A stretch of 64,000 nucleotides of DNA from Mayamaea pseudoterrestris (Eukaryota): assembly GCA_027923505.1 (NCBI GenBank), contig BROI01000020.1, positions 62,001-126,000 on the forward strand, written 5' to 3'. Below, one piece after another: positions 1 through 64,000 of this stretch. The position numbers and the translations under genes are program-made. The first letter of the stretch is position 1. Each line of letters opens with the position of its first letter. The notes under the pieces were generated by a model that had not been told where the DNA came from, ran no database searches, and saw only the letters and a program-made list of their open reading frames with translations.

Positions 1-3000
1 CTACACGACGCTTTCTCCAAGCACACTGGATTCAGTGCATCGCTAGCAGGTTTTGACGGAATGATTGCCATCAAGAAACACATGGGGCAACACGACTCGG
101 AAGACAATTTCGCGCAGTTGAACACGCACTTAGAAGAGTGCTGCATCAAGTATGACAAGAAACACCCATCGACGACAAAGACTAAGCGCACAATCAATCA
201 AGCGCAGTCTAGTGGAACGAAAGGAGGCGGCAGCGGCAATGGCGGCGCGACTCCAAGCAGCTTATCGGCGGAACGATTTGCAGCGATCATGAAGAAACCT
301 CACGCGAGCGTGAAGGATGAAGTCTGGTTGGAGATGAAGTTCGATCAGTGAAAGCAGTTGAAGGACAAGCGTGCGACGGCGCCCAAGACACCCGAAAACG
401 GATGGCGACTGCGCAACCAACAAGGCACGGCTACGACGCAGACGCAAGTCAAGGCGGTGCATCAAGAGCATCACGCAACGGAATCTGTAGCGAACGATCA
501 CGCAAGCGTTCCTGGCACGATTAATATTCAGCCAGGCAATAGTGGAATGTCAGTCCAAACGGCTGCACGATCGGTTCTGCAAGCGAACAATGCGAGTACT
601 ACAACTCAGCAAGTGACAGGATCGTTGACGACTGATAACACCGGACGAGGTACATTCAGCTTCAACATGCATCGTCGTATGCGCGTCAATCGCGCACACT
701 ACGAGCGGATCAACGAAGGCGCACTCATCGACAGCGGCGCGAACGGAGGCTTATGCGGAGGAGACATGCTCGTCGTTTCGGAAATGAACGCCGAGGTGGA
801 TGTGACTGGTATTGACAATCATATTGTCCCAGCTCTCAAGATTGGCACTGCAGCTGGACTGGCTAAGACCCTTAGTGGCGAAACCATTCTACTGATGTGT
901 CACCAGTATGCTTTAAAGCGAGACGGACCAACGATTCATTGCCCGAATCAATTGCGCGCAATGGGACATCGAGTCGACGATATATCGACCCTGTTTGGTG
1001 GAACGCAACGAATTACGACGAACATTGGAGGCTACGTTTTGCCATTGGCGATTCGCGACGGCCTGGTGTATTTGGACGTGACGAAACCCATGTTCGATGA
1101 TTTGGATAAGTATCCGACTGTCACGATGACGTCGGACGTGCCGTGGAATCCGACTGTTTACGATGTCGAGCACGCACACAACAATTTCGACGAACGCAAT
1201 CACGATTATGGATCTTTCGATGAACGATTCGACGATGACGGTATTACGCACCGCAATTGTCACACGCCGACATGCACTGGCGACGAACTTGACGTACTGA
1301 TCAATCGGTGCGTGCGACACGCTCAGTTTTCACGCGTTAATTTGCGGAAGCTACGAAGCAAGGAACCGGACTACAACGCTCTTCGGCCGTACCTCGGATG
1401 GGTTCCGACTGAGCGATTTCAACAGACTTTATGACACACGGAAGCATGGTATCATCTCAGCAAACATCCGCGATTACCATTTCGACACCTCACGAAATTG
1501 AGATTTCTGGCCGCGAACGTTCAGCGGTTGCGCAAACTATTCGCCATGGACACGATACACTCTGACACGCCAGCTTTGGATGATGGAATTCTAGGGCATG
1601 GGGGAGCTACTAAGATGCAGCTCTTTGTTGGACAAGAAAGTTTTTACACGCGCGGCTACCCAATGAAGTCGGAGAGTGAAATGTCAAACGCGTTAGAGGA
1701 TTTTATCCGCGAAGTGGGCGCTCCTAATGGACTGCTCAGCGACAACGCCAAGTCGGAGACTGGCAAAGCAGTGAGGGATCTCTGTCGGATGTACAATATT
1801 CCTCAAGTGACCACAGAACCGGGTCATCCAGAACAAAATCCATGCGAACGTCACACGTCGCACATTAAGCCAATGATGGAGAACCTTCAACGAGATTTGG
1901 GTTTGCCAGGCCATTGCTGGGTTTTGCTGATTAAATTCGTAATCATGATTCTGAAAGTCCTTGCGACAAAATCGCTGGGATGGCGCACTCCAACGGAAGT
2001 TGTGTTCGGAAATTTGCCGGATATTTCGCCTTTGTTACATTTCAAGTGGTGGGAACCGGTCACGTTTGAGGTGCAGGGGAGTTTTCCCTCGGCGGTACGA
2101 TCTGGCAACAGCCAATTCGTGGGCATCGCAGAGAATAGTGGTCCGCACATGACTTTTCTCGTTCTGACGGATGACACGCTTCAGGCGATTCCGCGCTCCA
2201 ACGTGGTCTCGCGCAGCTACTTGTTACCCCGAGAGTTGCCTTCCTTCCCTGAGTCTGGAGGGGAGATTTCTGAAGAAGCAACGAGCGCAAGCGAACGAAG
2301 TTTTGAAACTCCAGATCTCGCGACAGGACGCTACCATAGCACGAATGCGACAGAAAGTAGTCACGACAACTACGAAGGAAACGACAACGAAACAATTCCA
2401 ATGGCGAACCATGCCAACGTACCAGCAAAGTTCTTCAGAAGGGCTGAGCAAGAATCAGGGAATAAATGCCCTCTGTTCTCTCCAAGCGAACTCATCAGAC
2501 GCACGTTCATAAGGGAACACGAAAACGGTCAGAAAATGCGAGCGACTGTATGCGAATATATCAAAGTACGCGATAACGAGCTACTCGAAACGACGAAAGG
2601 TTTCCTGATCTAGTTGGGAGAGGAACCAGCGAAAGACTTAATAAGTTACAATGAACTGTCGGATTTAATCAAACGACAGATGGATGAAGATATACGAAAC
2701 GATCCGGCGACTCAGTGGGTATTCACAAAAATAATCGGACACGAGCTTAATTTGAAACTGAACGACCCGACATACAAGGGAAGTTCAAGTAACGTTCTCG
2801 TCGAATGGACTGACGGAACGACGACGTGGGAGCCTCTCGCGATCATGAAGCAGGATGATCCGATAACGATCGCAGAGTATGGACTCAAGCATGGCTTACT
2901 CGACAAGCCAGGATGGAAGCAGCTGGAACATTACACTTGGAAGCGAAAGAAGTTTCGACAGATGGTGACAGCAGCGAAACAAAAATTGAAAGCAAACGGC

Positions 3001-5020
3001 GTACGCTACAAATTCGGCGTAAGGTTGCCACGCAATTATAAAGATGCGAAAGCTCTCGACGAGATCAACGGCAACACGCTGTGGACGGATGCGATTCGAA
3101 CGGAATTAAATCAGATAAATGATTACGATACGTTCGCAGATCAAGGAGTCGGTAAGATTATGCCGGCGCCGTGGAAACGAATAAACGTGCACATGATATT
3201 CGATGTCAAGCATGATTTACGACGGAAGGCACGACTCGTCGCAGGAGGACATTTGACAGAACCGCCAAAGGGTTCAGTTTACTTGGGCGTTGTGTCATTG
3301 CGACGTCTACGAATGGTAGCGATGTTAGCGGAACTCAACGGTCTGGAACTGTGGGCGGCTGACGTCGGCAACGCATACTTGGAAGCGAAAACGAAAGAGA
3401 AGGTTTATATCGTGGCAGGTCCAGAGTTCGGGGAGCTCGAGGGTCACACGCTCACGATCGTGAAGGCATTATACGGTCTTCGCACGTCAGGCGCACGCTG
3501 GCACGAGCACTTTGCAGACACGCTCCGCGACATTGGTTTCACACCGTGTATCACAGAACCGGATGTGTGGATGCGCGATAAAGGCACGCACTACAAATAC
3601 GTTTGTGTGTATGTCGACAATTTAGCGATAGCAATGAAGAATCCGAAGGAACTAACGGATCTTTTAATTGAGAACTACAACTACAAGTTGAAGGGCGTCG
3701 GTCCACTGGCATATCATTTGGGCGCAGACGTTTGGCGAGACGACGACGGCGTACTCTGCTTCGGAGCAAAGAAGTACGTCACGAGGCTACTAGCAAACTA
3801 CAAAGAAATGTTCGGCAAAGAACCGCGACTGCAGACAAGTCCACTACGCGACGGCGATCATCCGGAACTCGACACAACGAAAGAACTTGACGACGACGGA
3901 ATTGCAAAGTATCAATCGATAATTGGTGCGCTGCAATGGGCAGTAAGTTTATGTCAATTCGACATTCACTGCGCTGTCATGACTATGGGGAGATTCCGAG
4001 CTGCGCCACGAGCGGGGCACTTGGAACGGTTAAAGCATATTTGCGGATACTTATACTTACGACGATACCCGGATGGAGCGATTCGATTCAACGTTTCGAT
4101 TCTAATGGACGAGCAATACGCGACAGTTGACAAGATGTATTGGGATTACAGTGTGTACGGCAAGATCTGCGAAGAGCTTCCATGGAAGATGCCCACGCCG
4201 CGAGGCAAGGCGGTGCAAATGTCAACGTTCGAAGATGCGAACCTGTACCACGATTACACGACGGGGCGGGCAGCTTGGGCATGCTACACATGTTGAATAG
4301 AACAGTCGTCGATTGGTTTTTGAAACGCCAAGCAACGGTTGAGACGGCAACGTACGGATTGGAGTTTGTAGCAGCGAGAGTGAGCACGGAGCAGATCATG
4401 GATCTCCGCTTCACGCTACGCATGTTGGGAGTTCCGCTCGACGGACCTTCATGGATGTTTGGAGACAACAAGTCGGTAACGCAAAGCAGCAACCTACCGC
4501 ACTCTAGTCTGACAAAGCGACACAATGCACTGGCATTTCACCGTGTACGCGAAGCGATTGCGGCAGGAATTATTAATTTCAACCACATCATGGGAACGAC
4601 AAACACGGTGGATGTACTTACCAAGTTTCTTCCGCAGGCTACGGCAAGCAAGCACTTAAAGAACCTGCTCTTCAAGGAATCGAACTATTAGGTATGACTT
4701 GAGGGGAGTTGCAGGATGCGAACGAAAACAGCGAAAATCGGGCAAGTCACACCAAATGTCCGATAGGGTGACACAGCGGCACTCGCGGCTCACCACAGCC
4801 TCACGATCGCGTGATGCGTGGCAGCGACGGCTTCGAAGCAATTCAACGAGTATATTGCTGAAACTAGTGCGATATAGAGTAGAAACAAGCAGATTTACTA
4901 AGCTTGAAGAGTTAAGAAAGCGATTTATTCATCTCTCGTATTGTAGCAACTGCAAGCTTGGATTGGCCATCCAAGGACAGCTACAAGCGAAAGGTGCAAC
5001 AATTTGATTTACAAGTTACA
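1..5020 (+). mobile_element. Ty1/copia (CoDi-like) LTR retrotransposon, family A copy 1; 5' end outside window; decayed
   Basis: ORFs 61, 358, 1498 and 2614 are all in one frame, separated by single stops (349, 1432, 2611). Domain order: gag end - protease (ALIDSGANGG) - integrase (DT..SDNAKSE..EQNPCE) - chromo-like (VEWTDGTTTWEPL) - RT (KARLVAGGH, ADVGNAYL, KALYGLR, YVDNL) - RNase H after a frameshift at ~4275 (ETATYGLEF, FGDNKSV, DVLTK). PPT then LTR follow. Confidence 0.95.
4710..5020 (+). repeat. 3' LTR of family A (311 bp, TG...CA)
   Basis: Follows the polypurine tract GAGGGGAG (4701-4708). A near-identical inverted copy lies at 8672-8982, and homology stops right after ...AAGTTACA(A). 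Confidence 0.88.
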
Positions 5021-5552
5021 ACTCGCTTAAACCATTATGACGGTTCAAGAGCACAAGGTCGAGTACTCCTTGGAGAAGCTCTTTGCAACTCCCGCGATTC
5101 CAGTTGCTCTCAATTCTTTTGATGGAGACAAGATTGGAGTGCATGTGGCTCACCATTTCATGTTCGCTCCGCCCTCGCAACGCGTCAACATTGTTTGCCT
5201 TCCTCTTTCACAAGGCATCCGCACCGATCACTTTGATTGACGCCAAGACTCTTGAGCTCGTTACCAACAAGAAGAGGCCTATCAACACGCCTTTGGCCAA
5301 GATTCTGTTCGAATGAAGATCCTGGAGCATCCAGTCCTTGAGGAATTGCTCAAGCTCAATACCAACGCTTTGACACCTCTCGTTTTGTCTGCTTGCATCC
5401 CCATCCCACCACTCGCCATTGAGGCCATTGCCAAGCATGGACCATACAATATTGAAGGCATTCTGTCAGCCTTTATGTCAACCTTGTCCACTTGGCCCGC
5501 TCAGTATGCCTCAGTGGTCTCTACAGTCGACGTGTTCCACAATGCCTTTCCC
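5021..5552 (+). pseudogene. Frameshifted coding remnant of unknown origin (possibly the ORF1 of another TE)
   Basis: Overlapping short ORFs (5037, 5083, 5313) read as protein-like sequence (..LVLSACIPIPPLAIEAIAKHGPY..), cut on the left by the A LTR and on the right by the LINE tail. Confidence 0.35.
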
Positions 5553-6390
5553 TTAATAATAATAACTCAATGATTTACTTTGTAGTAGTTAACTATCTAC
5601 GAAGCAGCCAATGCGGCTTTATTTTCGCTCCCACCGTCAGTGCAGCCAAAACTACCCGACGAATGGGTTGTGCCCCAAATTGAGAGACGACATGAGCGGT
5701 ACATTCATATGGGACAACAGATGTAGGATTTTAGATGAGGATGGAGCAGTACTGGTCGAGTAAGAAGACACCTGGGCAAATTCCAGTGCCATAGTCGTTC
5801 CGAGGACCATCACTAATTGCCATTACCTGGCTGGACATGAGAGAACAATGGAACAGATAACATATAAGGGTGTTTGTTTTGAACATGCTGATGGAGTGCT
5901 CCTATTAATGTTTGGTTATTGGTTGCAGAGAAGGTAGAAAAAGATGTTGCATAAGTGATTGCTGACACCGGACTACCCTCTCAATGGGTGTTTGTTGTGA
6001 TCGAAGCTGATGCTCAGTGCGGACCTGATAGAGCCAGGCTTTGATTTGTGTTGGTAGACGCTGTTGGATACGGGGTTTTCTTGGCTTCATGAGGATGTGC
6101 AGACGAGCCCGTGCAAATTCTTCATCAACCTGCCGGCGCAGGTCCAGGACTCAGATGCCAATTTCCCGTTGATGGAGAGTGTCGTTGCGCTGTCACCACA
6201 TGTCCCAACATATTTCAAAAAGTTTGAGGATAATTTGAGATAGCCAGTGCCTCCCATTGTGATTACGTTTTTGTTTAGCTGGCATTTGGCGGTAGGAATG
6301 TCTGCGGCGCTGCTTGCACTCCCGGTACATGCCTTGTTTCCGGTGACACCCGCTTCCGTCTGCGCTTGCTGCATACAAGCTCGCTCTTGC
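5553..6390 (-). mobile_element. 5'-truncated non-LTR retrotransposon (LINE, Ambal-like) 3' end
   Basis: The minus strand encodes GRHWLSQIILKLFEICWDMW*QRNDTLH, resembling the C-terminal W..W..RN motif of diatom LINE ORF2. It is followed by a 3'UTR with AATAAA (5618-5623) and a (TTA)n tail at 5553-5565. Confidence 0.7.
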
Positions 6391-6394
6391 CCTG

Positions 6395-8671
6395 CACCCT
6401 CGTAGTTGGTTCCAAGTGAAGCGGGATGATCAGTCCTTTACCACTGTATCCTACAGGGGTCTTCTCCTACAAAGTTATTAAGCAGTTCTCTAGCAAATTC
6501 GTGTTTGGGCGGTCGACAATTTGAAACGCAATGGGGTGAGTTTGGGAGGGGCCATCGTCGATGTAGGTGGTACTTGGGGGAATCGTTTGCCTCGGCAATC
6601 TTGACAAACTTGATAATTCTGGCTGCAACACACCAACGGATACAATGGTATGTGAGTGCATTGTGGCGCTTGGTGAGTGTGGATTTAGGCACTGTACACT
6701 GCGTGATGACTGATTGGTTATCACCGAGTAGCCATGAAGAGAACTTGATGGGAACACCCATTGCCATGAGTGACACGCGTATGCCTAGGATATGGTTGGT
6801 TGCAACGCGCCCGCTCATGAGTTCAGAGCCAAAGGTCGCGTGTTCGACGGTATCTTGAAGTTTGGCAAACCACGTGAACGGAGTCTGCTGAATGAAATGA
6901 AGGATTCCAGTGCATGCTTTGCCGGTGACTTTGCAATGCATCAGGTTGGCATCTTTGAGAGTAGTAAGGTGAACTGTCTTGCCCTTTGGTTTCGGCCAAA
7001 GTGAAAGGACCTCTTCCTTGGGGTTGTTGTAGATGGTTTGCTGCCAGTCATAGGTTGGTGAGTCGCCAAAGATGATTTCGTTCTGCGGCCACTAGGTGTG
7101 AAAGCGGATGACTGCCTCGGGAGACTTGCAAAGGTAGCCGCATACACGCTTGACTCGGTCGAGGTGTCCAATGCGAGGTGTCCAATGCGAGGCTGTCCGC
7201 GGAAAAATGACAGGCAGGTGGTGGCACTGCAGATGTCGAACCGGCCAAGGGTGAATGCCCACTGAACGGCTCCAACAAAAGATTGGTAGATCTTGATGTC
7301 CACTCCCGGTGTGGTTGAGTTCCAGGTGATTGTGAGAGTCAAGTGGAGAGCTGTACTTTGGTGGTCATCCGTTGAATGACGTCGTGTAGTTGGCTAGAAC
7401 TTGGTGTATTTGATGCTCATTCCGGTGCAGGGGGAAGAAGGCACCGGACAATTTTGAACACCAAGAAGCACATGCACCTACTCGAGACGTTACCTATACC
7501 GCCTTCTACTCCGCGGCGCGAAAGCCTCGCGACGTCGATTCTGTCTCCTCATTCTGTTGCACGGAAGTCAACTGCAGACATGCAGTCAAGCAGTTCCAGT
7601 ACTTCATTAGGCCTCGCGAAAATCGACATCGCCAGCGGTTTCTACCGCATCAGCTAGACCCGACAATGCCTCTCACGATCGAACGAAGAACAACTGATAG
7701 CCTTTCGCTCACGCTACCCATGGGGTGGGTACATTAAATACGCCATTCTTCGTCCTCGGCCACCGAGACGATCGCCGACATCGCCAACCGCTACGCCACG
7801 CCACAACACCACGCCCTTTGGCTGGAAGGCGAAACCGACACGCTCCCAGCCCTAGACCCACGCACCGTGCGCGTGACTCGGACACGACTCCGGTCACGTC
7901 ACAACATACTTCCAACGACCGTCGGCCACCAGACGTATGCGTCGATGATTGTTTATTGAAATTGTGCCAAGCGGCGAGCCACGCCAGCGCCACTACGCCA
8001 GCGATCTCGATTTCTCAGACTTCCTCCGAAATGGGAGGCTGTTGGAGCGACACTGGGCCTGGGGGGGCTGGCAAGTAAACTGCCTGTTAACACCAACTTG
8101 TCTCTCCAACTAGCTAGCTGCCTAGATGGGCTGGATGACAGCAAGCCGGTATGTCGGCTAGGACAAAGATCGTCATTCCGGTGCAGGGGGAAGAAAGCCG
8201 CACCGGACAATTGAACACCAAGAAGCACATGCACCTACTCGAGACTTTACCTGATACCGCCTTACTACGCTCCGCGCGGCGAAAGCCTCGCGACGTCGAT
8301 TCTCGTCTCCTCATTCTGTTGCACGAAGTCAACTGCAGACATCCGAGTCAAGCAGTTCCAGTACTTCATTAGATAGTCTCATAAGCTTCACCCTCCTCAC
8401 CCACCCTCGCGACACTGGGCCTGGGGGGGGCTGGCAAGTAAACTGCCTGTTAACACCAACTCGTCTCTCCAACTAGCTAGCTGCCTAGATGGGCTGGATG
8501 ACATGCAACGCGCTTGGAATTGTAATTTTTTGCGAAGAATGTGCCGGGTCAATCATGATTGCCAATCCGATGCTGCAAACGGAGTGCTCTGGTATTTGGT
8601 TTTGCTTCGCGATGGGTCGCCTACCATGGGGGTGAGTCCATTCAACTCCCCTATCACCAGCGCTAGGCGTT
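6395..8671 (-). mobile_element. Copia family B copy 3 (RT end, RNase H, partial LTR), heavily deleted and interrupted by an insertion at 7376-8503
   Basis: 8504-8671 matches B1 11617-12005 with deletions; 6560-7375 matches B1 12120-12950; 6395-6495 matches part of the B LTR (CTAGAGAACTGCTTAAT..GGACTGATCATCCCGC). Confidence 0.85.
7376..8503 (+). mobile_element. Miniature DIRS-order (Ngaro/PAT-like) retroelement with split direct repeats and an RT remnant
   Basis: Repeat A at 7417-7610 and 8173-8372; repeat B at 8047-8140 and 8409-8503, in the order A1-RT-B1-A2-B2. The internal remnant reads LAKIDIASGFYRI / TLPMGWV / ATETIADIAN / DVCVDD, a DIRS-type RT. Confidence 0.72.
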
Positions 8672-9520
8672 TGTAACTTGTAAATCAAATCGTTGCACCT
8701 TTTGCTTGTAGCTGTCCTTGGATGGCCAATCCAAGCTTGCAGTTGCTACAATACGAGAGACAAATAAATCGCTTTCTTAACTCTTCAAGCTTAGTAAGTC
8801 TGCTTGTTTCTACTCTATATTGCACTAGTTTCAGCAATATGCTCGTTGAATCGCTTCGAAGCCGTCGCTGCCACGCATCACGCGATCGTGAGGCTGTGGT
8901 GAGCCGCGAGTGCCGCTGTGTCACCCTATCGGACATTCGGTGTGACTTGCCCGATTTTCGCTGTTTTCGATTGCATCCTGCAACTCCCCTCAAGTCATAC
9001 CTAATAGTTCAATTCCTTGAAGAGCAGGTTCTTTAAGTGCTTGCTTGCCGTAGCCCGCGGAAGGAACTTGGTAAGTACATCCACCGGGTTTGTCGTTCCC
9101 ATGATGTGGTTGAAACTAATAATTCCCGCCGCAATCGCTTTGCATACACGGTGAAATGCCTTTTGGCATGCCAGTCGAGACTTGCGGTGAGTTGCGCTGC
9201 GTTACCGACTTGTTGTCTCCAAACATCCATGAAGGTCCGTCGAGCGGAACTCCCAACATGCGGCAGCGAAGCAGTCGATCCCTGTTCTACGACTCCGATC
9301 TCGCGACACTCCGAGTCCGGTCGCTTGGCGTTTCGAAAACCAATTGACGACTGTTCCATTCAACATGTGTAGCATGCCCATCGCTGCCCGTCCCGTCGTG
9401 TAATCGTGGTACAGGTTTGCATCTTCAAACATTGACATTCTTTCCCTTGCTCCGGCGTGGATGCGTGCCATTCCTTGCCGTACACACTGTAATCCCAATC
9501 CATCTTGTCAACTGTCGCGT
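8672..9520 (-). mobile_element. Copia family A copy 2 (RNase H fragment plus 3' LTR at 8672-8982)
   Basis: Reverse complement of ~4120-5021 with small deletions; MSMFEDANLYHDYTTGRAAMG motif present. Confidence 0.92.
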
Positions 9521-12500
9521 TTCACTACCATCACTACTCTCACGCGGAACCATATCGACATCCGGATCAAGCCATGCTCAGAACCCAACGGGAACGCTCC
9601 GAGTCCGAAGACACTGTCGTGGAATGTCGCCGGCGGGGCTGCCGACATTGTAAAGCCGCCGGATGTTCTGGACTAACGCATGTGGTTCCTCGACGACCTT
9701 ACAATGCTTCGGCCCAACTTTTTCTCCAGCCCATAAGAGCGCCTACATTATCAGCTACCGTCAACGAGCAACGTTTCCCTCAGCGACGCCATTGGTTGGT
9801 TGGCGTGGTTGCGCTGTTCGCTACCTGGAGTTGATCGAAGGGACTATTCTCCGACACACCCGCACTCAACGATGGTATTCCTGGACATGCCGGATGCCAA
9901 GCAGCGCAACTCTACGTTTGCATGCAGAGCCGATTGATTTGCGTCTACCCGATGGCAAACAAAGGACAAGTTCCGTCGACGCTCATGCAGTTTATCAACG
10001 ATTGCGGTGCTCCAATCGGTCTAATCTCAGACGGAGCCAAGGAAGAAAACAGCCTAGCGATTCGAGAAAGTGAACGCCAGTTTATGATCCGTAAGCACTG
10101 GGTCAGCAAACTGGAAAACCAACAGCAGAATCCAGCGGAACGCGTTATCGGCGATGTCGAGCGCACTGTCAATGTCAACATGGATCGGACCGGATCGCCT
10201 GCACCAACCTGGCTGCTATGCACTCTACACATCGTAGCTCTACTCGCCCTCATGTCCCAGTCATGTCTCGGTGGCATGACCCCATATCAAAAGGTATACA
10301 ACAAAGTACCCGATATCTCTGCCTACCTAAACTTCCACTGGTGGCAGCCCGTTCGATACAGCGCAAACTCTACATCGCTCAACCAAACTAATGAGCGCGC
10401 TGGACGTTTCGTCGGGGTAGCTGATAATGTCGGTGATGCTCTAACTACTGGGTCTTGGATGAGGAAACACATCAGGTTGTCGCCCGAAGCATTGTAACGG
10501 CTCGTCGAGACGATCTTAATCCAAACATTCGTCTTGATTGACCACAAGTCGAAGCTTCTCCCGAAGGCGACATGTTCGTATACACTGAAGGTGGACTCCA
10601 AGAGAGCTTCCAACTTGGTAACCAAAGCTCCGAAGAAGAGGAGCTACCCACTGATGAACCCGTTCCTACTGTAACGGCCAACAACGGACCCGAGTTCTAC
10701 TTTGGAGATGAACCATTCGTCGGAAGCAGTCCCTACCAGCGGCCGCCATCAGCCCATCCTCAAGCGCATCCACGCAGACAAATCGATTTATTACCTGCAT
10801 TCTCACCTGAAGAACTTGTCAATCAAACGTTTACTTGGCATACTCAGGATGGGGAGCCCATGCGAGCCGAAATCGTTCGCAAGCTCGAAACCATGGACGC
10901 AGCCAACCATCATAACATCAAGTTCCTACTCAAAATCGGCGAAAACGAAGCTGAAGAAGTCATCGACTACATCCGACTCTGCGAATTGTTTGAGAAGGAC
11001 CAAGCAGCAAAGGTAAACGATCCTGAACACAACTGGACGTTTAAAGCAATCCTATCGCACGAAGGACCACTCACAAAGCAATCCGACGGATGGAAAGGCT
11101 CCATGTACAACATCAAAGTTGTGTGGGAAGACAACTCAATGACTTGGGAGCCATTGAACGCTTTAGCACGTGATGACATCATTTCCTGCGCTCGCTACGC
11201 CGAGGCAAACGGACTACTCAACAAGAAAGGCTGGAAGTTCCTACGCGACGCAGCCCGACGCGCACGTATCGCCCGTCGAACCGTAAACCAAGCCAAGCAA
11301 CGACGCAGCATTCGACACAAGTTTGGCGTCAAGGTACCACGCGATCCAAAGGAAGCTCGAAAGTTCCAAGAAGAACTCCGGCATACCAAATGGACCGACG
11401 CGGAGAAGGTAGAGCTGTCAAGCCTGTTCGAATATGACACCTTCATTGATCTCGGATTGAATGCCGCGCCTCCCAGAGGCTATCAAAAGATTCGCACTAT
11501 CTGGGTCTACGACTGCAAGCAAGACTTTCGTCACAAGGCTCGGATGGTTGCTGGTGGACACCTTACAGATCCTGTCGACGACTCATACTCGAGCGTCGTT
11601 TCACTCGAATCGCTGCGCCTAGCGCTGGCGATAGGGGAGTTGAATGGACTCACTCCCATGGTAGGCGACATCGGAAATGCTTACCTCGAAGCCAAAACCA
11701 AAGAAAAGATTTACTTCATCGCTGGACCTGAGTTCGGCGACTTGGAAGGCCACACACTCATCATCTACAAAGCACTCTACGGCCTACGCACAAGCGGAGC
11801 ACGATTCCACGAGCGGCTTGCGGACGCACTACGAGCGGAAGGCTTCAAAGCCTCGTACGCCGATCCAGACGTTTGGATTCGCGATGCTGGCCATTGTTAC
11901 GAATACATTTGCACTTACGTCGACGACCTTATGGCAATCATGATTGACCCAGGCGCATTCTACGACATTCTTCGCAACAAGTACAAGTTCAAGCTCAAGG
12001 GCGTTGGATGCCCAGAGTACCATCTAGGCGGCGACTTCGGACGCGACCCTGACGGAACACTATTCTGGGGCACCAAGACCTACATCACTAAGCTTCTAGC
12101 CAACTACGAGCGTACATTCAACGGACCACCACCAAAGTAAAGCTCTCCACTCGACTCTCACGACCACCCCAAACTCGACCAGACGTCCCTTTTAGGGGAG
12201 TTGGACATCAAGATCTACCAATCGTTTGTCGGAGCCCTTCAGTGGGCGATCACCCTTGGCCGATTCGATATCTGCAGTGCCACCGCCTGCCTGTCACGCT
12301 TCCGCGGACAGCCTCGCATTGGACACCTCGACCGAGTCAAGCGTGTATGCGGCTACCTTCGCAAGTCTCCCGAGGCAGTCATCCGCTTTCACACCTAGTG
12401 GCCGCAGAACGAAATCATCTTCGGCGACTCACCAACCTATGACTGGCAGCAAACCATCTACGACAACCCCAAGGAAGAGGTCCTTTCACTCTGGCTGAAA

Positions 12501-13506
12501 CCAAAGGGCAAGACAGTTCGCCTTACTACTCTCAAAGACGCCAATCTGATGCATTGCAAAGTCACCGGCAAAGCATGCACTGGAATCCTTCACTTCATTC
12601 AGCAGACTCCGTTCAAGTGGTTTGCCAAACTTCAAGATACCGTCGAACACGCGACCTTTGGCTCTGAACTCATGAGCGGGCGCGTTGCAACCGACCATAT
12701 CCTAGGCATACGCGCGTCACTCATGGCAATGGGTGTTCCCATCGAGTCCTCTTCATGGCTACTCGGTGATAACCAATCAGTCATCACGCAGTGTACAGTG
12801 CCTACATCCACACTCACCAAGCGCCACAATGCCCTCGCATATCACCGTATCCGGTGGTGTGTAGCAGCCGGAATTATCAAGTTCGTCAAGATTGCCGGCA
12901 AGGAAAACGCTTCCGATGCGCTTACCAAGTACCTACCCTACATCGACGCATGGCCCCTACTCAAACCATTACTGTTCTGGCGTGGCGAAACTTTGGATCC
13001 TGGAGAACTCGAATTCTATCTTATGGACCCGTCACTGCCTCAAGGGGAGCCGACTCCAGGGGAGCTCATTGAGCTTACACCTGTCCTGGCACACCTACAA
13101 GGGGAGTGTCACAATGACGATCTAGTCCAGTCGCTTGACGCGAACCTAGACGTCGCCGGGGGCGCACGAGCATAGTACTCGAACCTCCGTTGCGGTACCA
13201 GAAAAGACATCTACTCACAACTACGTCATTGAAATATTGCATGTGTGCCAGCCGCAGGCACGATAAACAAGATTAGTATTCACTATCATGAATGGTCTTG
13301 AAAGAGCCATCTGATCAATCGCTCTTTCTCGACCGATCGTAAATCAACTCACTTTCTAGAGAACTGCTTAATCAACTAGCGTTTTGTAGGATAAGACCCC
13401 TGTAGGATAAACCAAGGTAAAGGACTGATCATCCCGCTCACTTGGAAACCGACTACAGAGGGTGAGGAATCGTTGCAGCCGTACGAACTGGAACTGCATC
13501 GTGTCA
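9521..13506 (+). mobile_element. Copia family B copy 1 (integrase - chromo-like - RT - RNase H - 3' LTR), 5'-truncated
   Basis: ISDGAKEE/QQNPAER integrase; VVWEDNSMTWEPL; KARMVAGGH, GDIGNAYL, YVDDL RT; EHATFGSEL/LGDNQSV/SDALTK RNase H. Stops at 12138 and 12396 and a frameshift at ~10445. Confidence 0.95.
13107..13506 (+). repeat. 3' LTR of B copy 1 (400 bp, TGTCA...TGTCA)
   Basis: Follows the PPT AAGGGGAG; direct repeat at 21950-22350; homology ends just after GTGTCA. Confidence 0.88.
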
Positions 13507-16500
13507 CAGGTTGTTTCTTGGCTTTTCCTATTGCGCAGGTGACACACTTGTTCTTGGACGATCCATGTATCTCCCATCTGAAGTGCTTGGCAAAATTGCA
13601 AGCGTCATTTGAGGGCATTGATGTCCGTACAGTTTGTGCGCTTGCTTATAGGAGAGACGGCGTGTAGGAAGCAAATTGGCTGCAATCATGGCAAACTCGT
13701 TGCGAGGCGCTTGTACTAATGGCATTGGAATGACTCGTCTCAAGTACATGCAGTAAAGATGACCTCGCTTGGTAGGAATCAACAAGTCAAAGACGATGGA
13801 GTGTTGGTTTTCTTTCTCTAGCCAAATCTTTTGGTTGCCACTGTGAAAGTTTCCTTCCTTGCGCTAAACGTTGGATTGAAGGTGCAGTCGGGTGCATAAG
13901 CGATGTTGTTGAGGACTCCTTGGTAGAGAGGATTGCCAAACAAATTGCAAGCGTCCACTCGAAGCTTCGCCATGGTTTGAATGTTGGCAACTGTTCGATT
14001 TCCCATTGTAATGCCTTCATTCCGTATCTGTTGGGTGTCAAATAGGCCTTCTGGATGAGGTGTGCTGTCGACGGTTGCCGCAGTATTGCTGATGAAGATT
14101 TCGGGATGCTTTAGTATATCCAAGTTGGTTGGACACGTGATGGATTCATGGATAGTTGCAAGGGCAAAATCGTTGTTGTTTTGAAACGCGTAGGCATTGA
14201 CGCTTACGTTGTATCTCAATGCGCTGAAGGGATTAGGGCTTTTGTGTTGTAGTTGATTTGAATTGCAAGCTGGAGGTTGGTAACTGTTTGCGCGCTGTTT
14301 GGCTGCATAAAGTGCGTCTCTTGCCTCCCGTTCTGCGAGAAGGTCAATTACTTCCTGTCGCTCAGCTTCTCTTTCACTTTCTGGAAATTGGTCAAGGTAG
14401 TTGCAGGTTGTTAAGTCTTTGCTGAATTCTAAACCGACGTTGCGGAGGTCTTCTTCTAGCGTGCTGCGCGTCCGCAATGTTCCTTCGAGTGCTTGCCTTT
14501 TGACTTCCCTGGCAATTTCATGATCGACAACAACTTTCAAGCGTTCATCAAACAGCACTTCTTCATCTTCTTTGTTGATTTCTTTGAACCAGAAGATGAG
14601 ATCCTTGAGGAAGCGTCTTTGGCTGAAACGTTCTAGCATGCACAGTCTTGCGGCGCTTGCAGGATTTTTCTCGATGCCTTGCTTGTCCTTCTCTATTTGC
14701 TGGATGGTGGTTCTGTAGTGTGCTCGAGAGACGACATGCTCAGGCGCTTGATTGCGGTACTCCCAGGATTGAAGAAAGGCTTGATAGCTTTCGTAAGTGA
14801 AAGAGTCTGAATTGTAGTCGCTTTGGCTGCTCGGGTACTGATCTGAAATGTAGGTTGCATCGTCTGAATTGCTTTCTTCATCACCAGGATTGCTCATGAT
14901 GATTTCAACTCACTCTGTATCCCAGACTCGAAGACCAGTGTATTGATAGTAGCGGTCTCGCGTTGTGTCGATTGCTTCTCGATGGGTAAAGGCGTGTGGC
15001 ATGGCTATGTGCTAGAGGAAGAACTCCTGTAGATCTGCAAACATCACTTTTACGGCATCTAATAGCTCGTATAGTGGAGGATTGATGAACAAGACGCTTT
15101 GCAAGACATGGAATGGCAGTAGGTCACTCGAATTGGCTTGTGGCGGGATGTTGTTTGGAACTCTTGGAGCAAAGGATGGATACAAGTGCTCGACTTCTTT
15201 TAGCTTGTCTGCTGTAAGGAAGTCTTTGGGTAGCCAGTCTCCTCACCATTGCGCAAAGCTTGTCGTTACCAGCTCTTCTACACTTTCTTCTTCTTTCAAT
15301 TTGATTGGAGGACTTGTTGTTGGAGTTGAATCTTTGTCGGAGCTGCAAGTTGTGACGTTGTCGGTGCGCTCATGTGTGTCACATTTGTTGGCGTTTGTGG
15401 CTGTTGGTTCAAGGTTGGTGGGTTCAATTGTGTTGCTGCTTGTTGTGACGTTATTGGTACTTTGCGTAGCATTGTAGACGTGGTAGGAGTCGTTGAGGTT
15501 GTTTGCTTGCTCTTCAATTAATGTGTGCACTTGTTGCTCTGGTTTGCTTGGCTCGCCTTTTTTGTTGGACGGCAGACCCTTCCCATCTTTGTGCTTCTTT
15601 TGCTCAAGTGTTTCTATGTTTTGAATTAGAGTGCTGAAGAGTTTTTGTTCTTGTTCAGTTGGGGTCTTGCTGTTGACAAACTTGTCTTCAACGTTACTTT
15701 CTTCTTCATGCTTGTGCTTGGGTCACCGCATATGGATGCCCAACTGCGTCCATTAAGATTTGACGATGGAAGATTTGGCTTTGGCTTAGCTGACTCACTC
15801 GTTTTTGACGACTTTGTTAAAGGCACCAATTCAACGGCTTGCTTCTTGTTGGTAGTGCTTGACGTTGGTCTTGCACGTTTTGTTTGAGTTGTTGGTGGAG
15901 CTGGAGGTTAAATAAAGACAAAGGTGTCGGAGCTGCAGAAGTACGAGTAGGGAGTGCTGGATAAGTCTCATCAACTAATCTGGTGTGTATGAAAAAAAAG
16001 TTGCTTCTTGAGTTTGTAGAAGGATGACGGCGACTTGAAGAAGAACGCTGTGAAGAGGAACAATGCGATTGCTGAGTCAGCTGAAGGGCTTAATGTACCG
16101 CTGCAAATCCTTGTTCGAGTAGCAACGGCGCTTGACGAGGCACTTGATCTTGCATGATGGTTCGCGGGTGAGGCTCTTGACGATGATTTTGATGCTCAAG
16201 TTGACATGTCTGCTCTTGTTGATCTCGGCGACGGTAATCGTTGTCTCGTGGTTGATCTCTTGTGCGCTCGTTGTTGCGATTCTGGCAATAACGATGGTCT
16301 TCTCGTTGATCATCTTGCGGAAGACAATGATCTTATTGTCAATTTGAATTGCGAGGGCAGTCTCTTGGTCGTTCTAAACCTTGTTCTTGTTGCTCTCATG
16401 CTTCTTCATCTTCCAACGAGTGATCCATCCTCGAGGACGCCGGTGGGCATGTTCGACTTGTTCAAAGCTGTCGGCGCTTTGATGATACGGTTGATGACAA

Positions 16501-19115
16501 AGGTAGCATTTGAATGACAGTGGGTTTCGCGTGTTATTATAGTTGGTTTGCGGGTGTTCATTACAAATTGGTGGCGCTTGATGCTGAAGAGTGTTTTGTT
16601 GGCGTGAAGTTTCTTGTTGTGGCAGTTCTGGTTGTGCTGCATATAAAACAATTTTGTTGACTCCTTGTATTAAAGCTTCTTTGTCTTCTGCTGCGTAAAT
16701 TGTTTGGTAGGTGGTCGATACGACGCCTTCCATTTTGGTCTTTGTCAATGCGCCTTGTTTGGTCCATTGCTCTTGTGCTAAAGCAAGGCAGAATTGAGGC
16801 GGCAGCTTGTTCATGAGCATAGCCATCAGATCTTCTGCAAGAAGAGTTTGGTTGAACTTGATGGCTTGCGATTGCATGAGGTCGATGAGGTCTTGAGGGT
16901 TTGCTGTTGGTCATTCGAGCTTGAGGTTTTGGATGCTTCGTTGGTAAAGTGTTGGCGCCATGAACTTGTCTGGAGAGAACTTGATTCCAATGCGTTGATA
17001 ACTGTCCAAGCTTTGCCTCCAGGGTACTCAGTTGATTCTGCTCCAACAAGATGGTCCATCAACTCGGGGAATGGCAAAAGTGTGATGGAGAGCATTTGCA
17101 TGAGCGTTTCATTCTTCTTGCGTTCTGCTTATTTATTTCGAATGATTTGAACTTCGTCTGCTGTTGCATGAGCTGCAGGATCAGTAATAACTTCATCTTG
17201 TGTTGCTGGTAGGTGCTTGGGTCTACTGCCTTTGATAGGACATCAGCAGCCTGCAATTCTTGCATGATTCTTGAACTAGTTGAACCATGATGGAAAGGCT
17301 TTGATGGTGTTGGTTATCTTTGGGGTTTTGTGAAGCGCATTCATAGTGATGTCTTCTTGTTGGTCGGTCATGGTTGCGATTAGAATGAGTAGTAAAAGTT
17401 TTGGCTATTGGTCTGATGTTGGTAGCTAACATTGTTGTCGGAGAATGAAGATTGACGGTTTGGGGTAGCGAAACGTTGCTGACGTGGCCAATTGAGTTGC
17501 TGATGTGATGGAGTTTGAAAACGTGAATGAGCGTGGAACTGCTGAGCGTGTTGATCGCGACGATGGACACATTGTTGATTTGTCACTTGTTGATTTTGTT
17601 GAGCTTGTAAGTGCAGCTGTCGTTGATGTTGATTAAGAAGATGATTTAAACGAGTAACTTGAGCTTGAAGACTGTTTAAATTGCGTGTATGATGAGTTGT
17701 AGTGTTGCGAGTGTCGTTGATGCGAGGCTGGACTCAAAGAGTTGGATTGGAGGTTTGGTTTTGCTGTCGGGTTGGCGTGACAATTTGATTTGCTTGTTGC
17801 TGTCTTAAACGCTGTTGGTAAGGATGATTGCTTTCATTTTGTTGCGACGTTGATTGCGTCTTTGACTAACAGTGATTCGATTGCGTTGAGGATTGGTCGA
17901 AGCTTGTTGCGTTGCTGATGCGCGCTCTCGACTTGTCTGTCGCTGTCCGTATCATTGTTGAAAGAGTGCTTGACGACGATCTGCAATGCTTTGAACTGCT
18001 GCAATGTGATGTGCTTCTTGGTAAGCGCTTGTTGGTGCACTTGAAACGTTCTGAGAGCAAAGAGTTTGATGCAATGGTCTCGTGTCTTGGCGAAGCGCTT
18101 GACTAACTGGCGCTTGATTTGCTTCTTGTTGGCAAATCAAATTGTTCAATTGGTGAGCTTGCGTCGTGCTTGTTGGCAATGTTTTTAGTTGCTCGTTGGT
18201 TGGTGATGAGTTGTTGCTTGGTGAAGGTATGTGTGTTTGCGAACTGGTGATGCACACTGAACAAGCGCACATCGTCTTTGTGTTTATATCTGGTACTTCA
18301 CAAAGTCTTTGCAAGTCTTGACGTCTGTTTTCTTTGTCCTTTTGGAGCAGGTAACGAGTTTTCTTGAGATGTGGTGGACTCGGCAACCCACAATGTGACT
18401 GTAAAACACTTTGTTGTTGGCAAGGTCTTTATACTGATTGAAGCGCTGCTCACAAGCTTGTTCTGGGTCGATTAGCTTTGATGAAGGTGGCGGTCGAATG
18501 CCTCAAAAGATCCAGGCGAAACGCTTGTCTTCTTTGTCCCAAGTCCAAGGGGTTGGAGGAGAGACGCAAGGGTTGTAACGATACCAGCCGTATCGAACGT
18601 TCGGGTGGTTGTAGACTGCTTTCTCTTTGTCTGTGGCGGGTCGTCCAGTTAAATGCCAGTCTTTGGGTTGTTCGGTGAAAGTCGGTGAAGGCTGTTGCGC
18701 GTGTTGGACTCTGTTGGAGTGCGCTCTCGTTCTTGATTGCTTGCGATTTGATCGGTGGCGGTAAGTTGAATTACTGGGTGGCCTTCTGGAGTGACCAATT
18801 GGGAACTTGAAGGATTGAACTCATGTAAAGTAATGTTGATGAAGAGGTGGACAACTTGTAGAAGGCGTCGTGAATGATTAAAGACTTGGCGGCTTGTGTT
18901 GGAGCGGCAAAGGAAACAGTAAAGAAGGCGCGTGACTTGTGAAGTGAGAGGTGACTTGGAAAGAGTGCTCAGCAGACTAGGTAAATTAGTTCTGCTCAAC
19001 TGATGGAGACTTGAAATCTGCTCAATGATGTTGGCCTTGATCAAACGCTTGATCCGAATCGAGGTAAACTGAAAGGTAAAGGCAAAAGGGTCACTTGTAG
19101 ACTTGCTCTTGCTCA
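13507..19115 (-). mobile_element. Copia family C (different lineage): long upstream region, gag, long insert, protease, integrase N-terminus; truncated by B1
   Basis: gag ATG at ~17371 (MTDQQEDITM..YPGGKAWTVINAL..); zinc knuckle CYLCHQPYH at ~16510; degenerate protease FISNTAATV at ~14090; integrase zinc finger AHKLYGH..CVTCAIGKAKKQP at 13510-13650. Many stops and frameshifts. Confidence 0.8.
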
Positions 19116-22100
19116 CTCAATACCCATTCCAAAAGCTATACAACGAAGTACCCGATATCTCTGCCTACCTCAACTACCACTGGTGGCAGCCCGTTCGATA
19201 CAGCGCAAACTCTACATTTCTCAACCAAACTAATGCGCGCGCTGGACGTTTCATCGGGGTAGCTGATAACATTGGTGATGCTCCAACGTACTGGGTCTTG
19301 GACGAGGAAACACACCAAGTTGTCGCCCGAAGCATTGTCACGGCTCGTCGAGACGATCTGAATCAAAACTTTTGTCTTGATTTACCACAAGTCGAAGCTT
19401 CACCCAAAGGCGACATGTTCGTATACACCAAAGGTGGACTCCAAGAGAGCTTCCAACTCGGCAACCAAAGCTCCGAAGAAGGGGAGCTACCCACTGATGA
19501 ATCCGTTCCTACCGAAACGGCCGAAGACGGACCCGAGTTCTACTTCGGAGATGAACCATTTGTTGGAAGCAGTCCCTACCAGTGGCCGCCATCAGCCCAT
19601 CCTCAAGCGCATCCACGCAGACCAATTGATTTACTACCTGCATTCTCACCTGAAGAACTTGTCAATAAAACATTTACTTGGCATGCTCAGGATGGGGAGC
19701 CCATGCGAGCCAAAATCGTTCGCAAGCTCGAAACCATGGACGCAGCCAACCATCACAACATCAAGTTCCTACTCAAAATTGGTGAAAACGAAGCTGAAGA
19801 ACTCATCGACTACATCCAACTCTGCGAATTGTATGAGAAGGACCAAGCAGCGACGGTTAACGATCCTGAACACCACTGAATGTTTAAAGCAATCCTGTCG
19901 CATGAAGGACCACTCACCAAGCAATCCGATGGATGGAAAGGCTCCATGTACAACATCAAAGGCGTGTGGGAAGACAACTCAACAACTTGGGAGCCATTGA
20001 ACGCTTTAGCACGCGACGACATCATTTCCTGCACTCGCTACACTGAGGCGAACGGACTACTCAACAAGAAAGGCTGGAAGTTCCTCCGCGATGCAGCCCG
20101 ACGCGCACGTATCGCCCATTGAACCGTAAACCAAGCCAAGCAATGACGCAGCATTCGACACAAGTTTGGCGTCAAGGTACCACGCAATCCAAAGGAAGCT
20201 CGAAAGTTCAAAGAAGAACTCCGGCATACCAAATGGACCAATGCGGAGAAGGTAGAGCTGTCAAGCCTGTTCGAATACAACACCTTCATTGATCTCGGAT
20301 TGAATGCCGCGCCTCCTGAAGGCTATCAAAAGATTCACACTATCTGGGTCTACGACTGCAAGCAAGACTTTTGTCACAAGGCTCGGATGGTTGCTGGCTG
20401 ACACCTTACAGATCCTGTCAACAACTCATACTCAAGCGTCGTTTCACTCAAATTGCTGCGCCTAGCGCTGGCGATAGGGGAGTTGAATGGACTCACTCCC
20501 ATGGTAGGCGACATCGGAAATGCATATCTCAAAGCCAAAACCAAAGAAAAGATTTACTTCATTGCTGGGCCTGAGTTTGGCGACTTGGAAGGCCACACAC
20601 TCATCATCTACAAAGCACTTTACGGCCTACGCACAAGTGGAGCACGATTCCATGAGCGGCTCGCGGACGCGCTACGAGCGGAAGGCTTCAAAGCCTTGTA
20701 CGCCAATCCAGACGTTTGGATTCACAATGCTGGCCATTGTTACGAATACATTTGCACTTACGTTGATGACCTTATGGCAATCATGATTGACCCGGGCGCA
20801 TTCTACGACATTCTTCGCAACAAGTACAAGTTCAAGCTCAAGGGCATTGGATGTCCAGAGTACCATCTAGGCGGCAACTTCGGACGCAACCCTGACGGAA
20901 CATTATTCTGGGGCACCAAGACCTACATCACCAAGCTTCTAGCCAAATACGAGCGTACATTCAACGGAACACTACCAAAGTACAGCTCTCCACTCGACTC
21001 TCATGACCACCTGGAACTTGACCAGATGTCCCTTTTAGGGGAGTCGGACATCAAGATCTACCAATCGTTTGTCGGAGCCCTTCAGTGGGCGATCACCCTT
21101 GGCCGATTCAACATCTGCAGTGCAACCGCCTGCCTGTCACGCTTCTGCGGACAGCCGTGCATTGGACACCTCAACCGAGTCAAGCGTGTATGTGGCTACC
21201 TTCGCAAGTTTCCAGAGGCGGCCATCCGCTTTCGCACCTAGTGGCCGCAGAACGAAATCATCTTCGGCGACTCACCAACCTATGACTGGCAACAAACCGT
21301 CTACGACAACCCCAAGGAAGAGGTCCTTTCACTCTGGCCGAAACCAAAGGGCAAGACAGTCCACCTTATTACTCTCAAAGATGCCAACCTGATGCATTTC
21401 AAAGCCACCGGCAAAGCATGCACTGGAATCCTTCACTTCATTCAGCAGACTCCGTTCAAGTGGTTTGCCAAACTTCAAGATACTGTCAAACACGCGACCT
21501 TTGGCTCTGAACTCATGAGCGGGCGCGTTGCAACTGACCATATCCTAGGCATACGCGTGTCACTCATGGCAATGGGTGTTCCCATCAAGTCCTCTTCATG
21601 GCTACTCGGTGATAACCAATCAGTCATCACGCAGTGTACAGTGCCTAAATCCACACTCACCAAGCGCCACAATGCACTCACATACCATTGTATCCGTTAG
21701 TGTGTTGCAGCCAGAATTATCAAGTTTGTCAAGATTGCCGGCAAGGAGAACGCTTCCGTTGCGCTTACCAAGTACCTACCCTACATCGACGCATGGCCCC
21801 TACTCAAACCATTACTGTTCTGGCGTGGCAAAACCTTGGATCCTGGAGAACTTGAATTCTACCTTATGGACCCATCACTGCCTCAAGGGGATCCGACTCC
21901 AGGGGAGCTCATTGAGCTTACACCCATCCTGGCACACCTACAAGGGGAGTGTCACAATGACGATCTAGTCCAGTCGCTTGACGCGAACCTAGACGTTGGT
22001 GGGGGCGCACGAGCTTAGTATTCGAACCTCCATTGCGGTACCAGAAAAGACATCTCCTCACAACTACATCATTGAAATATTGCATGTGTGCCAGCCGCAG

Positions 22101-22350
22101 GCACGATTAAACAAAATTAGTATTCACTATCGTGAATGGTCTTGAAAGAGCCATCTGATCAATCGCTCTTTCTCGACCGAACGTAACTCATCTCACTTTC
22201 TAGAGAACTGCTTAATCAACTAGCGTTTTGTAGGATAAGACCTCTGTAGGATAAACCAAGGTAAAGGACTGATCATCCCGCTCACTTGGAAACCGACTAC
22301 AGAGGGTGAGGAATTGTTGCAGCCGTACGAACTGGAACTGCATTGTGTCA
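19116..22350 (+). mobile_element. Copia family B copy 2, more decayed, with 3' LTR at 21950-22350
   Basis: Colinear with B1 10280-13506, with additional premature stops (19877, 20120, 20143, 21698). Confidence 0.95.
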
Positions 22351-25300
22351 CCCGCCAGCGAGCGGCGTATTGGCTTGGTCCCAACACGATGTGCAGAGAC
22401 GATCTGACATACTTCATCTGCGATTGCAAGACCCACGAGATCATGACGTGATCAGTTTGCTTACCCCAAAACGACCCAAAATTTTTGAACCTTCGCGTAC
22501 CGGCACCTACTTCCCCAGTCATGAAAGAAGGGGAGCCGCGTCTCTATACCGTACCTGGTCTAGGTGACGAGATCCCTATGCCGGAAATGATCAAGAAGAT
22601 TACCGAAGCTGATAGCAGAGATGATGATTCTTTCATTCCTGACGAAGACAATTCTTTCATTCCTGACGAAGACAAAACACCTTCATTGGAGAAGGTGGAA
22701 AACCCGGAAGACGACAATATGACCAACGGGGAGCAAGATCCTGCCCAAGACGACGACGACAAGCCGAAGAAGAAGAACATCAATCCGTGGCGCAAACTTC
22801 CAAAGTATGCACCCAATGAACTTATCGGCAAGTCGTTTCTCATGAAGACGGATGACGGGCAAGAAGTTCGAGCGACCTTCATGAGCAAGGTGAACAACCG
22901 CGACGCCCAGAACCATCAGAACATTAAACTGATGCTGAAGCTTGGTAACGGCGAAGCGGACGAAGTCATGTCATATGTCGAGGTTTCCGATCTCTACTGG
23001 AACAAAGTGAACCAAGACATGGTGAATCCTGAGCGTAAGTGGTTCTTCAAGGAGATCCTAGACCATCAGGGTCCGCTGACGAGCAAGTTGAAGAACTGGA
23101 AGCACTCCAAGTGGAACGTCCTCGAACAGTGGGACGATGGATCCAAGACTTGGGAGCCTCTCAACGCAATGATTGAAAGCAACAAAGTATCAGTGGCAGC
23201 CTACGCGCAAAAGCATAATCTTCTCGACAAGGACGGATGGGCATCGTTGAATCAATGGGCCCGTAACGCCAAGAAGGTTGCGCGCAAGGTGGCGACCGCC
23301 CGAATGGAGCAGCAGAAGAACGGACCACGCTACAAGTTTGGAGTCCATGTACCCCGAGACTGGAAGGAAGCGCGACGTTTGCAATAAGCTACAGGGCACA
23401 CAAAGTGGACAGATGCGGAAGGCGTGGAGCTTGCAAACCTGGACAAGTACGAGACGTTTCAAGATCTTGGTCCGAGTTCCACCACAACACCACCAACTGG
23501 TTACCAAAAGATCTGAGTCCATTTTGTGTATGATGTCAAGCACGATTTGCGATACAAGGCACGTCTCGTTGCAGGCAGCCACCTGACGAAAGACAACAAT
23601 GATGCCTACTCCAGTGTTATCTCATTGATGGCAATGCGTTGAGCTCTTGTCATTGGAGAAGCGAATGGCAAGAAGTGCATGGTTGGTGACATTAGGAACG
23701 CATATCTCAAAGCGTTTACCAAGGAGAAGGTATACTTCGTTGGAGGCCCCGAGTTCGGGGAGCGTGAAGGACACATCCTGGTCATCATCAAGGCTTTGTA
23801 TGGATTGCGAACGAGCGGAGCACAATTTCACGAACGCCTAGCCAATGCCTTACTTGCCGAAGGGTGGAAGCCGTCCTATTGCAATTCTGATTTATGGATC
23901 AAGGACGCCGGTGACAGCTACGACTACCTTCTGTGTATGGGTCAATGATCTGTTGAATATTTCAGACGATCCAGCAGCATTCTTCAAGATGCTAGAGGAG
24001 AAGTACAAGTTTAAGCTCAAAGGTGTTGGACATCCTGAGTATCATCTTGGTGGTGACTTTGGATGCGATCCTGACGGAACTATTTACTAGTCGGCCAGAC
24101 CTACGTTGCGAAACTCTTGGCGCAGTACGAGCATCTGTTTGAAGGTCCTCCTAAGAAGTATTCATCCCCAATCAACAAAGACAACCATCCCAAACTTGAC
24201 CAAAGTGAACTACTGAACGACCAAGAGAAGAAGATTTGCCAGTCTCTAGTTGGAGCACTTCAGTGGGCGATTACTTTGGGACGATTTGACATTGCCGTAG
24301 CAGTTGTGAGTCTGTCGCGATTCCGTGTGGAGCTGCGCAAGGGACACCTGCAGCAGGTGAAGCAAGTCTGTGGATATTTGCAAGAGTTATCGGACGCAGC
24401 AATCTGTTTCCGTATGAAGTGGCCAGCCAACGAGGAGCACTTTGGCACCATGGAAGAACAAGATTGGGAGTGCAGCATTTACGGGAAGGACGGAGTTGAT
24501 GAGATGTTGGACGTCTACCCACCGCCAAAAGGTGTGACTGTGCGAACATCAACTTTTGAGGATGTGTGTCTCATGCATTGCATGGTGACGGGCAAGTCAT
24601 TGGAAGGAGTTTTGTCATTTGTCAACCCGACGCCTGTCGACTGGCATTGCAAACTCCAGGCTACAGTCGAGACTGCAACCTTCCAATCAGAATTCGGCGT
24701 AGCAGAGAGTGGAACAGATATCAGCATTTCTCTACGTGCGTTGCTCATGGCTATGGGCGTACCATTGGAGAAGTCTGCAATCCCGAGTTTGACATTGTCC
24801 AAGTGACAGCACAACGCGTTGGCCTACCATCATGTTCGTTGGGCAGTTGCTGCGGGGATTATCAAGTTTGTGAAGATTGACGGAAAGGAGAACATTGCGG
24901 ACGTGCTTACCAAGTACCCGCCATACTGTGATGTGATGCCATTGCTCAAGCCAGTCTTATTTTGGCGCGGCAATACATTGTATGCGATTGTGAAGGACAA
25001 GAATGTGGCTACGACGAGCAGCGTACCCGAGGGGAGTGACAAGTGGCAGAGCGGCGAAGTCAAGAGCCCGAACCCTAATTAGCTTGTGTCGAGTCTGCAG
25101 CTGTCGTATGTGACATGTGAATGAAGAAAGTGCGCAACCGTCATGTGGATGCATTGTATGAATGGAATGACTGATTAGGACTGATGTAATGTGATTGAAA
25201 GAATCGGATTGATCGGATGATCTTCCGAGAGGTCGATGTAGTGATGAAGCAATAAGCTCACAATTTAGAACTACTAGTTTGCGACGAGAGTGCAGTCGTA

Positions 25301-25400
25301 TTTGTGTAGTGGTGAGCGCAAGACTATTCGATGAGCCATCTCCATCAAGAGCTGTACAGACCGTGGCCAAGGACCCTGTATCAGAGCTTTTTTAAGGTAA
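22351..25400 (+). mobile_element. Copia family D (related to B): integrase C-terminus, chromo-like, RT, RNase H, 3' LTR from 25037
   Basis: YWLGPN..DDLTY integrase tail; EQWDDGSKTWEPL; KARLVAG, KALYGLR; ETATFQSEF; ADVLTK; PPT GAGGGGAG followed by TGACAAG. The right end of the LTR is approximate. Confidence 0.9.
22627..22674 (+). repeat. Perfect 24-bp tandem duplication (SFIPDED x2)
   Basis: ATTCTTTCATTCCTGACGAAGACA occurs twice in tandem, in frame. Confidence 0.95.
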
Positions 25401-26880
25401 GACGTTGACTGCAAAATCGTCAATGGTGTTAGGTCTTGCCACAATCGGTTACAATGGCTTGCCCTCCATTCTGCGAGTGTGCGATGTTGTTGATCAGATG
25501 TCAGAAGGAACAAAGCTGCAATGGAGCATGAATGGATTCAGCACCATTGTACAACACATACTGGTTGAACTGATCAATGATAGGTCCAGCCCGAGTCTTG
25601 ATCAATGCAACGCCAGTTCCAACTTTCAGGTTGCCAACCGTGTGATTGATCATACCCGTCACATTGAACGTGTGAGTGGTAGTACTCAAGATTCTCATAG
25701 ACACTTGGAGAGCTCTCTAATAAAGACCAATCCAACCACATAATCCCAGCGTTTGCCATTATTGTGAAGCTGGTGCTCAGTGTTGAGGAAGTGGGCACCA
25801 AAATGGTGAACATTTTGGAAGCTGATGTTGGTCAATTTGTAAGCACGGAACTCCACTTTCATCTTGTCCACAGCTTTGTAGGATAGATCAGCGTTGGCTT
25901 GAGCGATACGCATGCAGATGATAGCGAAGGTGTCATCTTCCACTTGGCAAGGCCCGACAATCTGTTGGATTGCCGCACTCAAGTGATTCACTGTCAACAC
26001 AAACTTGATTGCCATCAAGCTGTTCTCATGATCCATTGGATGCCAATTGGCAACGTTCTTCTTGCTTTGAGCAATAACGTGAGTAATTGTGAGCACATCA
26101 AAGTTAGTGCAAACGCTGACGCGTGATTGGTTGTCTCTCAAGAGCGAGTACGTGACGGAATAGCCAACAGTTGTTTCAAGCGCATGAAGGGATGAGCTCG
26201 CCCCAGGCAAACATTGGCATGGCCTTTTCTAACTTGCCAATGGAAGGCTTGAAGGCAATGCGAATGGCGTAGTCTTGAGCGGCTCGCTTCATGGTAAGGA
26301 CATGGTGACAAGCTGGCATCTTGGGGTGTGCTTTGGCAAGTGGGTCATGAGGACTTGCGGGAGCATGTAATCAAGATTTGGCTCGTCTCCACAGAAGGCA
26401 ATCATGTGCTCGAAGTCAAGGTATCCACCAATGAGGGAAATATTTTTGTTGGCCGTTGGAATAGAGGTTACATCCTTGGGAGGAGAGGAATCTCCAGGTG
26501 CCAATGAGGCAGTCAGTTGGACGGCTTGGAGGAGGATCCTAAGCTGGTCGGAAGGAATTGACTTGAGGGCTGAAATGAGCGTAGCAATGTCAGCTGCAGC
26601 AGACGTTGGAGAGCTAGCTCGGGACTGCGTAGGATCAAAGAACGTATCTTTGGTGTTGTTGTTGTTAACGTTGTCAGTAGACATGATGCTTCTTGAGTTC
26701 TAGAACAAGATTTTGTAGCAGCAGTAGGGCGTGTGAGTGGGACAAATAACCTATCACTGCAACTTGTGTTGAGTTACCTTGAGTACTTGGTCAAGTAGAA
26801 GATGATCAGTCTGCTAGCACGGTAAGAAGAGGGGGATTGAGACGATTGCAAGTACTTTGCAATAGAATGATTGATTAATT
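25401..26880 (-). mobile_element. Copia family E remnant: gag N-terminus plus protease C-half, internally deleted
   Basis: ORFs 26289-26684 and 25695-26210 are gag-like; 25501-25704 NVTGMINHTVGNLKVGTG..NQY..SIHAPLQL matches the family A protease region. Confidence 0.75.
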
Positions 26881-27358
26881 GTTACCGCTACTTTAAGGGG
26901 ACCGGTGCCGACGTGTTTATAACGTCCCCTTGCTTGGGTAGCGTTGAGTAAATTGAGTATTCACAGATACTGGATATCACTAGATATCCAGCCATGAGGA
27001 TTAACCGAATAAACGGACACTGGCAATGCCTGAACCTTAATTGTTTTTTCGACTCGTACTTAAGTATCTTTTGAAATGTCATTGAAAACAACCGTGTAAC
27101 GGCACCGACAGTTCGGTGTCGCTAAAATTCCAAACCATCCCTGATTTGGCGACAAAAGCATCTTGCTCTGGTATGCATGCTACCGAAGAAAGTAAAAACT
27201 CACCATATTTTGTGCGAGCTGTAGAGTGTGTATTTCAAGTAGATCTCCAAAATGAGTGGTGCGGTATGTTGTTTTCGCTGGCTATTGCATAACATAGCTC
27301 TCAACACCTCACGTTGATCGTTGGTCATTGACGTTTACGACACTTCACAGACAACAGA

Positions 27359-28984
27359 ATGAGCAACAAGAAGCATGACATTTCTGGTTATCCGAAGAGG
27401 CAGGACATTACGACCGATCCACTGCTTGGGGACAAGAAGGCGGATGATTTAACCGTATCTGATACTTTACAGTCTTTTGTTGAGACACTGCTTTTACACC
27501 TCACGACCAGGAACGCAATTGCTTTGCTTGGTTGCATTTGCAGTGGAGTGGATCAAGATATGATGGATGTTGAACATCTGCTCAATAAGGACAAAGATCA
27601 TGGGAGAGAGGTACTACGCATTTCATTTCGAGAGAAGACGGCAAAAATGACATCCATCGACTACTCAAAAGTGCTCACCACTCTGGTTATTGCTGCGATA
27701 CATGAACGGCAGGATCAATACGACGAAAGGTGGCAACATTTTATAAACCATTTGAAGGGCAACAATATCAAACACTTGGGAATGAAGATATTTCTAATAG
27801 TCGAAACTCAGTCATGTGATTTTCAATCTGACGCTCCCCATTTAGGCGACAAGTTCACTAACAATGAAAACATCAAACTTATCATTACGGGTAATGTCTC
27901 CGCAATTTTGCATTGGCCTCTTGAAAAAATGCGCATCTTTAATTGCCCGCAAGTGGCGAACTGGTTGGAAGCAATTCGTGTTTCTCCACAAGTGCATAGC
28001 TATCGAGAGGCTTTATACTTTGACTGCTTACCCGGCCTGCTGTCCCGATCGCATAAGATCTGCCGAGCGGAAGAAGTGCATCGAATTATCAGCAATTACA
28101 TAGAAGACATTAACTCGGATAGCGACGATACGACAAAATACCAAAACTTGAAGCAAATATTGAAATCCCTGTACACAGGATTGTTCACAGACATCCCACA
28201 AGGTCTGCGCGCTCTCATAAGCTGTCGCTTCACCGATGATGGTAATGCTTGCTTTCATTGGGCCCTTGCATATCTGGAAATGGTGGTGGAAAGGTTCGCA
28301 ATTTCACGCCATCATTCAGCGTTCAAGCTCCCGGCAAACATCGCACATCTTTGTCGAGTGTTCGCTAGCTCAAAAACGTCAGCTGGCGATTGCTTCGAGG
28401 CCTTGGTAGTATTGTTTCTCTACGCCAACTTTGAGAATGACTCCTGGGGACCATTTGCACACGTTTTGGAAACTATTGGAGCAAACAGAAGTTCAATTAG
28501 ACTTTTGTACGATCCATATGATCCTGAGACATTCAAGGAGCAAGAACCAACGATGCCGTACAACGCTCTGAAGAGTTGGTCAGATATATTTGATCGCGTT
28601 GATTGGGGAGCTGACCGAAATGAAGATCTCGTGGCATTCTTCTATCCTCAGCATGCACAAATATCGGGCATAGATGTCGGGCTTGCCATTCGAGTTACGG
28701 ATGAGACAGGAACCAACAAAACGACAAAAGTTGGCTTGCAGATAAAAAACTACCATGTTACTGCTAAAGCCGCGAGTGAGTTGACAAAAGAGGGCACATG
28801 TGATTATCACTTCTTGATCATGGGCGACGGTGAAAGGCCGGGTGCCGATGTGCCAAGCGAGGCCACAGGCGATAGCTGGAAGCTGGTTTATCCTTCAGAC
28901 ATGGACGAAATGTTCGGTGAACTGGACGTCGTCTTGTACCAAGTCAATGGCAGGATACCGAACAGAAAGCTCAAGAAGCTATAG
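27359..28984 (+). CDS. Intronless protein with a degenerate P-loop NTPase-like N-half and a PD-(D/E)xK-like nuclease C-terminus (Crinkler-associated NTPase+REase type)
   Basis: 541-aa open ORF; motifs GDCFEALV, YPQHAQISGIDV..GLQIK (D..QxK); no intact GKT/S Walker A. Confidence 0.55.
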   Translation: MSNKKHDISGYPKRQDITTDPLLGDKKADDLTVSDTLQSFVETLLLHLTTRNAIALLGCICSGVDQDMMDVEHLLNKDKDHGREVLRISFREKTAKMTSIDYSKVLTTLVIAAIHERQDQYDERWQHFINHLKGNNIKHLGMKIFLIVETQSCDFQSDAPHLGDKFTNNENIKLIITGNVSAILHWPLEKMRIFNCPQVANWLEAIRVSPQVHSYREALYFDCLPGLLSRSHKICRAEEVHRIISNYIEDINSDSDDTTKYQNLKQILKSLYTGLFTDIPQGLRALISCRFTDDGNACFHWALAYLEMVVERFAISRHHSAFKLPANIAHLCRVFASSKTSAGDCFEALVVLFLYANFENDSWGPFAHVLETIGANRSSIRLLYDPYDPETFKEQEPTMPYNALKSWSDIFDRVDWGADRNEDLVAFFYPQHAQISGIDVGLAIRVTDETGTNKTTKVGLQIKNYHVTAKAASELTKEGTCDYHFLIMGDGERPGADVPSEATGDSWKLVYPSDMDEMFGELDVVLYQVNGRIPNRKLKKL

Positions 28985-29140
28985 TGGCCACATCCGAATC
29001 AGATCAACATTAACAGGATATTGGTGGAGTTTATCCGAGCTAGCAACTGGGCGCATAAATTACAAATATAGTGGTCATAATTGGACCAACGGTAGCTTTT
29101 TTCATTACACCACCAGTGCTAAGCAGTCCAAGTCGTGTCC

Positions 29141-29923
29141 TTACTTTCGCTTCTTTGGATCTCTCTTGCCAGTCACAAAGAGTGAGCGAACAAATACCGC
29201 AACAATGATGATAAGCGAGAATGCTCCGACAAGTAGCTTCCTGTCGAACGATTGCCATGTCACCGGCAGCCGCTCCGACATGTTTGACGGCTCGTCAGCT
29301 CCGCCTTGCACTTCCGCCGCATCATGACCCGGTTTGATACGCTCCGTTTGACACTCTTGAAAACTATCCAGCAACGGAAAGTGCTCGTCAATGTACGCGC
29401 GACCCGTGTGAATCTTGCCCTGGGCCGGTCCGTGTCCAAACGGTGGACCGTCACCGTATTCGTGATAAAACTTTTCAATGTGCTCAATGCCTTGCACCAC
29501 TCTTCCGACCGGCGTCTCCCAAAGCTCCGTTCCAAAATTTTCGTTCTCGCTGGTCAACGAGAAAAATAGTTGCGAGGTGCGCGAGTGAGGTCCCGAACCA
29601 GCGTAGCTAATTGTACCAACGTCAAAGGCGATCGGCGGGTCGAGCTGAGGGTCGTCGGGAATCGTTTGCGCGTTGCCAAGCTCCACGAGCTCCTCGTCGT
29701 TGCTGTAAGTTATTCCAAACTGCACCAAGAAATTGGGGACGGCTCGAAAAAAGTGCGAGTGATCAAAGAAGCCTCGCTCGAACAAATGCACTGCCCGATC
29801 GTAGCCATGAGGCGACCACTGGCGGTGAAATTCCAGCGTGATGGGACCTTTTGTCGTGCCGCACTTGACGATTGCGCGTTCGTCTTCCTCATCTCCTTCT
29901 TTGCTGTCTTCGCTGCTGCTCAT
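29141..29923 (-). CDS. Cyclophilin-type peptidyl-prolyl isomerase with a C-terminal TM helix
   Basis: TTKGPITLE, FFRAVPNFLVQFG, GPHSRTSQLF, PVGRVVQG; hydrophobic C-terminal helix then KKRK. The start at ATG 29923 is assumed. Confidence 0.88.
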   Translation of the reverse strand: MSSSEDSKEGDEEDERAIVKCGTTKGPITLEFHRQWSPHGYDRAVHLFERGFFDHSHFFRAVPNFLVQFGITYSNDEELVELGNAQTIPDDPQLDPPIAFDVGTISYAGSGPHSRTSQLFFSLTSENENFGTELWETPVGRVVQGIEHIEKFYHEYGDGPPFGHGPAQGKIHTGRAYIDEHFPLLDSFQECQTERIKPGHDAAEVQGGADEPSNMSERLPVTWQSFDRKLLVGAFSLIIIVAVFVRSLFVTGKRDPKKRK

Positions 29924-30311
29924 GGTGATGGTAGTAGCTCTCTCTCTTGATTTATAAAGTGGTTTCCATCTGATTGGAACCGTGAACCGTTGGTTGTGTC
30001 GCGCTGCAGATCGGATCTTCGTCACTCAACTGTCGCAGCGCAATTGGAAGAAAACCAGTGTGACTTTTACGACAGCTACCTTTGCTACACTCAACGGGAG
30101 GAACCACCGGTAGTGCCGCTTCGAGCTTCTTCCTAACAGCTAAACTCTATTCTCCAACACAAGAAATTGACGCACAGACATACAATCAGTATATTAAGCA
30201 GGCTAGCCTAAGCTGAAACGTAATGTGTTTCCCGGAGGTGGCATTGCCACCATCGGAACTGTTGCCCACCAACGTTCTGTAATTACCATCGCGTCGGCTG
30301 AATCGTCAACG

Positions 30312-33300
30312 TCAATCATCTTGGTCGTCTTCACTAGTTTCGTCGTCGTCGTCGTCATCGTCATCATCAACCAGACCTAATACTTCGCCGAAGCTCGTAA
30401 ACAGAGTACCAATGGGCACAGCATATAAACCAATACCTGCCACGCAGAGGAACATGCAAATCAATCGGCCTGGCCACGTAAAATCTACAAGGCCCCATTC
30501 TCCACCCAAGAATACCGCAGTGTAATAGAGTGAGTTAGGCATGCTCGTAAAAGCAGCTTGCTGGCACAATCCTGGATAAAACTCGTTACATTCCAAAGTA
30601 GACGAAAAATCGTAGCATCCGGGCTTCTTGTGGCTGCCGTACAAGGGAATCGAAGAGTCACATTCGCGCCAGTTCGGGTTATCTGCTTCAGCGATGAAGA
30701 ATAATGCGCCGCATCCAATCCATATGATGACGGCAAGCAGCGTTGTTGCCTTGAGAACGTCTTTGGAAGCTCTAAAAACATTATCAAGCTTGCTGAATGC
30801 TGTGAGAAAATCCTCCAGCTGTAATATTCGAAACACTCTGAAAATTCGAAAGATCCGGGCCCCGTCGCCATCTGCATCAAGCCAGCCAGTAACCGTAAGA
30901 GCCTGCTGGACGAACCAGGGCGCCGTCGAGAGAAAATCAACAATGCCAAAAAAGGTTGTTGCATAAACAAACGAGCTGTACAGAGCTTCACGATTCTTGG
31001 GTGCACAAAATAATCGCAATGCGTACTCTGTGGCAAAGACCATGACCGAGAAGAATTCGAAGCGATCAAATAGGTTACCCTTCTCGTTACCAACTGCTTC
31101 GTCAATTGCCGGAACACTTTCCAATAAAACTGCCAGGACATTCAATATAATGACTGAAAATATGAAGACGCGAGCAAAATAACCAGCAGTAGTCCACACA
31201 TGATGCCCATTTGGCATACGCGTTCCATTTAAAAAACGGTTTACCGTAAACTGCCACTGATCGACCCATTCGCCCCACTTTGACGCAGGCGGATTCACTC
31301 CCTCCAACGCCCGATATCGGTCTTCGTACCAATCGTCGCCAGCTCTTTGCTCTCCTGAACTGACCTGGCCGTCATGTTGCCCTTCGTGCTTGCTACGGAC
31401 GACTTCGACAAAGCCGCTCGCTATTAGACCGCTGGGAACTGAAACGACTCCTACCGCGGCAATGACCATGAAGAAGCAAACTAATCGCGCTGCCCATGAA
31501 TAGGTAATGATTGGGTAGTCTCCGGACAAATGAATTGCTAGTTTGTTGTGAAAAGATAAATGAGATAAACTGGCAAGAAGCGAATTGCACAATGCCTGCG
31601 TTAGCTTACCTGTGTAAACCATACTGTCAAAGTAATTTCTGAATCTATCGGTCATCGAGCAGTCAACTCCACAGCTGTATAACGGAACGGGGTCGATTTC
31701 ATTCGACGTATCATCGTGTTCACATAGAAACAACGCCGCGGAAAAGAGGATCCACAGAGTGACGGCAGCGTAGAATGCTACTTTTAAACTGTTGTACTTT
31801 AAGCGGACAACGTCGTCGATCAGCGAGATCGACGGAATATATTTGTCAAGTTTTAGAAGCCGCAAGATTCGAAGCATCCGTAAATATTCATCGTAATCGT
31901 TGACGAAGGATGCAGGAAGCGCATAAGAAATATAGAAGGGAACAATAGCCAAAAGGTCGATCACCGAGTAGAAGCTAATGATAAAGCGAAGGCGGGTCTT
32001 TAAAAAGCTTTCGCATGCAAAATCAGGGTCAGCGCCAGCGCCGATCAGTCGTAAAACGTATTCTGCCGTAAACACCGCTACAGAGATCCACTCGACTTGA
32101 TGAAACATGTTCTCGTATCCTTCGACTGTTTGCAAGGCGCCAACGGCAACTGTGGCAAAGATAAGGACATAGATGGTGATTTCAAAATATCTTGCTATCC
32201 GCGATCCGTTCCCATTCACAAAGTCAAAGGTAGCGCGTTCGATTCGGTGACCTGCCGGGGCGGCGCTCTCCTCAGACATGGGTGGGGGCAAATTTTCCGT
32301 ATTATCGTCGTTTTCCTCGGCGACGACATCTTGAAATCCAGCGCCAAGGACACCAATCGGTATGCCGAATATCCTTTATACGTTGAAGACGGAGTGAGTG
32401 GATAGCGCCAAGGTAAACGCTACAATGATTCGATCGAAAACTTACGCGGTCGCAAATAAACCGACGATTCCAGTGAGCACTTTTCCAGCCGCTGAGTACT
32501 GTGCCAGTGGAGATTCACCCGATAGATTCAAAAGTGTTACCCACATTGAATTCGGAATTGTGTTGTAAAACGAAGCCATCTCTTCATCTGGAGAATCACG
32601 TTCAGTGAAGTATAAGCAACTTGCAAAGAATATCCAAAACAGAATCGCAGTGAATGCCGTCACTGCCAGTATATCAACGTTGCGCTGGATAACGTCATCA
32701 AAGCTCAGAAACGCATGAGTGTAGCGCTCAAAACGCAGTATCCGTAGCAAGCGAAGACTCTTGACGAGATAGCCCCACTCGGAACCCTCTCCACTTAACG
32801 ACGGGAATATTCGACCCGTTAGCAGCACCTCAAACCAATATGGTGCAAAGCTGAGCAAATCCATGACAGCCAAAAAGCTTGTCGCATACAGAAACCTGCC
32901 TCCGGCTGGTGCTTCAATATACTTTGGGTCCTCGGCGACAGACCACACTCGCAGCGTGTACTCCGCTGTAAATATTGATACCGACAATAGCTCAATGATA
33001 TCCAAGACAAGACGCGCTCGCCACGGCAAGCTCCTCAAAGTATCCAGCATGAAGGAAATGGACGTGGTCACGACCAAAATGTTAACGCCATGATCCAACA
33101 GCAACGCTCCCCAGCCAGTCTGCGCGTGCAACACATTGTAGACGCGCCCCCGCAGCGTTTCGTTCGTTGCCTGGAAACCACACGTCGTGCGACCTTCCTC
33201 AACAATAGGTTGTTCAGCAGCGTCTTGGTCCTTGTGTCTTCTGGAAATCACAGTCTCAAAGCCGTTGCCGATAATGCCCGCAGGCAGCGCAAAAATAGCC

Positions 33301-34298
33301 ACGGCCACGGCGGCCGTCAACGTTCCAACTATTTTCCCATATGTCGAGTGCTGATTGATCAATGGGTATTCTCCAAAGAGATTCAACAAGGAGTAGTATG
33401 ACGCCATGGGGATGGACTCGTAAAGGTTGTAGCAGGGACGTTCATCATGTTCCGTCCCAGGACAGCCGGCCAAGGAGCAATTCACGTAGCCCCAACTGTC
33501 AATCTCGCACTCCGCATGATCCACGTCATCTCCACACGTCGGACAGTATATCATGTCGGGATTGCGTCGCTCGGCGAGGTAGTAGAGCGAGCTGACTGCC
33601 ATCCACGTGGTGATTCCCACAAAGAGGGCCGTGAAGAGTATGCTCTTTTGCGCGGCGTAAACATCGTCCATCATGGTCAAGGCTGTATCGTAGCGTCCTT
33701 CGACTCGCATCATGCGGAGCAGACGAAACATTCGCAGGAAGGATGACGCAGCAATATTGGAATTGCGGAGTAGAAAGGAGTCAATGTAGAAGGGTAGCGT
33801 CGAAACCAAGTCAATGACGGAGAAAAAGGTTGGAACGTAGCGAATGCGACCCCAGAATCCCTTATACAGTTCGGACTCTAGGTCGGCCGTATATAGTCGA
33901 AGCATGTACTCGACCGAAAATATGGCAACCGTCAGAATCTCCAATACTGACGTACTTCCAATGTTTAAAAATTCTAGTAGATTGTCTTGGTAGTTGCCAA
34001 ACCAAAGAGAGTCGCAAAGTGTTCCACAAAGACCGTGCTTTCGCGAGGCCCAATCGGCCTTGTTGTACTTTTGAACAAACAGACTGCCGAGTATAAAGGC
34101 CATGACATTGACAAAGATGAGAATCATGATGAAGCGTTCGTAGCATCGTCCAGCCGGCGTTTCGGCTTCGAGAAAGAGGTGAAGTCTTTGGCGACGATCA
34201 TGGAGCCATCGAGACGACGAATCGGATGCGGCAAGAGTGAGTGGTGCAGCCTCGATGCGAGGGACAGCAATCAAGGGAGTCGTCTCCGATGCCACCAT
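30312..34298 (-). CDS. Four-repeat (4x6TM) voltage-gated cation channel, ~1280 aa; exons 34298-32446, 32373-31610, 31537-30312
   Basis: Two 72-bp GT-AG introns (32374-32445, 31538-31609) join the 618-aa and 659-aa ORFs in frame (3843 nt). There are four RxxRxxR S4 helices and four pore-helix/S6 units. Confidence 0.9.
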
Positions 34299-34564
34299 TT
34301 TAGCAAGCGAAGCGCTCTATTGACATGCAATGCCAACCTTCAGACAGAAGATGTTAGACAAGGATATGGCATCAAAATCGGCTCGACTCGTTTCGTTGAA
34401 GCTGCTGAATGAGTACCGGAGCGAGGCTCAAACGTACCGAAACGACAGCAGTACCGCAACGACACCCATTGTTGCAATCACCATCACCATGATGATGGAC
34501 GGCCACAAACCGACGCCGCGATCCAAAAGTTCCAGCAAACAACAAGGCGTTTCTTACTGCTAAA

Positions 34565-36076
34565 ATGACGGTTCCATCGATAGTCAGTAGATTGGTTGCA
34601 CTATTCAGTCTTGCTACTACTATAAATGCTTCCATTATCAGTACCAGCGACGCTCGCCTGCCAATGAGCCTTTCGACCATCATTTCCGACTTGGAGGCGG
34701 AAGGATGCTCAGAAGTTTCCACCTTTTGCTTGATCACAAGCCACGGCGTGACCAAGGAACGACAAGAGAGATTGCTGGATGCTTTGGTTGGATCCAGTAT
34801 CAAGGAGCACGAGTCAGCGGGTGCAGCCGTCGTGAAAGCGGCTGGAACGTCGAGTGGGCTCGCCTTGGGACAGCCGGATGAGGGTGAGGTGGCGCTCACG
34901 GCGTGTGCCTGCGGCGGCAAGATTGTCTACTACGCCGATCCCATTGACCTTGCGCGTGGGGAGGGACTCTTTGATACATTGGCGCCGGCCATGGAGAAGC
35001 TCTTGGGGACCTCGTTGGAACAGTCGAAACTGATTGTGATTGTGAATGATGAGAGTCAGGTGGAGACTGTTAGGAGTCGATTGGAAAAGGCGGCGGAACC
35101 AATTATAAAGACCCTCATATCTGAACGACCGGTATCTAGCTTGCAGGAAGTGTTTGGGCAAGTCGTCTACGTCTCTCAGGAAAATGCGTCAGCCATGCTT
35201 TCGTCGGAACCTTCCACCAATCCGGCAGATGCCATGTCCAAGATTTCCGAGCTTGTCTCACTCGAAACAATGCTAGTTTCGTCGTCCGTCTCGTCATCAG
35301 TGCTTGGATCTGAAAATCTGGCGGCCGCCCGCATTCTTGGTCCAACGGCTCGCATCGTTCTGCAAAAAGCAATGGCGCAAGTGTCGCAAGCATGTCAAAA
35401 TGAGGACGGCTCGGTCAAGCTTGTATCTGCCTTTGGCGAGCTTTGCAATGCCGTTATACAAATGGCGCTGCGCGAGCTGGAGAACGAAGTCAAGGATTGT
35501 CCGTCCTTGCTGCAGTCCAAGGTTGGAAAACAAATTCACTCCAACCTTGAAGCGGAACTCTTTGCCGAATTGGGCGACTTGTTTGACACTCAGCTGGAGC
35601 TACTGCAAGCTGCTAGCACGGATGAATTCAAAAAGGCAGTTAGCAAGCTTTTAGTGTCGCCAAATCTTGGCAAGGACATGGATGCACTTGTTGAAAAGAC
35701 TGTTTCAAATTTTGCCAAGGCTGCTGGCAAGCTGCTACCAAAGGGATCGCATCAGTGGAGCATTCAACCAGCCAAGCAAACTCTCAAATCGCAGCTCAAG
35801 GAGTTTTGCACGAATCGATTAATCATGGCCCGCGCCGCTGGCCAGTACAAGCCGCTGCCCCGCAAGGGCGTCACTGTGGGCTTGCATTGGTTGCTTCCAA
35901 AGCCGTTTGGCAATGACTATCGACAGGAGCCATGGATGGTGCATGCGACGGACGGCATGGTTTACATTCCGCGCGACAAGATTACGGAAGTTTCGCCCGT
36001 GGAAGCTGGAAGTGGTAGCTGGTTGAACAAATTGGTTCCTGCGCCTGCGGCGAATGAAATGGTGTACATGCAATAG
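34565..36076 (+). CDS. Uncharacterised protein with signal peptide
   Basis: 503-aa ORF with a hydrophobic N-terminus, helical body and aromatic C-terminal motif GLHWLLPKPFGNDY. Confidence 0.8.
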   Translation: MTVPSIVSRLVALFSLATTINASIISTSDARLPMSLSTIISDLEAEGCSEVSTFCLITSHGVTKERQERLLDALVGSSIKEHESAGAAVVKAAGTSSGLALGQPDEGEVALTACACGGKIVYYADPIDLARGEGLFDTLAPAMEKLLGTSLEQSKLIVIVNDESQVETVRSRLEKAAEPIIKTLISERPVSSLQEVFGQVVYVSQENASAMLSSEPSTNPADAMSKISELVSLETMLVSSSVSSSVLGSENLAAARILGPTARIVLQKAMAQVSQACQNEDGSVKLVSAFGELCNAVIQMALRELENEVKDCPSLLQSKVGKQIHSNLEAELFAELGDLFDTQLELLQAASTDEFKKAVSKLLVSPNLGKDMDALVEKTVSNFAKAAGKLLPKGSHQWSIQPAKQTLKSQLKEFCTNRLIMARAAGQYKPLPRKGVTVGLHWLLPKPFGNDYRQEPWMVHATDGMVYIPRDKITEVSPVEAGSGSWLNKLVPAPAANEMVYMQ

Positions 36077-36191
36077 TAGGACAATGATTCTCTGGGTTAA
36101 GCTGGATTGGCTATAATAAAATTGTTTTATAAACGCCTTGGCTATTATATAGTGCTCGTGAAAGAATTTTGTTGCATCTACATTAATGCTG

Positions 36192-37712
36192 TCATCGACG
36201 CGATTTCTTCAGTCGATTAGCAAACGGCTGCACCGTTGCGGCCCGGCGCTTCGTTGCGACAACTATTGTTTGGCCCCGCGTGCAAAGCAATGGATTCTCA
36301 CGCAAATGAATGTAAAGACAGTCCAGACTGTCATTGACCTGTGCAAGAACGCAGAAGCCAACGTGCTGATTCCTCGGATCCAACGCGATGTACTTGCGCC
36401 CTGCGGAATTCAATCGTAAAGAGGGTTCTAGTTCTCGTTCAAAGTTAGGATCCCAGCGGCTGCATAAATTGGTATCACGGAAAGATATTCTTTGAACGAC
36501 AATATTCTTCAGCGTAGCCTTTACAAGTGAGGGCGAACTGCATCGAGTATTAACCTTCTTGTTAAGGTAGCAGCGGAGGTCAATGACCTCAATGGTAGAG
36601 TTTGCAGTTAGACATTCTGCCAATGCATCACCGAAACCTGATGTAAAGCATGGAATAAAGAGCGACAGCTTTTTCATGGACAAACATTCACCCGCCCCTA
36701 CAGCGATATTACTCATGGCATTGGTAAAGGCGAGATCGTCCGGGGAAAATGATTTATAAGGAGCACCACACTGCAGTTCCTCGAGATGGCCCATGTAGGG
36801 GAGGACATCCGCCAAGTCGCTATAAAAATCTTCCTCAGACTGGTCTACAATCCGAACATGATCAAGTCTAAGTATTTTCAAGGGAGGCTGTGACAGTGCT
36901 TGGATCAAATGGGCTGAATACACAAACCTGCATTGCTTGATATGGAGACCGCCAACGTTGCAACATTCAATCCCATTGCACACGATATCGTTCCAAGTGT
37001 CGATTGAGAGCTTGAAACCATCCAAAACTACCTCAGCCGGCGTTGGTGCTTGCAGAACCTGAGCAATACCCTGGGCATCTTCAAGTATGAAAGGCACTTC
37101 ATCCCGCGTCATCACTACTCGCTTCAGCTTGGGCAGCATTGGCAAAGATTTGGCCAGATCTGGGTAATATCGAGGTTGAACCTCTAATTGAATAGTATGA
37201 ATAGACGGATGTCCTTCTAGGCTGAGCGCCAGGGCGTGTAGATTGTTGCCATACATGTGAGAGGAACGTCCGCTAATATTGACGCTGGTCACATGCTGTA
37301 GACGTCGAAAAAAGTATTGGTAGACCTCAGGGGCATTATCTTTTATCGTTACAGCTTTGATATTCTTGTTGGAGCCGATGCTAATACAAAAGAGATCAAG
37401 CGTTTCGGCAAGGTCATTATCTATTGAAATTCCCCAAACTGCGGGTACCTTCGTCAATGTCATGTGAGAAAATGTTACATGATCGACATGAGCCTGAGAT
37501 ATAGCCTCTAATAACTCTCCTTTTGTATCCTTTGGAAGTGACATATAGGTTTGCAGATAGTGCTGTTCAACGCGAAGGCTGATACGAGGTGGAGTAGCTC
37601 CTTCACGCGGCGTCCCCTTGCGGTTATTGGCCTTTTTGAGACGGCCGATCAATTTCAATGCGGGTTTTCCGACCTTCCAAATTATACAGGATGACATGTT
37701 TCTCCTTTTCAT
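36192..37712 (-). CDS. RNI-like leucine-rich-repeat protein (diatom-expanded type)
   Basis: Repeated LxxLxL units; C-terminal cap LRLNSAGRKYI..LDCLYIHLRENPLLC. Start codon uncertain. Confidence 0.72.
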   Translation of the reverse strand: MKRRNMSSCIIWKVGKPALKLIGRLKKANNRKGTPREGATPPRISLRVEQHYLQTYMSLPKDTKGELLEAISQAHVDHVTFSHMTLTKVPAVWGISIDNDLAETLDLFCISIGSNKNIKAVTIKDNAPEVYQYFFRRLQHVTSVNISGRSSHMYGNNLHALALSLEGHPSIHTIQLEVQPRYYPDLAKSLPMLPKLKRVVMTRDEVPFILEDAQGIAQVLQAPTPAEVVLDGFKLSIDTWNDIVCNGIECCNVGGLHIKQCRFVYSAHLIQALSQPPLKILRLDHVRIVDQSEEDFYSDLADVLPYMGHLEELQCGAPYKSFSPDDLAFTNAMSNIAVGAGECLSMKKLSLFIPCFTSGFGDALAECLTANSTIEVIDLRCYLNKKVNTRCSSPSLVKATLKNIVVQRISFRDTNLCSRWDPNFERELEPSLRLNSAGRKYIALDPRNQHVGFCVLAQVNDSLDCLYIHLRENPLLCTRGQTIVVATKRRAATVQPFANRLKKSRR

Positions 37713-37966
37713 GGATTTGTAACTGTTGTTTGTTTGGATCGCTGTAGTCTCGTTGCTAAAGAATGAGACGCGATGTGGGAGCTTTCGTCGTCGAGATTTT
37801 CGAGTAAATTGCAGTGTCTTACCGGTGAAATGTGTCGAACCGGTACTCAAGGAGTGTGGCGCGAAGAGACCTCTCCGTGCACCATGGCGTGTGACGGTGA
37901 CGATGGCGCGGATCGAACGTTCTAAATTCTACGGCCGATACCTATATCTTTCTTGGTTGCTTAAGC

Positions 37967-39166
37967 ATGACGTCTTGTACTATATGCGTATCATTCAATC
38001 ACTCAAATCATGAGAGAAAAAAGAGAAGAAGAGGCCCTTGCTGTAGAGGATTATATCTCTTGCCTCTCGTAACGGCAACCATTCCGAGGGCAGATACACT
38101 CTACTGCCAAGCTTTTACATTTCCTCTTACAGAATTCGCTCAGAGTACACGATGGAAAAGCTCAAAACGCAGAAGAAGCTTTCCATTTGCTCCAAATACC
38201 CTGCCATCGCCAGCAGCAGCACCAACCTTACTACAAATGTCACTCGTTCCACTCCAAGCCAGCGACTTGCAGCAGCTACTCGCCACTAAGGCTCCCACCG
38301 CCGAGCAGTATGCCAGCTACACTGGTCGCAGTCCGCGTGAAAAGTATGATCGTCTGCTGGAGTCGGCCATTGTGACGCTGCTGGGAACGACAATGTCGTA
38401 TTTCATGAGCTTTGTGTTGGGAAGTTTCGTGGCGACGCTCTTTGGAACGCTCTTTTTGTTTTGGGGCGTCCTTTCGCCGCAACTAAAGGCGTATCAACGG
38501 AACTGGGAGTTTCTGGGAGGACGAACGCTGATTGATTATCCGGAAATGGATGAGTATGCTGCTACCAGTGATGGGCTATTCTCCAATCGAGGCTTGTATG
38601 GATGCTTGTTTCTCGGTCGTCTTGTCAAGGTTTGCGTCGTCAACGGCGCTCGATCCAGAAAGGAGTACACCTTGGACGATTTCCAGGATTACCGCATGGA
38701 TGACGACGAGCAGGAACAGCTGACTGGTGATCCTTACTTGCTGCGCGTCACGTGCGTTGACGCCTACGACAAGACTCTTCAAGTCCATGCTCGACTCAGT
38801 CCAGAATATTTGGACTTGCAGCCAAACATGATGGTGACAGCAGTCTTGCTTTCAACCGATCCTACCTTTGAGACGCTTGCAGCGCTGACGGATTTGTACG
38901 TGCTGGATCAGGACGTTTGGATTGGCGACTATCCCTACTTGGACCGAGCCGAGCTGCAAGCGTTACTGCAGGAGGATGACGAAGTCTATCAAGCACTCTG
39001 TTTGGAGGAGGATGCAGCAGTAGCAGCAACAGCGGCGGACTTGGAGCAAGTAGCTTCATTCGAAGAACCATTGCTGCCGCGACGTGACGAAGGCAATGAT
39101 GACGACGAAAGTGGCAACAATGAACTCGTCTTGGCGCAACGACGGAGGCGCCGGCGATACCAATAA
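37967..39166 (+). CDS. Uncharacterised membrane protein, possibly plastid-targeted
   Basis: 399-aa ORF; CQA-FTFP ASAFAP-like motif; two TM helices; true start uncertain. Confidence 0.7.
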   Translation: MTSCTICVSFNHSNHERKKRRRGPCCRGLYLLPLVTATIPRADTLYCQAFTFPLTEFAQSTRWKSSKRRRSFPFAPNTLPSPAAAPTLLQMSLVPLQASDLQQLLATKAPTAEQYASYTGRSPREKYDRLLESAIVTLLGTTMSYFMSFVLGSFVATLFGTLFLFWGVLSPQLKAYQRNWEFLGGRTLIDYPEMDEYAATSDGLFSNRGLYGCLFLGRLVKVCVVNGARSRKEYTLDDFQDYRMDDDEQEQLTGDPYLLRVTCVDAYDKTLQVHARLSPEYLDLQPNMMVTAVLLSTDPTFETLAALTDLYVLDQDVWIGDYPYLDRAELQALLQEDDEVYQALCLEEDAAVAATAADLEQVASFEEPLLPRRDEGNDDDESGNNELVLAQRRRRRRYQ

Positions 39167-39337
39167 CTATTTCAACAATTTGAATATTTCGCTCAGCATC
39201 TACCATAGACATTCTATTACCATTATTTTTACAAATAACAAGTGTATGCATCTATCTGGTGTGTTAACAGTCAAAAAGTCAAAGCGAAGGGCAGCTGCCC
39301 CTCATCGTCTTCCACGACAAGTACAATCCAAACGAAA

Positions 39338-40980
39338 CTATGCTTCCGGTTTGGCGGCGCCTGGCCCCGTCGGAATAATTTCTCCAGCCTCCTCCAAAAC
39401 GGACTTAAAGTAGGCAATCGTCTTTTTCAGTCCATCTACCACCTTGACCTTTGGCTCCCAGTTGATCTTGGCCTTGGCCGTGCTAATATCGGGTCGTCGC
39501 TGCGACGGATCATCCTCCGACGCTGGAAGCAACTTGATTTCCGAACTAGTACTCGTCATTGTCTTGATATACGTGGCAAAGTCCTTGATGGTATACTCAC
39601 TTGGATTACCAAGATTGACTGGCAAGTCATAGTCACCATTCATGAGCGCATGCAAACCATCCACCAAATCCGAAACGTACTGAAACGACCGCGTCTGCGT
39701 ACCCGTTCCGTAAATCGTCATGTCTTTATTTTGCAGCGCCTGAATGATGAAATTACTCACGACGCGGCCATCGTTGGGATGCATGCGCGGCCCAAAGGTG
39801 TTGAAAATGCGCGCCACGCGCACGCTCACCTCGTTTTGGTTGCGATAGGAATACATCATGGTTTCCGCCACGCGCTTGCCTTCGTCGTAGCACGACCGCG
39901 GTCCAATCGTGTTGACATTGCCCCAGTAGCTTTCCTTCTGCGGGTGCTCCTTGGGGTCGCCGTATATTTCCGATGTACTGGTCAGTAGCATGCGCGCCTT
40001 GACGCGCTTGGCCAAGCCAAGCATGTTCAAGGTTCCCATGGTGCTGGTTTTGATGGTCTTGACGGGGTTGTACTGGTAGTGAGGAGGTGATGCGGGACAT
40101 GCCAAGTGGTAGATTTGATCGACTTCCAGCATGATTGGTTCCGTCACGTCGTGGGTAATGAGGCTGTTGAAAAATGAATAGGCAAATGTATGGTGAGAGA
40201 AATTCAATTAGACAATATTACACCATTCCACATTATATATACACTTCAAAACAACACAAACCTAAAATTGGGATGATGCAGCCAGTGCGCAATGTTCTTT
40301 TTCTGGCCCGTGAAAAAATTGTCCACCACCACCACTTCATGTCCCTCCATCATGAGCTTGTCCACCAAGTGACTTCCCACAAAACCGGCGCCACCCGTGA
40401 CTAGCACCTTGAGTCGCTGATGGTCCGGCAGTCGCGGCGTTTTCATAATGTAGGGAGTCGTTGGCGTGGGCAGTGACTGACTCGCTAAAACGTTGCGGTC
40501 CTCCATTAAGCGCTTCTCGGCGTCGGTGAGTGAAGCAGTCTTGTCGGATGCAACCGATACATCTAGGTTGCGCGGCGGGGCTGGTTGACTGTCGCCGTTG
40601 ACGACGCGCAAGTTTGGTGTTTGTGACGTGGTGTAGAGACTGCCGCTCCGATGAGTGTCGTACAAGCGAAACGATGGTTGCTCCGGCAATTGTCCCAGGA
40701 CGTGGTCCACGTCAAACTCCACGAGCATGACTGGCACGGCAATGTAGCCAAGCAGCACTCCGACGAGTAGCAGCAAGATGGATTTGTTATTGGCAATGGA
40801 GGAGCAGCAGCGAATGAATGGACTGCTATTAGTCGTCGTTCTTCTAGCAACGCGTTGGTGGCTGCTGCTGCCGCTCGTGCTTCGCAACGGAGTAATCTGG
40901 CGGCGATTGGTTGGTGAAGATGATGATGAGACTGATGACGCTGGTGGAGGTATGCCTCCTGCTGCGCGGCGAAGGTTCAT
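39338..40980 (-). CDS. UXS1: UDP-glucuronate decarboxylase (UDP-xylose synthase), type II membrane; intron 40164-40261
   Basis: [55 protein letters not shown]; a GT-AG intron joins the two ORFs (NFS-LITHD). Confidence 0.96.
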
Positions 40981-41278
40981 GCTAATGTGATGCTAGCAGC
41001 AGTAGCAATACAGGGTAGCGTAGCAATGGCGAGGATTTGTGCCTTGGTCCTTGGTTGCGGCAAGCAAGTGCGCGCTCGCGCGGCGTTTTTCATGGCGCGC
41101 AAAATAAATGACCGAAAGTCGGAACGGTACTCACTCAGGTACCGCTGCGATGATGTAATGATACGATCATTGAAGTTTCACCATGACAGCCTCCCATTCT
41201 TTTTTCTTTCTACCAAGCGGCGACAGACTCGACCACGCACAAGCGACTGCATTTGCGAAAAAGCAGTTTGAACTTACC

Positions 41279-42352
41279 ATGAATTTCTTGTCCATCAGTA
41301 TACTGCTGTCGGCACTGACTCTGTCCCATGGCTTTCATCATGCTACCAGTTTTCATCAATCGTTTCGTTCGAACCATCAGCAGCAGCCATCACAAAACAA
41401 TCATCATTGGCAGCATCATTCCTTGAGTAGTCTCGGTTTAACGAGCCGCCATGAAGAATCAAGCAATGATGACGCAGCAGCGTCAATGCAGCAGAGTAGA
41501 AGAAGCGTACTTTCGTCTGCTGCGGCTGCAACGATTGGTGCCGTCTGTACGGCAACGACGACGAGTCCCACTGCAGCTCTCGCTGCCACGGACGAGAACG
41601 ACTTTGCCTCCATTCAGGCGCGCGCCAGCAAAATACAGTCGGACCTTGGACAAGACTCGAGTGGAGCAACTAGCACGAATCGGTCCGACAAGACGGCGTA
41701 CGACTTTTCGCTGCCCATTCAAGGCAAGGATACGCTACTGACTGACATTATCAAGCAACAATCAATTTCATCAAGCCAAGACCAATCTAGTAGTAGCGGC
41801 GTCAAGGCTATTGTCGTTGTCAACATTAAGCAGGACGATCCCATTGCCCGCAAAACGATTCCCGAACTCATTTCACTCGCCGCCAAGTACGGTCGGGGCG
41901 ACAATCCCCAACTCGCCATTATCATTTCCCCCACCGACCAAGGCTACTACGAACCCGACACGTCCCAACTCATTCGCCTCAAACTCGCCTCCGAGTACGG
42001 CTACGGCATTAATCCATCCACCATTATCACCGACAAGGTGAATCTGCTTGGCACAGGCGCTCACCCCTTTTGGCGGTGGCTGCAAAGCAACTGCCGCACA
42101 CCCGCCGGTGTCGGTCGCATTGAAGGCAATTTTGAAAAGTTTTTGATCGACGCCCGCACCGGACAGCCGCTGCGGCGGTACCCGCGCAAGTACTCGCCAT
42201 TGAGCATGGAGGACGACATTTTGGCAACCTTGCAGGGCCGGCCGCTGCCGCCGGCGCGGGCCAACTGGCAGGAGGAGTGGCGGGAGAGCGCCACGGATGC
42301 CAAGACGAACACGTATCGGTTCGAAAAGGGACTCAACTATTTTGATCAATAG
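41279..42352 (+). CDS. Glutathione-peroxidase-fold protein lacking the catalytic Cys; probable thylakoid-lumen targeting
   Basis: AYDFSL, HPFWRWL and GNFEKFLID GPx motifs; signal peptide, transit peptide, then SRRSVL twin-arginine, hydrophobic stretch and ALA. Confidence 0.8.
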   Translation: MNFLSISILLSALTLSHGFHHATSFHQSFRSNHQQQPSQNNHHWQHHSLSSLGLTSRHEESSNDDAAASMQQSRRSVLSSAAAATIGAVCTATTTSPTAALAATDENDFASIQARASKIQSDLGQDSSGATSTNRSDKTAYDFSLPIQGKDTLLTDIIKQQSISSSQDQSSSSGVKAIVVVNIKQDDPIARKTIPELISLAAKYGRGDNPQLAIIISPTDQGYYEPDTSQLIRLKLASEYGYGINPSTIITDKVNLLGTGAHPFWRWLQSNCRTPAGVGRIEGNFEKFLIDARTGQPLRRYPRKYSPLSMEDDILATLQGRPLPPARANWQEEWRESATDAKTNTYRFEKGLNYFDQ

Positions 42353-42620
42353 ATGGATAGATAGAAAGTTAATGGTATGGAGAGTGTTTTACAACTGCTT
42401 GGTCGTTAGGTTCGTCACTGTTGCACGCACAAATACGGTACGGTCGAACGTTTCCTCTTAATACTTTATTCAATAACAAAGGTAGATCATCTTTTCTTCG
42501 TCTCAGCTGGTATTACCAACTACATTGAGCCAACAATGATCCATTCGTGTTGGAACTAACCGCATCACCCAATGAACCGGTACGACATTTTAAAAAAAAT
42601 TAGCTCGACCACCGATTCGC

Positions 42621-44378
42621 ATGGAACAAATCGATACATCGGCACTTTTGACCATGACAAAAAAGAGGCGCAGTAACAATCTTCAGGTTGGCTTGTCTGT
42701 GAGCGCTAAACGTGCCGCAGCAGGAGACGTGGAGGACTGCCTGGCGGAGCTGGAGCAGTTGCAGAACGCTGGACTTGCACCAGCAGGCGCTGCCGTCGCA
42801 GTCAATGCCGCATCATTGCCAGCAGTGAAGCGCTCCAAGCTTGTTCATTTAGAAGCATCTCCGGCATCTTCAGACAATACAAAAATTAATGCTAATCTTC
42901 TGTGGGATGTGACATTGACGAAACCTCGACTGACAAAGGATGCGATGGAACGAACGCAAGCGTGGAACAACTCACTGCATCTTTGGATTACCCAAGGCAC
43001 GTATACGCCAGGGCTCTTGCCGTCGTTTGAAACGGAAGTAGCCCGACATTTTCAAGTCGAAAAGCTATCAAAGTATCTTTTGGAGACTTGTAGGGGATTA
43101 AAAATGCCAGCCTTTGAGCGATGGTTGCTCGACGCCAAACTCGAGGAGAAACAACGAGCTAAAGATTTTGCGCATGCAGCAACTGATGCAATTCTCCCTA
43201 ACGCTCAACCCAACTACAAGGCATGCCAACGACTAGTGGAGGAAATGGTTGAGTCGGGACTGGATCAAAAGGTTGCTAGCAAATACATGAAGGAACTGTG
43301 TCGACTTGCCACCACGGCCGTGACGGAAGTGGTTTCGCAGAGCCGAAGGTACGCTCACAAGATTCCACTCCACAAAGGCGACAAGATTGAACTGGAGAAG
43401 CACGACAAGATTTATTCGCTCCTCTACGCTAGCAAACGGTACAAGAAGCCCTTTTGCATTCGGCTCGCCAAGACGCACTACGAAAAGCTGCACCAAATGT
43501 TTCTTCACACTCACAATCATCACTCGCAAGCATCAAACAAACTACCATCTGTGTTGCGCGGAAAAGCGCTACATGCCTTTCACTACATTATCATGACGGT
43601 TCTGTTGCGCTACTCGTCGCTTAGTGGCGGCCAGCTGTTGCTGGAAATGCGGGGAGGTGGCATGCAGGGAGCCATTCATGGACAAGTATTTGAGGTCTTA
43701 CGCAAGTCTTTTTCGGAAGGACCTATGCTAGAGTGCTTTGCATCGCCGCTCAATGCCTACTTGCCGTCGTTTGGGTCGGCTTTTCCGGAGATTGACTGGC
43801 ACTTTGGGTCAGTAGGTGATTTTGCGCAGCAAACTGTCTCAAGTGGATGTTGCGAGGCTAATCCCCCATTTACGCCTGGAATTATGCACGCCATGGCGGA
43901 GCAAATAGAGGAATGTTTGGCGGAAGCCAATCGCAAGCACAAAACACTCACGTTTGCAGTCATTGTTCCGACCGTACCAGATGATGTCACCAAGGCTGCT
44001 TGCGCCAAGCGATTTGCTGCCACTCCGTTTCGACGCATGACGGCAAGTGCAAGCTGTCGACATCATCTTGTCCTTGCTGCAAGAGAGCATGGATATATTG
44101 CAGGAGCGCAACATTTAAAGACGACGCGATACAAGTATAGCATATTTGACACTAGTCTAATAATGCTGCAGAGCGATGAGAGTTTAAAGGTGCCACTGCC
44201 AGATGGTTTTGAGGAGCGAATTCGAGAGGCGTTTCAAAGTCGGCATTTAAGCGAAGTGGGCAAACTGAAAAAGCAGGACATTAGTTTGACGGAAAGTATG
44301 AACGATGACGAGTCAACGGGAAATGCTTCCGCTACTGACTCGCCAGATGACGACTCGGACAATGATGGCAAGGGGTGA
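42621..44378 (+). CDS. PCIF1: PCIF1/CAPAM-like cap-specific adenosine N6-methyltransferase
   Basis: LLRYS..MQGA, ECFASPLN, FGSVGDF, catalytic EANPPF, FAVIVP. Confidence 0.85.
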   Translation: MEQIDTSALLTMTKKRRSNNLQVGLSVSAKRAAAGDVEDCLAELEQLQNAGLAPAGAAVAVNAASLPAVKRSKLVHLEASPASSDNTKINANLLWDVTLTKPRLTKDAMERTQAWNNSLHLWITQGTYTPGLLPSFETEVARHFQVEKLSKYLLETCRGLKMPAFERWLLDAKLEEKQRAKDFAHAATDAILPNAQPNYKACQRLVEEMVESGLDQKVASKYMKELCRLATTAVTEVVSQSRRYAHKIPLHKGDKIELEKHDKIYSLLYASKRYKKPFCIRLAKTHYEKLHQMFLHTHNHHSQASNKLPSVLRGKALHAFHYIIMTVLLRYSSLSGGQLLLEMRGGGMQGAIHGQVFEVLRKSFSEGPMLECFASPLNAYLPSFGSAFPEIDWHFGSVGDFAQQTVSSGCCEANPPFTPGIMHAMAEQIEECLAEANRKHKTLTFAVIVPTVPDDVTKAACAKRFAATPFRRMTASASCRHHLVLAAREHGYIAGAQHLKTTRYKYSIFDTSLIMLQSDESLKVPLPDGFEERIREAFQSRHLSEVGKLKKQDISLTESMNDDESTGNASATDSPDDDSDNDGKG

Positions 44379-44438
44379 CGGAACTCGAGTCGCATCATTA
44401 AAGTCGTTGCTTACACAAATTTTAGCTCGTTGTGTCTA

Positions 44439-45560
44439 CTATTTAACAAGATGAAGTTCTAAGCAACTCGCCAGGGGCATCTCGTCGGTTCCTCTCCATG
44501 ACTGCTGTCGGTATGGCACGTCCGACTTCCAGATCACCAGGCGATCCCTATGGACTTCTACAACCTCTCCTGACTCATCTCCAAAGGACAGTCTGCCGCC
44601 ATATTCCCAGCCCTCTGGCACAGCAAAGTAAATCATACTCAGTCGCCTCGCATCATCGTCGTCAATGCGTACCGTTCGAAATGGTTTCCAAGGCGCTTCA
44701 GGTTCGGAGTACGATTCGTTCTTGCCAGTCAATAGTTGCACACTTGCCAGCCATGACTTGCGGCTAAACGTTCGCATGTTAGCCATGGTTTTTGTCTTGT
44801 CCAAGTGGTCACCAGGAAAATGTTTTGTTGTTGAAACAATAAACTCAATTGATCGCGGACACTGTTTGTATTGATCTTGTCCGCCTTGAATGCTTGTCAT
44901 GTATTCGCCTAGTCCGATCGCATCCATGTCGGCTTGCATGAGTTCATTTTCAAATAGTGACTTGCCTTCAAGCTCAATTTTTGTGACAATATCACTGGAT
45001 TTTAAAAAATTGTCAATGTAGATGTATCCCTTGTCGTCAAGTGCCTTGACGAGAGCCAGTTCGTCCAAGAGTTCCACACGTTCTCGAATCAAAGTGAGCA
45101 TTTTGACAGACTCTCGCTGAGACCGTAGTAGCTGTTTTGCTTTTGAATCAGTCTCTTCAAGAGAGCTGGTGGTTTGCAATGCTTCATTCTTTGATATTCC
45201 GGCATCCTTGTGGTCGGCCCGAATTTTTGGTGGAGGTAATCTGGAGTATGGATTCGCATGTTGTTGCAATCGCTTCGCTCGATTCTTTCGTCGTTGCGCC
45301 ATGGATGGCTTCTTTGCGTGCAAGATAGACACATGTTTTAGCCTTCGAAGGGCGTACTTGTGTTTTCGAGTGACGAATGCCGATGTGGAATCCATCATGG
45401 CAGCCATCACCAGAACGAGCAGAAATACAAAGGCAAACGAGTCAAAATTTCTTTTGCACCGATTGAGAATCCTTTTACTTAGTGCTTCCTTATGGAAGTC
45501 TTCTCGCATGGTTATGTTGCTCGTTAACATCAAATAACGGCCGATGGATATCATGAACAA
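44439..45560 (-). CDS. 2OG-Fe(II) oxygenase (EGLN/prolyl-hydroxylase)-fold protein, probably plastid-targeted
   Basis: GYIYIDNFL, RRLSMIYF..W..GGRL, DRLVIW; TSA-FVT motif; start uncertain. Confidence 0.6.
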   Translation of the reverse strand: MFMISIGRYLMLTSNITMREDFHKEALSKRILNRCKRNFDSFAFVFLLVLVMAAMMDSTSAFVTRKHKYALRRLKHVSILHAKKPSMAQRRKNRAKRLQQHANPYSRLPPPKIRADHKDAGISKNEALQTTSSLEETDSKAKQLLRSQRESVKMLTLIRERVELLDELALVKALDDKGYIYIDNFLKSSDIVTKIELEGKSLFENELMQADMDAIGLGEYMTSIQGGQDQYKQCPRSIEFIVSTTKHFPGDHLDKTKTMANMRTFSRKSWLASVQLLTGKNESYSEPEAPWKPFRTVRIDDDDARRLSMIYFAVPEGWEYGGRLSFGDESGEVVEVHRDRLVIWKSDVPYRQQSWRGTDEMPLASCLELHLVK

Positions 45561-45713
45561 TCAGCTCAAACTCTCGGAACGGAGGGCGGCTTCTGTGCGA
45601 ATGTAAGTACCGGTACGACTTTATGAAAGTGCGTCATCGTCTGTCCGTCGCTTTCACTCCGGCGCGCTCGAATCGCGACGGAATCTTCTCGCAACGCTTT
45701 CACAAGTTCGACC

Positions 45714-46096
45714 ATGATGCTTTATACCTCTCGCTGCGCCGCTCGATCCCTCGCTTGCCGTCGATGCCTTTCGACAGTGGCAGCTCCAAAGATGCACAAG
45801 GCTAAGGGTAACTGGGACACCCTTAAGGCCAAGCGTCCAATTGATCACGATGAACTTCATGTACGTAATGAAAGTGCAGAGCGGTTTTGTTTCTATTCAC
45901 TGCATGTAAGATTCCAGATTCCCTGACTGCCAACACTATTTTTGTCCGCCTACTTGCCCTTTAGAAAGTCTTTCATCCTCCGTTCAACCGTGCCGTAGTG
46001 GGTGGAATGATTGTTAGTGTCATTGCACTTGGCTGGGGCAGCATGGCGTATGGATTCATACATCAACAATACAAGCAAGGCTATTACAAAAAGTAG
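45714..46096 (+). CDS. Small mitochondrial single-TM protein (92 aa), COX7c-like; intron 45861-45964
   Basis: Arg-rich presequence; splicing gives ..DELH-KVFHPPFNRAVVGGMIVSVIALGWGSMAYGFIHQQYKQGYYKK*. Confidence 0.7.
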
Positions 46097-47396
46097 GACT
46101 TTGATCTCTCGGGAAATCCTTCTACCTTGTCAATGATCTCTATTATAAATCTATCAGCCACTTATAATAGTATCTTCGTATCATTTCTTCCTTGTCACTC
46201 TTAGTTTGTATACATCAGAGTTCTTCCACGAGCATGGCTTTGATCATCTCCTTGGTTGTGCCATGTCCACACCAAACTTGTCGCTTGTATTAAGTGGCCT
46301 TTAGTGTGAGCTTGTCCATATAGTAGCAATGAAAAAAGGCTCGCATTAATTGGCGCAACTCCAAATCGCTGGGAAGTTTGCATGTTCAGGCATTCTCGTT
46401 GGATGATATCTCATCGTCGTTGGTGGTCCTTGCAGTCACGCTTCCACTTCCTATTAGCTGGTGACTTGGCAGTGCTACACGCACTGCTGTTGATTTCAAA
46501 AGCAATGAGTGCATATTTGGAAGGTGCACCCAAGAAATTGAGCAAGCAAGCTTGTCATGTCGGCCTCGTCGATTAAATGGCCAGCGCGTCGCAAATTACA
46601 TGATGTTGGAGACGCTGACCTTGTATGCCTTTTTGAATTATGTTTGCCTTTAACTGCAAAAAGTTAGGAGTGAGAGCAAATTGTGCTGTTGTCCTTAAAA
46701 CAGATTCATTGGCATCACGATCAGCATCAGCAATCTCTTCGGCGACTGGACTGGTTCCATTTGCTCTTCCTGTGCTGTTACAAAGCTTAGCTCATGGTCG
46801 TCTTTGTCGTCAACTATCCCTGCATCTGTACCATATTTATCCAGAATATACATGTTGCTGTGAACTGGTCCCGCGCGCGGTGTGCTTCAACGCAAAGGTT
46901 ACGAAAGTAGAAAACGAGGGTCGAAATTCAAGATGTTGTGGTCGTCAAAGCGAATGTGTGTGTTGCTCTGCGCGCCAGCATTGCTTCAACGGAGATTTCA
47001 AATTTGAAACCGACGCGAGCATCGCCACAATTGCCCAAATACCGGTACGACGGATCGCCAATAGGTTGAAATCGATATCAGGTCGCTTTGGCAAGGACTA
47101 AAGGAAGCGTCGAAGAGCTATGACTAATAGTCATGGCACGACCACTGCGAAGCAATACAAGCTGTAACTTGATTGTATCATACTCCTATACAATGGGTTG
47201 ATTGAGTTGCATAGGTACGGTAGCCTCGTCGTCTCGTACCGATGTTGTTTCAATCGTCCGCGAGGATGAACTTTAATGGAATGTTCTTTGCCTGAAAGTT
47301 TGCAACGTTCAGATTTTTGGGCTGTTGAGAGCCGAAGGACACAAGCCCGCACATTTTTTGTTTGTGTTAAGCGAGCCAGTGACTTGATTTTCTCTC

Positions 47397-48845
47397 ATGT
47401 CTCTCGAGAACGAAGGAATACGCCAAAGCTGGAACGATCATTTTCGTTCGTTAGTTTCATTCAAAAAGCAGCATGGACACTGTCTAGTGCCTTTTCGATA
47501 CATGAAGAATACAGCTCTGGGATGCTGGGTTGCGAAACAGCGTAGCCAGGCTTTGGCGATTGCACCGGAGCGGCGAAAAAGATTGGACCAACTAGGTTTT
47601 TGCTGGGAAACCAACACAGAACGCTTTGAAAGGCTGTGGCTCGTACATTTTCGACGTTTGAAGGCGTACCGTCTTGCGCATGGGGATTTCAAGGTGGCAA
47701 AGAGCCACGATCCGGTACTCGCAAAGTGGGTTGCAAAACAACGGAGTCTGTATAATAAGCAACAGCTTCTTCCTCATCGATGTGCTCACCTAAAAGCCAT
47801 CAAATTTGATTGGGGGCGAACTCTTCTGTACGGTCGCGACAACTCTGATAGAGACGCGAACTGGATGAGATATTACGCTCGGCTCGAGAAGTTTCAAAGG
47901 GTGCACAAACACACGCTGGTGCCGATTACATACAAGGAGAACAACAAGAAATCTTTGGGAACTTGGGTCAGCAGACAAAGACTTGCTTTCTCGAAAGGCG
48001 AACTCACTGCGGATCGAAAAGAGCTTCTCGACGACATTGGATTCGTTTACAGAGTGAATCAATCCGCTGCTTGTATACGCAGCAAAGGACGGAAATGGGA
48101 TCGCCGGTACATGGAGCTCATCCGGTACGTTGAGTGCCATGGGCATGTTCCCGTTCCTTCTGATCAGTATGATCTATGTCGTTGGTTGAATACACAGAAA
48201 ATTTTGAGTCAAGAAAAGCGTCTTCATCCTTGCCGAGAATCAAAATTGGCAAATGTTATCGGGTTGAACTGGGCCGCGTCAATGGACGCTTCGACTTTAA
48301 CGCATAAAGTCAGTTTAGGAAAGAACAGCAGTAGGTCAAGAGTTGGTAAATCAAATGATGTAGCTTCCCCGTTTAAAGCACAAACGAGTGACGCGACCAA
48401 GAGGCAGAGAGATCTGATGTGTGAGGGTTTGGACGGAAAAATTACCAAGCGTCGAACACCGAATGTACTCTTCCAAATGGTCCATCCATTTGGAACGCGA
48501 GTTAGAAAGGTATGTAAACCGCTTTCATCCCTTTTTGGCGCTATCTGAATCCTCCTCAAGCAGCTTAATCTTGCGCAGCATTTCCCCGATTATGGATGGT
48601 TTTTCGGGCATGTAATCGGGTTTGATGCCGAACTTGGTTATTATAGCGTCCGCTATGAAGATGAGGACAAGGAGGAGTATAACAGGCAAGAACTTGAAGA
48701 GATTCTTGTCGGAAACGGCTGTATGTTCGATGTAGAACTCTCGAAGAGAACTAAACGGGGCGCTGCTGAAGGCAGCAGCAATGCCATTTACGATCTTGTA
48801 TCTGATGATGATGAAGAGTTCGAGTGGGATGGTTCCTTGGAATAA
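47397..48845 (+). CDS. Helicase-associated (HA) repeat protein with a C-terminal Tudor-like domain; intron 48510-48578
   Basis: Four W..(F/Y)..L..(F/Y)...HGH..VP...L..WV..QR..LD.LGF.W-type repeats; the spliced exon gives GTRVRK-HFPDYGWFFGHV..YYSVRYEDEDKEEY. Confidence 0.85.
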
Positions 48846-49019
48846 GATCAGCAAGGTGGTTCGCCATGACTGCATGTCTATTTTACCGACAGATCTGTTT
48901 TTTGTTGCATGCGGTCGTATGTACTCTACCGTGTCCTGTGGGATAATAATATATCGAAACAGTATAGAACCTAATAAAAATACCTTACACGTAAACCTTG
49001 TGCTTAAATGTGTGTTGGT

Positions 49020-50744
49020 TTATTCATACAATGGTAGTTTACCGCCTTCGGCACCTCGTCGCCTTCGCATCCAGCTACGAAACTTGACACGCTGGCTAAG
49101 CACTTGAAGTCGATTATTCTTACCCGTGGTCAGGTCGCTCACATCGTCACTACCAGGTTGGTATTTAAGTGAAATGGTCGACTGCTCTGGCTGTGAACTA
49201 TCGTGCTCGCGTGCTTCAATGACTGGCTTGGCCGCCGACGATTCGTTGCGGCCTGCCCTCTTTGGTGACTTTGGTGACGTGCCTGCCAGCACCATAGCCT
49301 GCTCCACCGTCTTGCGAATGCTATCAGTCATGGAGGATGCTTGCACTATCGAGTTTCTTTGACGCATCGCCTGTTTGCTTTTCTTAGTGTCAAAGCTCGC
49401 CTTGTTTAATTCCTGCAAAATCTCAGTGCTGCTAACCGTGCTGGACGTTTCATTGTCGTCATCCTCCGAGTCGGAGCTGTGGAGACTCTCGTCAATGTCG
49501 CGTGAGTTGAGGCTGTTGCTTCGCGCATTCATGGGAGCGTCACGACTCTGCGCAAGTTCAGCTTCCAGTGCCTGGATTTCGGCAGTTGTTGAGCCCATTC
49601 CGCATAAAATCAAGTCGGACAAGCTAGTCAAAAATGCGTCGGCTCCATTCTCCGTGGTAATGCGCTTACGCTCGGCAATAGCTTGAGCAATGGCTTGAGC
49701 TTCGACTGTGTCTTCCTCATATGTCTCGCAAGTCATCGTGTTGGAGTTTGTTCCAGATGAATTCGTTTCGCTGCCTGATGACGTGGTGGAAAAGGACGAC
49801 GGAGACAAGTTGCGTCGTCGTGGAACTGTGGAAGCGTCATTGTAGTAAATGGGATCTTCATTAGGAAGGTTGTCAGCAATATCTCTCGTCTTGGGTCTTG
49901 GTTTGGGGAGTTCCTGGGGAAGCTTGCTGGTTAATTGCTTTGGACTTGCAAAGCTTGCAAGGACAGAGCTAGGCGTGGTACAAATTGTTGGAGGTAGTAT
50001 CGGACCAGTTGAGGAAGCGCCCGATGATGTCGTTTGCGATCCGCTGCCCTTTTCGGCTGTAGTAGCTGGGACTGGTGTCGGAGTCCGTCTCATTCCCAGC
50101 CGCTGGTCCTTGGTGGAACTGCCAATCGCTTCGTGGCGTTCTGCCGCTGGTGGTTGAAATGGCGTGCGACGCAATGGACTGAAAGCCCTAGTTGGTAATG
50201 GAGGTCGAGCTGCGGCCGTTGATGTCGCAGGTGACTGAGTTCTCGTTGATATTGCCAAGGATGGTGCTGGTTGAGCCGATGGAGGCAAGAGACTGCCGGG
50301 TGAGGTACCAACTCCCGAGTTACTTTGCAACATGGTCTGCTTAACAGAAAGCAAAGCCATGGAAGCGACAATTTCAGCTTGTCGCTTTCCCTTACGTCGG
50401 CCCAAAAAGCTTCGTCCTTGCTCCGAGTCGCTAGAGGAAGGTGCGAGAATGGACGTGGCAGCCGCTTTGGCTGTCGACAAGGCAGTTGCTTCCGATCCGC
50501 CTGCCATCAATATCGATCTTGCAGCCGTCATGGCTTGCGACGTAGCGTGCGACAAAAGCTCAGCTTCCTCTGATTCGGTCAATGGCCGTTTGGATGGCTT
50601 GCCAAAAGACAATCGCGAGCTGTAGCTTGCCGAGCTTGTTGTTGTCCGAATGGTGGGAGGAACGTTAGCGTTATTGTTCCATGTTGCCTGCTGCTGCCGC
50701 TGCTGCTTGGAAGGTGATCGCGGTGATCGCGGAGGCGTTACCAT
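49020..50744 (-). CDS. Low-complexity Ser/Thr/Pro-rich uncharacterised protein
   Basis: 574-aa ATG-initiated ORF with no recognisable domain. Confidence 0.75.
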   Translation of the reverse strand: MVTPPRSPRSPSKQQRQQQATWNNNANVPPTIRTTTSSASYSSRLSFGKPSKRPLTESEEAELLSHATSQAMTAARSILMAGGSEATALSTAKAAATSILAPSSSDSEQGRSFLGRRKGKRQAEIVASMALLSVKQTMLQSNSGVGTSPGSLLPPSAQPAPSLAISTRTQSPATSTAAARPPLPTRAFSPLRRTPFQPPAAERHEAIGSSTKDQRLGMRRTPTPVPATTAEKGSGSQTTSSGASSTGPILPPTICTTPSSVLASFASPKQLTSKLPQELPKPRPKTRDIADNLPNEDPIYYNDASTVPRRRNLSPSSFSTTSSGSETNSSGTNSNTMTCETYEEDTVEAQAIAQAIAERKRITTENGADAFLTSLSDLILCGMGSTTAEIQALEAELAQSRDAPMNARSNSLNSRDIDESLHSSDSEDDDNETSSTVSSTEILQELNKASFDTKKSKQAMRQRNSIVQASSMTDSIRKTVEQAMVLAGTSPKSPKRAGRNESSAAKPVIEAREHDSSQPEQSTISLKYQPGSDDVSDLTTGKNNRLQVLSQRVKFRSWMRRRRGAEGGKLPLYE

Positions 50745-51167
50745 GGTTGAACAGCTTCTAATACAACACTACTAGTAGTCAATTGCTGTGGTCAGCATGA
50801 GAATACCGTGCTGGGTGATCGTTCTTGATGTGCTGTAGCGACGACAGTATGGCTTCTGCGAGTTTCTCGCTGCGAAGAATTGTTAGCGACGCGTATTATC
50901 CGTTGAGCATGTGCCCCCCTCTAAGTAACGGTGGGCGAGGCACGTGAGCTCGTTTCACGGGTAGTCGGTAAAGCGAGTGAATACTCGCCAGCGTTGGTTA
51001 CTTAGACGATGATAGCTTCAGTGACGTTTCGAACGAGCGAGCCGGGTCAATAGATGCCACAGCTTGAGAGCGTCGTACCGCTACACAGTAAATGCCAACC
51101 AACAACCAAGAACATCGACGGTCACAACATCATATCGTAATGCTGCTGCTAATGATCCATTTTTAAC

Positions 51168-53001
51168 ATGCAGCGCCGTCCTGCTAGACAGGAATCAATT
51201 GAGGCAATAGAAAGTCGTCAAGTCAGTGCATTGTTGAGACGTCGCAAGAAAAAACATCAATCTACCTGGCCGTGCTACGTTTGCGCCATCGTCACATCTC
51301 TCATTTGCGTCGTATATGTCCTGGCAGCCCGACAAGGCAATACGATAACAAAAGCAAAGTCAGCTCTTTCTGACAATACCTTAGTGCAAAAGCTTAGAGG
51401 AAATATTAAGCGACTATCAACCAAATTTGCATCCTTTCCAAAATATCCACGCATCGACCATGTCAAAGTTAGTCCACAAGTCCTTGAAATGTGCACCAAG
51501 ACTCTATGGCATACTATTGAAACTACCACCATTGTGCTGCCTGATAACGAAACCTTCATACATACCGGTGACATTGACGACCTTTGGCTACGGGACTCGG
51601 CGTCGCAGATTCATCCACTAATGGTTGGTCAAAAGCCACTGATTGCGCAGGATGCCAAGCTGGATCGAATTGTTTCGGGTTTGATTAAACGAGTCGCCAT
51701 GTATATTCGGCATGGTAAGTAGTTATAACGATTCTCGCTATTTGAGTGGACGTACGCTTGCTGACTGACTGATTGACTTATTGGCCGCCTGATTTGCTCT
51801 CAAACCATAGATCCGTATGCGAATGCTTTTCGGATCGACGACACCTATGTCTTTAACGAAATGCAAAAGGAGCTGGGACGGCATGACTTGATATCAACTT
51901 GGAACTAGTGAGTGTGCTGCGTACGCTGCTGTAGTGCGGAACCAAATTGGTCTCTCTAATCCAAACTCTCCTTATTCCAGCGAATTAGATTCGGCATGCT
52001 TTTACATACGCATGCTTTACTTTTACTGGAAGCAATCACCGCTTGGCAATTCACTAAATAGTGTATTGAGGCTGCAGAGCGTTCAGGATGCGGTGGAAAT
52101 TATGGTGGATCTTTGGATTGCCGAGCAGAAGCATGAGCTTGACCACTATCCGACTGGGCCACTCTTCGACTGTCTCAATTGCAACAAGCCATATCGCTAC
52201 AAGGGCTTGCCTCGGGAGGGAAAGGGCACTCCAACGAATGCGACGGCGGGTCTGACGTGGACTGGTTTTCGACCTAGTGATGACGAATGTAAATTCGGAT
52301 ATCTTATACCGGCCAATATGTTTGCGGTTGTTGCCTTGGGGTACGTGGTGGACATGGCCAGTGAACTTTGGCAGAATGTGGAACTTGCTGAAAAGGCAAT
52401 CAAACTCGCGGCAGAGATTGATCGCGGCATTCATGATCACGGCATTGTGTCGCATCCACAGTTTGGACGGATATATGCGTATGAAGTTGATGGGCTGGGC
52501 CAGTACGCGCTCCTGGATGACGCTAACGTACCGAGTCTTCTAAGTGCTCCCTATCTCGGCTACGATATCGATAACTATGTGTATGCAAATACGCGCAAGT
52601 ATATATTTTCGGACGCAAACCCAACGTTTCGAAGTGGCACAAATGACCTAACCGGAGATATCGAAGGATACGGCTCTGTTCACATGATGGCTGCCATCAA
52701 GTACAATATATGGCCAATGTCACTGGCGGTCCGCGGCTTGGCGAGCGACAGCTTGGCTGAAAAGATCCATATTGCCGAGACCTTGGTGAAGGCTTCTGCT
52801 GCGACCGGCTGGATGCATGAAAGCTTTGATGTCGGTAATCCACGCCGCTTTACACGCTCCTGGTTTTGCTGGGCTGATAGCCTCTTTGCAGAATTAGTCA
52901 TGTCCATCACTGACGAGTGTCCCGTTCACGATTATAAATATGTGGTGCATGAGTGGCGCGACCGTAATAAAATAGCTGGGGGAGTCTACGCAGCGGACTG
53001 A
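51168..53001 (+). CDS. Glycoside hydrolase family 125 (exo-alpha-1,6-mannosidase-like), N-terminal TM; introns 51715-51810 and 51908-51980
   Basis: TGDIDDLWLRDS, DPYANAF, YELDS, GFRPSDD, YAYEVDG, DDANVPSLL, HESF..FTRSWFCWA. Confidence 0.93.
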
Positions 53002-53220
53002 GCGACAGGAGAAGATGCATCCAGAAAGCGTCGCTAAAAGCGCAGACATAACAGTCATTCAAGCAAACTTTTGTCTAGCACTTACAGCGATACACTATTA
53101 CCTTAAGGAAGGATTATCAGCAAGAAAACTGGTGGTTGCTACTAATGAGGCATGTCCAAGGCCTTTATGTGCGTGCGTGGCGTAACTAAGCACCAAAGCT
53201 CCCACTGCAAGAAATGTTCA

Positions 53221-56200
53221 TTACGAGGTAATGATGCTTTTTGGGATGTCCGAGAACCGGGGCTCTTTCTTCTTCTTCTTTGTCTTCGTTTTTGTCTTCT
53301 TTTGCATCTTCTTGCGTTCCCTCAACTTTCGGTCCTGCTCGTCCCAAATAGCATCCAGCCGCTGAAGGCAATCAAGTGGCATGGGAGGAAAGAGCGATCT
53401 GTGGCTCATGCGACTGATAGCACTGCTACCTTGGTGACTGCCTGTCGCATGTGTGCGGTGTGACGCCAAAGAATAATCATCATCGCCTCCTGTAATGACC
53501 GAAACGCCACCTTCGCCTAAAGTTGAAACGTCATCGTTGAAGAGATCATATGTGCATTGCTGGGGCGACGTGTGGACTGAACTATCTTCCAGTTGACCAA
53601 GTACCCCCATGTATTGGTCATGAAAAGACCGCCTTTTGCTCGTGTTGGTGTCAGTTGATCTGAACTCAATTTCGGGACTTGGCTTCTTGTGTCGACGAGG
53701 ATGGAGTTCCGATCCAAAAACAACAGGAATCATTGAAGGGTCTAGCTCCTCTCTCTCAGCACTGTCACTCCATTTTGTTTGCTCTTCGTCGTGGTCTTGG
53801 TGATAGTCGTCCGAGTCATCATCTTCGTTCATAGGGAAGTCGCTGTTACCGACACAATCGCCATGGTTCCTGTCTTTGGGATCTCGCTTTGCTGATTCGA
53901 ACAGAGTAGCTGCGAGCTTATCCTTGTGGGATTTCTCGACTGTGTGCTTAGCCTCTGATTGTAGTACATGCTCTGTACCTTTATTGGCGCCGTCGTGACA
54001 ACTTTTGCGAGAGGCACATGAAATTAAGTTTCCTCTCGAATTGGTGCCATTTGCTTCCTTTAGTGTCATCTTGGTGTTATCTACGCTGATCGGGGTTTTG
54101 ACAAGTGGGGCTTGTTTGTTTGTTCCTGTATCGAGTTCGCACGCGATATCTGTCGTGGTCTTCATAGTTGACGGGTTGCTGCCCTGATGAACACGCGGCG
54201 TTATTGATGGTGACTTTATTAGTTCATCCATGCTTGGGGAATCGATCATATTTGAGTTCGAGTCAGTCGCACTGAGCGTATAATCAGTCGACTGGCCAAT
54301 GGACAGATGGAAAGGAGGGGTGCCGCCGGCGTCATTTCGGGTGAAGCTTGTACTTGAATCAGGATCGCTGCTGTTCTCGTTGAGCATAGGCGACGACGAA
54401 GAACTTGACTCGCTGCGAGATAGAACGGGAGACATTATGTCTTTTGAACTAGTCCAGGGAACATTATGCACGGCTTCATCTCCAGGGAGAATGACTGGTG
54501 GATAGTACGATCTACCAAAATCTGGGTGGGAGTAATACGGTCGGTTTTTAGATCTGGAGACACCCAGTGTCCATCCTGGCGGCAGGCTTGGGTGTTGATA
54601 CCAGTCTCCATTGGCAAGCTGAAAGTTGATCACTGTTCCTTGCATGCCGGCAATTATGCCCGTCCATTGTTTAAATGGTGGTCGGTCGCTTTCGGCAGCA
54701 ACTTCCATCAGCTCCGACGGAACTTCCCCAGAGTTCTTACTGTCGTTATTCGATTGGTCCGTTTCCGTCGACTTATCGGGGTCCATTTCCATCGACTTGT
54801 CGATTTTAGCTGGATCGTTGACAGCTGTGTGATTCCGTGAAGTGGCATTGTCGTTCAAGGCAGGGCTTCGGTTGTTTATACTCGTAGACTTGTTTTCGGA
54901 TGGTCCAATATCTTGCGTGTCCATTTCTTGGGTGCCGACAATTATCATGGGGGTTTGGTAGTCTCCGGAATGTATATTTTTGTTCGGAATGAGAAGACTT
55001 TCATCAGCCGAATTTTCCTTCTCGTCCTTCTCATCTTTGTCCTGGCTCAAATCGATGGACACGTCGCCGTCGTAATTCGGGTCATCAACATCTTTGAAGG
55101 CAATGTATAAACCGATAAGCATATCTGATTTTGAATTTCGAGTGCCATATGGCATTGTTTCGCTTCGGAGCATGAGATTTAGCACCTCTGGATTCTCTGC
55201 TGGCGTTTCGCGGAAACGACGAAGCTTATCCTCTGTGGTGACCTCCAGCGTGTGCGAAGAGTCGAGGATTGCCGCATCTTGTTCAACTTTAATTTGTTTA
55301 GGAGGCAGCAAGAGTGGCGTTGCTTTGTTAGCAAAACGGGTTGTCCATCGTTGAGTTTGAAGGCCGCTTGATTCTGCAGGTGAGGATGCTTTGGCAACAA
55401 CTTGATTATAGTTGTTTCTGTCGACGGTACCATTCAATGTGCTGCTGTCAACAGTGGAATTTGTTTGCAATGGCTGAAGCGCTGACGCAGGAGACGAATA
55501 CTGTTTCTTTTTATCGCCAAAAGAATTGTCGATGCCATTCTCTTTCGTTAATGCAGCAGCCATTGGAAGCATTAGCCCGTCTTTCTTGTCTGCAGAGCTT
55601 TGCCCAAGCGGCAGGCCGTCGCATGATGATGCAAATTTTGTGCCTGGAGGAGGCGTTGGTACCTTCTCGTTAATTGCAGCCAAATTCGAGAGCATGACTA
55701 GCGCATCAACCGCCGGTTCATGCTGTGTCTTTGGCTCGGGCGTTGCAGACGGACTCAAATTAAATGATGCCGAATCTGGGAGAGTTGGGTCCTCGGCAGG
55801 AGCAGTCAAATGCATATCTTTCTTAATCTCGATATTGTCCACTTCTTGACGGAGCGTTTCAGATTTGGCGTTAAAATGAGCATTATCGTGGAGAGGAGTG
55901 ACGTTCTGTTTAGATAATGGATTTGATGGCATAGGTGACGTGATGCCGCTGGATAACTTCAAAGTGTCGTCTGCCTGGTTGTGGGACGAGCTGTTCGGAG
56001 TTTGGCGCGGTGATACAATATCTTCGGGATGAATTTTAGCGGGGCGCAGCGGTGCCAAGGACGCTGGGCTTGTTTCCGTGGAGGCATAAATTGCTGTTCG
56101 CTGCTGTGGACTACTTAATCCAAGACAAGCATCAACAGTATCTGCTTTGTCGAGCGTCGGAGATAAAGTGAGACCTTCCATTGCATAACCAGTTGGAAGC

Positions 56201-57711
56201 GTCATCTGGCTGTTATTGTAAAAGGAGTTGGCCAAACTTGGGACCGCCGCAATTGGCGCATTTTGTGGACTGTTGAAAATCTGTTGCTTAGTATCATCTT
56301 GCAAATGCTTGAGTGGCGCTATTTCCGCAAAACCATTTGTCGTTTCGCCCAATGGGAACGTTGACATGCGGTGGGTGCTGGGTGACTCGTCATGGTCTTT
56401 GGCCAACTTGGAAGCGTCAATTTCGATGCCCTCCGTCGGATTGTCTTGTAGTGGACGGATACCGCCATTACCCAACGAATTGACAGCCTCTAATGACGCA
56501 ATAATGCCTGATACAGAAGTTGTCGTGCGGCAAGGAGGTGACGACCGGTCAAGTACTGCATTGCCGGTCGCTAGGTTCCGATCGTTGGCATTAGCGTCAG
56601 CGTTCATCTTGTCATGCACGTTACTGGCTCGGCTGGTATCAGCTGCCCGACGATCATTGGTGGACTTGCTCTTGGTAGTTTTTGATGATACTGCTGACAA
56701 TGCCTTTGTGCTTCGGCTGGTGATGCTTTGATTGCCGCTGCTACTCGTGCTGCTAGACGAGCGCACCGTGCCGCACGCACCCTTTTTGGTAGCAACGGCT
56801 GGCCCAGCCACGGTCGACTCGTCGTCGGAAGAGCTTTCATTCTCAGGCGAACTGAATATAGCGTCCATGAGCGCCGAAACGTCCTTGCTTTTGGCTTGCT
56901 GCTTGCGAAATTGTAGCTCCCATGCGGACAAATCCGTGACGCTTTCTTGTCGCTCGGATGCGTCACGGTCACTTTGCTCCTGCATCTCCACTTGCTTCAT
57001 TCCTTGGATCCAGAACGACTGACGCGCCCGTTTGCGTTTTTGTGTCAATTTATCAATTGCTTGCTCCTTGCGCGCCGCCTTGTCTTGAATGGCTGCCCGA
57101 TTGCTGTTGGCTCGTTTGGAATCGGGCGGAGTTGGCGGCGTCGACGGTTCTCGCTTCTTGAGAAACTCGTCCTTTAATTCGTTGCGGTACTCTTCCTCCG
57201 AGGCGGCATGTCGAGCCGCCGCGTACTTGTTGCGGATCATTTGCTGCGGATGAAATGGCGGCGGTTGGTTTGGATCCGCTTGCTTGGCTCGCGTCGTGTT
57301 GTTCAAGACGGGCGTTTCAGTTTCTTCTTCTTCTAATGTCTTTGGCTGTTGCTCAACGACCTTGGGATTGTCCTCAAAGATGGTAAATGATGAAGATTCG
57401 GTGCGCTGTTTCGACGGCTGCTGGCCTGGTTGTGCCGCGGCATGTGTAAGCGGCTTGGCTGCCGCTGCAACAGCACCAACGTTTGCGCTGCTCGTCTTGG
57501 AGGAAATGCGGCCCTTGCTACTCTTTGATGATTTACTTGTTTGACTAATAGTATCCATTGACTTGCTGCCGTCTTGCTCGGCCGTCGTTTCGGCGGCGGC
57601 GGACGCTCCAAGGGTCGAATCAGATCGAGCCTTTTTGCTTGGCGGCTCCTGCGACGACTTCTTGATCGCCGCATTGGTGTAAAGCTTTCCGAACGCTGCG
57701 CGCTTGGACAT
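53221..57711 (-). CDS. Large, mostly disordered protein with one WW domain
   Basis: 1496-aa ORF; LPPGWTLGVSRSKNRPYYSHPDFGRSYYPP at ~54500-54590; basic C-terminus. Confidence 0.85.
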   Translation of the reverse strand: MSKRAAFGKLYTNAAIKKSSQEPPSKKARSDSTLGASAAAETTAEQDGSKSMDTISQTSKSSKSSKGRISSKTSSANVGAVAAAAKPLTHAAAQPGQQPSKQRTESSSFTIFEDNPKVVEQQPKTLEEEETETPVLNNTTRAKQADPNQPPPFHPQQMIRNKYAAARHAASEEEYRNELKDEFLKKREPSTPPTPPDSKRANSNRAAIQDKAARKEQAIDKLTQKRKRARQSFWIQGMKQVEMQEQSDRDASERQESVTDLSAWELQFRKQQAKSKDVSALMDAIFSSPENESSSDDESTVAGPAVATKKGACGTVRSSSSTSSSGNQSITSRSTKALSAVSSKTTKSKSTNDRRAADTSRASNVHDKMNADANANDRNLATGNAVLDRSSPPCRTTTSVSGIIASLEAVNSLGNGGIRPLQDNPTEGIEIDASKLAKDHDESPSTHRMSTFPLGETTNGFAEIAPLKHLQDDTKQQIFNSPQNAPIAAVPSLANSFYNNSQMTLPTGYAMEGLTLSPTLDKADTVDACLGLSSPQQRTAIYASTETSPASLAPLRPAKIHPEDIVSPRQTPNSSSHNQADDTLKLSSGITSPMPSNPLSKQNVTPLHDNAHFNAKSETLRQEVDNIEIKKDMHLTAPAEDPTLPDSASFNLSPSATPEPKTQHEPAVDALVMLSNLAAINEKVPTPPPGTKFASSCDGLPLGQSSADKKDGLMLPMAAALTKENGIDNSFGDKKKQYSSPASALQPLQTNSTVDSSTLNGTVDRNNYNQVVAKASSPAESSGLQTQRWTTRFANKATPLLLPPKQIKVEQDAAILDSSHTLEVTTEDKLRRFRETPAENPEVLNLMLRSETMPYGTRNSKSDMLIGLYIAFKDVDDPNYDGDVSIDLSQDKDEKDEKENSADESLLIPNKNIHSGDYQTPMIIVGTQEMDTQDIGPSENKSTSINNRSPALNDNATSRNHTAVNDPAKIDKSMEMDPDKSTETDQSNNDSKNSGEVPSELMEVAAESDRPPFKQWTGIIAGMQGTVINFQLANGDWYQHPSLPPGWTLGVSRSKNRPYYSHPDFGRSYYPPVILPGDEAVHNVPWTSSKDIMSPVLSRSESSSSSSPMLNENSSDPDSSTSFTRNDAGGTPPFHLSIGQSTDYTLSATDSNSNMIDSPSMDELIKSPSITPRVHQGSNPSTMKTTTDIACELDTGTNKQAPLVKTPISVDNTKMTLKEANGTNSRGNLISCASRKSCHDGANKGTEHVLQSEAKHTVEKSHKDKLAATLFESAKRDPKDRNHGDCVGNSDFPMNEDDDSDDYHQDHDEEQTKWSDSAEREELDPSMIPVVFGSELHPRRHKKPSPEIEFRSTDTNTSKRRSFHDQYMGVLGQLEDSSVHTSPQQCTYDLFNDDVSTLGEGGVSVITGGDDDYSLASHRTHATGSHQGSSAISRMSHRSLFPPMPLDCLQRLDAIWDEQDRKLRERKKMQKKTKTKTKKKKKEPRFSDIPKSIITS

Positions 57712-57948
57712 GGCGTTTCGACTATTCCTTCGGTCAATAGCGGTTACTAATTAATTGCTGATGTAGTTGTAATACAACCTGATGGGTTATTGTATAATAC
57801 TTGCAATGACGAGCACAATGCCATCATGGTCGATGCGCGTTTTTGAAAGGCAACCGAAAGAATGACAGTCGCGCCAGCCGGCACGGTGCGCGCCGGCACA
57901 GCTTCCCGCCAACCAAGGATCTCGTTCCATTTCGTTTTGCGTTTCACC

Positions 57949-58481
57949 ATGGCGACGATGCGCTCCAATCAACGACCGGCTGATCCGGATCGGCAGCTCA
58001 TGATCAAGGTCAAGACTTGTCAGCGGTAGGATCATTTTCATGAAGTACAGATATTGCTGCCAATGCTCATAATTGCTGGATTTTGAGAATTACTGCGTCG
58101 AAGTGTCGAGAACTAACACAATCTCTCTTCGGATACTTCTAATCATGCAGACTTTTAAAGGAAGCGGATCATTACAAAACGGAGCTAGCTTCCAATGAAA
58201 GTCGCATGGAAGAAATGATTGCTTCCGATAAGGATTCGTATGACATTAAAATGTTCCAGCAAGTTGTCGACGAGAGTCGCATGATGGTGCCGGATTCCAG
58301 CAAGCGACTGGCTGCCGCTATGGAGGATTTGGGCGAGTTTGTTACTGACAATGAATCACTAAGAGGAGAATGGATGGAAGCTGCAAATTTGATTTTGGCC
58401 AAATTGGACAAGGATAAAGCAGTGGACGACGATGTAGCACAAACTAACGTTGACGATCTTGCGGAAGGAGCAGCATTCTAA
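57949..58481 (+). CDS. TBCA: Tubulin-binding cofactor A; intron 58026-58150
   Basis: RQLMIKVKTCQR-LLKEADHY..YDIKMFQQVVDESRMMVPDS. Confidence 0.92.
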
Positions 58482-58552
58482 ATTGACCAATATTATAAAT
58501 ACTGAAAATCCGTAGTTTATTATTGAGATACATTAACTATTTATCAATCATT

Positions 58553-59647
58553 CTACTTTTTGTATTCTATGTTTGCAAAGCAATCCGACGCAAGACAGTC
58601 CATCAAAACCACCGCCGCTTGAATCTGCACGGCGCAGTTCAACCGATCGTAGTCATGTCCGCCTTCCACCAACCCCCAGCAACTAATTTGAAACTCCTCC
58701 TCGACGCGGGCAGCTTCAACTGCCTCCTGCAGACTGTGATAGTGATTGAGCAAAATGGCCAAGCCAAGCAGCAGCGACTTGGTTTCGCGACAAACGCTAT
58801 ACAGACACTGCAAGTGCCAGGCATCCAGTTTGGTGGACAACAACTGCAGACAGTCATTCGTCAGTTGCGGCGGATGCGCCAGTCGCTTGGACAAGGTTGC
58901 CTCCTGCGCGCCTTGCACAGTGGCCGGAACGTTTCCAAACTGTTTTGCTATAAAGTCATGTACTGGTTGCCAATGTTCCTCCTGCTGGCGATGCAACACG
59001 CGATCCGAGAGCGGATCCGCGTAGTAGCAAATGGTATCCGTCGACAAAAAGTTCATGCAGTCTTGTCTGATTTGTTGTTGGACGAGTGGTTGCGAGACTT
59101 GATCCAGGACGGTGCAAACCAATGTCATGAGTGGCATTTGCGTCGGATTGATGCGGAAGGTGACCGCGTTCCACTCGTGCGCCAATGCCATGGCAAGCTT
59201 TTGGGATGGAACGGATAGTGGTCGACCCATGGGTGTGCGAAGGACGCGGCCGTCGAGTGTCACCGTGTGCCATGAGAGTGTATGGTATATTGATGTAGTA
59301 TCATTCGTCGTCGTATCGTCGTTCACGCCAAGTACTTGTCGCGGCACCAACGCCTTTTGCAACACTTGCGCACTCGTTTCCATATGCAGTGACACTCCCG
59401 ATGCACTACTTGTTCCATCCACGCCGGCGGAAATGCTAGAGTCAACCGCATCAATTTCGCTCTGCTGCAGCCACGGCGCCCCGATTGGTTGAATTCCAAC
59501 GTCTAGGTAGAAGCGTTGACGACGATTGGCGAGTCGCGTGTCGCGAGCAGCTTTTGAGGAAGAAAGGCGAGTATAGTACTGACATGATGCTATATGCGGC
59601 GTGTTGCTGCGCATCAAGCGTTGCGAAATCATGGTGGCGGCCGCCAT
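58553..59647 (-). CDS. ATP12: Mitochondrial F1-ATPase assembly chaperone ATP12/ATPAF2
   Basis: RFY, VTLDGRVLRTP, ALAHEW, MPLMTL, TDTICY, ARVEEEFQ..WGLVEGGHD. Start assumed. Confidence 0.93.
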   Translation of the reverse strand: MAAATMISQRLMRSNTPHIASCQYYTRLSSSKAARDTRLANRRQRFYLDVGIQPIGAPWLQQSEIDAVDSSISAGVDGTSSASGVSLHMETSAQVLQKALVPRQVLGVNDDTTTNDTTSIYHTLSWHTVTLDGRVLRTPMGRPLSVPSQKLAMALAHEWNAVTFRINPTQMPLMTLVCTVLDQVSQPLVQQQIRQDCMNFLSTDTICYYADPLSDRVLHRQQEEHWQPVHDFIAKQFGNVPATVQGAQEATLSKRLAHPPQLTNDCLQLLSTKLDAWHLQCLYSVCRETKSLLLGLAILLNHYHSLQEAVEAARVEEEFQISCWGLVEGGHDYDRLNCAVQIQAAVVLMDCLASDCFANIEYKK

Positions 59648-59937
59648 GGTGGAGAAAGGTGCAAGAAAAAATTTGGACGAGAGAAGTTTCGATGGCTCAA
59701 GTCGCATGTCTCTCCGGTACTCGAGGCGCGATGGCAAAGTATGCTCCCTCGATTTTGGAAAATAAGGTGGCGATTCATGGCTTATCTGCTTATGTAGCCA
59801 TAGCTATGATCTATTGGTACTTGCATAATCGGAAGCGCCGAGGTTTGATACCATATTTCCATGCGAAGCAACTGCGAGCAGTAGCGTTACATTCCGCAAG
59901 AAGCACTTATATAGATGTATAACATTTTCAGATAGAC

Positions 59938-60843
59938 TTAACTCTCCCGCTTGTCAGCGACAAACTCTTGTATTCTGTGCGATTTATCCTCACTTTCGTA
60001 AAGTATGTTCCGCTCTACATGCAACTCGACACACATTCTCGCAATCTCCGCTTCGGTCTGTTCATCGTAGGCGAACGACTGCGCCATGAGCATGCGCTCC
60101 GCCAGTGTCATGGCCGTACGAAACAGTGGAGCAACGACACTGGCATCGTATATAACATCCGTCGCCAGTATCAAATCGACGTGACGCGACGGTGGCACCG
60201 TATGTTCCGCCAAATTGTCAATAATCGTTTGATAGTCATCAGCCTTGCTGCCCCACTCGAGCTGCTGAAAGCATACGGGAATGCTTCCAATGTCGTTGAT
60301 CGAATCGTTCAAATCCGAATCGGTCGTCGATTGCTCCAATATGGATTGCACCGTGGTTTCGTAATTGTCGCGCGCTCGCTCCACGACGCCGGGGTCGTGG
60401 TCCGTCACCAATACGCATTGCAGCGACGCTTGCCATATTTGCAAAGCAGCAATCGAAGCGAGTGCGCAGCCAGCTCCCAGCTCCAACACGGATATTGGTG
60501 CTAGAGTCGCATGGTAAGGAGGTTGTTCGTCGTTTTGGTGCGGCGCCATGTTCTTTGGCAGCTGCTGGCCCGTCACAAAATCAATGAGCAGTGCGGCGGC
60601 TGGCCACAAGTAGTGACCCGACTGCAGAGCGCCTGGATGATCGTCAATGGCGTTGAGTGTAACATGAATTGGCCTTGTGCTGCTCATGTTCCAAACGAGG
60701 CGGCGCGTCTTGGTCGACTGATGGCTGTCGAACATGAATCCAATGTCGGCCAAGCCGACGTCTTCTAAATCAAACGAAGTAGTACTCTCGTCGATATCAT
60801 CATTGGCTGCGTTTCTCTTGGATGAGGGTGAGGTAGAAGGCAT
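59938..60843 (-). CDS. Class I SAM-dependent protein methyltransferase (Methyltransf_16 / METTL21-like)
   Basis: SGHYLWPAA, VLELGAGC, LVTD, LEWG, DLILATDVIYD. Confidence 0.9.
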   Translation of the reverse strand: MPSTSPSSKRNAANDDIDESTTSFDLEDVGLADIGFMFDSHQSTKTRRLVWNMSSTRPIHVTLNAIDDHPGALQSGHYLWPAAALLIDFVTGQQLPKNMAPHQNDEQPPYHATLAPISVLELGAGCALASIAALQIWQASLQCVLVTDHDPGVVERARDNYETTVQSILEQSTTDSDLNDSINDIGSIPVCFQQLEWGSKADDYQTIIDNLAEHTVPPSRHVDLILATDVIYDASVVAPLFRTAMTLAERMLMAQSFAYDEQTEAEIARMCVELHVERNILYESEDKSHRIQEFVADKRES

Positions 60844-61134
60844 GGCAGGAATACCTAGAAAGCGCTGTTTGGTGTGATGCAGGGCAGTCAATAGGCGCTG
60901 TCGATCTTCTTGGTGATGCGAATCGGTCGTGTCGCAGAGGTATCGGTATCAAATGTCGCAACGGTACCCCAGCCGCGACGGTGCGACAGCGCAGCGCGGC
61001 GCGGCGAGGGCATTATATCGCACGAAGCCTTGATCGTGATCCGTCTACCGGTATTTTGTTTCATTCATTCGAAAAGAAGATTGTAAAAATTGCTGCTGGT
61101 ACTGCCGAAACGATAGTCAAATACACTCGCAACA

Positions 61135-64000
61135 ATGAGCTTTTCGTCGCCGTCCTCGAGCGACAGTGGGCGGGAGCAAGCCATTGAAATGCTTTTGGAT
61201 CGCGATCCGGATGGAAGCTTTTACAGGTTTAGCAAAATCATGGTGCGTAGTACATTTTCAACGATTATTTCGACATTTGTATGAAAACTGTAATAGACAT
61301 TCAGACATATGTTTCTCAATTTCTCAACCACTTTTTACTTACAGGAAGAGTGCCTTCCGGAAGCCACGGCGAGTCGAACAAACCTTTTGACGCGGTCGGC
61401 CTTGATGGAGCAAGCGCTGAGCATGTCGGAACATTGCATTGACACGGTTGCAAAATACAATAAAGTCTTTCCGCCTTCTTCGGCGAGTTTGGAAAGTAGC
61501 AAGGAGACTGAACAAAGTAGTAGTCGTCGAATGAATGACGCAACCTTTCGCGAGCGCGTCTTGAGCTACCAGGCGCGGCTTAACGCGGTCAAGAAGCAGG
61601 CAACGACTCGCAATCATCAGCTCCAGCAGCAAGACGCAGCTACCATTGCTGCTGATGCTGCTGTTAATGTCGAAACTGGTGAAGACGCAATTGCTGCAGC
61701 CAGCGCAAAATCGAACGCCATGCCGGTCGCTTCCACCATTGCAACTGTCATTCGCAGCGTCTACGAAGCAAATAGCAGTAACGACAATATACAGTTGGAG
61801 GCGTTGCTTGACCATGTTGGCTCGCATCCAGTCTTGCAGAATGCCGTTGCAGCAGACGGATTTGCAAACGGCGGCGTTGGATCATGGGAGGTGAACATGC
61901 AGAGCATGATGTTAAACGCGGCCAAGCTTGCTAAGGATGGTGAGACGACGAATCGACATGACTCGAGTGGTTGGTTCTTGTGCGCGCTGGCGCTGCTGGT
62001 GGGAGACGTGCCTGCTGCGTCGGACGAGCATGATGGTGAGAGTTTTGTTGTGGATTCCAAGGGCGAGGAAAAGTCTGCAGCACGAGGTGTAGACTTGCCA
62101 CGAGAATATAACACGCCGGTGTCCAATATTAGCACCGATATTGATCCATATCGACCACTGCAGGTTGCGAGTATACTTGCTCTACTTGACACGGAGGATG
62201 ACTCCAAGAGGCGCCCAGCAAACCGCAACTCATTTATAATCGAGCCCGTCTTTTTGGAGTACTTTGGTGAAGCATCCGCTGTATACGAGGAACGATTGGA
62301 GATCCAAAAGGCGCGTTTGCTGGCGAGAGTTGCGTCGCCAACACAGCCGGAAGCCGCAGTCGTTGAAAATTATGTTTCGTTTCCACCTGCGCCGTCATCG
62401 CCTGACATGGGGAGTGAGTCGTCGGCCGCCACACCGCCACCGTTGATCCAACGAACTGACGGAGTCTCATCGGACGAGGATGAGGAAAGCGATGATGATG
62501 ACGACGACGACGACGACGACGACGATGAAGTTAACAACAATGTTCGAGCCTTGACAAGTCATGTGGCAGCCGCAGAACGACCGGTGCAGGCACTCTCTCA
62601 CGTGTTTGGACAAGTGTTGCAGGCGGCAGCTGCATCGTCGGTGCTTCCTTCGAGTAGCAGTGATGATGATGATGACGATGATGATGACGAAGATGGCGAT
62701 GAAGACAGTGCCGCGGGGAATTCTGACGAGTACGAGGCGCCACGATCGCGCTTGGTTATATCTGAAATGAGTTCCGATATTGGTATGTCTCGACACTCAC
62801 ATTTGATTCATAATCGTGGTCCATCACTTGACGGCTCCGCGGATGAAACTGTAATGGCTGAAGAAGTTTCGCCGGATGACGATGAAGGCGCGTTTCTTAT
62901 GCGGACTGTGACAATGAGCATGCGCGGCTCCTCTCTCGGGTCTACGATTAGACTAATTCCAGGTACACGGGGGCACAGCCAAGATGCTGATATTCGATTG
63001 ACTACCAGCAACTCAGAGACACCAGTGTCTGACGATGATTCTCAGGGCGACCCTTTGAAAGAAGCTGATGGATCGGTTAATATTTCAGCAGAGTTGGTGG
63101 AAGACTCACGACTGCCGCCCCTCCCGCAGTGTCCAGAGTTATATCCATACACAGACATGTGTGGCGAATTCTACGAATGCAATTATATGGCACGACACTG
63201 CGAGGATTCAGAGTATTTTGATACATCTCACTTGTTGACGTTTGGATCAATTCCATCAGCATGCGTGCTGATACATTTGCTTCGCCATGTGTCACATATT
63301 GAGGAACGACGTCGCGTTGCAGGGTTTTTATCAGAAAAATCAGAGGAATCAATTGTGGTTTCTGACGGTATTGGTTCATTATTTTTCGGTCGGGTACACT
63401 CAGACGCTCCATCGTCCGGCTCATTTCGAGACGCTCACTGGGACCAAGAGACAAAGTCGCTTCAGTTGCTAGTGACTCTTCTGCTTGTTATCTTTGATAT
63501 GAGAGATAAATCTATCGAAGAGTTTGCAAAAGCGTCGCGGCGAGTACAGCAGGCAAATGAGGGCCTTTCTCCTGCACTCGATGATGAGTTTGACGCGGAT
63601 CCGCTCCCGGCGTTAGAGGAAGAAGACGATCCTGCATTTATACTAGCCATGAACTATGTGGAAGAGGATGTATCATTGTCCTCTGAATCTCTTGACAACA
63701 AAGGCATGAGGCGAAAGGCGGCAGCTGCTGCACACGACGCTGCGTTGCTGTCAAAATCTTTACGCAAGCAAGCTGATAGCTGGGAGGCGAAAGTCAAACT
63801 GTACTCCCTCTGTACGTTTTATGCCATAAAATGCTTGAGGAATCTTTTGCAAAATTGTGTTGTCCAAAGCTTGGCGGGGGCGCCAAATGAAGCACTCATG
63901 CTTCGTGCCAAAATGGTGTTTCCATCGATTGCTGAAAAACTTTCGGGGAGCTTACTGGCCCTCTTGTCGGTCTCAAATCGACTGAAACAATTAGCATGGT
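61135..64000 (+). CDS. N-terminal part of a large protein running off the window; intron 61243-61344; absent from the ORF track
   Basis: A 108-nt exon 1 (MSFSSPSSSD..FSKIM) is joined by GTGCGT...ACAG to a frame in which I found no stop from 61345 to 64000; poly-Asp tracts at 62480-62705. Confidence 0.82.

Follow-up and report, generated by a model that had tools for sequence, protein, structure and literature searches.

A gene on the minus strand of Mayamaea pseudoterrestris contig BROI01000020.1 (34298..30312 in the window, i.e. the whole 64,000-nt stretch of DNA analysed), interrupted by two 72-nt GT..AG introns, was found to encode a product of 1280 aa with four six-transmembrane (6TM) repeats. 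In sequence and in fold, each repeat comes closest to voltage-gated K+ (Kv) channels (KCNQ, Kv4, Kv2 and Kv1) and prokaryotic Kv channels of the 6TM type, and not to Cav, Nav, TPC or BacNav channels. The product is probably a voltage-gated cation channel of the 4x6TM layout, a pseudo-tetramer formed by one chain, which is Ca2+-permeable and not K+-selective and whose four repeats descended from a subunit of the Kv type (KCNQ-like or prokaryotic-Kv-like). Channels with four voltage-gated domains are commonly assigned to a single lineage (Cav/Nav/NALCN), the outcome of two duplication rounds. If our interpretation is right, the present four-repeat family, widely distributed and combining Kv-type repeats with an acidic ring, would stand apart from that lineage, the architecture and the carboxylate-based filter would each have been reached more than once, and the family would provide a natural experiment on the conversion of a K+ pore into a cation/Ca2+ pore.

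The coding sequence is divided between two minus-strand ORFs (32442..34316 and 30312..32375), with a 72-nt stretch between them at 32374–32445 which, read on the minus strand, has GT at its start and AG at its end; a second GT..AG stretch of 72 nt, in frame, lies at 31538–31609. Exon 1 (32446..34298, on the minus strand like all features below) runs from Met1 into codon 618, of which it holds the first two bases, and covers repeat I and most of repeat II. Exon 2 (31610..32373), given by the sequence and the public protein described below, carries the end of repeat II, the II–III linker and repeat III as far as the pore helix, and exon 3 (30312..31537, with the stop codon at 30312–30314) carries the rest of repeat III (filter and S6), the conserved III–IV linker, repeat IV and a poly-Asp tail. 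Intron 1 (32374..32445, phase 2) is located inside S6 of repeat II, which becomes whole again upon its removal (GLFATA joined to IFGIPIGVLGAGF), and intron 2 (31538..31609, phase 1) is located at the pore helix/filter boundary of repeat III, the pore of which is likewise restored (SMVYT-A-IHLSGDYP). The earlier note on this DNA had proposed that two 72-bp introns fuse the two ORFs, and this is borne out by the sequence, by a public protein and by contigs from three of four public runs. The protein (P0004, 'hypothetical protein MPSEU_000853300 [Mayamaea pseudoterrestris]', 1280 aa) is 100% identical over exon 1 and contains both junctions exactly. In contigs of runs X2, X3 and X4, which come from a single study and for which the kind of library is not on record, the stretches 31538–31609 and 32373–32444 (equally 32374–32445) are skipped exactly, both ending CT..AC on the plus strand, and run X1 gave an unspliced contig across intron 1. 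A reading of the locus as two separate genes was rejected because of this splicing and the full-length transcripts of orthologues. Within the 64-kb window, no ORFs other than these two matched the repeat HMMs. The gene is not hidden, as had been supposed, since the public record already carries the identical 1280-aa model. The expectation that automatic annotation would split the gene or call it a K+ channel failed in its first part, the public model being whole, but held in its second for orthologues, which bear names such as 'KQT member 1' (Seminavis) and 'Shal' (Symbiodinium).

The repeats were delimited as follows: 1) repeat I (33225..34163, residues 46–358), with a long, Cys-rich S5–P turret; 2) repeat II (32307..33125, residues 392–640), whose span takes in intron 1; 3) repeat III (31383..32213, residues 672–924), whose span takes in intron 2; and 4) repeat IV (30369..31193, residues 988–1262), which also has a turret with Cys. 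The chain ends 18 residues past S6 of repeat IV. Pfam identified four Ion_trans (PF00520) stretches (E 2.9e-70) and, at E ≤ 0.01, no other family in the chain, and the helices of an AF2 model fit a 4x6TM layout. The unit typical of the superfamily, an S1–S4 sensor followed by an S5–P–S6 pore, is thus present four times, and the earlier deduction of a chain of about 1280 aa with four 6TM repeats agrees with the length of the public protein, the Pfam stretches and the predicted helices. All four repeats have a complete S1–S4 voltage sensor, in which S2 carries F-T-x-E-Y-x-x-R, S3 a conserved Asp, and S4 a series of 4–5 Arg/Lys spaced by three residues; the S4–S5 linker is long and helical, and a Kv-style P-x-G hinge occurs in all four S6 segments. 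The S4 segments read LRMFRLLRMMR in repeat I (33705..33737, with Arg at every third position), KSLRLLRILR in repeat II (32733..32762), LRMLRILRLLK in repeat III (31851..31883) and RIFRIFRVFR in repeat IV (30828..30857).

The selectivity filters read NLFGEYPL in repeat I (33360..33383; Glu310 codon 33369–33371), NLSGESPL in repeat II (32505..32528; Glu595 codon 32514–32516), HLSGDYPI in repeat III (31509..31532; Asp879 codon 31518–31520) and FLGGEWGL in repeat IV (30489..30512; Glu1219 codon 30498–30500). The S4 and filter strings quoted in the earlier note were all found at the expected codons. TVGYG is absent from all four repeats, which have instead G-E-x-P, G-E-x-P, G-D-x-P and G-E-W-x (G-E-W-G in the Mayamaea protein). 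HMMER aligned the family sequence 'LnLs..GEsPL' with 'VTVTtiGYGDK' of KCNQ1 and 'MTtlGYGDM' of Kv4.2, placing the acid on the Tyr of GYG with a deletion of two residues; relative to these channels, the T-I/T-V pair is deleted and G-Y-G-D is changed to G-E/D-x-P. The Tyr is also aligned to the family acid in P0297, a four-repeat protein which has TTIGYG filters in all four repeats and is not a member of the family.

The E-E-D-E set, recognized earlier in this protein, is conserved among its relatives. In a 45-sequence family alignment, G309, E310, G594, E595, P597, G878, D879, P881, G1218 and W1220 are invariant, as is D1224, the outer Asp of repeat IV, and E1219 is at least 90% conserved, which makes a chance motif unlikely. 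Filters were then surveyed in the 131 relatives that are 850 aa or longer; in 110 of these, the residue could be read at every one of the four positions. E-E-D-E was found in 101 of the 110 and E-E-D-D in 7; the remaining two were P0182 (A-Q-N-A), which has lost all four acids, and the non-member P0297 (Y-Y-Y-Y).

CNG channels have the filter T-I-G-E-T-P, and the G-E-x-P filter of the present family appears closer to the CNG type than to the T-x-E-x-W type of Cav channels, a likeness that the earlier note had missed. The two would share G-E-x-P, a filter shorter than the K+ filter and an acid on the Tyr position of GYG, the site of the Ca2+-binding Glu ring in CNG channels. CNG channels differ in having a cyclic-nucleotide-binding domain, whereas the present chain gave no cNMP_binding match in Pfam, keeps full S4 charge ladders, has four repeats and lacks two more residues before the Gly. 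By analogy with CNG channels, non-selective cation flow with permeation and block by Ca2+ would be expected. In the proposed mechanism, the filter would be short and wide and would be narrowest where the four carboxylates lie, on the GYG Tyr position, and the channel would thus be unable to select K+. It would bind divalent cations and conduct Ca2+, probably together with monovalent cations, upon movement of the four voltage sensors, which in diatoms may provide a voltage-controlled path for Ca2+/cation entry. From this filter chemistry, in which a ring of four acids replaces the K+ filter, we infer that Ca2+ and other cations probably pass.

A four-carboxylate ring is not sufficient by itself for Ca2+ selectivity, as the EEEE ring of BacNav and the four Glu of EukCat are Na+-selective, and CNG channels with G-E-T-P filters are non-selective, passing Na+ and K+ and being blocked by Ca2+. 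It may therefore be argued that the protein is a monovalent-cation channel, either Na+-selective or non-selective, in which Ca2+ is mainly a blocker and which shapes the membrane potential rather than Ca2+ signals. Such a channel would have exactly the anatomy of the Ca2+-permeable channel that we favour, and the outer acid position of repeat I, which is Asn (LINQ) in the Mayamaea protein instead of the Asp (LIDQ) of most relatives, would be in keeping with it. We regard it as rather improbable, since the mixed but fixed E-E-D-E set and the invariant D1224 resemble high-field-strength Ca2+ sites, and even CNG channels carry a sizeable Ca2+ flux; the sequence as such decides for neither a monovalent nor a Ca2+-conducting channel.

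The Kv-like character of the repeats, first read from the DNA, was upheld by comparisons of both sequence and fold, in which KCNQ and Kv4 were the best matches. With phmmer, exon 1 gave 68 matches to PDB sequences at E ≤ 0.01, the best 60 of which were all Kv (KCNQ2/1, about 2e-17). The 45-sequence family profile gave 90 matches at E ≤ 1e-3, the best 60 of which were again all Kv, with E values from 7.6e-35 (KCNQ1) and 8.5e-35 (Kv4.2) to 5e-20 and with no Cav or Nav chain among these 60. Repeat IV alone, searched against the PDB at E ≤ 10, gave 48 matches, comprising 45 Kv, 2 spurious ones and a single Cav3.1 chain (E 9.2). Apart from fragments of the family itself, the proteins of one-repeat length that come nearest are prokaryotic 6TM Kv channels with TVGYGD. 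When a model of repeat I was compared with known folds, the 50 rows listed by Foldseek were all Kv, and the top 10 of a wide VIA-align search were Kv4, Kv2.1, KCNQ1, Kv1.2 and Shaker. The VIA-align scores of these (Z 12.5–14.1, at 21–24% identity) exceed those of Nav1.5 (10.9), NavEh and NavAb (10.7), Cav2.2 (10.4) and TPC1 (10.0), but the gap is modest (Kv 14.1 versus CatSper 12.5 and Nav 10.9), and Z values below about 13 may be generic for helical bundles. Structure-based identity was 21–25% to Kv and 10–14% to Nav, Cav and TPC1. On the matches listed, canonical Cav/Nav, TPC or BacNav membership was rejected.

With Kv/KCNQ and prokaryotic 6TM Kv channels, the repeats share the F-x-x-E of S2, the Asp of S3, the Arg ladder of S4 and a single pore helix, and the S6 sequence F-A-L-P-A-G-I-L-G-S-G-F of KCNQ1 resembles A-L-P-A-G-I-I-G-N-G-F here. 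Kv channels are, however, made of four separate subunits, whereas the four repeats here lie in one 1280-aa chain, and they have TVGYG instead of G-E/D-x-P with its two-residue deletion. Only PF00520 was identified by Pfam, so that neither the T1 domain of Kv nor the C-terminal calmodulin-binding helices of KCNQ are present; KCNQ/Kv7 C-terminal helices A–D, or a KCNQ_channel domain, through which calmodulin and PIP2 regulate those channels, were not found in Pfam at E ≤ 0.01.

The AF2 model, covering residues 56–1255 and based on an 84-row alignment, had a pLDDT of 91.2 and a pTM of 0.89, and the whole chain is confidently predicted to form a Nav/Cav-like pseudo-tetramer. When the whole model was searched with Foldseek, 49 of the 50 rows listed were named Nav or Cav four-domain chains (TM 0.54–0.61, 12–14% identity), and the remaining one was titled only 'structure of a channel'. 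DSSP assigned to all four repeats of the model one pore helix, a coil of 10–11 residues and S6, with no P2 helix in any repeat. Cav/Nav/NALCN channels share with the present chain the single-chain 4x6TM pseudo-tetramer and one acid per repeat (EEEE in Cav1/2, EEDD in Cav3). They differ in having a P1 helix–filter–P2 helix arrangement with T-x-E/D/K/A-x-W, whereas a single pore helix with G-E/D-x-P and other spacing is found here, and in their S6 segments, which are unlike the present ones with a P-x-G hinge. They gave no significant sequence match to the chain among the PDB matches listed, and no Cav/Nav Pfam domains were identified in the III–IV linker or termini.

Given the common layout, the superposition on Nav/Cav chains, the acid in each repeat and the asymmetric long Cys-containing turrets of some repeats, the family might be regarded as a branch that diverged early from the rest of the Cav/Nav/NALCN superfamily or has evolved slowly within it, the four-domain architecture having arisen only once and Kv-like ancestral features merely having been kept. 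This origin appears unlikely in view of the PDB matches listed, which for the profile and single repeats are only Kv, save the Cav3.1 match of repeat IV, of the differing pore motif, P2 helix and S6 hinge, and of the lower structure-based identity to Nav/Cav. Per-repeat trees compared the family repeats only with prokaryotic Kv channels and with a single GYG protein of four repeats. The four repeat positions form clades across taxa (UFBoot 98/94/96/100), and therefore the four-repeat order is older than the split of diatoms, dinoflagellates, green algae and the other groups. Monophyly of the four repeats with respect to prokaryotic Kv received moderate support (SH-aLRT 71, UFBoot 77, FastTree 0.60). 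In ML trees the partner of repeat I is repeat II (SH-aLRT 98, UFBoot 99) and not repeat III, a further difference from Cav/Nav/NALCN, but an AU test on duplication order kept all three pairings (p-AU 0.58, 0.24 and 0.41), so that the Cav-like pairing (I,III / II,IV) was not rejected (p-AU 0.235). A putative assembly independent of Cav/Nav is favoured by the similarity to Kv and by the pore anatomy, namely the absence of a P2 helix and the presence of the P-x-G hinge.

A K+ channel with a non-canonical filter, as suggested by the orthologue names KQT and Shal, would be in line with Kv channels being the closest relatives in sequence and fold, and has a precedent in TbIRK, a K+ channel reported to lack the signature sequence (PMC5429665). 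It is nevertheless very improbable, as none of the repeats has TVGYG, the T-V pair being deleted and Tyr changed to Glu/Asp, and as 108 of the 110 relatives keep an acid filter, alongside P0297, which is a genuine GYG protein of four repeats. A non-conducting voltage sensor or scaffold, which the loss of all acids in P0182 and the K-N reading of another relative (P0259) might suggest, is hardly credible, because even between very distant taxa there is little or no variation in the acids, the filter Gly, the Pro/Gly of the S6 hinge or the pore helix, which fits selection upon a working pore.

Precedents for joining K-channel-type subunits in one chain outside Cav/Nav are CNGK (tetraKCNG), each of whose repeats has a CNBD, and protist tandem channels of the Kv-like and CNBD kinds. 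These channels keep TVGY/FG filters, whereas no repeat of the present chain has GYG. The paper on the tandem Kv-like/CNBD protist channels reports none from diatoms. EukCatA and BacNav channels of diatoms differ from the present chain in being single-domain, and have a BacNav-type filter with a P2 helix. They are proposed routes of voltage-gated Na+/Ca2+ entry in pennate diatoms (PMC11085791, PMC6509283). Recent surveys give four-domain Cav as absent from pennate diatoms, with Seminavis robusta as the single exception, and ask what takes its place (PMC11085791). The family described here, which was found in both pennate and centric diatoms, is left uncounted in these surveys. Tentatively, and with less assurance than for the Ca2+-permeable Kv-derived channel itself, one may propose i) that the family forms a third, ancient lineage of voltage-gated channels with four repeats in a single chain, of Kv-type origin independent of Cav/Nav/NALCN and of CNGK, which arose before the major eukaryotic groups diverged, ii) that its E-E-D-E filter is a convergent, Ca2+-conducting one on a K+-channel pore scaffold, and iii) that it is a main route of voltage-gated Ca2+ entry beside EukCatA in pennate diatoms. 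The channel is directly accessible to expression with patch clamp and, in a model diatom, to knock-out with Ca2+ imaging.

In full-text searches of the literature, no account of a Kv-like four-repeat family with E-E-D-E filters was met, and no searchable paper contains XP_013759166, KNC47682, A0A0L0D5N5 or MPSEU_000853300. PMC12412391 shows unlabelled subclusters (SAR, Cryptista, Chloroplastida) whose channels have 18 or more predicted TM helices and which could include the present family; no match to it was obtained in the 12 of 33 supplementary files that were searched. Named relatives were identified in diatoms, xanthophytes, labyrinthulids, dinoflagellates, Perkinsus, cryptophytes, Mesostigma, Thecamonas and Creolimax. 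The family is pan-eukaryotic, widespread among protists and no peculiarity of diatoms, a point overlooked in the earlier note. A search of the ESM Atlas gave no clusters more specific than 'Ion transport', with leads to haptophyte and diatom taxa.

The channel gene lies on the minus strand (34298..30312), where an ORF scan gave two long ORFs, 32442..34316 and 30312..32375. The earlier note had joined them into a four-repeat chain by removing two 72-nt GT..AG introns, intron 1 (32374-32445) between the ORFs and intron 2 (31538-31609) in frame. Their removal fuses GLFATA to IFGIPIGVLGAGF, completing an S6 helix that resembles the S6 of repeat I, and SMVYT-A to IHLSGDYP, completing a pore loop. 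This gene model was confirmed: P0004, the Mayamaea protein itself (1280 aa; 'hypothetical protein MPSEU_000853300 [Mayamaea pseudoterrestris]'), is exactly the spliced product, and both introns are skipped base-exactly in contigs of three of the four overlapping public sequencing runs (X2-X4, from one study, library kind not on record); X1 has an unspliced contig across intron 1. Start and stop were located afresh in the window sequence, as was each of the four S4 and four filter strings, and all the strings given in the earlier note were recovered. MMETSP transcriptome orthologues (e.g. P0006, P0013 and P0033) have complete ORFs of about 1250-1290 aa, so that in other diatoms a single transcript covers all four repeats. 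The gene is real, and its existing annotation is that of a hypothetical protein; the expectation that annotation would split it failed with the unsplit P0004 record, whereas the expected K+-channel names do occur in the family ('gated channel subfamily KQT member 1' and 'Shal'). Over window positions 30000-34600 the run contigs show many differences, mostly transitions; identity classes of 95-99% are common, and a 3-base insertion variant occurs near 32794-32796. Alleles or a closely related strain would fit this pattern.

Pfam assigned four Ion_trans stretches (E 2.9e-70) to the protein and no other family at E<=0.01; T1, KCNQ C-terminal, cNMP-binding, IQ/GPHH and Na_trans domains are all absent. 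Each S4 carries four or five Arg/Lys at three-residue spacing, and the family consensus has F-T-x-E-Y-x-x-R in all S2, Asp in all S3 and P-x-G in all S6; we take the S2 motif and the S3 Asp to be the gating-charge transfer centre, and P-x-G to be the Kv gating hinge. The turrets of repeats I and IV are long and contain Cys, that of repeat III less markedly so; the family conserves the III-IV linker, and the protein ends in a poly-Asp tail. Precomputed assignments add EF-hand families (PF13405, PF13499, PF13833, PF13202 and PF00036) in the relative P0084, a hint of Ca2+ regulation in some lineages, and ubiquitin (PF00240) and PF11891 in the relative P0087.

The Kv-like nature of the repeats, also proposed in the earlier note, was borne out by searches against the PDB. 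Exon 1 (32446..34298, repeat I and most of repeat II) gave 68 phmmer matches at E<=0.01, the best 60 all Kv, with KCNQ2 and KCNQ1 on top (about 2e-17). With a profile built from 45 family members there were 90 matches at E<=1e-3, and again the best 60 were all Kv (KCNQ1, 7.6e-35; Kv4.2, 8.5e-35; then Kv1.2-2.1, KCNQ2-5, Kv2.1, Kv1.3 and Shaker, down to 5e-20). The complete list of 48 matches for repeat IV alone at E<=10 comprised 45 Kv, two spurious matches and one Cav3.1 chain (E 9.2). Among 2521 candidate proteins of 176-562 aa, repeat I matched 77, mostly fragments of the same family; the remainder were prokaryotic 6TM channels (PF00520+PF07885) named 'voltage-gated potassium channel' or 'ion transporter', and the four prokaryotic matches read, of seven proteins fetched, have TVGYGD filters.

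The predicted fold of residues 56-1255 (84-row alignment; pLDDT 91.2, pTM 0.89) shows a Kv-style pore scaffold: by DSSP, each repeat has a pore helix of 12 residues, a coil of 10-11 residues that includes the filter, and then S6, and a second pore helix (P2) is absent from all four repeats of the model. Of the 50 Foldseek rows listed for the whole model, 49 were four-domain chains named as Nav or Cav (TM 0.54-0.61, 12-14% identity), the other being titled only 'structure of a channel'; the modelled chain therefore packs as a comparable pseudo-tetramer. When repeat I was modelled by itself (pLDDT 84.6), all 50 Foldseek matches listed were Kv chains. In a scan of 48,161 chains that did not rely on Foldseek, the top ten for repeat I were Kv4.2/4.3, Kv2.1, KCNQ1, Kv1.2 and Shaker (Z 12.5-14.1, 21-24% identity), followed by CatSper (Z 12.5), Nav1.5 (10.9), NavAb and NavEh (10.7), Cav2.2 (10.4) and TPC1 (10.0) at 10-14% identity; since Z under about 13 may be generic for helical bundles, this ranking is supporting rather than decisive.

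HMMER placed the family 'LnLs..GEsPL' opposite KCNQ1 'VTVTtiGYGDK' and Kv4.2 'MTtlGYGDM', so that, relative to the K+ filter, the T-I/T-V pair is absent, the first Gly is retained, Tyr is replaced by Glu/Asp and the following Asp by Pro. P0297, a Kv-like protein of 1493 aa from an ENA contig whose four repeats all have TTIGYG, aligned in identical register. Alignment of 45 members showed no variation at G309, E310, G594, E595, P597, G878, D879, P881, G1218 or W1220, and conservation of E1219 at 90% or above. The repeat IV counterpart of residue 315, D1224, is also invariant; residue 315 itself (33354-33356), five after the repeat I filter Glu, is Asn (LINQ) where most relatives have Asp (LIDQ).

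An exhaustive exon 1 phmmer search of 1.84 billion cluster representatives found 3462 proteins at E<=1e-3, 947 at <=1e-10 and 150 at <=1e-30. The last, with 86 long matches and leaving out the weak Phytophthora matches P0090-P0092, formed a census set with 131 proteins of at least 850 aa, 21 of them partial; in the 110 with four readable filter positions the acidic set is near-universal (E-E-D-E in 101, E-E-D-D in 7), the others being A-Q-N-A (P0182) and Y-Y-Y-Y (P0297). P0182 and P0259, the latter with K-N in its two readable repeats, are family members without the acidic ring. The family is conserved and widely distributed, with named members in diatoms (Mayamaea, Nitzschia, Epithemia, Seminavis, Grammatophora, Cylindrotheca, Pseudo-nitzschia, Entomoneis and Cyclotella) and in Tribonema, Aplanochytrium, Symbiodinium, Gymnodinium, Perkinsus, Teleaulax, Mesostigma, Thecamonas and Creolimax.

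One gene thus encodes four Kv-type repeats with intact voltage-sensor motifs and the K+ signature lost. The four carboxylates would form the narrow site of a short filter, and on this basis the protein is probably a voltage-gated cation channel lacking K+ selectivity and able to bind and conduct Ca2+. Cav channels have a T-x-E-x-W filter, whereas that of the family is of the G-E/D-x-P type (G-E-W-G in repeat IV), probably closer to the CNG motif (T-I-G-E-T-P), in which the acid position presumably corresponds to the Glu ring. CNG channels conduct cations non-selectively, are permeable to Ca2+ and are also blocked by it. The main functional rival, a monovalent or non-selective channel with Ca2+ mostly a blocker, seems rather unlikely.

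In single-repeat trees with prokaryotic Kv channels and P0297 as outgroups, each repeat position formed its own clade across taxa (clades I-IV: SH-aLRT 33/98.8/98/99.9 with IQ-TREE fast and 61 sequences; UFBoot 98/94/96/100 with 40 sequences), and the four-repeat order is therefore older than the split between the lineages sampled. Repeats I and II were sisters (SH-aLRT 98, UFBoot 99), and monophyly of all family repeats against these outgroups was only moderately supported (SH-aLRT 71, UFBoot 77, FastTree 0.60). The P0297 repeats grouped together (100) amid the prokaryotic Kv channels, and so in this protein a K+ channel subunit was concatenated separately and more recently. Four-domain ancestry common with Cav/Nav, the main evolutionary rival, is improbable; the maximum-likelihood topology is unlike the I/III-II/IV pairing of Cav/Nav repeats, a difference not established, as the AU test rejected none of three pairings (p-AU 0.58, 0.24 and 0.41).

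As far as the freely accessible literature searched shows, this family within the voltage-gated channel superfamily is uncharacterised, and no description of it was found. The available parts of PMC5824947, PMC6259924 and PMC12749960 do not mention such a family, and a paper on tandem Kv-like channels of protists states that diatoms yielded none. The accessible text of PMC11085791 states that pennate diatoms, except Seminavis robusta, lack four-domain Cav channels and may possess an alternative. PMC12412391, in its available part, mentions subclusters without labels whose channels, from SAR, Cryptista and Chloroplastida, have 18 or more TM helices; the family might be among them.

Next downstream (29144-30025, minus strand) lies an ORF for a peptidyl-prolyl isomerase of the cyclophilin type (PF00160, E 9.9e-14), whose C-terminal tail is hydrophobic. 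Upstream, a divergent 526-aa ORF (34496-36073, plus strand) has a sub-threshold Sey1_3HB match (16.6 bits, cut-off 24) and no other. Positions 14001-18000 have a strong strand composition bias compared with the rest of the window (GC skew 0.17-0.27, AT skew about -0.27).
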